From an uncultured Candidatus Saccharibacteria bacterium (GTDB taxonomy: Bacteria; Patescibacteriota; Saccharimonadia; QS-5-54-17): DNA of 36,387 nucleotides. Below are positions 1 to 36,387 of the stretch, piece after piece (position 1 is the stretch's first letter; each line of letters opens with the position of its first letter). The notes below the pieces were generated by a model. It saw only the letters and a list, made by a program, of their open reading frames with translations, was not told the origin of the DNA and did no database searches. Location of the stretch: positions 5,263 through 41,649 of the forward strand of contig CAZAXT010000002.1 of NCBI GenBank assembly GCA_964489295.1, read 5' to 3'. The position numbers were made by a program, and so were the translations under genes.

Positions 1-1149
1 AGTTTCGGCGGATTCAGCGAAACTGAATTCCTCAACAATCAGCACCAAGGGCGCGTAACATACGAGACTAACGTCTCGAGCGGAACAATCGATGATGAGA
101 AAATTATCACCTCTACCGGACGGGTATATGCGGACGGGGGTAGTTCTAATCCGACAGTAGTTCGACGTATCCGTTTAGTAGTGGTTGGCACTACCTCCAG
201 TGGTTATGATGTACAAAGCGGGCCGGGTGGATTGATTATGGACAACACAGCGACAGTTGCCAACGGTGAAGTTTACATAGGTGGTTATCTTGATATGAAC
301 AACGCCGCCCAGATTGGGACACTGGCGACCCCTACCGCAGTGGAAGTGGCGCACGAAAATTGCCCTGACCCTCCGGATAGCACCTATCCGAGCCAGTGCA
401 GCTCGGGAGAACCGATTGATATGAGCGGTGTGGCACATATTTATGGAGACGTTCATGCTGTCAATCAAACCGATGGTAGTCAAATGAGTAATTCCGGTTT
501 GGTGGACCAAAATGTTTCGGATGTAGGGTTGCCTGATTACGACCGACAAGCTCACAAGGATGCCGTTAGTGATACGGTTTCCAGAAGTGAAGGAAGCTGT
601 TCCGGGGGTGAATCGAAAACATGGCAGAATAACCTGAAAATATCGGGAGATGTCACGCTTCGTAATAGTTGCCAAATCACTGTAGAAGGCGATGTATGGA
701 TAACTGGCGACCTGCTGCTCCGTAACGCTTCTCGACTCGTTGCAGGAAGCTCACTGACGAACACTCCGACAGTCATGATTGACGGCCAGAATGGGCTCCG
801 ACTCCGTAATGCAGCCTCGGTTATCGCCAACGCCGACGGTGTAGGCGTGCAATTCATTACCTTTTACGCAGACGCACCGTGTTCACCGGATTGTACGAGT
901 TTGAGCGGCGCAGATTTATACAATTCCCAGGACGAAGTGACCATCCACCTTGATAACTCATCATTGGGTGCTGGTTCGGAGTTTTATGCCCGATGGTCAC
1001 GCGTGAGAGTCAATAATTCCGGTTCCGTCGGGACGATACTCGGACAATCTATTCATATGTCTAACACGGGAACGTTGTCCATTGGACACAATCTCTCTTC
1101 GGGTGACCAAATATGGACTATCGAAAACTACCAACGGATATACCAATAA
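1..1149 (+). CDS. PilX-like minor pilin/pilus-tip protein with C-terminal beta-solenoid domain (5'-truncated by window)
   Basis: Frame 1 is open from base 1 (SFGGFSETEF...KIITSTGRVY...VVRRIRLVVVG); ITSTG...RRI is typical of the end of PilX/PilK-like N-terminal domains. It is followed by repeated hydrophobic-x-N units and Cys pairs, and lies directly upstream of pilM. Confidence 0.65.
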   Translation, partial: SFGGFSETEFLNNQHQGRVTYETNVSSGTIDDEKIITSTGRVYADGGSSNPTVVRRIRLVVVGTTSSGYDVQSGPGGLIMDNTATVANGEVYIGGYLDMNNAAQIGTLATPTAVEVAHENCPDPPDSTYPSQCSSGEPIDMSGVAHIYGDVHAVNQTDGSQMSNSGLVDQNVSDVGLPDYDRQAHKDAVSDTVSRSEGSCSGGESKTWQNNLKISGDVTLRNSCQITVEGDVWITGDLLLRNASRLVAGSSLTNTPTVMIDGQNGLRLRNAASVIANADGVGVQFITFYADAPCSPDCTSLSGADLYNSQDEVTIHLDNSSLGAGSEFYARWSRVRVNNSGSVGTILGQSIHMSNTGTLSIGHNLSSGDQIWTIENYQRIYQ

Positions 1150-1161
1150 CAAAGCCATGAC

Positions 1162-1170
1162 TGATATAAT
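1162..1170 (+). promoter_or_regulatory. Extended -10 promoter (TGATATAAT) upstream of pilM
   Basis: Perfect TGnTATAAT in the 40-bp gap, 19 nt before the pilM ATG. Confidence 0.55.
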
Positions 1171-1189
1171 GCTTATGATTGTATGAATT

Positions 1190-2245
1190 ATGAAGACGCC
1201 ACTTTTTTATAGAAAAAAACCAATTTTCGGTATCGACATCGGCCAATCCACTGTCAAAGTGGTACAGATCGGCCGGGACAAATCTTATCCCCGGGTTACC
1301 GGATACGGCTATGCTGATTTCGACCCGAACGCTATCGACAACGGCGTCATCGTAGACCCTGATGCGGTCAAACAGTCACTACAGCCACTGTTAAAAAACA
1401 TTGTCATAGGAGAACTCACGACCGACCGGGTAACAGCCAGTATACCCATGGCCTATATCTACAGCCGGATCCTGGAGCTGAGCGGCATAGAAGAAGATGA
1501 TCTCTCTGAAGCGGTACAGCTGGAAGCCCAACAGTATATTCCGCTTGATAACGACGAAGTTTATTTGGACTACACTATATTAGAACGCTCGGACGACGAG
1601 AAAATCAGGGTGTTCATGATAGCCGCCCCCAAAACTATCGTTGATTCATATTTGAATTTGTTTAGTTCCGTTGGTCTGGAAGTTCACAGTACCGAACCCA
1701 GCGTGCTTTCAATTGTGCGAGCAATAAACAATTCCTACACTGACAAAAAGCCGAAAATCGTGATCGATTTCGGGTCCAGATCCAGCGATCTCGCTATTTA
1801 CGATAAACACATACGTCTTACGAGTACGGCCTCCACTGGCGGCGACCACATAACCGACGCCATTTCCGAAACACTTGGCGTGGAGCAGGAGAAAGCCCAG
1901 GAGATCAAAACGCGATACGGCATCAGTAAAAGTCAATGGCAGGAACAACTCGCCCCCGCCTTAACCCCGATTTTGACCACACTGGCCGAAGAGGTTCAGA
2001 AAATGCTGCGCTATCACCACGAACACGGGGACACCGATTCCGCTATTGAACAGGTTGTTATCGTTGGCGGTGGTGCTAACCTTCCCGGACTCGAGAATTT
2101 CATAGCCCGTTTGAGCGGACTTTCGGTCGCCACCGCTAATCCGTGGGACAACATGTACATCAAACCCTTGCAGCCGCCGCACAGGCTGGAAACAACGCTT
2201 TACACTACGGCGGTCGGGCTTGCCCTGAAGGAGCTCGAACGATGA
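1190..2245 (+). CDS. pilM: Type IV pilus assembly protein PilM (actin/FtsA-like)
   Basis: GIDIGQSTVKVV, EAQQYIP, IDFGSRSSD and VGGGANLPGL actin-fold motifs; ends ...TAVGLALK; followed by pilN/pilO-like genes. Confidence 0.93.
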   Translation: MKTPLFYRKKPIFGIDIGQSTVKVVQIGRDKSYPRVTGYGYADFDPNAIDNGVIVDPDAVKQSLQPLLKNIVIGELTTDRVTASIPMAYIYSRILELSGIEEDDLSEAVQLEAQQYIPLDNDEVYLDYTILERSDDEKIRVFMIAAPKTIVDSYLNLFSSVGLEVHSTEPSVLSIVRAINNSYTDKKPKIVIDFGSRSSDLAIYDKHIRLTSTASTGGDHITDAISETLGVEQEKAQEIKTRYGISKSQWQEQLAPALTPILTTLAEEVQKMLRYHHEHGDTDSAIEQVVIVGGGANLPGLENFIARLSGLSVATANPWDNMYIKPLQPPHRLETTLYTTAVGLALKELER

Positions 2246-2892
2246 TCAACATACTTCCGCCCGAACTCAAGAGACAGATCAAGTTTTCCCGGTACAATGT
2301 TATCGCGCTCAGGTACATTTTTTACGTCGTACTGATCGCATTGGTTACGGGCGGGACGCTCGGAGTAAGCCATTGGTACGCTGACCAACAAATTTCAGAT
2401 TATAAACAAAACTTAGAAACAAAAAACGCTGAAGCGGGCGAATATCAAGAGCTGGAATCTTCGATCCAAGCTTTTAACCAAAAAACCGAAACGGTACGGT
2501 CGCTATTGGATCAACGGCCCAGGTTCTCTGTACTGTTGGAGGATATCGCCAACGTGCTGCCACAAGGGTCATATTTAAGAGGCATCACGCTCAATGAGGA
2601 AATCGATCAACCGGTAGAACTGAATGTTGTCGTTCCTTCCCGGAGTGAAGCGGTCAGCATACGGGACGCATTGCTTCAATCGCCGCGCATAACCTCGGCG
2701 GACATCCAAAACATAAGTCAGGATGATGATTCGGATGACGTCGATGTACACATCATAATCACATTTTCAGCCGGCAATAGTTCGGGCGGCGATACAAATG
2801 GAAGCAACGAGTCCGATGACGGCACCGGTGACACGAATGGCGCCGACAACGGATCGAACAATACTGGAGACACTTCTGGAGGTGAATCATGA
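2242..2892 (+). CDS. pilN: Type IV pilus assembly protein PilN with acidic low-complexity tail
   Basis: Start re-assigned to ATG 2242 (ATGA overlap with the pilM stop). Canonical MINILPPE PilM-binding N-terminus, one TM helix, coiled coil, LLEDIANVLP ferredoxin-like domain. Confidence 0.88.
   Translation: MINILPPELKRQIKFSRYNVIALRYIFYVVLIALVTGGTLGVSHWYADQQISDYKQNLETKNAEAGEYQELESSIQAFNQKTETVRSLLDQRPRFSVLLEDIANVLPQGSYLRGITLNEEIDQPVELNVVVPSRSEAVSIRDALLQSPRITSADIQNISQDDDSDDVDVHIIITFSAGNSSGGDTNGSNESDDGTGDTNGADNGSNNTGDTSGGES
2788..2880 (+). repeat. Degenerate 39-nt (13-aa) tandem repeat GDT(N/S)G in the PilN tail
   Basis: GDTNG codons start at 2788 and 2827 and GDTSG at 2866: exact 39-nt spacing. 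Confidence 0.6.
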
Positions 2893-3464
2893 AACCGCAA
2901 TATATATTTTATTTCTTGATCGGGTGCATCATAGTACTGGTTATCGGGGGGTCGGTCGCCTATTATCTCTCGCATGACCGGTTCCAGTCTAAAATCGACC
3001 AGACCGAGCGACTAAGAGCCGAAATCATAACCGCTCGCGAGCGGGTCGAAAGGCTTGAAAACCTGGAGCAATCGTATACGGAAATACAGCCATTCGAGGA
3101 GAAAATGAACCGTATGGTACCCCAAAAGAAAAAGCAAGCAGAGGTAGCGGCTTTGATTTTCTCCATGATGAACAGCAGCAACGTGAGCGGGAGCTCTATT
3201 TCTTTCGAGCAAACGAGCGGGGCTCCAAGCAGTCAAACCCAGACAACCGAAGGCGATGTATCCGGCGTACGTGTCATGCCGGTCAACTTCAGCGTCAATG
3301 GCAGCTACGAGCAATTACAATCGTTTTTACGGAACATAGAACAACAGGAGCGACTCATGCAGGTAACATCATTGACCATACAACGCACCGGAGATACTGA
3401 CGGGTTAGTATTTGATATACAATTGGAGGTATTCCTCAAAAATGCAAGTTCCCAAGAAGATTAG
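2889..3464 (+). CDS. pilO: Type IV pilus assembly protein PilO
   Basis: N-terminal TM, coiled coil, PVNFSVNGSYEQLQSFLRNIEQQERLMQV PilO signature; ATGA overlap with pilN. Confidence 0.88.
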   Translation: MKPQYIFYFLIGCIIVLVIGGSVAYYLSHDRFQSKIDQTERLRAEIITARERVERLENLEQSYTEIQPFEEKMNRMVPQKKKQAEVAALIFSMMNSSNVSGSSISFEQTSGAPSSQTQTTEGDVSGVRVMPVNFSVNGSYEQLQSFLRNIEQQERLMQVTSLTIQRTGDTDGLVFDIQLEVFLKNASSQED

Positions 3465-3735
3465 TCAAATCGGCCAATACATCTATACCTATCGAGTAAT
3501 CGTTCTCTGGTGTGTCATCCTTGGATTGCTTGGTTTCACTCTGTGGCAAAGCATGAAGATCAGCGATCCCGGTGTCGACCAGGCGTATCTACAGCAGCAA
3601 CGCACCGCACAAGAAGAGAGCGCCACAGAGATCCTGCTCGATGAATCGCTGCGGGAGACACTTAATCAACTGGAGCGTACTCCGGTAGATGTTAAAGCTG
3701 AAAATCTTGGTACCAACAATCCGTTTAACCCATAG
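3442..3735 (+). CDS. Small single-TM protein in the PilP position of the pil operon
   Basis: ATG 3442 (MQVPKK), one TM helix, C-terminal GTNNPF resembling the R-x-PF motif of PilP N-termini; overlaps the pilO end. Confidence 0.65.
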   Translation: MQVPKKISQIGQYIYTYRVIVLWCVILGLLGFTLWQSMKISDPGVDQAYLQQQRTAQEESATEILLDESLRETLNQLERTPVDVKAENLGTNNPFNP

Positions 3736-3773
3736 GTCTCGGATTTATAAGCAACGGACTGTAAAACGTTACC

Positions 3774-4325
3774 CTATCGACTCCCGGTAAATTCTGGGTG
3801 TGTTTCGATAAAACGCTCATGCGCGTCATAAATAACTCGTGATATATAGTACGGGTTCGGGGCTTTTTCAAAACGGAAATTGGCTTTTTCACCCGCAGTT
3901 TCGAGCGTAACGGTGCCGAAATCAAGCATATTGGCCAATAAACCGGATTGCTGAACGGTTACTTCCTGCACATTAGCTAAACTGAGCTGTGAAACATCAC
4001 GACTGAACAGGGAGAATTGATTAACTTCGATAATACTTTCGTTCGTGATGATTAATTGACTTTTAAAATACACCTTGACCGAAACAAATGTCATTAAACC
4101 TGCTACGCCCATTACGAGCAGTATGATTAGCGCCAACGGAAGCTGTGATACACCGAACGTAAGCGCGTTCGTTATCGGTCCGAGGGCAAAGAGAGTGATC
4201 AGTCCTATCAACCCGAGCAATCCGGTCCCGATAACCAACGGGGCTATGCCGAACGGATGATGTTTGGTCTGATGGAGAATCTCTTCTCCATCATCGAGCG
4301 TGTATAGTTGTTTGTTATTTCCCAT
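3774..4325 (-). CDS. Membrane-anchored bacterial PH-domain protein (bPH_2/DUF304-like)
   Basis: Two TM helices, then LIITNESII...LANVQEVTVQQSGLLANMLDFGTVTLETAG. Start set at MGNNK, 6 nt after a TACAAT box. Confidence 0.8.
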   Translation of the reverse strand: MGNNKQLYTLDDGEEILHQTKHHPFGIAPLVIGTGLLGLIGLITLFALGPITNALTFGVSQLPLALIILLVMGVAGLMTFVSVKVYFKSQLIITNESIIEVNQFSLFSRDVSQLSLANVQEVTVQQSGLLANMLDFGTVTLETAGEKANFRFEKAPNPYYISRVIYDAHERFIETHPEFTGSR

Positions 4326-4351
4326 ATCCCTATTGTATCCCACATTCCTGC

Positions 4352-5371
4352 TCATACTAAGAAAGGGTTGTCACCGGGCTCATAATCAAGATGGTGATAG
4401 GCTTTCGGGCTTACTCGTCGTCCCCGGGGCGTCCGTTCCAGAAATCCGATTTGCATTAAATACGGTTCGTACACATCCTCTATCGTTGTCCGTTCTTCCG
4501 ACACCAAAGCAGCAATGGTATCAATGCCGACCGGACCGCCATTATGGTTCTCGATGATCACACTCAGGAGCATACGATCGGCTCCGTCCAACCCGAGTTC
4601 GTCGATCTCGAGCATGGTCAGAGCTTCCTGGGCGATATCATGGGTCAGAGCACCATTACCTTTGACATCGGCTAAATCACGCACCCGTCGCAACAATCGA
4701 TTCGCCACCCGCGGGGTTAAGCGGGCACGCCGGGCGATCTCGTCAGCTGCTTTGGTTTCGATCTCCACTCCGATGATCGAGCCCGACCGATGCAGTATGT
4801 CCGTCATCTCTTCATGCGTGTAAAACTCCAGTCGGTGCACCATACCGAACCGATCCCGTAACGGAGCTGACAAAGCACCGACACGCGTCGTAGCCCCGAT
4901 AATGGTAAACGCCGGTAAATCAAGTTGGAGCGACCGGGCGGACGGTCCTTTGCCGACCATAATATCGAGCTGGAAATCCTCCATGGCCGGATATAATACC
5001 TCTTCCACACTCCGGGGTAAGCGGTGGATTTCGTCAATAAATAATATGTCACCGTCTTCAATATTGGTCAGAAGTGACGCCAAATCTCCCGCCCGTTCTA
5101 TGGCCGGTCCCGATGTTACCCGTAAATTGGTACCCATCTCGCGAGCTATAACGCCGGCAAGCGTCGTTTTTCCCAGCCCGGGCGGTCCATGCAGTAATAC
5201 ATGGTCAATGGATTCGCCGCGCTTTTGAGCTGCCTGTATGGCTAATTGGAGATTCCGTTTGGCATTTTCCTGTCCTATATAGGAAGTAAAGTCCTTGGGA
5301 CGTAACGTAACTTCGGTCTGTTCGGTAGTTTCATCTTCTCCGGCTTCGGAGCTGACAATGCGTTCGATCAT
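4352..5371 (-). CDS. ruvB: Holliday junction branch migration helicase RuvB
   Basis: LRPKDF, Walker [39 protein letters not shown]. Confidence 0.98.
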
Positions 5372-5449
5372 ATCTTTCCGTCCTGTTCACATCTCTAGTA
5401 TATCAGTTGCGAGTGAGCGCATGCATATACAGATAGTTGCTACGACCCG

Positions 5450-6016
5450 TCACGAGAGCTGCCGCAATGCCGCTTTGATTCGCGACTGCTCATCCAGATC
5501 GGGCGCTACTTCAGCCAAGGCACGAGCAGCGTCACTGCGAGCGTACCCAAGCGACTCGAGGGCTTGCATAGCCGCATCTTCTCCTGACTCTTGTTCAGCG
5601 TTCGTAAACGGGTGGCTCGGCGCCAATTTGTCCTTCAATTCAACGGCGATCCGTTCAGCCGTGCGTTTCCCGACCCCGTTGGCTGTCTGCAAAAACGCTA
5701 CATCGCCGGTATTAATAGCCCGCTGTGCCTGTTCGACTCCGGATATCGACAACACGGCCAGAGCAGCCTTGGGGCCGATGCCCGATACGCTTAAGAGCTG
5801 TTCGAACAGCTCACGCCCATACCACTGTGTAAACCCATATAATTCATACGCATCCTCGCGGACGCTTTCATAAAGCCAATAATGCGCGTCATGGCCCGTG
5901 TGCGCGTTGCTCAAGTCCTGAGCGGTTACCCATACCTGATACCCAATGCCACCTGTCTCTACAACCAACGAATCTTCCAGTTTATGGGTCACCCGACCCG
6001 AGAGCGTGATCATCAT
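5450..6016 (-). CDS. ruvA: Holliday junction branch migration protein RuvA
   Basis: GGIGYQV, VREDAYELYGF, LLSVSGIGPKAAL HhH, GVGKRTAERIAVELK, C-terminal ALESLGY. Start set at MMITLSG (6016 or 6013). Confidence 0.96.
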   Translation of the reverse strand: MMITLSGRVTHKLEDSLVVETGGIGYQVWVTAQDLSNAHTGHDAHYWLYESVREDAYELYGFTQWYGRELFEQLLSVSGIGPKAALAVLSISGVEQAQRAINTGDVAFLQTANGVGKRTAERIAVELKDKLAPSHPFTNAEQESGEDAAMQALESLGYARSDAARALAEVAPDLDEQSRIKAALRQLS

Positions 6017-6024
6017 AATCCCAA

Positions 6025-6492
6025 TTATGCGGCGATAACCTGGGAATGGCAAATTGCGATTGCTAAGGCATCGGCCGCGTCATCGGGCTTCGGTGGCTGT
6101 GAAAGCCCGAGTCGCAGGCGCACCATCTCCTGGATCTGATGTTTCTCAGCCCGGCCGTAACCGGTCAGGGCTTGCTTGATTTGCAGCGGTGTATATTCAT
6201 TGACATCCACTCCGTACTGGGTCGCCGCCAGCATCGACACACCCCGGGCATGACTGACCGAAATAGCGGTTTTGACATTACTGGCAAAATACAACTCTTC
6301 GATCGATACTTCTTTCGGCGCATATTCCCGCAAAAGTTCTGATAATTCCTCGTGGATCGTTTTCAACCGCAACTCTAAAGCCTGTTTAGCGGGCGTCCGC
6401 ACCACGCCCGCGTCAACCAAGCCGGCCGGGTTCGTTTCGATCACCCCGAACCCGGTGGTCGCAGTTCCCGGATCGATGCCGAAAATCCGCAC
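6025..6492 (-). CDS. ruvC: Crossover junction endodeoxyribonuclease RuvC
   Basis: GIDPG, IEELYF, YTPLQIKQALTGYGRAEK, PDDAADALAIAICH. Confidence 0.97.
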   Translation of the reverse strand: MRIFGIDPGTATTGFGVIETNPAGLVDAGVVRTPAKQALELRLKTIHEELSELLREYAPKEVSIEELYFASNVKTAISVSHARGVSMLAATQYGVDVNEYTPLQIKQALTGYGRAEKHQIQEMVRLRLGLSQPPKPDDAADALAIAICHSQVIAA

Positions 6493-7215
6493 TTACAACA
6501 CTCCTTCGGGAATATCGAAATTGCTGTAGGTGTTGGTTACATCATCCAAATCTTCCAGCGCGTTCATGAGATTGACGACCTTTTGCGCGGTCGCTTGATC
6601 CTCGATCATGATGGCGCGCTGGGGTACGTAGCCCAGCTCCGCCATGGTAATGGGGTATTCTTGTAACTGCGCTTGGACGTGTTTGAGCTGGGTCGGGTCA
6701 GTATAGACCGTTACGATGCCTTCGTCGGTCACGACATCCGCGGCGCCGGCTTCGATAGCTGCCAATGCTGCCGCGTCCGGATCGTCCGCTTCTATGGTCA
6801 TGATGCCGCGACGGTCGAACTGGAAGGACACGGCCCCGGTTTCGGTCATGGTACCGCCGTTTTTATTGAACGTGCTCCGGATATCGGAGGAGGTGCGATT
6901 TTTGCTATCCGTGACACCTTCGACAATGATGGCGACACCCCCTGGACCGTACCCTTCATACATGACTTCCTCGATATTACCGGTTCCGGCTTGACCGCTT
7001 CCGCGTGCGATTGCCCGTTCAATGTTGGCGTTGGGCATGTTGGATTTTTTGGCTTTTTCGATCGCCAACCGTAACCGGAAGTTACTGTCGGGATCGGCGC
7101 CCTCCCGGGCAGCGACCGTAATGGCATTGGCAAGCTTAGTAAACTGCTGGCCGCGTTTGGCGTCCTGCGCCCCTTTTTTGCGTTTAATGGTCTGCCATTT
7201 AGAGTGTCCTGACAT
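6493..7215 (-). CDS. yebC: YebC/PmpR family protein
   Basis: MSGHSKWQTIKRKKG start, YEGYGPGG, LEDLDDV; SD GAGGAG (7222-7227) and TGGTATACT upstream. Confidence 0.96.
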   Translation of the reverse strand: MSGHSKWQTIKRKKGAQDAKRGQQFTKLANAITVAAREGADPDSNFRLRLAIEKAKKSNMPNANIERAIARGSGQAGTGNIEEVMYEGYGPGGVAIIVEGVTDSKNRTSSDIRSTFNKNGGTMTETGAVSFQFDRRGIMTIEADDPDAAALAAIEAGAADVVTDEGIVTVYTDPTQLKHVQAQLQEYPITMAELGYVPQRAIMIEDQATAQKVVNLMNALEDLDDVTNTYSNFDIPEGVL

Positions 7216-7255
7216 GTAGTACTCCTCATTCTGTAGTATACCAACGTCTTCCCTG

Positions 7256-7585
7256 TTAATCGACAACGGTCCGATAGACATCGAACATCCCTCGGGTTTT
7301 CAGGCGCATTACGAACAACCATACTGCTATAGCGCCGCACACCCCCGCCAACTATTACGCTCACCCACCGTTTACGTTCCGCCGTCTTGTAGTATATGAA
7401 TATCGCTTCTGTGGTACTAAATAGGATTACGCTGCGCAATATAAACACGACTTCGCGTACTGTCAGTGCGTGACTACGCCGAATCGTGCCAACACTAAAC
7501 CGGCGAGAAACCCGACAGCGATCAACTGCAACAAGACGGCACGTTTGCATAAAAAGTCAACAACACGCGCCCGCGGTATAGACAT
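7256..7585 (-). pseudogene. Frameshifted remnant of a multi-TM membrane protein gene (possibly a collapsed comEC)
   Basis: ATG 7585 lies 8 nt after TATAGT and gives MSIPRARVVDFLCKRAVLLQLIAVGFLAGLVLARFGVVTH* (stop 7463-7465). A moderately hydrophobic segment follows in another frame, then LAGVCGAIAVWLFVMRLKTRGMFDVYRTVVD* (stop 7256-7258) in the original frame. Confidence 0.4.
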
Positions 7586-7630
7586 TACTTCGTACTATAC
7601 CCGGGAATACGTCCGGACACCAGTTTACCG

Positions 7631-9022
7631 CTACTCGCTGCTGTTGTCCCGGGTTTGGTCGACCCGTATATTGGCGTCTCTGAGTGCCTGATCGGGCATG
7701 TGGCCGGGGGCGCCCATCATGGGATCACGCCCGTCGCCTGTCTTCGGGAAAGCCATAACTTCACGGATGTTGGGCTCATGTGCTAACACCATCAACAGCC
7801 GGTCGAGTCCGAGCGCGATACCACCGTGGGGAGGCGCCCCATATCGAAAAGCTTCCAGCATGTGTCCGAATCGTTCATCCGCTTCCTCGGTTTCCATGCC
7901 AAGTATCCGGAAAATACGATACTGCAACTGCTGATCATGTATACGCATAGAACCGCCTCCGGCTTCATGACCATTGAGCGCCAGATCGAACGCATCAGCA
8001 ACTACCTGGGTTGGATCGCTTTCGAGCAATTCCAACTGGTCGGGTTTGGGCGCAGTGAACGGATGATGCATAGCCGTGATTTCTCCGGTACTGGCCTCAG
8101 TCTCGAACATCGGGAAATCAATTACCCAAGTAAACGCCAGTTCATAGGGATCTTCGGGATCGTTCCGTAGATCCGGCTTATCGGTGCCGTATTGCTCCAT
8201 CGCCTCGGCATATGTCATTCGGGGGAACGGCGTGGTGGAAATGTAATGATCCGGCAGTAACTGCTCAACCAACACGGTCATCATATCCTCGGTGATCTGC
8301 AGAATGGTTTCCTGATCGACAAACGACAACTCCATGTCGATCTGGGTATGTTCGGGCTGGCGGTCTCCCCGCTGATCTTCGTCACGGAACGCTTTGGCCA
8401 ATTGGAAATATCGTCCGATACCGCCAACCATTAACAATTGTTTGAACTGTTGCGGAGATTGGGGTAATACATAAAACTGTCCAGGATGTAAGCGGGAAGG
8501 CACTAAAAACTCCCGAGCTCCTTCGGGCGTCCCTTTGCTCAAAGCGGGGGTTTCGACCTCGATGAATTCACGTTCGCTCAAGAAATTCCGCACGAATTGC
8601 ATCACCCGGTGTCGTAAGTGGAGGTTAGCGTGCATCCGCTCCGACCTGAGATCCAGGTACCGGTATTGTAAACGTACCTCTTCGCTGATGGATCGGGTGT
8701 CTTTTTTGATTTCAATCGGAGTCTCCTTGGCTTGATTCAGTACGGTGACCTCGTCCGCCGCAAGCTCCACGGAGCCGGTTGCCAGGTTCGGATTCTGAAA
8801 TTGCGCCCCCCGCTCTTTTATGAAACCGGCCACTTCTATCACCCATTCCGCGCCCAGCGAGGGCAGATCGTCACTTTTCATTACGACCTGTAAAATACCG
8901 CCGGGGTCGCGCAAGTCGATAAAAGCCATTTTACCCATGTTGCGTATGCTGTGTACCCATCCGCTCGTAGTGACTCGCTCCCCGATATGATGTGGTGTTT
9001 CGATGGTCGGCGTGTATTTCAT
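7631..9022 (-). CDS. aspS: Aspartate--tRNA ligase, short bacterial type without GAD insertion
   Basis: OB-fold GWVHSIR..FIDLRD, RYLDLR, PEGAREF, LPQSPQQFKQ, FRDED.RGDRQPE, HHPFT, GGGSMRIH, GAPPHGGIALGLDR, AFPKT. Confidence 0.97.
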   Translation of the reverse strand: MKYTPTIETPHHIGERVTTSGWVHSIRNMGKMAFIDLRDPGGILQVVMKSDDLPSLGAEWVIEVAGFIKERGAQFQNPNLATGSVELAADEVTVLNQAKETPIEIKKDTRSISEEVRLQYRYLDLRSERMHANLHLRHRVMQFVRNFLSEREFIEVETPALSKGTPEGAREFLVPSRLHPGQFYVLPQSPQQFKQLLMVGGIGRYFQLAKAFRDEDQRGDRQPEHTQIDMELSFVDQETILQITEDMMTVLVEQLLPDHYISTTPFPRMTYAEAMEQYGTDKPDLRNDPEDPYELAFTWVIDFPMFETEASTGEITAMHHPFTAPKPDQLELLESDPTQVVADAFDLALNGHEAGGGSMRIHDQQLQYRIFRILGMETEEADERFGHMLEAFRYGAPPHGGIALGLDRLLMVLAHEPNIREVMAFPKTGDGRDPMMGAPGHMPDQALRDANIRVDQTRDNSSE

Positions 9023-9029
9023 TCATTCA

Positions 9030-9095
9030 ATAGTATCAGCCATCAGACGGCTCATCGCAACCGGCACCCGTTCCGGCATATATCCGTGTTACAAT
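9030..9095. promoter_or_regulatory. Back-to-back extended -10 promoters for aspS (-) and the 9102 gene (+), both apparently leaderless
   Basis: Minus strand TGA-TACTAT (9030-9035), 7 nt before the aspS ATG; plus strand TGT-TACAAT (9090-9095), 6 nt before ATG 9102. Confidence 0.6.
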
Positions 9096-9101
9096 GCGCG
9101 C

Positions 9102-9626
9102 ATGCAGTTGGGTTTTAAAAGCAAAAAAACTAAACAACAGGAGCAGCACCAAGAGCGGAGCCGGGTGCTTGACTTTATTTCCAATAATTCCGCCAAAAAA
9201 GATTTTATCGCCTGGCTTAACGCCAACTATAAACATCAGTTCCCGGAAGACTCCGATTGGGATGAGATTATAAGCGAAGTTAAACGTAACACTGATATCC
9301 ACAACACATCATTACATCAATACGCGACCACGTTGACCGAAGAAGAGGACATCACCAAGCTCCTCAAGGATGTCGAGCAAGAAACGTCTAAGGCCGAGGA
9401 GACAGTGTCCGAACTATATGACACAGCCAACGCCCAGCGACTGCGTCCGGTGGTGGGCGGTGCGTGCGTACTGGGCGGATTTTTACTGCTCATTACGGCC
9501 GCTGGATTGGTTACCGGGATCATCGAGTTCGCGCTTTCGGATGACATTACGATCTATTTGGCCGCACTCGGTGGTATATACGGATTACTGACAACCCTGG
9601 CCGGACTCCTACTTACTCTAGAGTAG
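9102..9626 (+). CDS. Hypothetical membrane protein (soluble helical N-domain, two C-terminal TM helices)
   Basis: Start MQLGFKSKK at 9102 after a -10 box; acidic helical region; two hydrophobic helices at the C-terminus. Confidence 0.8.
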   Translation: MQLGFKSKKTKQQEQHQERSRVLDFISNNSAKKDFIAWLNANYKHQFPEDSDWDEIISEVKRNTDIHNTSLHQYATTLTEEEDITKLLKDVEQETSKAEETVSELYDTANAQRLRPVVGGACVLGGFLLLITAAGLVTGIIEFALSDDITIYLAALGGIYGLLTTLAGLLLTLE

Positions 9627-10982
9627 CGACCACGCGCTAATCGCTCCGAAAAGCAACAGGAACAACATAGCGCCCCATGTCGCCCAGTATAGTTTGTCCG
9701 CGGTAATGCGCGTACATAGATATAATAAATACCCGAGTAACGCCCACAGTGCGGTCGCGAGCAACGATACCGGGCCCACCATAAGTAATACGACTCCGGC
9801 GAACACGATCATGCCGATCGGCAACCACGGAAAAAACGGAATCCGAAACGGCCGTGGCACATATGGCCGTTGTCGCCGGAACCGTATTAGGCTCACCGCG
9901 ATCACGATCAGACTCAGTAAATACACCGCGTTGCCCATGTATGCCACGAAGGTAACCGAGTTCGTTAACAGCAAAAATACCGCTAAGACGGCGACGCCGA
10001 GCACAGCCCGGTACGGAACGTCATTCTGATTCAATGTCGAGAACGCGCGCTGGAATACCCCTTCTTCGCCGAGCGCATATAACCGGCGCGAAGCTACTAA
10101 TGTCGCGGCTAGCAATGAACCGGCCGTAGCGAGTATAGCTGCCGGCACGACCACGACCCACCCTATCGTGCCCAAATGATCCGCTATCAACAGGAATGGT
10201 GCTTCGGATTGGCTTAATTCTTCGAGCGGAACCAGATTGACAGTCACGAATGATACCAATGTGAATATCAGGGTCGCTACGCCGACGGTTATCATAAGCG
10301 CCCGGGGAATATTCTTGGCCGGTTCTTTGACCTCTTCAGCAACCGAAGCGATATACTCATACCCGATATAAGTCGTGAATAGCAGAGAGACTCCGGCAAT
10401 GATCGGTATTACGTGAGCTGGCAGTGCCGCGGTAAAGTCCGCTATCCCGAACTGGAACCCCGGCTGCGTGGTAACTAATCCGGCATACAACACAAGCAAA
10501 GTTATCAAGGTGATGGCGGTAATAATTTCACTTTTGCCGGTGCTGGCAACACCGCGCAGATTGACCAGGACGGACACCACGATCGCTCCCAGGGCAATTA
10601 CCGGCGGCGCCACTGGCACGAAAAAGCTGACATAAAATGCGAATCCGGCCGCATTAATGACCAGATAACTGACGTCGCCTAACAGTACCAGCCAAGAAAA
10701 GATAAACGGATAATACCGTCGCCGCGTCGTGTTGAATACTAATGCCAAACTGGCGCCGGACCGGGGTATCGTCGTACCCAGTTCGGCATACAACAAAGCG
10801 CCGAAAAAAGCCAGAATCCCGCCGAGCAGAAAGGACACCGGCACATACTCACCGGCGACTGCCGCCCCGTGGCTCAGCAACACGAATATACCCCCGCCGA
10901 CCGTACCGCCGAGCCCGATGACACAGAGCATCACCAGCCCGATATTTCGTTGGAGTTTGTGTTTTGATAGGTTTATAAACAT
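9618..10982 (-). CDS. APC superfamily amino acid permease
   Basis: GLGGTVGGGIF (TM1), YAELGTTIPRSG, TTYIGYEYIASVAEEVKEPAKNIPRA, RPFRIP; about 12-13 TM helices. Start set at MFINL. Confidence 0.92.
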   Translation of the reverse strand: MFINLSKHKLQRNIGLVMLCVIGLGGTVGGGIFVLLSHGAAVAGEYVPVSFLLGGILAFFGALLYAELGTTIPRSGASLALVFNTTRRRYYPFIFSWLVLLGDVSYLVINAAGFAFYVSFFVPVAPPVIALGAIVVSVLVNLRGVASTGKSEIITAITLITLLVLYAGLVTTQPGFQFGIADFTAALPAHVIPIIAGVSLLFTTYIGYEYIASVAEEVKEPAKNIPRALMITVGVATLIFTLVSFVTVNLVPLEELSQSEAPFLLIADHLGTIGWVVVVPAAILATAGSLLAATLVASRRLYALGEEGVFQRAFSTLNQNDVPYRAVLGVAVLAVFLLLTNSVTFVAYMGNAVYLLSLIVIAVSLIRFRRQRPYVPRPFRIPFFPWLPIGMIVFAGVVLLMVGPVSLLATALWALLGYLLYLCTRITADKLYWATWGAMLFLLLFGAISAWSLL

Positions 10983-11097
10983 GGCAGCTAGGGGTGTGCG
11001 ATTCCCGCTTAGTGTAGCACGGACACCCGTGGCTATCGATCGCACGGATCATGTAGGGTACAATGAACGAAGAACACAACAAGGAGGAGATACCCGT

Positions 11098-11769
11098 ATG
11101 GGAAAAGTATTCTGGGTTATATTGATCGCTGTCGTTGCCATTTTGCTTGGCGCGTTCGTATTGTTACGTGATGATTCAAACTCGAACACGGCTTCGCAGA
11201 CAGTTGAAAACCCACTCGACGTTACTGAAGAAGATCACGTCCGTGGCCCGGACGACGCCGCGGCTACACTGATCGAATATGGTGACTTCCAGTGCCCGCA
11301 TTGTGCCAATGCCGAACCGATGTTAAAAGAACTCAGAAACGACTTCCCTGACGAATTACGGTTGGTATACCGTCATTTCCCGCTTTCGGGCACCCATCCC
11401 AATGCTAGAGCGGCCGCCAAAGCCAGCGAAGCAGCTGCCAGACAGGGAGATTTCTGGGCTATGCACGACCTCTTGTTTGCCCGCCAGCAGGAATGGAGCA
11501 GTGATACCAGCGCCCAAGACACATTCGCTACGTACGCCGAGCAACTCGGGCTTAATATGGAGCAGTATCGTTCGGACTTTGAATCCGCCGGGTCGGACGT
11601 GGATTACGACCGTCGCGTTGGCGAGCAACTAGATGTACGGAGCACGCCCACGTTCTTCTTAAACGGAGAAAAAGCAGAGCAGAACAATCTGCGCAACCAA
11701 ATCCAGTCCATCATCGAAAACCAATCAGGTGATGGCGACTCCTCGAACGACACCGGTTCGAACGAGTAA
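11098..11769 (+). CDS. dsbA: Membrane-anchored DsbA/BdbD-like thiol:disulfide oxidoreductase
   Basis: SD AAGGAGG before ATG 11098; N-terminal TM; IEYGDFQCPHC, YRHFPL, cis-Pro loop STPTFFLNG. Confidence 0.9.
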   Translation: MGKVFWVILIAVVAILLGAFVLLRDDSNSNTASQTVENPLDVTEEDHVRGPDDAAATLIEYGDFQCPHCANAEPMLKELRNDFPDELRLVYRHFPLSGTHPNARAAAKASEAAARQGDFWAMHDLLFARQQEWSSDTSAQDTFATYAEQLGLNMEQYRSDFESAGSDVDYDRRVGEQLDVRSTPTFFLNGEKAEQNNLRNQIQSIIENQSGDGDSSNDTGSNE

Positions 11770-11775
11770 TACAGG

Positions 11776-13449
11776 TTATTTGTCATCGTTCTGGATATAG
11801 GCCAAGTGTGAATCCCGGGCGCGCCGGAAGTGCTCATGTGCGGGAACACCGTGCCGTTTCACTCGCCGACTGACTTCCAGACTTCCCAGAAAATGCGGCA
11901 TCATGACATATGAAGCACCCTTGTCGTATAGTTCCTGAGCTTCGTGCGCTTCCTCGGCTTTGGCGATAATCAAAACATCGGGGTGTCGGTGCACCACATG
12001 GGATACGATCGTAGCATTGACCGTGAAATCGGTCGCGGTTATGACGATCATTTTAGCTTTCTCAAGGGGTAAGTCTTCCAGAAACTCGGTGTCATTGCCG
12101 TCACCGTAAATCGCATCTACGCCTTCCCGGTCCAGCATGTCCACTACTTCCGGGCTGTAATCCACGACCAGATACCGCTGCTGTAGTTTTTGGAATCCGC
12201 TCAGAAAGCTGCGGCTGCCCGATTTGAACCCGAATACGATCACATCATATTCCTCGGCCAGATCCGGTTCCGAGCGTACACTTTTGCGTTCAAAGATTTT
12301 CAAATACGGTGCCAGCCATTCGTACACGGTATCCGAATACATAATGAGATAGGTAGAGCAGGCAATGGTAATCATAGCCACCATGGTCAGCATGGCCACG
12401 ATTTGATCTGAGATTTGTCCGCTATCCCGGGCTAATATGATTAATATCAAAGAAAATTCGCTGATTTGGGCTACCGTTAACCCTGCCTTAAACCCGGTTT
12501 TCCGCGTAAAGTTCAGCAAGCCCATGATCGACATCACGATGATCGGGTTGCCGATGAGGATCACGATCGATAACACCAACGCCGGCCAGGCACCAACCCC
12601 GATACTGGAAAGGTGCAATCCGCTTCCCAGTACGATAAAGAACAGCACGATGAAGAAATCCCGCAGCGGCCGCATACGCGAGGATATTTCGAAGGCATAG
12701 GACGAATTAGCCAGCGCGATACCGGCAGCCAAGGCGCCGATTTCGATGGAAAATCCGATTACTTCAGCAATAGCCGCTACACCGAAGCCCCACCCGATAG
12801 AAAACAGGAACAGAAATTCCTGCGATTGTGCCAGAAAATGCTGCAACCGCGGTAAGACATAGCGGGCGATCAACACAATGGCGCCGATGAAAAGTATGCC
12901 GGATATAAAGGTCCGGGTTAGAATCTCCGATAATGCCTGTTCTTGGGCCAAGGCACTAACAACGATCAAAACCGTGACTGCTACGATATCCTGTATCAGC
13001 AAAAAGCCGGTTGCTACTTTGCCGTACAATCGATGCGTGTCCCGTTTGTCGGAAAGCAGTTTTAAGATGATGATCGTGCTGGAGAACGCCATAGCAATGG
13101 CAACATACAGCGCCGGAACCGGTGCGATCCCGAGCGACGTAGCTACGCCAAAGGCGATCGCGACCGTGAACAGTATTTGACCGACGCCGGTTACGACAGC
13201 GATTTTACCGACTTCCCTTATGATCCTCGGATTCAACCCCAGCCCGATGATGAACAACAACAACGCGATCCCCATGTGGGAAAATAGTTGGATCGTATGC
13301 TCCGACTCTACCAGATCGAACACTGCCGGACCGACGAGCAGACCGGTGATTATATGCCCGATGATAAGCGGCTGGCGAAGCATATGCATCACCCCAGCAA
13401 TTACCGTGGCGATTGCTAACAGCAGGCTGATTTCAAGAAAAATGTCCAT
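11776..13449 (-). CDS. CPA2 cation:proton antiporter with C-terminal KTN/TrkA-N domain (KefB/KefC-like)
   Basis: LRQPLIIG, ALLLFIIGL, AFSSTIII, LLIQD, PLRDFF, QISEF; C-terminal VVDYSPE...IYGD...GASYV RCK domain. Confidence 0.92.
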   Translation of the reverse strand: MDIFLEISLLLAIATVIAGVMHMLRQPLIIGHIITGLLVGPAVFDLVESEHTIQLFSHMGIALLLFIIGLGLNPRIIREVGKIAVVTGVGQILFTVAIAFGVATSLGIAPVPALYVAIAMAFSSTIIILKLLSDKRDTHRLYGKVATGFLLIQDIVAVTVLIVVSALAQEQALSEILTRTFISGILFIGAIVLIARYVLPRLQHFLAQSQEFLFLFSIGWGFGVAAIAEVIGFSIEIGALAAGIALANSSYAFEISSRMRPLRDFFIVLFFIVLGSGLHLSSIGVGAWPALVLSIVILIGNPIIVMSIMGLLNFTRKTGFKAGLTVAQISEFSLILIILARDSGQISDQIVAMLTMVAMITIACSTYLIMYSDTVYEWLAPYLKIFERKSVRSEPDLAEEYDVIVFGFKSGSRSFLSGFQKLQQRYLVVDYSPEVVDMLDREGVDAIYGDGNDTEFLEDLPLEKAKMIVITATDFTVNATIVSHVVHRHPDVLIIAKAEEAHEAQELYDKGASYVMMPHFLGSLEVSRRVKRHGVPAHEHFRRARDSHLAYIQNDDK

Positions 13450-13781
13450 GAACGGATATTAACGTATTATTGCACCCGGATACCGACTGAGTGCAGTTGT
13501 GTATACTGAACCACGTTTATAACCATAGCGACCCCTTTTGTCACACCCGTAGAGATGATGAGACCCGACATGCGCCCCGTCTCCGTGGATATGTAATTTT
13601 TATTTTATTTAAAGCACACCGTTTACGGTTATGCTATTGTAGCTCGTATTATGCTTTGTATGTTGCCGGTGTGTCAATGGGTAAGTTGGCGTGGTGGGGA
13701 GTGTTGTCCGCGCGATCCTGATTGTGTTGGCAATGCTGTGGTTGTATTCTGTGCAACAGAGGAAATATACATTGGAAATAT

Positions 13782-14942
13782 ATGAACTTATTCTTGTTTA
13801 TCGCTGTCATATTCATCATTACGCTTCTTGTAGGTAAATTGCTGGAGAAAATCAGAGTACCCTGGATCTTCGCCGCACTTTTAGTCGGTACCGTGTTAGC
13901 GATCTACAATCCGTTCGCCGCCATCACTTCCTCGCCGACATTCGAAACACTCGCCCAACTCGGCATGTACTTCCTGTTGTTCCTGGTCGGCTTCGAATTG
14001 AATCTCAATCAACTGCGGCAAAAAAGCGGGTTTATCGTCAAATCGGTCTTTTTTATTATTTTATTGGAAGGGCTACTCGGCTCCCTGGTGGTGCACTTCG
14101 TGTTCGGCTATGGATGGTTTGTTTCGGGTCTCGTGGCCTTGAGCTTCGCTACCGTAGGTGAAGCTATCCTGGTTCCCATCCTGCACGAGTTTCGGCTCAT
14201 CAACACGTCACTTGGTCAAGCCATAATCGGGATTGGGACCGGCGATGATTTGATCGAGATCCTGTTACTTTTGGTCGCGACCGTGCTGGTCGGCTCGCAG
14301 TCGGGTGGAAACGTGTTGCTCATCATCGGCTCACTCATTATGCTGATCCTGCTGACGCTCGGGTTCGCGTTGTTTCGAAAAGAAACCAACAGATTCAAAT
14401 TTGTCAGCATAGAAACGTTGTTCCTGTTCGTGTTGTTTGTATTCTTTGTTTTTATCGGTGTCGGAGAATACGGAGAGGCGGCACCCTTGGCAGCTATTTT
14501 AGCCGGTGTATCGGTGCGATATTCCGTCCCGCGGCAACGCTTGGAATTCATCGATAACGAAATTAAGTCTTTGGCGTACGGATTGTTCGCTCCGTTGTTT
14601 TTCGTGTGGGTCGGCGTCAGCATGAATATCGAATATCTCGTCTCCTTTCCGCTTTTGATACTACTCGTCGTTATTGTCTCAAAAGGGGCGAAACTGTTGG
14701 GGAGCTATATCACAGGCAGAAAAGAACTCGGCACACGCGGCGCCATATTGCTCGGTATCGGGCTGTCCGTCCGCTTCAGTACCAGCATTATCATTATCAA
14801 ATTCCTGCTCGATAACGACGTTATCGGTCAAGACATCTATTCGGTGATTATCGCTTCCAGTATCGTGTTCAAATTTATCGTGCCGATTCTGTTTTCGTTT
14901 TTATCCAACCGCTGGAGCTCCGAACCGGCACTCCAGGGGTAA
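13782..14942 (+). CDS. CPA2-family cation:proton antiporter without regulatory domain
   Basis: LGMYFLLFLVGFE, GDD, FAPLFFVWVG, SKGAKLLG; about 12-13 TM helices. Start set at MNLFL. Confidence 0.88.
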   Translation: MNLFLFIAVIFIITLLVGKLLEKIRVPWIFAALLVGTVLAIYNPFAAITSSPTFETLAQLGMYFLLFLVGFELNLNQLRQKSGFIVKSVFFIILLEGLLGSLVVHFVFGYGWFVSGLVALSFATVGEAILVPILHEFRLINTSLGQAIIGIGTGDDLIEILLLLVATVLVGSQSGGNVLLIIGSLIMLILLTLGFALFRKETNRFKFVSIETLFLFVLFVFFVFIGVGEYGEAAPLAAILAGVSVRYSVPRQRLEFIDNEIKSLAYGLFAPLFFVWVGVSMNIEYLVSFPLLILLVVIVSKGAKLLGSYITGRKELGTRGAILLGIGLSVRFSTSIIIIKFLLDNDVIGQDIYSVIIASSIVFKFIVPILFSFLSNRWSSEPALQG

Positions 14943-14963
14943 ATACGCTGTCGGAGAAAGTAT

Positions 14964-15974
14964 CTATTGCTTGTTGATCACGTTTCGAGGCTCGTGTTTG
15001 AGATAGTGCTTGATATTCTCAGCCGTATCCTGTCGTATCCGGTGTACGGCCTCCTGGCTATTAAAGCCGTTGTGGGGTGTAACGATGACATTGGGCATGC
15101 GGAGCAGTGCGTCATGTTCGGCGTTTAAGAGCAAGTCCTGCGTGCCGACATCCGGATGCAACAACGCGATCTCCTCTTCGAACCGCAACAATTGTTCGCC
15201 TTCGAGCACATCCAAACCAGCTGCTGATATATGACCGGAAAACAACGCATCAATAAGCGCCTTGGTATCGATCAGATCGCCGTTGGCCGTATTGAGCAAC
15301 ACGGCGCCTTTCTTCATACGCGCCAACGTGTCGGCATCGACCATGTGACGGGTCGTTTTGCCACCGGGCGCGTGTAAACTCACGATATCGCTATTCTCGA
15401 GTACGTAATCGAATGAGGCGTATGAAATGGCGTCGTCTTCGGGCGGATGCGGATCATACCCGATAATGTTCATGTCCAGACCGGCCGCGGCCCGGGCGAC
15501 CCGTCGGCCGACACGACCGCACCCGATAATGCCGATGGTTTTACCGGCTACCTCAAACCCGGTTATTTCCCCGTGATCAACCACCCGGTCCGTGATGTGC
15601 CGGGTAGTGTCACCGAGCCGCCGAGCAAGCGCGAGTAGCAACATCATGGTATGTTCGGCCACCGTGGCCTCGATACATCCCGAGACCGTACTGACGAGTA
15701 CGTCATGTTCATCGGCACACGCTACATCGATATGGTCATACCCGCTGGAGCGGCTCGCGATGTACTCCAATTCCGGTAATTTCGACACAGCATTGGCGCT
15801 CACATCAGACGTAACCGATACTGAGACGATCGCGGCATCGGCGTACTGCCTCACCGTAACTTCGGTCAGTGGTTCATCCGTATAGACGGTTTCGATATTG
15901 AAGATATTCTTGAACGCACGCTGGTAATACTGTTTATCGCCATCCCAGACGTCAAAGAATACGATTTTCCGCAT
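14964..15974 (-). CDS. D-isomer-specific 2-hydroxyacid dehydrogenase (D-LDH-like) with a variant active site
   Basis: SRSSGYDHID, VAEH, GIIGCGRVG, SDIVSLHAP, GLDVLEGE, VIVTPHNGF; the usual NTARG reads NTANG. Confidence 0.9.
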   Translation of the reverse strand: MRKIVFFDVWDGDKQYYQRAFKNIFNIETVYTDEPLTEVTVRQYADAAIVSVSVTSDVSANAVSKLPELEYIASRSSGYDHIDVACADEHDVLVSTVSGCIEATVAEHTMMLLLALARRLGDTTRHITDRVVDHGEITGFEVAGKTIGIIGCGRVGRRVARAAAGLDMNIIGYDPHPPEDDAISYASFDYVLENSDIVSLHAPGGKTTRHMVDADTLARMKKGAVLLNTANGDLIDTKALIDALFSGHISAAGLDVLEGEQLLRFEEEIALLHPDVGTQDLLLNAEHDALLRMPNVIVTPHNGFNSQEAVHRIRQDTAENIKHYLKHEPRNVINKQ

Positions 15975-16089
15975 ATCTTGTCAGCACCCTGTTACTCCTG
16001 TCTTCAGTGTAAGCGCTTATGGCAAACGGGTAAACCGCCTTATCACCGAGCATTTCCCATACATATGCATCCTGTTGCGCGTTCGCCAA

Positions 16090-16371
16090 CTATCCGTAAA
16101 TGATTTCCGCATTGTGAACGATAGCCAACACGTCCTGGATTACAGGGTCTTCGGTCTGGAGTTGGTAACACGTTTGTTGGCCATGGCGTTCCTTACGGAT
16201 CACCCCGGCGAACGCAAGCACCCGCATATGCTGGGAGATAGCGGCAGAAGACACCGACAACGCATCGGCCAACTCACCGACGGATATGTTTTCATACCGT
16301 TCCAGCAACTCCACTATCCGGAGTCGTGTCGTATCACTCAGGCTATGAAAGACCCGTTGCAATTCAAACAT
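16090..16371 (-). CDS. ArsR/SmtB family transcriptional regulator
   Basis: FHSLSDTTRLRIVELL, VGELA..SSAAISQHMRVL..AGVI.KERHGQ winged HTH. Confidence 0.92.
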   Translation of the reverse strand: MFELQRVFHSLSDTTRLRIVELLERYENISVGELADALSVSSAAISQHMRVLAFAGVIRKERHGQQTCYQLQTEDPVIQDVLAIVHNAEIIYG

Positions 16372-16386
16372 AGTTATTTAAGTAAT

Positions 16387-16400
16387 TAAGCATATACTTA
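16387..16400. promoter_or_regulatory. Imperfect palindrome TAAGCATATACTTA, candidate ArsR autoregulatory operator
   Basis: AT-rich dyad 15 nt upstream of the ArsR ATG; ArsR-family repressors typically bind dyads over their own promoter. Confidence 0.45.
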
Positions 16401-16465
16401 TAATATAATCATACGACAGCGGTCATACGCAAATTACCGCTTATGGTTACTGTGGAAAAGCGCCT

Positions 16466-19400
16466 TCAAGATTGAGCATCATTCATCTCGGACAATAAAT
16501 CATCTTCAAACTGCTGCACGCCCGATATGTCTCTTGAGTAGGTACTAACATCGGGAAAGTCGAGATTCTGTATTCGTTGCCATACCGCGCGTATGAGTAG
16601 TGCCACGCGCTCTACGTCGGTCTCATCCATGGCATATTCCAGGGTTATGACGCGGTCTTTGTATGGGCGTATGAACTCTAATACGCCGCAGTCAACCGAA
16701 TAATCCGACCAACTTCTGGAGTTCTCCACGAGTAATTTGTAAAATATCAGTTGCGTTTTGTACCGCCACGCTTTCAGGGCGTCATTGCCGCTGTTTTTGT
16801 TCCATCCGGTTAACGGTTTACCGGTTTTGAAATCATAGACATGACACGTTTTATCCTGGTTGAGCACCATTTTATCTATAGCGCCGCTTAATCGGGCATC
16901 GTGTATCGTAACCCCTTGTTTTTTGAAATCCGTTTCTATTAAATGCGCCGGATCGAATGCATGATACCGTTCCTGCAGATACCGGGATAACTCCTGGTGT
17001 CCTTGACGTAGATAGGCTTCATACTCGTGATCTCTCATCCGTTGTTCCGCTAAAACGTCACCGAACAGGGCGAGCACACGGTCGAGATCCATCGGTTGGC
17101 CATCTTTCACGGAGCGGTACGTCTCCCGTAATGTCGCGTGGATCGCGCTGCCATAGGCGGCCGAGGCGGTCTGCGCTTGCGGAAAGTGGAGCAAACTTTC
17201 CAGTAAAAACGTGTGCGGCCCGTTCCACGCCACATCAAGAAACTTCAACAAATGCGTAACGTTAAGTTGGTACGCATCAAGTATGGGTTTGAGTACTGCT
17301 TGGGCGTCGCTTTCGCGTGGGAGCGGATGATAAGATTGCCAACTCCGTTCCAACCCGTACTCCACTTCTTCGGAGTCCAGATCCGTATATTCAAATCCGT
17401 CATGATCCAGAAACGGCACGAGCAGGGAGGTTTTTCCGGCATTGTCACGAACATGGCCGGTTATATAAACGTTCGACTTGGCACGGGTCATGGCTACAAA
17501 AAATAATCGCAACTGGTCATCAAGGTGGTCTCCGGCAGGAGTAATCGGCATATTGCCGGGGAACGTGAGCAGTTTTCGTCCGCCTTCGCCAGCCCATATC
17601 GATTCCTGGGCATTGATAATAAAAACCGTATCGTATTCCTTGCCTTTGGCTTTGTGGGCAGTCAGAACATGTACGGCATCCTCGCTGCTGACAAATGGGG
17701 TTTCGTCCACGATCGGCATATTGTTTTCCCGGTGCAGTTCGACAAATTCCACGAAATCACGCACATATATCACTTCCCGCCGTCGGTACTCCTGCAATTT
17801 TTCCCGTAATAACCGCAAGGCTGAGAGAAACGCCATGTACTCTCCGCGGTTGTCGGCAAACCGTTGATTGGAAAAGTGATACTCCCGGTACGGACTCCTG
17901 AAGTCCGCACCTTTTCGTGAACCGATCAACCGGTCCAACACATACTCCAACGGTTCGGAGGTAGCTCGTCGTGCACACTCCAGTAAAAACCGGGCGATTT
18001 TGGCGATATACGGATCATCACTCTGAAGCATGACATCCAGCCAGTATTTTCGTTGCTGATACGCTCGGGTACTGATATGCCATATATCGACCGGATCGAC
18101 CTCCCAGAAGGGAAAGCTTAGTACCCGACTGACATACTCATTGGCCGCGTCATGGTCTCCTTCAGCGATATAGTGCGTCGCATAGGCCATATCGATTAAC
18201 TGGGAAATGTGATACTCCTCCAGCACGTTCTGGCGTCGTTCATAGACGACCGGAATGCTGGCCGCTCGCATATGGGGCATCAACTGTTCCAGATAAGCAT
18301 GCTGGCGACCAATGATCGCAATTTCACGAGCCGGAACACCTGAGTCGAGGAGACGGCGTATCTCACGGGCCACCCAGGTGTATTCATGCACGGGAGTTTC
18401 CAGTTGTGTATACATGATCTGTCCGTCTTCGGGTGGATCGGCGGCTTCCACGGTTTTATCGACATCAGAAAGCGTAGTCTCCAGTCGGGTTTCACCCTGG
18501 GTGATAACCGTTCGTGCTTCATCTAATATTTCCTGTCGCGACCGATAATTGTGCCGCAGGGTTATCACCTGTGACTCCGGATACGTGTCCCGGAAATGGA
18601 GTATGTTGCTGACTTCAGCCCCCTGGAATTTATAAATCGCCTGGTCGTCATCCCCGACAACCATTACGTCGGGATTGCCTTCGTGTACGGGATTGTCGTT
18701 CAAAGCGTAGAGTATCCTTAATTGCGCGTCATTCGTATCCTGAAACTCATCCACCAGCAGGAATTGGTATTGTTCCTGGAGTTCATGTCGCAAATCCGGA
18801 TACGACTCAAGCGCGTGCAACACATGAAGCACCATATCGGAAAAGTCATATCGCTGGCGCCGCCGTAACTCCGCTTGGTAGCGTTCGTAGACATCCGCTA
18901 ACGCATATAAGCGGTCGTTATGGCTCCGATCCTTGAAGACGTATTGGTTGTCTTCATTCTTGTGCAACCAAACGGACTTCCAGGCGGTTATCGGTTTGGT
19001 AGAACCGGTAGCTTCGGCTTCGTCTACTGCTTCTTCCAGCGAACTTCGTATGATTTCAGAGAGGGGCTGGAATGGTTCTGGCAGATCCGGCGAAGAAGAC
19101 TCCGGCATCTTTTCCAGCGCCTCCCTGACTCCGGGTATATCCGATTTACTGAAGCGGGTTACATGAAACGCATCCTGCAACAAGGGTTCGATCTGCTGTA
19201 TAGCCGACTGGTTGTCATCCAGGACAGTCCGCAACTCCGGCGCCTCCAATCCGGCCTTTTTCAAATTGCCGATCGCTCCGATGATAGACCCCAGATACAC
19301 GAACGCGTCGTTCATGGTACTGGTAAGCGGGTTATCATGCGGCAATCGTTGCAGGATGTCCCGTAGTATCTCGATCTGTAGTATTTCATCAGATGGAGCA

Positions 19401-19738
19401 AATTGCGCTCCGTTATAAAAATACTGGGGATGCTGGTTGATAACTTCCACACCGAAACTGTGGAACGTATGGATGGCAACCTTATGGGCGTCAATGCCGA
19501 TCAAATCCAAAAGCCGTTCACGCATGGCCATAGCCGCTGACTCAGTAAAAGTCAGACACAATATATTTCTCGGTAATACATCCGTGGAACGAAGAATGTT
19601 TGCTACCCGCATACTCAACAGCTGTGTTTTCCCGGTGCCGGGACCGGCGACCACCATAACCGGCCCATAGATACAATCCACCGCCGACTTCTGAGCGGTA
19701 TTCAGTTTTTTGTACTCAGCTTCGAACTCGGACATCAC
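16466..19738 (-). CDS. UvrD/PcrA-like SF1A helicase fused to a C-terminal PD-(D/E)XK (RecB-like) nuclease
   Basis: LNTAQ, AGPGTGKT, LTFT, VDEFQD, VGDDDQAIYKFQGA, NYRS, TAHKAKGKE, FVAMTRAK; C-terminal LSGAIDK...YDFKTG...YKTQL.FY. Confidence 0.93.
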   Translation of the reverse strand: MMSEFEAEYKKLNTAQKSAVDCIYGPVMVVAGPGTGKTQLLSMRVANILRSTDVLPRNILCLTFTESAAMAMRERLLDLIGIDAHKVAIHTFHSFGVEVINQHPQYFYNGAQFAPSDEILQIEILRDILQRLPHDNPLTSTMNDAFVYLGSIIGAIGNLKKAGLEAPELRTVLDDNQSAIQQIEPLLQDAFHVTRFSKSDIPGVREALEKMPESSSPDLPEPFQPLSEIIRSSLEEAVDEAEATGSTKPITAWKSVWLHKNEDNQYVFKDRSHNDRLYALADVYERYQAELRRRQRYDFSDMVLHVLHALESYPDLRHELQEQYQFLLVDEFQDTNDAQLRILYALNDNPVHEGNPDVMVVGDDDQAIYKFQGAEVSNILHFRDTYPESQVITLRHNYRSRQEILDEARTVITQGETRLETTLSDVDKTVEAADPPEDGQIMYTQLETPVHEYTWVAREIRRLLDSGVPAREIAIIGRQHAYLEQLMPHMRAASIPVVYERRQNVLEEYHISQLIDMAYATHYIAEGDHDAANEYVSRVLSFPFWEVDPVDIWHISTRAYQQRKYWLDVMLQSDDPYIAKIARFLLECARRATSEPLEYVLDRLIGSRKGADFRSPYREYHFSNQRFADNRGEYMAFLSALRLLREKLQEYRRREVIYVRDFVEFVELHRENNMPIVDETPFVSSEDAVHVLTAHKAKGKEYDTVFIINAQESIWAGEGGRKLLTFPGNMPITPAGDHLDDQLRLFFVAMTRAKSNVYITGHVRDNAGKTSLLVPFLDHDGFEYTDLDSEEVEYGLERSWQSYHPLPRESDAQAVLKPILDAYQLNVTHLLKFLDVAWNGPHTFLLESLLHFPQAQTASAAYGSAIHATLRETYRSVKDGQPMDLDRVLALFGDVLAEQRMRDHEYEAYLRQGHQELSRYLQERYHAFDPAHLIETDFKKQGVTIHDARLSGAIDKMVLNQDKTCHVYDFKTGKPLTGWNKNSGNDALKAWRYKTQLIFYKLLVENSRSWSDYSVDCGVLEFIRPYKDRVITLEYAMDETDVERVALLIRAVWQRIQNLDFPDVSTYSRDISGVQQFEDDLLSEMNDAQS

Positions 19739-19834
19739 GCTCCAGTATAGCAGTGACGGAAACGCTGAAAGCGCAATAGTAATTGCGCACCGGGCGGCTG
19801 CATATGCAAAATGGGTATGCGATATCTTTGGATG

Positions 19835-20095
19835 TTACTGCGGATTCTCGGATATCACTTCAAGCGCGTCGGTTTCCAGCGTGCCTTCGATATCAACATC
19901 TTGCAAAAACTGCTCTGCCCGGCTCAAATCCTCCGCCGCTTCGATATCTGGCGTGGAAATAGCATGCGATTGAGTTTCTTCCCTATCCTGATTGCTCTGA
20001 TGCCAGGACCACAACCCGAACGCCAACAAACCAACAACAACGACCACGAGTATGGCCTCCGTGATACTAAAGCCCGCGTCCCGATTATCCGACAT
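19835..20095 (-). CDS. Small type IV pilin-like protein (class III signal peptide)
   Basis: MSDNRDAG|FSITEAILVVVVVGLLAFG: G-1/F+1, E+5 and a hydrophobic helix; short acidic C-terminus. Confidence 0.75.
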   Translation of the reverse strand: MSDNRDAGFSITEAILVVVVVGLLAFGLWSWHQSNQDREETQSHAISTPDIEAAEDLSRAEQFLQDVDIEGTLETDALEVISENPQ

Positions 20096-20768
20096 ATATC
20101 CCCCCGTTCGTTACCATCGGATATACAGTTGGCGCATCGATAGGTTGGTTGCCATAAATATTACGCCGGTGTGTATGCAGCCAGGCTGAATCGGTGGCTT
20201 CTTGCATGGTGTGGGGAAGTCGCAGCAACTGATCCCGATAGACATCGAGAGCTTCGCGAACTTCTTCGACCGCTATGGCGAAACGAACGAGTCGCTCACC
20301 GACGTTACTATCGGCGCAATCAAATTCGAACCGGTATTTTTGAACGACCGTAACCGCGGCCGACGTGTTCGCCTGAGCGGTGTCGACCGAATCCAGACGA
20401 CTATCATACGTAGCCGTACGTATATTCTCCTTTTCGGCCAAAGTCCGGAGCTCCGTATCGACCCGGCGCAAGGCGTTTTCGAGGTTGCTGACCCGGGTGG
20501 CAAGATCCGGTATGGCTTGCTGTATGCGGGATTTCGCGTCCGCGCATGTTTGTCCGGACATGCTGGTGGTGCGTGCTTCGGCTTCACCGCGTATCCGTTC
20601 TTGACGTTGTTGGGCGCTTTCTTGGGTTGGAGCCAGATTCTGATCGGTTTGTCCGTCCGGAGGCTGGTGTTCGTGCCCCGCATGCGCTCCTACGGATGGA
20701 AGCATCGTAAATACGACACAGACGACGCTGATGGTTGCCAAAAAAGACGCAATAAAGAACGGTTTCAT
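20085..20768 (-). CDS. Exported alpha-helical (coiled-coil) protein with one Cys pair in the mature part
   Basis: Signal peptide MKPFF...SVGA, then HAGHEH, long heptad-like helices, Cys in QTCAD and FDCAD. Start set at MKPFF. Confidence 0.7.
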   Translation of the reverse strand: MKPFFIASFLATISVVCVVFTMLPSVGAHAGHEHQPPDGQTDQNLAPTQESAQQRQERIRGEAEARTTSMSGQTCADAKSRIQQAIPDLATRVSNLENALRRVDTELRTLAEKENIRTATYDSRLDSVDTAQANTSAAVTVVQKYRFEFDCADSNVGERLVRFAIAVEEVREALDVYRDQLLRLPHTMQEATDSAWLHTHRRNIYGNQPIDAPTVYPMVTNGGIYVG

Positions 20769-20888
20769 AATGTCATCTTTTGTTGTACCTATTGGCATCC
20801 TGCATAACGTCAAACACGCTTACAAACTACCGGTTGATGCGCCAGCGTTCGTTGGATGGGATTTTCGACAAACACTGAGCCTTGGGTA

Positions 20889-21515
20889 CTAGTTCGAGTC
20901 AGCAGTTCGTGAAGCACTGGCAGTAATGTTGACACCCGATTCATCGTCACTGGGCGCTGATATGACAACACGGAGCTGCAGTCCGTTGTCGTGTTCGGCT
21001 ACATACGATGATCTGTTATTGCTCGTGGATGTCGAGGTCGTCTGCCATCCGTTTTCACTCAGAGAGCGTTGATAAAAGTCCGACACTTCCTGTGTACTGG
21101 CTTGCGTACTCCACGTTGCCGAATACCCGGAAACGCTATCCTGGGTCTGCGAGCTGGAGCTTATCACTTCGGCTGGATCGAATACCGGAATTTCCTGGGG
21201 GAAATCGTCCGGCAATTCGGTCTGCATTGAAAAGCCATTATCCGTTGAGTCATCACTCGTGTCGCCGCCGTTCGTTTCTACCTGAACCTCATCAGCCGCG
21301 TCTGACACTTCATCGGCTACTTTGTTAAACAAAAGTCCGATGGCGATAGCGGCCAGTACCCCTAGTAGAATCAGCACACCGACAATAATGAGTACTATTT
21401 TGAGCGCTTTATTGTTGGAACCGCCCGAGGTGTTCTGTTGCTCGTTCGCGGTTGCGTTCTCCGTCTGCTGTTGTTGTGTATCACCTGACTCTGGATTATG
21501 TTCGTTATCCGCCAT
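20889..21515 (-). CDS. Single-pass membrane protein with an extracellular LPxxFPxxIP-type domain
   Basis: SD AAGGAGG; polar N-terminus, TM helix, acidic linker, ELPDDFPQEIPV...FYQRSLSENGW. Confidence 0.8.
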   Translation of the reverse strand: MADNEHNPESGDTQQQQTENATANEQQNTSGGSNNKALKIVLIIVGVLILLGVLAAIAIGLLFNKVADEVSDAADEVQVETNGGDTSDDSTDNGFSMQTELPDDFPQEIPVFDPAEVISSSSQTQDSVSGYSATWSTQASTQEVSDFYQRSLSENGWQTTSTSTSNNRSSYVAEHDNGLQLRVVISAPSDDESGVNITASASRTADSN

Positions 21516-21558
21516 CACTCCTCCTTGGTTCTTAATTTATGCATGTTCCCTTGAGATG

Positions 21559-21957
21559 CTACTTGAGTAATGAGATACCGCCGATCAACGGCAATGGCTT
21601 CTTTTCTTCATTGACTACATTGATGATACCCATGATCACCAGTATAACCCCGAAGATCCAGATTATTGCCCAAAGAAGGAATCCAATCAATATAAACATT
21701 AATATCCAACTGACAATATTCCCGATCACCCAAAACAAGAGTAGATTTAATTGCTGATTGGCGTGATACATGGCAAAGTCGTTGTTTTTCATGTCCATTA
21801 CCATGGGAAGGAAAAACAAAATAGGCATTAGATAGCCAATAATGCCGGTGGCTTTGGCGTTATCCGCATCACCGGCTGTTTGCTCGGATTGTGTATCCGT
21901 TTGTTCCTGCGTATTCCGCATTTTTTGTGTTTCTTCGGTGTTTTGTGGCTCCGCCAT
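21559..21957 (-). CDS. DUF4870-like membrane protein
   Basis: GYLMPILFFLP, FAMYHANQQL, MGIINVVNEEKKPLPLIG; SD GGAGGT and TGTTATAAT upstream of MAEPQ. Confidence 0.85.
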   Translation of the reverse strand: MAEPQNTEETQKMRNTQEQTDTQSEQTAGDADNAKATGIIGYLMPILFFLPMVMDMKNNDFAMYHANQQLNLLLFWVIGNIVSWILMFILIGFLLWAIIWIFGVILVIMGIINVVNEEKKPLPLIGGISLLK

Positions 21958-22047
21958 ATCCGTACCTCCGTTATTTATTGTTTTAATTATAACACATATA
22001 CGACCGATGCAAGCAAAAATATCCGGAATATACGATATAATCGGTGT

Positions 22048-23490
22048 ATGCAGGAATGGCCACAATTTACCGCTGCTCACGCTGCCGCCCTGAATTTAAA
22101 CGAGGCGGGTTTCGAAGCTTACATCATCGGTGGTGCCGTCCGGGATATGCTGCTTGGGTACATCCCGAAAGATTTTGATCTGGTAACGAACGCGACTCCT
22201 GATGAAGTCACTAGTATCGCCGATTTCAAACAACCACGATACATCGACACCTCCCAGGCCTATGGAGTCACGCGCGTCCGGATCCCGGTACCTTCGGATG
22301 CCGGCGACATCCAGGACGTGGAACTGGAAATCGCCACTTATCGCCGAGACATAGAAGCCCACCTGGGTCGGACTCAAACCAAAGTCGAGTTCGCCTATCT
22401 GGAAGATGACATCCAACGCCGGGATTTCACTGTTAACGCATTGGCGCTTGACCCGGCCACGTATCAATTAATCGATATCGTCGACGGATTGTCGGATTTA
22501 GAAAATACGTTGATACGGTTTATCGGCGAGCCCGAGACCCGGATTCAGGAAGACCCGCTTCGTATCCTCCGAGCGATCCGGCTCAAAAACCAACTGGCGT
22601 TCCAGTACGATGACGAAACACATCACGCGTTACACCAATCGATCCGGCACAACACGCTGGATGACATCGCCACGGACAGGATCAAATTCGAGTTAACCTA
22701 CATGCTGATACACAAACACCGATCCTCCGCCTTGACCGATCTGGACGAGTTGGACACGTTCGACGCATTGCTTCCGGAAGTGGCCGCCCAAAAAGGCGTT
22801 GCCCAACCCGAAACGATCCATGCCGAAGGAGACGTATGGCGGCACTGTATGCTGACGATGCAGTATTTGCCGGACATCATCAGCCCCCGTTTGGCATGGG
22901 CGGCGTTACTCCATGACACCGGCAAAGTCACCACGGCTCGTTCACCGGAAGACACTGGCGACCGGATCCGTTTTGACCAGCATTACCTCGAGGGTGCTAA
23001 GATAGCCCGCCGCGTATTGAAACAGCTGGGCTTCGGGAAACGATTCCGGGAAGAGGTCGCCTGGATGGTGCATCATCACTTAGCTATCGACGATCTTCCC
23101 CGGATGCGCCCCGGCCGGGCTAAACACATGATGAGTCATCCCGCCTTTGCCGATCTACTGGAGCTGCATAAAGCCGACGCCCACGCGGCATGGAGTGTCA
23201 GCGACTCGGGTGCCGTAGATTCTGGTCCGGCCGATTTTCCCGAACTCGAACGGATATGGCACGACTTCCAACAACAAACCCATCAATACCCGCCCTCGCT
23301 CAAACATGACCTTGGCATCGATGGCACATGGTTGATGCGAAACTTCCAACTTTCCGGCGGACCGCGCATCGGGGAAATCCTGGGTATACTGGAAGAGAAA
23401 TACCTTGATGAGGAGATCGCTACTACAGAGGATGCTGAAGCAGCGGTCACGCATTACTTACGACACGGGTCAAACGAAGATAGCGGATAG
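22048..23490 (+). CDS. cca: Class II tRNA nucleotidyltransferase (CCA-adding/poly(A) polymerase family) with HD domain
   Basis: GGAVRD..KDFD, EIATYR, RRDFTVNA, EDPLRILRA, HAEGDVWRH, ALLHDTGK; ATG 22048 is 6 nt after TATAAT. Confidence 0.9.
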   Translation: MQEWPQFTAAHAAALNLNEAGFEAYIIGGAVRDMLLGYIPKDFDLVTNATPDEVTSIADFKQPRYIDTSQAYGVTRVRIPVPSDAGDIQDVELEIATYRRDIEAHLGRTQTKVEFAYLEDDIQRRDFTVNALALDPATYQLIDIVDGLSDLENTLIRFIGEPETRIQEDPLRILRAIRLKNQLAFQYDDETHHALHQSIRHNTLDDIATDRIKFELTYMLIHKHRSSALTDLDELDTFDALLPEVAAQKGVAQPETIHAEGDVWRHCMLTMQYLPDIISPRLAWAALLHDTGKVTTARSPEDTGDRIRFDQHYLEGAKIARRVLKQLGFGKRFREEVAWMVHHHLAIDDLPRMRPGRAKHMMSHPAFADLLELHKADAHAAWSVSDSGAVDSGPADFPELERIWHDFQQQTHQYPPSLKHDLGIDGTWLMRNFQLSGGPRIGEILGILEEKYLDEEIATTEDAEAAVTHYLRHGSNEDSG

Positions 23491-23508
23491 GTCCCGAAGT
23501 ATCCGAAT

Positions 23509-24354
23509 CTAATTTTGTTCGAAGTCAGTATGCTCCGTCCCAACCCAGACATATTCCCATAACTCAGCTTCCGGCCCGAGTTTATCCACTCCTTCAGGGT
23601 AGCTTGGCAGGAAACCGTATTCACGTGCGTTGGCGTACTCATTGTCGCTTAACCACTCATACGCTTCTGTCTGGCCGAATTGATCCAGCGACTGATTGGC
23701 AACGGCGTCATTGACATCGATCGTATAGCCACTGTGGTGCTTGGAGTAACCGGGGATGGAGTACTCTTGGAGTACTGCGTTGATATCTTCATCGGCTTCA
23801 CCGTTCGTGATTTGCTGGGCCGTGTACCGACTACCCTGTTCTTCCTTGGCTCGCTGAGCTAATTGTGAATCAAAAATAATTTGCTGTGTTTCGACCGAAC
23901 GATATCCCGACACCAAACGCAGTGATATATTGTCTTCGCTGGCCGCTTGCTTCAGTCGCTGCCATGCCTCGATCGCCTCGGGCTGCAACTGTTCACCGTT
24001 GATGTTCTCGAGCGAACGGTTGGGCGTATACTGCAACCGATATCCCCGCTCCTCGGCGATACTCCGAATGTGACGATCAACAGCACCATTACTCACTATT
24101 TCCGGCGGTTCACTGATGCGGTCCACACCCGGTAAATCTACTTCGTAATATCGCTCGACAAACCGTTCCGCAATAGGAGTTTGTGGTTGCGGGGTATCCT
24201 GTTGGGTGTTTTGGGATTGTCGCTCATCTTGTTGGCTTTCCTGCCGGGATTGGTACCACTGCCATCCATACCAACCCGCTGCTCCGAGTAAAAGTATGAC
24301 GGCTATAAGTAAAAGCGCTTTGGGCCATTTTTTCTGAGCTACATGTTTATCCAT
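23509..24354 (-). CDS. Membrane-anchored M15B/VanY-like peptidoglycan carboxypeptidase
   Basis: TM anchor, Q-rich linker, LVSGYRS, PGYSKHHSGYTID, YEWL..N...YGF..SYP, ELWEY. Start set at MDKHV after SD GAGGGG. Confidence 0.85.
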   Translation of the reverse strand: MDKHVAQKKWPKALLLIAVILLLGAAGWYGWQWYQSRQESQQDERQSQNTQQDTPQPQTPIAERFVERYYEVDLPGVDRISEPPEIVSNGAVDRHIRSIAEERGYRLQYTPNRSLENINGEQLQPEAIEAWQRLKQAASEDNISLRLVSGYRSVETQQIIFDSQLAQRAKEEQGSRYTAQQITNGEADEDINAVLQEYSIPGYSKHHSGYTIDVNDAVANQSLDQFGQTEAYEWLSDNEYANAREYGFLPSYPEGVDKLGPEAELWEYVWVGTEHTDFEQN

Positions 24355-24536
24355 GGTAATTTCCGTCCCCTCGTGTACCGTCATTGTACCAACGTTTCAT
24401 ATGATCCGATACACGTTGACTGTCTCGGTTATTGCAATATCCCGATGTTACACAAACCCCGTATCAAGCGGTGAAAAATTGCTAATGCTCGTGGTTATTT
24501 GCTACCATAAACACAGATAGTCAGGGGAGGATGAGT

Positions 24537-25676
24537 ATGCGTTTGATGCGTTTGATCGTAGTAGTGCTGGCGATAACGCTTGTCGGGTTCGGGGGTGTAG
24601 CCTACGCCGCGGACATACAAACCAGCGAAACGGTAACCGTAGCTTCCGGGGAAACGATCGAGGACGACCTGTTTGCTTCTGCCACGACGATCCGCATCGA
24701 CGGTACGGTGGCCGGCGATGCCTATGTAGCGGGCGAACAAGTTACCATCACCGGTACCGTGGAAGGTGACGTTTTTGCTGCGGCACAGAGCATTAATGTC
24801 AGTGGCTCGGTCGGAAGTATCCGGGCTGCCAGCCAATCCGTAAACTTCTCCGGCGCCACGGTGGACGGCGGCGTAACGTATTTCGGGAATACCTATAGCA
24901 GCAATCAACAAACCCGGGTTAATGATGGAATTCTGTTCTTTGGTAATACCGGCACGTTCGCCGGAGACATCGCGCATGGAATTACCGCGTTCGCCCAGAC
25001 AGTAGTCGTACCCGGTACGATCGGCACCGATTCGACTATTACGTCCGAAACGTTCCGTGTCACGGAATCAGCCACTGTTAACGGTCCCGTCACCCACCGT
25101 TCCGCTACCGAGCCGGAGATAGCTCCGGGCGCCCAGATCGACGGAGAGATCATCCGGGAGGATAGACCCCAGGAAATGCAATTCACTAGTGGATTGGAAA
25201 ATGCGGCCTTCCTGTTTTCGCTGTGGTCGTTCATAGCAGCACTCGTGACCGGTGCCGTCCTATTGCTCATCGTCCGCAAACCATTCTCCGAAACGGCAAG
25301 CACGGTGATGAAACGACCGTGGGCAAGTCTGGGATGGGGTGTTATCGCGCTTGCTATCCTCGGGCCGCTTTTGTTGCTCCTGCTTCTCACCGTAGTAGGC
25401 ATACCGCTAGCTATTATTTTACTTGGCCTCGCGCTGGCGGCTTTGTATATAAGCAAATTCGTCGTTGGTATCGCACTGGGGAAAGTCGTGCTCTCGTGGG
25501 TTAACCATTCCAGACGGCCACGTCTGTTCGAGAGTTTCTTCATTGGTTTGCTAATCCTCTACATACTCCATTTCATCCCCTTCATATCCTTCCTGGTCTC
25601 CTTGCTGGTGGCCATTCTTGGAGTCGGGGCCATTCTGCTTTACGCAACATCGGCCATCCGCGCCCAACACCGGTAA
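24537..25676 (+). CDS. Exported bactofilin-like (polymer-forming) beta-helix protein with C-terminal multi-TM domain
   Basis: Signal peptide ending AYA, about 15-aa repeats (IDGTVAGDAYVAGEQV / ITGTVEGDVFAAAQSI), then 4-5 TM helices with TVVGIPLA and HFIPF; SD AGGGGAGG favours ATG 24537 over 24531. Confidence 0.82.
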   Translation: MRLMRLIVVVLAITLVGFGGVAYAADIQTSETVTVASGETIEDDLFASATTIRIDGTVAGDAYVAGEQVTITGTVEGDVFAAAQSINVSGSVGSIRAASQSVNFSGATVDGGVTYFGNTYSSNQQTRVNDGILFFGNTGTFAGDIAHGITAFAQTVVVPGTIGTDSTITSETFRVTESATVNGPVTHRSATEPEIAPGAQIDGEIIREDRPQEMQFTSGLENAAFLFSLWSFIAALVTGAVLLLIVRKPFSETASTVMKRPWASLGWGVIALAILGPLLLLLLLTVVGIPLAIILLGLALAALYISKFVVGIALGKVVLSWVNHSRRPRLFESFFIGLLILYILHFIPFISFLVSLLVAILGVGAILLYATSAIRAQHR

Positions 25677-25723
25677 GCCGGGTGAAACACCGGAAAGGTG
25701 CGTGCACAACAACCCGCCATCGA

Positions 25724-26452
25724 CTACTCCCTCTTGCAAGCTCGCACCAAAACTGAGGTACCGAATGGGAAATTCAGATACTGCATTACCCGGGCTTCTA
25801 CGCGCAACAGCGATACAAAAAGACGGTTGATGAACCCTGGAAGCATTACATAGGATGTTTCTTGTCTGCGGGATAATGTTTTCTCCAACACCCGGAATCC
25901 GACGATAAGCGGGAACGAAAAAACGATCGCATAACTGCGTTTCGTCACCGAATAGTTGGCATGGTTGAGTTTTCGACAGAGACCCGAGGCCCGGTATCGA
26001 CGATAGTGATGGAGACTCTCGTCATGACCGCTCCACAACCACTGGTAGGCCGGTACCGTTATCAGTAAAGAACCGCTGGGTTTAAGCACCCGCCGCCACT
26101 CCCGCAGCGCCGACTCGTCACGCTCGATATGCTCCAAAACGTCCAGAGCTACGACCGCATCGAAGTGATTATCCGGAAACGGCAGACGTACACCATCCAC
26201 GTGATGTACTCGTTTAATGCCCCTCTTTTTTAAGAATGCGATCGCTTCTGCAGAGCTATCTACGTTGGTAACTTCACCGTATTGCTCCAATACCGGCACC
26301 ATTCCGCCGGTGCCCGAACCGACATTAAGAATGGTATTGCTTTCCCGGGGCACCATCCGTCGCAACTGCCGCTGCACGATATCCTTACGTCCCACGTGCC
26401 ACCAGTACATATCTTCCAGCTCGGCCATGGCCTGATACTCCGAGATATTCAT
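25724..26452 (-). CDS. Class I SAM-dependent methyltransferase (Methyltransf_11 type, often glycan-associated)
   Basis: YWWHVGR, ILNVGSGTG, LPFPDNHFD, LDVLEH, RVLKPSG.LLITVPAYQWLWSGHD...HYRRY, PFGTS. Confidence 0.9.
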   Translation of the reverse strand: MNISEYQAMAELEDMYWWHVGRKDIVQRQLRRMVPRESNTILNVGSGTGGMVPVLEQYGEVTNVDSSAEAIAFLKKRGIKRVHHVDGVRLPFPDNHFDAVVALDVLEHIERDESALREWRRVLKPSGSLLITVPAYQWLWSGHDESLHHYRRYRASGLCRKLNHANYSVTKRSYAIVFSFPLIVGFRVLEKTLSRRQETSYVMLPGFINRLFVSLLRVEARVMQYLNFPFGTSVLVRACKRE

Positions 26453-26604
26453 ATAATCACCTTTTCATACATTGCCCAATCGTAACAGCCGGGCGTTAGT
26501 GTTTGTATGCCCTCCGAGTATGCGCCCGCTTCAGGTCTTATCCGTGACGGGATTCGTGATAGCACATGCTTCCGGAAGCTCGCCAGTTTGTTATGATACA
26601 CAGT

Positions 26605-28161
26605 ATGCAAAGGGTAAACGCGATCCTGAACCGGTTCAATATGTATATCCTGATGCGGGTGTATCTGGGAACGCTTATTCTGATCGCCGCCGGTTTGAGT
26701 TTCCTGGACTACCTCCCCTATGACAGCGTCGACATTTTACTGACAAGCATATACTTGATCGTCGCGTGCATAGCATTCAACTGGGTATTCGCGTGGTGGC
26801 ATAAAGCCGCCACCAGCTTGGACTCCCCTATCATAACCGCCATGATCCTGACGTTGATAGTCAGTCCGTTGTCGCTGACCACTATCTGGTGGTTACCCGG
26901 TGTACTTGCGTTTGTGGCTATGGCCGTAAAGTACAACCTCTCGTTTTACCCCTCGCATATTTTCAACCCGGCCGCGCTCGCCGTGGTGATCAGTGCTGTG
27001 GTGCTCAGCCAGCCCGCCAGCTGGTGGGTCGGCACCCAGCTTTTAACACCGTTCATAATCCTGGGCGGCCTGGTTATCATTCAAAAGATCCAGCGGTGGG
27101 AGTTAATCGGCACGTTCCTGGGTGCATATCTTTTCCTGACCGTTGCCATATCAATGGTGCAGGGCACGTTATCTTCCCTGCCAACGACACTGGAAACCCT
27201 GCTTTTGTATTCACCGTTGTTATTCTTCACCTTTGTCATGCTGGTGGAGCCGGCGACATCCCCGACCAAACTCCGGAATCAGATCACATACGGAGCGACT
27301 ACCGCCGTAGCCGTTGTACTCTTGCAGCATGTGGACATAGCCGCCCTGCTCGGGAATCCCGGGATAACCCTGCCGAGCGGATTCGAATTGGGATTACTGC
27401 TTGGCAACGTATTCGCCGCGGTCAGTGAACCCAGTAGGCGGCATAAACTAAAACTTACCGCTACTACTGAAGAAGCCGCCGATACGGCCAGTTTCCATTT
27501 TAAAAAGCCGTTTAAACTGACATACGCACCGGGGCAATTCATGGTGTGGACACTGCCCCATCGACACGCCGACGCCCGGGGAAACCGGCGGTGGTTCACG
27601 ATTTCCTCATCCCCGACCGAAGACGAGTTGATGATCACTATGCGCTTCAGCGAGTCCTCAAGCAGCTTCAAGCGGGCTATCCGGCAACTGGAACCGGGTG
27701 ACCATATAACCGCTCATGGGCCGGGCGGGGAATTCACGCTCCCCAAAGATGCGGATCAACCATTGATATGGATTGCCGGCGGTATCGGTATTACACCCTT
27801 CCGGAGCATGGCGAAATACCTCTACGACACCGGCGAAACCCGCGACATTACCCTGTTCTACGGCAACCCGACCACCGAAGCCATCGCTTTCAAAGACACA
27901 TTTGACGACATAGCCGGCTCGATCGGCCTGAAGCCGGTATACGCCATCACCGATGAAACGCCGCCGGAGGGTACACAGTTCGAGTACGGCTTCATAAACG
28001 CCGATATGATCGAACGGCACGCGCCCGGCTACGCCGAAGCGGTGTTCTATCTCTCAGGCCCGCAACCCATGGTCGAGTCTTTCGAAGCCATGCTCCGGGA
28101 TATGGGCATCAAGCGGGACCGGATCAAAACCGATTACTTCCCTGGCTACGAAGATACGTAA
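26605..28161 (+). CDS. RnfD/NqrB-like membrane domain fused to an FNR-type FAD/NAD(P)H oxidoreductase
   Basis: N-half multi-TM with HIFNPAAL and FVMLVEPATSP; C-half PGQF, RWFTISSSP, GPGGEF, IAGGIGITPFRSM, YLSGPQPMV, DYFPGY. ATG 26605 is 7 nt after TGT-TATGAT. Confidence 0.88.
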   Translation: MQRVNAILNRFNMYILMRVYLGTLILIAAGLSFLDYLPYDSVDILLTSIYLIVACIAFNWVFAWWHKAATSLDSPIITAMILTLIVSPLSLTTIWWLPGVLAFVAMAVKYNLSFYPSHIFNPAALAVVISAVVLSQPASWWVGTQLLTPFIILGGLVIIQKIQRWELIGTFLGAYLFLTVAISMVQGTLSSLPTTLETLLLYSPLLFFTFVMLVEPATSPTKLRNQITYGATTAVAVVLLQHVDIAALLGNPGITLPSGFELGLLLGNVFAAVSEPSRRHKLKLTATTEEAADTASFHFKKPFKLTYAPGQFMVWTLPHRHADARGNRRWFTISSSPTEDELMITMRFSESSSSFKRAIRQLEPGDHITAHGPGGEFTLPKDADQPLIWIAGGIGITPFRSMAKYLYDTGETRDITLFYGNPTTEAIAFKDTFDDIAGSIGLKPVYAITDETPPEGTQFEYGFINADMIERHAPGYAEAVFYLSGPQPMVESFEAMLRDMGIKRDRIKTDYFPGYEDT

Positions 28162-28171
28162 CAGTCAAGGA

Positions 28172-28333
28172 TTAGCAGAATTCGCAGCCGCCGGATTCTT
28201 TTTTGGCTTCCGCTTTTTTCTTTTCCTGTTCCTGCTCTTGGGCGGAAGACTGCTTCTGCTCTTGGGCGTTTTGGTTTTGTCCCTGAGTCTGTTTTTTGTT
28301 TTTCTTTTTGGGATTAAATCCTAATATCGCCAT
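28172..28333 (-). CDS. 53-aa microprotein with C-terminal CEFC (CxxC); not in the ORF track
   Basis: ATG 28333 to TAA 28172 reads MAILGFNPKKKNKKQTQGQNQNAQEQKQSSAQEQEQEKKKAEAKKESGGCEFC*. It fills the gap; TTGACA (28365-28370) lies upstream. Confidence 0.72.
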   Translation of the reverse strand: MAILGFNPKKKNKKQTQGQNQNAQEQKQSSAQEQEQEKKKAEAKKESGGCEFC

Positions 28334-28366
28334 GGATTTATGTGTAACATATAATGCCTATGCTTG

Positions 28367-31075
28367 TCAATACGCTGCGTCGGCCTGGCCTCCGAAAGAA
28401 ACCCGTTTCAATACCGAGCGGACTACGCGCATGATGACGAATAGGATTGCCGCCGATCCGCCGATATAGAGCCAGTTACCGCTGCTGATCGGCGATAAAT
28501 CGAACACATTACTCAAGAACGGCACGTATAACACGGCCACCAAAATCCCCAGCGACGAAGCGATAGCAACCAGCAACCACGGGTTGGACAACCACCCGAT
28601 CCGGTAGTCAGAGCGGATATTCACCAGCCGCACCATTTCCAGCACCACCATGGCCACGAATGTCGAGGACATAGCGGCCGTTAATCCATCCGCGTCCATG
28701 TTGTAGGCGAATTGCCAGAGAATAACGACCGTCATCAACGCACCGAAGATGAACATTTCCACCCAGAGTTTGGTGTTGATAATGCTGCCTTGGAACCGGC
28801 GCGGTTGGTACTTCATGATGCCGCGCTCGGCCGGGTCGCTCCCCAGCGCGATGGCGGGCAAGCCGTCGGTTACGATATTGATGAACAACAGATGCACCGC
28901 GGTTAAGATCAGGTTCTGGAATATCACTACCCCGAAAAAGACCGCCAATACTTCAGCGATGTTGGCGCTTAAGAGGTAGTTCACGAACTTGCGGACATTG
29001 TCGAAGATGCCCCGGCCTTCCTCGACCGCGGCCACGATGGTCAGGAATTGGTCATCCAGCAAAATCAAATCGGATGCTTCCTTACTGACATCACTTCCGG
29101 TTATGCCCATGGCCACGCCGATATCCGCGGCCTTGATGGCCGGCGCGTCGTTAACGCCGTCACCGGTTACGGCGACCTGGTGGCCGTGTTTTTTGAGCGC
29201 CCGGACGATCCGGATCTTATGCTCGGGATCCACCCGGGCATAAATAGCGATGTTTTCCGCCTTGTCTTCGAATTCTTCCTGGGTCAGTTCGTCCAACTCA
29301 GCACCCGATATCGCCTCGCCTTCTATCCCGATCTCGCCGGCGATAGCCCGCGCGGTATCGATGTGATCTCCGGTCACCATGATGACCCGCATACCGCTTT
29401 CGCCGTGCACGCGCTGGATTACTTCCTTTATCTCCGTCCGCGGCGGATCCATCATGCCCTGGAGTCCGACGAATACCAGCTTGGATTCGATCGTTTCCTG
29501 GTCTTCCGGCTCTTTCTTGACGGTTTTGTAGGCGAACCCGAGCACACGGAGTGCCTGCAGTGACATCGTCTGGTTTTGTTCGAGAATGTCCTGTTTCTGT
29601 TCCTTGGTTAGTTTGGTTTCTTCACCGTTTACCAGAATGTGCGTGGCGTGTTCCAGCACCGCCTCGGCGGAACCTTTGGTGTAAACCGCGTACCCGTCCT
29701 CCGTCCGGTGCACTGTCGACATCATTTTCCGGTTTGATGAAAACGGTATTTCGTTGACGCGGGGCTCGGCTTCGTTGGCTTGTTCCGGCGTGATACCGGC
29801 TTTGGCGGCCGAAACCAGCAAAGCGCCTTCGGTCGGATCACCCGTAACTTCCTCCTCGCCCAGAGTCGCGTTGTTACACAACACCCCGATTTTCAGAATC
29901 GGCTTTAGCTTACTCACGTCACTCAGCTGCTGTTTATTCCGGTAAAACGCGCCTTCGGTCTTATATCCCGACCCTTCCACGTGGTAACTCTGACTATTAA
30001 CCCGGATTTGCCGGACCGTCATTTCGCCCCGGGTCAGGGTACCGGTTTTGTCCGAGCAGATGGTATCGGTCGAACCCAATGCTTCGACCGCGGATAGTTT
30101 CCGGACCAAGGCGTTGCGCCCGGCCATACGGCGCGCTCCCAGTGCCAGCGATATCCGCACCACGAACGCCAGCCCTTCGGGGATGGCCGCCACCGCCAAA
30201 GCGACCGCGGCAGTAAACGCCAGTACCAGCCGGTGCAACAATCCGGCTTCCTGTATCTGGGCATCCGCCAGAAAAATGACGATGAATACGATGATCGATA
30301 TGAACAACACGCCCACCCCGAGCCGTCGGCCCAATCGATCCAGCTTTTTCTGCATCGGCGTGAGATCCTGCTCGGCCGTATCTACCATGCCGGCGATCCG
30401 CCCGATTTCACTGTTTTCGCCGGTCGCCACCACGATCCCCTCCCCGCTGCCGGTATTGATGAACGTACCGGAGAACAGCATGTCCGACTGGTCACCCAGC
30501 GCCGCCGTTTCTTCCACCGGTTCGGTTTGTTTATGGACCGGCATGGATTCGCCGGTCAGTGAACTTTCATCGACTTCCAGCACGTTGACCGTGGTCAGCC
30601 GGATGTCCGCGGGCACTTTCTGCCCCTCCTCGAACAGCACGACATCACCGGGTACGAGCTGCGAAGCGTCGATGTCCCTGATTTCACCGCCCCGCCGCAC
30701 GCGTGCTTTGTGGCCGACCAAGTTCCGCAGCGCTTCCACGGTCCGTTCGGCCTTGTATTCGTTCAGGAATCCGACGATCGCGATCGCCAGTACGATGACG
30801 AATATCAGGATGCCTTCCTTGACACTGCCGTCGCTTTCGATCAACCCCAGCCCGAAAGAAATCACCGCGGCTACCAGCAAGACAATGATCAACACGTCCT
30901 TGAACTGGCTCAGGAACAGGCGCCACGCCGAAACGGTATGCGTCGCGTTGAACGTGTTCGCCCCGTATTGCTCCAGCCGCGCTTCAGCCTCTTCGTTGTC
31001 CAGCCCGGTCTCGGATGTAACTTCGAACCGGGAGCTCACGGATCGGACGGTCTGTTTATAGAAGCTCTCGCTCAT
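28367..31075 (-). CDS. P-type IIA cation (Ca2+-type) transporting ATPase
   Basis: [57 protein letters not shown]5 LSANIAE, M6 [10 protein letters not shown]. Start set at MSESF. Confidence 0.95.
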
Positions 31076-31166
31076 AGCGTGCGCCTTGACTTTACAGGTG
31101 CCGCAATGTAAAACTCGAAAGTAAGCATTGCCTTTATAATACATAAAAGAGACCCGCGATAAAAAC

Positions 31167-31922
31167 ATGCAAGACTGGCTCCTGAATCTTTTCCAAACCA
31201 ACGACCTGAACCAAGCGATTTCCTCATTGTCGTTCACATCGGTCACAATTGCGGTCGTTCTATTAGTTGTTCTGGTGACACTGGCGGCATTTTTGCGCGA
31301 CCGTTTCCCCGGTTCAAAACCATGGCTGTTCTGGAGTATGGCGGTTGTCGTGGTTGTCGTAACGTTTATTCTGATCGGTTCGACCGTCTACTTAAACACC
31401 GTTTCCCTCAGCGGCGGCCCGGTGCACCGGCACGCCGATTTTGAGATGTGGGCATGCGGGGAAGAGCTGGAACTCGAAAACCCGAGCGGATTCCTGTCCA
31501 ACAAAATCGGTACTCCTGTCCTGCACGAACATGATGATAAACGGATACACTTGGAAGGCGTCGTGGTAGAGCAACGCGACGGCAGCCTGGGTAAGTTTAT
31601 GGAAGTAACCGGCGGTTCTATCACCCCGAATTCGATTGTATTCCCGACCAACGACGGCAAACGCAGCTACGTTAATGGACAGACCTGCGACGGACAACCG
31701 GCCGAGCTGCACGTGTTCCTGTATCAAACCACCGAAAACGACCGCTACACCCTCCGCAAACTGGAGAAACCGGCGGAATACACCATCAGCGATGAAAGCG
31801 TGGTACCACCCGGTGACTGCATCGTTATGGAGTTCGCACCGCCCAAACAGACCACCGATAGAATGTGCCGGCAGTACGAAGTCGCTCTGGACATCGGTGA
31901 GCTGGAAGGAAGGGCGCAGTAA
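31167..31922 (+). CDS. Two-TM protein with a predicted extracytoplasmic His/Cys-rich (putative metal-binding) domain
   Basis: TM-RDRFPGSK-TM, then VHRHADF, LHEHDDKRIHLEG and four Cys; TATAAT at 31135-31140; TAATG overlap with the next gene. Confidence 0.8.
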   Translation: MQDWLLNLFQTNDLNQAISSLSFTSVTIAVVLLVVLVTLAAFLRDRFPGSKPWLFWSMAVVVVVVTFILIGSTVYLNTVSLSGGPVHRHADFEMWACGEELELENPSGFLSNKIGTPVLHEHDDKRIHLEGVVVEQRDGSLGKFMEVTGGSITPNSIVFPTNDGKRSYVNGQTCDGQPAELHVFLYQTTENDRYTLRKLEKPAEYTISDESVVPPGDCIVMEFAPPKQTTDRMCRQYEVALDIGELEGRAQ

Positions 31923-32626
31923 TGGTTAGTTTACCGACTATCACCGTCGTACTGCTCTCGGCAGCCATCGATTCTATCAACCCATGCGCTATCGGCGTCT
32001 TGATATTAATGATCTCGGTCGTCATGGGGGGCGGTAAATCGACCAAGCGCCTCTTGTTGCTCGGCGGCGCCTACATTTTTGCCATTTTCCTGACCTATCT
32101 GATTGCGGGACTAGGAATGGTGTACTTCTTCAGCAGCATTCCCATAGCTCTGGCTGAGTATTTATCCCTGTTCGTGGGCGCTCTCGTCATCGCGGCCGGT
32201 CTGTTCGAGATCAAGGATTACTTCTGGTACGGGCGCGGGTTTTCTCTGCAGATACCGGGCTATTTTGCCAAAAAGATTCACGAATACTCCAGTTCCAAAG
32301 CAACCCTGGGTGGAGTTATGTTCCTGGGAGCCTTCGTGGCAGCGGTCGAACTCCCCTGTACCGGCGCACCGTATTTGGCTATCATAACCATCCTTTCGAT
32401 TGACTTTAGTATCTGGGCGTTCCTGTTGCTGGTTCTGTATAACGTGGTGTTCGTACTGCCGCTTATCGTCATCCTGCTGATGGTCGCCGGCGGCGCCAAG
32501 CTCAGCTCGGTCAAGAAATGGAAAGAAGAAAGCAAGGGTGTCATGCGGCTGTTCCTGGGCTTCCTGTTGGTCGCCCTGGGCTGGCTATTGATACTCATTG
32601 CCAATGGAACGATTAACTTCGGGTAG
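31922..32626 (+). CDS. CcdA/DsbD-beta-like transmembrane electron transporter
   Basis: About 6 TM helices with two intramembrane Pro-Cys motifs, DSINPCA and VELPCTGAPY; LYNVVFVLPL. Confidence 0.82.
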   Translation: MVSLPTITVVLLSAAIDSINPCAIGVLILMISVVMGGGKSTKRLLLLGGAYIFAIFLTYLIAGLGMVYFFSSIPIALAEYLSLFVGALVIAAGLFEIKDYFWYGRGFSLQIPGYFAKKIHEYSSSKATLGGVMFLGAFVAAVELPCTGAPYLAIITILSIDFSIWAFLLLVLYNVVFVLPLIVILLMVAGGAKLSSVKKWKEESKGVMRLFLGFLLVALGWLLILIANGTINFG

Positions 32627-32641
32627 GAGAACTAAAACCAA

Positions 32642-32911
32642 ATGAAGCATATCGTCAAACGAGCCAAACACACCGAAGAATACGATGAGCGGAAACTATA
32701 CGCTAGTATATTCGCCGCGTGCATAGCCGTCCGTGTACCACAACAGGAAGCCGAATTAGTAGCCAAACAGGTCTGTCAGGATGTCGGGGGCTGGCTGGCG
32801 GATAAACACGAGGTCACCGCCAGCGACATCCACCGTCAAGCCGCCAAGAATCTGAAGGCGTATAATCCCGACGCGGGATATATATACGAAACGCATAGGG
32901 AAATATCATGA
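32642..32911 (+). CDS. Stand-alone ATP-cone domain protein
   Basis: HIVKRAKHTEEYDERKLYASI matches the ATP-cone V.KR.G..E.FD..KI motif; VTASDIH...L...A..Y end; SD AGGAG. Confidence 0.78.
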   Translation: MKHIVKRAKHTEEYDERKLYASIFAACIAVRVPQQEAELVAKQVCQDVGGWLADKHEVTASDIHRQAAKNLKAYNPDAGYIYETHREIS

Positions 32912-34281
32912 GCGCGCGGTATATGTATGACCTCATCGTCCTGGGAAGTGGCGCGGGCGGCAGCGTAGCCGCCAACCAAGCGGTATCCGAAGGTAAACGG
33001 GTCGCGTTATTCGAACCCGGTGATATCGGGGGTGAATGTCCGAACTCGGCATGCATCCCGACCAAAGCATTACTCCACGGAGCTAAGATGTATACCATGG
33101 CCCGGGAGGCGAGCGATTACAGCATCAAGGCCAAAAAACCGGAAATCGACTACAAAAAACTGCGGCGGTACAAGGACCTGGTCGTCTCCCGGACCGGAAC
33201 GGCCGAAGGAGAAACGGCTTTGAGCGAGGACGGTATCGCCGTCTACCGGAAAGAAGCCCGGTTTATCAACCCGCACGAAGTCACTGCCGGCGGTCGTCGC
33301 TACAGCGCGGCCAAGATTCTGATCGCGACCGGCACGCACAATTTCGTCCCGCCCGTTTCCGGGTTGGAAGAAGCCGGCTACGATACGTTTTTCGATGCCA
33401 TCGATTATAATGCTCCGCCGAAATCCATGTTCATCATCGGCGGCGGACCGATCGGATGTGAATTCGCCCATCTGTTCGCGTCTTTTGGAACCAACGTGCA
33501 CATCGCTGAAGCCATGCCCAATCTCCTCCCGACCGAAGATACGGAGGTCGGAGAATTAGTCCGGGCGGTTTTCGAGGAGGACGGCGTTAATGTCGCGACC
33601 GATGCCAAAGTGACCGGTGTCGTCAAAAAAGGCAACAAAAAGCTCGTTCACTACGAGTCCGGTGATGATGACACCGAACACACTGTCACGGTCGACACCA
33701 TGCTGCTTGCCACCGGCAAACGCCCCAACACCGACATCGGTCTGGAAAACGCCGGCGTGGATTACGATAAACACCGCATCAAGGTTAATCAGCACATGCA
33801 AACCTCGGCCACCAATATTTACGCCGCCGGCGATGTCGTGGGCCCGTACCAATTTACGCACACCGCGTCCTATCAAAGTCGGATCGCCGCTCATAATATG
33901 TTCCACACCAAGCGGAAATCGATCGCCCGGTACAATTCCATACCCCGGTGTGTATTCGTCAGCCCCGAAGTCGCCGCCGTCGGCGCTACTGAGGCTGGAC
34001 TGGAAAAGAAGGGTGCCAAATACCGAACCGGTGCTGCCACCATCGACGCGCTCGGCCGTGCTAACACCGATGACGAACAGACCGGCTTTGTCAAAGTCTT
34101 GACTGACAAAAACGACGTCCTGCTCGGCGCCTCTATCGTTTCACCCAGAGCCGGCGAGATGGTACACGAACTCACATTGGCCATCAACGCAGGCTTGACC
34201 GCCAAAACCGTCGCCCAGACGGTACACGCATTCCCGACATATTCCGAGGCTGTTAAAATGGCCTGCGCATTGGTAAAATAG
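32908..34281 (+). CDS. Class I pyridine nucleotide-disulfide oxidoreductase (Lpd/MerA-like)
   Basis: GSGAGG, GGECPNSACIPTKAL (CxxxxC), IATG, GGGPIGCEFA, YAAGDV, C-terminal HAFPTYSE; ATGA overlap with the ATP-cone gene. Confidence 0.92.
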   Translation: MSARYMYDLIVLGSGAGGSVAANQAVSEGKRVALFEPGDIGGECPNSACIPTKALLHGAKMYTMAREASDYSIKAKKPEIDYKKLRRYKDLVVSRTGTAEGETALSEDGIAVYRKEARFINPHEVTAGGRRYSAAKILIATGTHNFVPPVSGLEEAGYDTFFDAIDYNAPPKSMFIIGGGPIGCEFAHLFASFGTNVHIAEAMPNLLPTEDTEVGELVRAVFEEDGVNVATDAKVTGVVKKGNKKLVHYESGDDDTEHTVTVDTMLLATGKRPNTDIGLENAGVDYDKHRIKVNQHMQTSATNIYAAGDVVGPYQFTHTASYQSRIAAHNMFHTKRKSIARYNSIPRCVFVSPEVAAVGATEAGLEKKGAKYRTGAATIDALGRANTDDEQTGFVKVLTDKNDVLLGASIVSPRAGEMVHELTLAINAGLTAKTVAQTVHAFPTYSEAVKMACALVK

Positions 34282-34288
34282 TGATACT

Positions 34289-34777
34289 ATGAAATCCAGA
34301 AACCCGATACTCGTCGCTATATTTTCCATGATTACGTTCGGTATTTACGCGCTGTACTGGTTGTACGTGATCGTCCGGGATGTCAACACGGCCGTAGACC
34401 ACGACAAACGGGCTTGGAGTATCATATGGCTCATACTTCCGCCTCTTATCTTATTGGCGTTACTCGCGATGCAGATGTTGTTTATATTCCTCAATGTTGA
34501 CCCACTGAACAGCTTACTGAGCATCGTAACGTTTCTGGTAGTCGGAGTTTGTGTACTCGCTATGATCATCATCCCGTTTTTATGGTTTTACCGATTTGCG
34601 AAAAGTCTGGAAGCATACAGTAACGGTGGGATTAAATTTAGTGAAAATTACATTATCTTTCTCGTAACGCTTTTGCTTGGGGTCCTCGTGATATGGTATG
34701 GCGTCACCCAATACGAAATAAACCAATATCTTCGCGGAGAAACGTCGAGCAATCCGCCCCAGCCTGCCTCCGTTTAA
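34289..34777 (+). CDS. DUF4234-like membrane protein
   Basis: MKSRNPILVAIFSMITFGIYALYWLY N-terminus; C-terminal QYEIN. Confidence 0.75.
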   Translation: MKSRNPILVAIFSMITFGIYALYWLYVIVRDVNTAVDHDKRAWSIIWLILPPLILLALLAMQMLFIFLNVDPLNSLLSIVTFLVVGVCVLAMIIIPFLWFYRFAKSLEAYSNGGIKFSENYIIFLVTLLLGVLVIWYGVTQYEINQYLRGETSSNPPQPASV

Positions 34778-34791
34778 TCTGTGCGGCGAAT

Positions 34792-35583
34792 TTAAACGCC
34801 GATATCGCGCCGCTTGAAGACACTATGGGCTATAGTATAAAAAAGCACGGGAAGTAATATGAGAAGACCCGCGTCCAGCAGATTCAACCCATCCAGTAAC
34901 ACCTCCTGTCCATCGTAGTAATAAAACGGGGACGCGAACCGGAGCGGTTCCATCGACTCTACGAGCTGGGAAATCACGTGCGCGAAGTACGTAGCCACGA
35001 GCAATCCCGCACTGATTCCTGACGCCCGGCTCTTGCGTCCCGTCACCGCTTGGATCATGAACGCCAGGAAGGCGAACGTAAGACCCAGTAGCCATCCCAT
35101 CATCGTCGCCCACAATACGTTCACCAACGAGACATCGAACGCAAAAAGCAGCGTACCCGTCAAGACTCCGAGCCATACCGCCCCGCTAATGATAAGTAAC
35201 TGCGTAAGCAGCGCAGCCGCTTTTTGGGCGAGTATCGCGCTGCGTCGCAGCGGACTGGCGAACAGCAACTCGAGCGTGCCCCGCTCCTCTTCCTTGCCTA
35301 TGATGCCGGAACCGGACACGACGCCGGTTATCGTGACCACTAACGGTACAAACAAGGCATACAACTCTATGCCGAGCCACCCGGCCGGCGTGGACGCTCT
35401 AGCGACATCGCCTATGAACGCTTCCATGCCTTCGGGGATGCTTTCCGTAAACGCGCCGAGATCTTCGGCGACCGACTCGAACAGTGCCGCAAACAGTATA
35501 GCGATCAGGAACAAACCGCCCGCGGTTACGAGTATGCTTTTCCAGCGTACCGCCAGACTGCGGGAAAGTATGGAACTACGCAT
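34792..35583 (-). CDS. ABC-2 type transporter permease
   Basis: IGKEEERGTLELLFASPLRRSAILAQK, SPFYYY, FKRRDI; about 6 TM helices. Start set at MRSSI, overlapping the ATPase stop. Confidence 0.9.
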   Translation of the reverse strand: MRSSILSRSLAVRWKSILVTAGGLFLIAILFAALFESVAEDLGAFTESIPEGMEAFIGDVARASTPAGWLGIELYALFVPLVVTITGVVSGSGIIGKEEERGTLELLFASPLRRSAILAQKAAALLTQLLIISGAVWLGVLTGTLLFAFDVSLVNVLWATMMGWLLGLTFAFLAFMIQAVTGRKSRASGISAGLLVATYFAHVISQLVESMEPLRFASPFYYYDGQEVLLDGLNLLDAGLLILLPVLFYTIAHSVFKRRDIGV

Positions 35584-36387
35584 CAGCTTCCCCTTCGGCA
35601 TAATAGTGCATAAATACGTCCTCCAGGCTGGTCTCCTGTTCATCAAGATCTACCGGGTTATGCCGGGCAAGCTCCGTAATGAAAGGCGCGACGCTGCCGG
35701 TGATCGTAACCGTCACCTGGTTTCCGGCTATTTCGACATCACTGACGCCTTCGATACCGCCAAAACCGGCTTCGGTCGGCTCGGTTTCCAGTGTAGCGGT
35801 GTAGCGGCGCAGATTCAGATTGGTGTTGTGTTTCAAATCTTCGGTCGCGACCAGTGTCCCGTCGCGGATAAAAGCGGCCCGGTCGCAAATCTTCTGGACT
35901 TCCGTAAGATCGTGCGAAGACACGAGGATCGTTCTCCCTTCCGCTCTTATGTCCGAAACCATGGTGTAGAATACCTCCTTCATGAGCGGATCCAGCCCTA
36001 TGGTGGGTTCATCGAGCAGTATGAGTTCGGGTTTATGCATAAACGCCTGGATCAGTCCGATCTTTTGCTTGTTCCCTTTTGAGAGCGTGTGTATGCGCCT
36101 ATCAAGCGAGGCGTTCAATTGCTCGGTAAGCTGCGACACGTATTCCCAATCCGTATCCCGCCCGAGCGCGGTCAGGTGCTTCAGGAGGTTTCTGCCGGTC
36201 ATATTTTCATACAGCGCGATATCACCGGCTAAATACCCTGTCTTTTCTTTAATGGTCAGGTCGTTGCTTTGGCTATCATGCCCGAGTACCGTGATCGAGC
36301 CCGAAGTAGGCCGGATGAAATCCAGGATAGCCCGGATGGTCGTGGTTTTGCCCGCCCCGTTCGGGCCGAGAAATCCGAACACCTCAC
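35576..36387 (-). CDS. ABC-2 transporter ATP-binding protein (5'-truncated by window)
   Basis: GPNGAGKTT, LSKGNKQK, LLDEPT.GLDP, SSH, SLEDVF. Confidence 0.93.
   Translation of the reverse strand, partial: EVFGFLGPNGAGKTTTIRAILDFIRPTSGSITVLGHDSQSNDLTIKEKTGYLAGDIALYENMTGRNLLKHLTALGRDTDWEYVSQLTEQLNASLDRRIHTLSKGNKQKIGLIQAFMHKPELILLDEPTIGLDPLMKEVFYTMVSDIRAEGRTILVSSHDLTEVQKICDRAAFIRDGTLVATEDLKHNTNLNLRRYTATLETEPTEAGFGGIEGVSDVEIAGNQVTVTITGSVAPFITELARHNPVDLDEQETSLEDVFMHYYAEGEADA

Follow-up and report, generated by a model that had tools for sequence, protein, structure and literature searches.

A conserved gene block of ultra-small bacteria and archaea and its possible role as a transmembrane thiol relay to a new outer His/Cys domain

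The window analysed here is a stretch of 36,387 nt from an uncultured Candidatus Saccharibacteria bacterium (GCA_964489295.1, contig CAZAXT010000002.1, positions 5,263 to 41,649), whose genome is 88% complete, which is the scope of every genome-wide negative result below. Four of its genes, g1 to g4, follow one another on the forward strand, with a fifth, g0, on the opposite strand (Table 1). The four ORFs lie where a preliminary description of this DNA had placed them and are as tightly coupled as it had claimed, direct reading giving a TAATG overlap between g1 and g2, a TAG followed by 15 nt containing GGAG and then the ATG of g3, and an ATGA overlap between g3 and g4. The TATAAT that it had seen ahead of the block is found at 31135-31140 on the forward strand, 5' of g1, and goes uncalled in a consensus promoter scan because it is without a matching -35 hexamer. 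Its family assignments also hold by HMM, namely DsbD_TM for g2, an ATP-cone for g3 and a class I reductase for g4.

Table 1. Features of the gene block, with positions counted from the first nucleotide of the window.
Feature	Position	Strand	Basis
g0, P2A-type P-type ATPase, 902 aa from the MSESF start	28367..31075	-	Pfam and NCBIfam
Divergent intergenic region holding the TATAAT	31076..31166		direct reading
g1, membrane-anchored His/Cys protein, 251 aa	31167..31922	+	ORF; no Pfam or NCBIfam family
g2, six-helix DsbD/GAP (LysE) superfamily membrane protein, 234 aa	31922..32626	+	Pfam
g3, stand-alone ATP-cone protein, 89 aa	32642..32911	+	PF03477
g4, class I flavoprotein disulfide reductase, 457 aa	32908..34281	+	Pyr_redox_2, Pyr_redox_dim

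To treat these genes as one system, as the preliminary description did, presupposes that they occur together in other genomes, which they do. The order g1-g2(-g3)(-g4) is found again in 80 loci of other genomes and the block is thus far beyond chance. Among the best 80 related loci, from which all locus counts are taken and in which loci 'with room' are those long enough, g1 is followed by g2 in 75 of 75 with room, 50 of 61 bacterial loci have an ATP-cone gene, and a reductase gene occurs in 45 of the 50 bacterial loci with room, across distant Patescibacteria. The ATP-cone gene also adjoins the g2-like gene in all seven archaeal loci scanned. The reductase is a bacterial add-on to the module: it occurs in none of the ten archaeal loci counted, and those genomes hold only a 33-34% identical copy away from the locus.

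The four-gene block of the preliminary description therefore stands as far as it goes, but it overlooked a fifth partner, since g0 is a member of the conserved block together with g1-g4. A P2A ATPase homologue lies less than 700 bp from g1 in 50 of the 55 bacterial loci with room, divergently in 32 and on the same strand in 18. Its Pfam domains (E1-E2_ATPase, Cation_ATPase_N and Cation_ATPase_C) and NCBIfam matches make g0 a SERCA/PMR1-like, Ca-type enzyme, and its gene is transcribed divergently from g1; it exceeds the cut-off of TIGR01517 (517.7 bits against 507) and stays below those of TIGR01522 (674 bits) and TIGR01116 (654 bits). No outer Cys available for reduction was found in this ATPase. 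Elsewhere, a P2 ATPase adjoins an archaeal fused form of the module (L097) and a thioredoxin-fused cousin (L104), and no ATPase accompanies g1-g2 in any of the 12 archaeal loci with room. CorA lies beside the module in eight archaeal loci of a single lineage (68-94% identity), a Na/Ca exchanger is found at L076, and Na/H exchangers are also among the neighbours. The relay model set out below leaves these cation-transporter neighbours (P2A ATPase, CorA and exchangers) unexplained.

The CcdA/DsbD family is defined by two Cys, each beside a Pro, of which helix 1 and helix 4 carry one apiece. The membrane protein g2 has about six hydropathic segments and carries the motifs NPC (C22) and LPCTG (C146), and, as the preliminary description had required, both Cys are conserved, being kept in 76 of 76 sequences; P21 and P145 are invariant, as are D17 and E143, which lie beside the Cys. 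Its Pfam matches divide between DsbD_TM (31.5 bits, cut-off 27.1) and SfLAP/GAP (35.4 bits, cut-off 35), and among relatives at E<=0.01 the SfLAP model is matched by 22/22 and DsbD_TM by 4/22; a six-frame search of the genome with the DsbD_TM (PF02683) model missed g2. Alignment of the N-terminal against the C-terminal half by hhalign gives a repeat probability of 0.5%. Cousins of g2 at 31-35% identity have an outer domain fused to them that comprises a signal peptide and a CPHC motif (translations of L101, L104 and L105), with thioredoxin-type HMM matches that are weak (E 6e-4 to 9e-3), and the five best PDB matches of P0293 are all thiol-disulfide proteins, at E 0.3-0.6. With its invariant Pro-Cys motifs, its DsbD_TM match and its CPHC-fused cousins, g2 looks like an electron transporter.

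In the product of g1, a hairpin of two helices (about residues 16-81) is joined to a predicted extracytoplasmic His/Cys domain (residues 75-251) that matches no Pfam or NCBIfam family. The conservation of Cys and His on which the preliminary description had relied is strict, with H87, H89, H120, H122 and H128 and the four Cys (C97, C174, C218 and C234) invariant alongside E93, E121, D124 and E130. The predicted model of the domain (pLDDT 94.4) retrieves nothing from the PDB at E<=0.001 with Foldseek, and its best match by VIA is 3u7z (Z 6.4), of beta-grasp-like fold; neither search gives a thioredoxin-fold match, in agreement with the earlier view of g1 as a non-thioredoxin outer neighbour. 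g1 is the founder of an undescribed outer domain family with a strictly conserved His/Cys site, which amounts to 469 clusters at 50% identity.

Signal peptides in g1 homologues, together with fusions to YtkA-like domains and to a copper nitrite reductase (NirK), suggest that g1 faces outward and is tied to redox metal chemistry. In five of the five proteins scanned, the g1-type domain is fused to a YtkA-like domain, whose matches are at threshold (23.7-29.7 bits, cut-off 25.9), and the YtkA domain has a reported role in the trafficking of copper (PMC13344008). In P0294, which is one protein on one 4-kb contig, the g1 module lies N-terminal to a copper nitrite reductase core (TIGR02376, 340 bits, cut-off 296). 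The His cluster of g1 most probably binds a redox-active metal, for which copper is our best guess from these partners, and this conserved site and its copper-protein fusions make g1 a good target for structure determination and metal analysis. C97 and C174 alone are common to g1 and the fused g1-like domains, and all four Cys could instead form structural disulfides.

The stand-alone ATP-cone g3 (PF03477, 35.9 bits, cut-off 25.8) has invariant K6, K18 and S22, with R7 and H10 almost invariant. The preliminary description had placed it in the relay as an electron carrier, a step that finds no support, as 84% of 56 sequences have C27 but only 27% have C45. Because no conserved Cys pair is found among those 56, and because the ATP-cone forms a cytoplasmic tail where it is fused, g3 fits the role of a regulator rather than a carrier. 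Such fusions place the ATP-cone at the C-terminus of g2-like proteins in 4/22 long relatives, and other lineages have single chains that join g1-like and g2-like domains, some with a C-terminal ATP-cone; in P0272, residues 193-317 align with the g1 profile by hhalign (probability 90.6%, E 1.3e-6) and the ATP-cone scores 63 bits. The window genome also encodes an NrdR-like protein and another ATP-cone. Ribonucleotide reductase cones and NrdR are the familiar setting of such domains, and g3 shares with them the PF03477 domain and residues of the K6/R7/K18 type; it differs in that its partner would be a membrane redox or transport protein and not one of nucleotide reduction. The module thereby offers a testable role for stand-alone ATP-cones beyond nucleotide reduction, and in the collection of papers searched none has both 'ATP-cone' and 'DsbD'.

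The reductase g4 matches Pyr_redox_2 with 208.8 bits and Pyr_redox_dim with 110 bits; its active site reads CPNSAC (C44/C49), its dyad is H440/E445, and its C-terminal tail contains a Cys. The class I type proposed for it earlier is borne out by the CxxxxC motif, the dyad and the FAD/NAD(P) and dimerization domains, with C44 and C49 present in 55/55 sequences, H440 in 98% and E447 (alignment numbering) invariant. The tail Cys occurs in about 51 of these 55 sequences, and a CC pair in the tail in none. Two ordinary identities were considered and rejected. As a dihydrolipoyl dehydrogenase, g4 is under the TIGR01350 cut-off (392.7 bits against 408.8), and lipoyl/E2 partners (Biotin_lipoyl, 2-oxoacid_dh) were not found in the 88%-complete genome; as MerA, it is under the TIGR02053 cut-off (375.3 bits against 454.45) and is without the C-terminal Cys-Cys pair, although its best PDB matches include MerA structures. 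On these comparisons g4 appears to have no ordinary job in the window genome. Where the reductase is not found, its place is taken by a glutaredoxin directly after the ATP-cone gene (L016 and L018; 59.5 and 52 bits) or by a CCG/HdrB-like protein after a thioredoxin-fused g2 cousin (L105; 123 bits), and the cytoplasmic slot would thus always hold a thiol/disulfide redox protein. The window genome, in which no match to thioredoxin (PF00085) was found, has one glutaredoxin-TrxR fusion and two glutaredoxin-like ORFs.

A role for g2 in System II cytochrome c maturation was rejected, as ResB, CcsA (PF05140, PF01578) and credible CxxCH apocytochromes were not found in the 88%-complete genome, the in-frame CxxCH matches being, by eye, zinc-ribbon-type (L31, DnaJ, NrdR) or small spurious ORFs. 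The search for CxxCH proteins and maturation genes that the preliminary description had envisaged thus leaves the g2 clade untied from that role, and the possibility it had raised, that the CcdA-like gene always pairs with a thioredoxin or with cytochrome c maturation genes, is not what was found. The same genome shows neither copper enzymes nor copper handling, with no match to COX1, an HMA domain or NirK, nor to Sco, TlpA or a heme-copper oxidase.

From the gene anatomy, residue conservation, synteny, fusions and topology that we observe, we lean, with a little better than even confidence, towards an NAD(P)H-driven, ATP-cone-regulated thiol relay of the DsbD type, ending at a novel outer domain that probably handles copper. 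The products of the gene block would then probably move reducing power across the membrane, out to a surface protein that binds metal, with g1, g2 and g3 forming one membrane machine that g4 would feed in Patescibacteria. Electrons from NAD(P)H would enter the FAD and CxxxxC disulfide of g4 and pass to the membrane-embedded Cys of g2, C22 in helix 1 and C146 in helix 4, either directly, with the Cys of the C-terminal tail perhaps involved, or with a small redoxin in between. From there, thiol-disulfide exchange would take them outward to the membrane-anchored g1, whose universally conserved C97/C174 pair lies in the same domain as the five invariant His and several acidic residues; the g1 domain could handle metal (copper) in a reductant-dependent manner, or it could donate electrons to outer proteins. 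The ATP-cone g3, which would sit against g2 on the cytoplasmic side, would probably switch the relay in response to adenine/deoxyadenine nucleotide status. What we infer is each electron-transfer step, which metal is bound and what the ATP-cone does. The relay of the preliminary description, apart from its ATP-cone carrier step, gains support from the conserved Cys, the CPHC-fused g2 cousins, the glutaredoxin and CCG replacements in the reductase slot, and the fusions among g1-like, g2-like and ATP-cone domains. Several observations tell against it: the steadier SfLAP match of g2, in a superfamily described as mostly ion and metabolite carriers (PMC4608589), the non-thioredoxin fold of g1, the reductase-less archaeal loci, the cation-transporter neighbours, the ATPase without an outer Cys, the lack of copper proteins in the 88%-complete genome, the single NirK fusion and the threshold YtkA matches.

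A textbook relay of the DsbD type has a fixed set of three components: a donor thioredoxin, two Cys in the membrane and an acceptor of thioredoxin fold. g2 resembles CcdA/DsbD-beta (TC 5.A.1, PF02683) in its roughly six helices, its Pro-Cys in helix 1 and helix 4 and its score over the PF02683 cut-off, and the CPHC of its cousins recalls DsbD periplasmic domains. It departs from that family in that DsbD_TM is matched by so few of its relatives, in that the donor of the operon would be a class I flavoprotein reductase and not a thioredoxin, in that its outer partner is a His/Cys domain without the thioredoxin fold, and in that an ATP-cone is attached or adjoining and a cytochrome c maturation context is missing. 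With both ends of a DsbD-type relay replaced and a nucleotide sensor added, the range of such machinery would be wider. In the CcdA/DsbD-TlpA-Sco and ScsB/ScsC systems, a DsbD-family protein reportedly maintains an outer copper-handling protein with its Cys in reduced form, and the proposed relay would work on the same principle, although g1 is not of thioredoxin fold and its copper link comes from fusions in other lineages. Copper nitrite reductases are also said to occur with tethered cupredoxin or cytochrome c domains, and the g1 module of P0294 sits at the N-terminus, where known donor domains sit; there is one such example, no NirK was matched in the window genome, and a donor role for g1 would be an extrapolation.

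The mer operon combines an outer metal-binding protein (MerP), a membrane protein with essential Cys (MerT) and a class I reductase (MerA), and the block likewise unites an outer, probably metal-binding protein, a membrane Cys protein and a class I reductase, although g1 and g2 are unrelated to MerP and MerT and g4 reaches 375 bits against 454 with a single tail Cys in place of CC. A metal-ion transport system of this kind, which we judge unlikely, would have g1 capture a thiophilic or borderline metal (Cu, Zn, Mn, Fe or similar) outside on its His cluster and g2, as a LysE-superfamily permease, move it via C22/C146 and D17/E143 under gating by the ATP-cone, while g4 would reduce the metal in the cytoplasm or keep the carrier Cys reduced and the P2A ATPase or CorA would be the opposing transporter of a homeostasis pair. 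It draws on the cation-transporter neighbours (the P2A ATPase in 50/55 bacterial loci and at L097 and L104, CorA in eight archaeal loci, the exchanger at L076), the fit of g2 to GAP/LysE carrier models (SfLAP 22/22 against DsbD_TM 4/22), the invariant acidic residues next to its Cys, the closeness of g4 to MerA in score and structure matches, and the copper proteins fused to g1; most LysE families, moreover, are described as moving ions, metals or metabolites (PMC4608589). The fusion of g2 cousins to CPHC thioredoxin-like domains argues against it, as do the glutaredoxin or CCG protein in the reductase-less slot, which reduce disulfides and not metals, the lack in g4 of the MerA Cys pair and cut-off score, and the confinement of the CorA loci to one lineage.

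The GAP/SfLAP family (PF11139, TC 2.A.116), the mycobacterial glycolipid addressing proteins, provides the steadiest and best Pfam match of g2; it is of the same size as g2, and its six-helix 3+3 layout, as given in PMC4608589, may correspond to the roughly six segments of g2. Were g1-g2(-g3) accordingly a GAP-type device for envelope export or assembly of a lipid or glycolipid, g4 might merely share the operon as an unrelated stress reductase, directed for example at reactive chlorine, hypothiocyanite or disulfide stress, which would suit its absence from all ten archaeal and 5/50 bacterial loci. The context of g2 is nevertheless one of redox and metal proteins and not of lipid export genes, with no lipid synthesis or MmpL neighbours in the window or the scanned loci; the g3/g4 overlap and the 45/50 loci in distant Patescibacteria speak against chance, other kinds of thiol-redox protein replace g4, and invariant Pro-Cys motifs have no stated role in GAP carriers. 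We consider such a loose co-location improbable. Very improbable, in our estimate, is that g1 is an accessory subunit of the P2A ATPase, a membrane-anchored outer domain comparable to the beta subunits that some P-type ATPases of eukaryotes have, with g2-g4 servicing it: the ATPase is next to g1 in 50/55 bacterial loci in both orientations and is found again next to two further forms of the module, but it is missing from 12/12 archaeal loci, and g1-like fusions join g2-like proteins and NirK and, among the fusions found, never an ATPase.

The favoured thiol relay can be extended, in a form that we regard as doubtful, to a self-contained thiol-based transmembrane chain of some CPR bacteria and DPANN archaea, which would run from NAD(P)H through a dedicated flavoprotein reductase, or a redoxin or CCG protein in its stead, and a DsbD-like Cys pair to an outer His/Cys metallo-domain, gated by the ATP-cone and coupled to a Ca-type ATPase. 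These organisms are not known to have quinones or cytochromes c. If such a chain exists, its outer domain would turn two-electron thiol chemistry into metal-centred (copper) redox chemistry, and would supply outer acceptors, nitrite reductase for instance, or else would reduce copper or hand it on; it would also be the first known instance of an ATP-cone governing a membrane electron transporter. The module could also bear on how episymbionts handle metals, oxidants and external electron acceptors with minimal genomes. Its distribution is patchy, with five of 151 sampled genomes of the phylum carrying it, and the relay is thus no general trait of the lineage; the module is nonetheless common to ultra-small bacteria and ultra-small archaea at high identity, g2 being 56-68% identical between the two.

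The four ORFs of the module, here called g1 to g4, lie exactly where the preliminary description of this DNA placed them, and its reading of the junctions holds as well, namely the TAATG overlap of g1 and g2, the 15-nt spacer with GGAG ahead of g3 and the ATGA overlap of g3 and g4; the single TATAAT proposed to precede them is present but was not called by a simple promoter scan. A Pfam/NCBIfam scan upholds the assignment of g2 as a CcdA/DsbD-like membrane protein (DsbD_TM, 31.5 bits), of g3 as an ATP-cone (35.9 bits) and of g4 as a class I flavoprotein disulfide reductase. It also matches g2 to SfLAP/GAP (35.4 bits), finds no family in Pfam or NCBIfam for g1, the His/Cys protein, and identifies a neighbour left out of that description, a P-type ATPase of the Ca-type P2A group. 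The host genome comprises 624 kb in 32 contigs and is 88% complete, its nearest public relative (L002) carrying the label Candidatus Saccharibacteria. A six-frame genome search with PF02683 missed g2 despite the 31.5 bits that hmmscan gives the protein, so the ‘no match’ results of this search for weakly scoring families need care.

Features of the window, the host genome (contigs C14 and C16) and two related loci (L016 and L018)
Feature	Sequence	Position	Strand	Details
Type IV pilus assembly genes PilM, unassigned ORF, PilO	window	1190-3464	+	window start
RuvABC and YebC genes	window		-	after the pilus genes
FNR-like membrane protein	window	26566-28161	+	531 aa; many N-terminal membrane helices, C-terminal FNR-type NAD_binding_1 (59 bits); just upstream of the ATPase
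P-type ATPase, P2A group	window	28367-31075	-	902 aa; upstream of g1, divergent
TATAAT	window	31135-31140		
g1, membrane-anchored His/Cys protein	window	31167-31922	+	
g2, six-helix DsbD/GAP-like membrane protein	window	31922-32626	+	
g3, stand-alone ATP-cone	window	32642-32911	+	
g4, class I flavoprotein disulfide reductase	window	32908-34281	+	
DUF4234 membrane protein	window	34289-34777	+	8 nt 3' of g4
Glutaredoxin locus	C16	5810-7265		
Glutaredoxin locus	C14	11418-11648		
GGDEF diguanylate cyclase gene	L016	9107-9712		convergent to the reductase-replacing glutaredoxin
GGDEF diguanylate cyclase gene	L018	8992-9573		convergent to the reductase-replacing glutaredoxin

A search of one-genome-per-species contigs with a g1 profile returned 279 relatives, from which the best 80 loci were kept, divided by record title into bacterial and archaeal (15 loci) and counted where they had enough flanking DNA. 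By title, these best 80 of 279 include Patescibacteria (Saccharibacteria, Levy-, Curtiss-, Davies-, Nomura- and Woykebacteria) and DPANN archaea (Nano-, Woese-, Aenigm- and Micrarchaeota); some titles (‘Gammaproteobacteria’, ‘Lysobacterales’, ‘Methanosarcinales’) resemble mislabelled bins, and flanking markers (ribosomal L15e, aEF-1alpha, S8e, RFC) back the archaeal label of several loci. Among those with room, the neighbourhood proposed as a conserved unit begins in every counted case with g1 followed directly 3' by g2 (63/63 bacterial and 12/12 archaeal loci); the ATP-cone gene is present in 50 of 61 bacterial and 5 of 12 archaeal loci, and the reductase gene in 45 of 50 and 0 of 10, respectively. 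A P2A ATPase lies within 700 bp in 50 of 55 bacterial loci (32 divergent, 18 on the same strand, with 3 more farther off) and in none of 12 archaeal ones. At 8 of the 15 archaeal loci, all of a single lineage, a CorA gene (CorA 68–94% identical) precedes g1, and a Na/Ca exchanger occurs at one archaeal locus and a Na/H exchanger at several.

Identity to the window protein across related loci is 56–97% for g2 and 40–86% for g1, which marks g2, common to two domains of life, as unusually constrained. Between bacterial and archaeal loci (L002-L081 against the window) the values are 56–68% for g2 and 41–46% for g1. Even sampling of the phylum shows that the module is not widespread there: of 151 genomes, the g1 domain profile matched 5, one of them the window's own. 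This patchy spread and the cross-domain identities suggest that the module has passed between CPR bacteria and DPANN archaea.

The His and Cys residues to which the preliminary description drew attention in g1 are strongly conserved, with H87, H89, E93, C97, H120, E121, H122, D124, H128, E130, C174, C218 and C234 invariant in 26 sequences. The protein consists of two hydrophobic helices followed by a 177-residue domain, which is predicted to lie outside the cell from the basic inter-helix loop, the signal peptides on some homologues and the positions of fusions; the domain occurs fused ahead of g2-like membrane domains and of a periplasmic enzyme. As fold searches with the full-length model were swamped by the helical hairpin, the domain was modelled alone (pLDDT 94.4), and Foldseek then returned no PDB match at E<=0.001. 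The best full-library alignment (VIA) was to 3u7z, a ‘putative metal binding protein’ (Z 6.4, 88 residues aligned), with transcobalamin-type beta domains next at Z 5.2–6.0, such that the modelled arrangement may be beta-grasp-like, at a level too weak for kinship and at which chance is possible. Neither a thioredoxin nor a cupin fold was found by Foldseek or VIA, in keeping with the original view that g1 is not thioredoxin-fold. Searches of the Atlas gave unnamed look-alikes and a single cluster with a name, ‘protein-disulfide isomerase family’ (0.88), and nothing when limited to named clusters. The family comprises 469 clusters at 50% identity. Four long homologues of 431–485 aa (P0169, P0172, P0182 and P0183), considered as g1-g2 fusions, instead carry a signal peptide and other soluble domains, their C-terminal extensions of ~170–215 residues matching no Pfam family.

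Of 24 longer g2 relatives, 22 (578–1073 aa, 39–44% identical to g2) share one layout, namely a signal peptide, a YtkA-like domain (in all five scanned for it), membrane helices, a g1-like domain, a g2-like domain and one further helix, with a C-terminal ATP-cone in 4 of the 22 (63 bits in P0272). The g1-like domain is recognizable by profile alignment (hhalign, P0272 residues 193–317, probability 90.6%, E 1.3e-6), and the extra helix is consistent with a predicted topology in which both termini of g2 are outside and the cone is cytoplasmic. Such g1/g2-like genes exist in both fused and split forms, the fused protein being matched at E<=1e-20 in 155 of 301 sampled genomes from the phylum of one archaeal locus, and a single or tandem ATP-cone gene adjoins the g2-like gene in all seven loci scanned, one of which, L097, also features a P2-type ATPase in divergent orientation. 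In the archaeal loci L093-L095, L097 and L100, the cone proteins encoded beside the fused g1/g2-like genes comprise ~180 aa and contain two ATP-cone stretches, compared with the single 89-aa cone of the window. The fused g1-like domains retain HxH, H120-E121, LGxF and GD, and of the cysteines only C97 and C174, which are thus the candidate functional pair; C218 and C234 probably form a family-specific disulfide.

In g2, the two membrane cysteines on which a relay would depend, C22 and C146, are present in 76/76 sequences, and the prolines ahead of them, D17 and E143 are also invariant; a search of PDB sequences with the g2 profile gave nothing at E<=10, and no internal repeat was detected. The redox pair of g4 is equally well kept (C44 and C49 in 55/55), with H440 in 98% and a Cys within the last ~8 residues in ~51/55, where its position varies and CC does not occur. 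The suggestion that the two cysteines of the ATP-cone carry electrons finds no support, since C27 occurs in 84% of 56 sequences and C45 in just 27%, so that no redox pair is conserved; K6, R7 and K18, basic residues characteristic of an ATP-cone, are kept.

A thiol-redox function is further indicated by the partners of g2-like proteins. More distant cousins (31–35% identical; L101, L104 and L105) bear, in translation, a signal peptide and behind it a CPHC-containing outer domain, whose thioredoxin-type Pfam matches are weak and below cut-off (E 6e-4 to 9e-3); the five best PDB matches of P0293 are all thiol-disulfide proteins (E 0.3–0.6). The cytoplasmic gene slot is filled by a thiol/disulfide redox protein in three ways: by the flavoprotein reductase in most Patescibacteria, by a glutaredoxin directly 3' of the ATP-cone gene at L016 and L018 (59.5 and 52 bits), and at L105 by a CCG/HdrB-like protein (123 bits) 3' of the Trx-fused cousin. 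In the window, g4 scores under the Lpd and MerA cut-offs, and the host genome, at 88% completeness, yielded neither a lipoyl domain nor an E2, which leaves g4 without an ordinary job here. That genome has no match to PF00085 thioredoxin; it encodes a 391-aa glutaredoxin-thioredoxin-reductase-type fusion (CATC motif) with an 89-aa glutaredoxin just before it, and a further glutaredoxin-like ORF elsewhere. As anticipated, neither CcsA nor ResB was found in it, nor any convincing CxxCH protein, and the module therefore does not serve cytochrome c maturation.

What we observe directly, then, are the parts, topology, invariant residues, co-inheritance, natural fusions and swapping of cytoplasmic thiol-redox partners. 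It is very probable that g1, g2 and g3 act as one unit, and g2 is likely to be an electron carrier; g4 as its donor is a reading we favour by a little, and the predicted complex of g2, g3 and g4, in which g4 as partner scored 0.00 against a mark of 0.32, bears neither way. The balance also tips slightly towards the relay as a whole, in which NAD(P)H would reduce g4, g4 or a redoxin would reduce C22/C146 of g2, and g2 would in turn reduce C97/C174 of g1; g1 might then keep a metal on its His cluster, reduce it or hand it over, or else supply electrons to outer proteins, and g3 would bind adenine nucleotides and gate the cytoplasmic face of g2. Such a module would work like the DsbD/CcdA relay, of whose family g2 has the sequence hallmarks, but would differ in its dedicated class I reductase as donor, its new non-thioredoxin His/Cys domain as acceptor and its attached ATP-cone. 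No description of the module emerged from the literature searched (subscription journals and preprint supplements were outside reach), which included no paper with both ‘ATP-cone’ and ‘DsbD’ and nothing relevant on ATP-cone, CcdA and Saccharibacteria, or on Patescibacteria/DPANN, CcdA and disulfide.

The cation-transporter neighbours would be accounted for if the module carried out mer-like metal transport, as would the kinship of g2 to the LysE superfamily (PMC4608589); we consider this unlikely, and it leaves unexplained both the CPHC fusions and the replacement of the reductase by glutaredoxin or CCG proteins. Mere loose co-location with a GAP-type exporter, the second family that g2 matches, is more doubtful still, and g1 as an accessory subunit of the neighbouring P2A ATPase is scarcely credible, given that archaeal g1-g2 pairs exist without the ATPase. 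The recurrence of this ATPase is outside what the proposed relay explains; its just two conserved cysteines both lie in cytoplasmic domains, by which its outer face was rejected as a redox target.

That the metal bound by g1 is copper is a tentative proposal, close to an even chance at best. The YtkA domain, which reaches 23.7–29.7 bits (cut-off 25.9) in all five long relatives scanned, has a copper trafficking role in Bacillus subtilis according to PMC13344008. The C-terminal end of the fused protein P0287 resembles, by eye, a type-1 copper motif, and P0294 joins a complete g1 (hairpin and domain, 45% identical) to a copper nitrite reductase (residues 337–635; TIGR02376, 340 bits, cut-off 296), the sole such protein among the longer g1 relatives found. 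NirK variants exist with tethered electron-donor domains at their ends, and by analogy the P0294 fusion would be compatible with g1 serving as a redox partner or delivering copper. Against a copper role in this host stand the threshold YtkA scores, the origin of the NirK fusion in a single sequence on a 4-kb contig and the lack of any COX1, HMA or NirK found in the 88% complete genome.

Two further neighbours fall outside the conserved block. A tblastn comparison with the 80 related loci gave no match to the DUF4234 protein, and the FNR-like protein, possibly another redox protein of the membrane, is conserved nowhere but in L002, the closest relative (60.6% identity).
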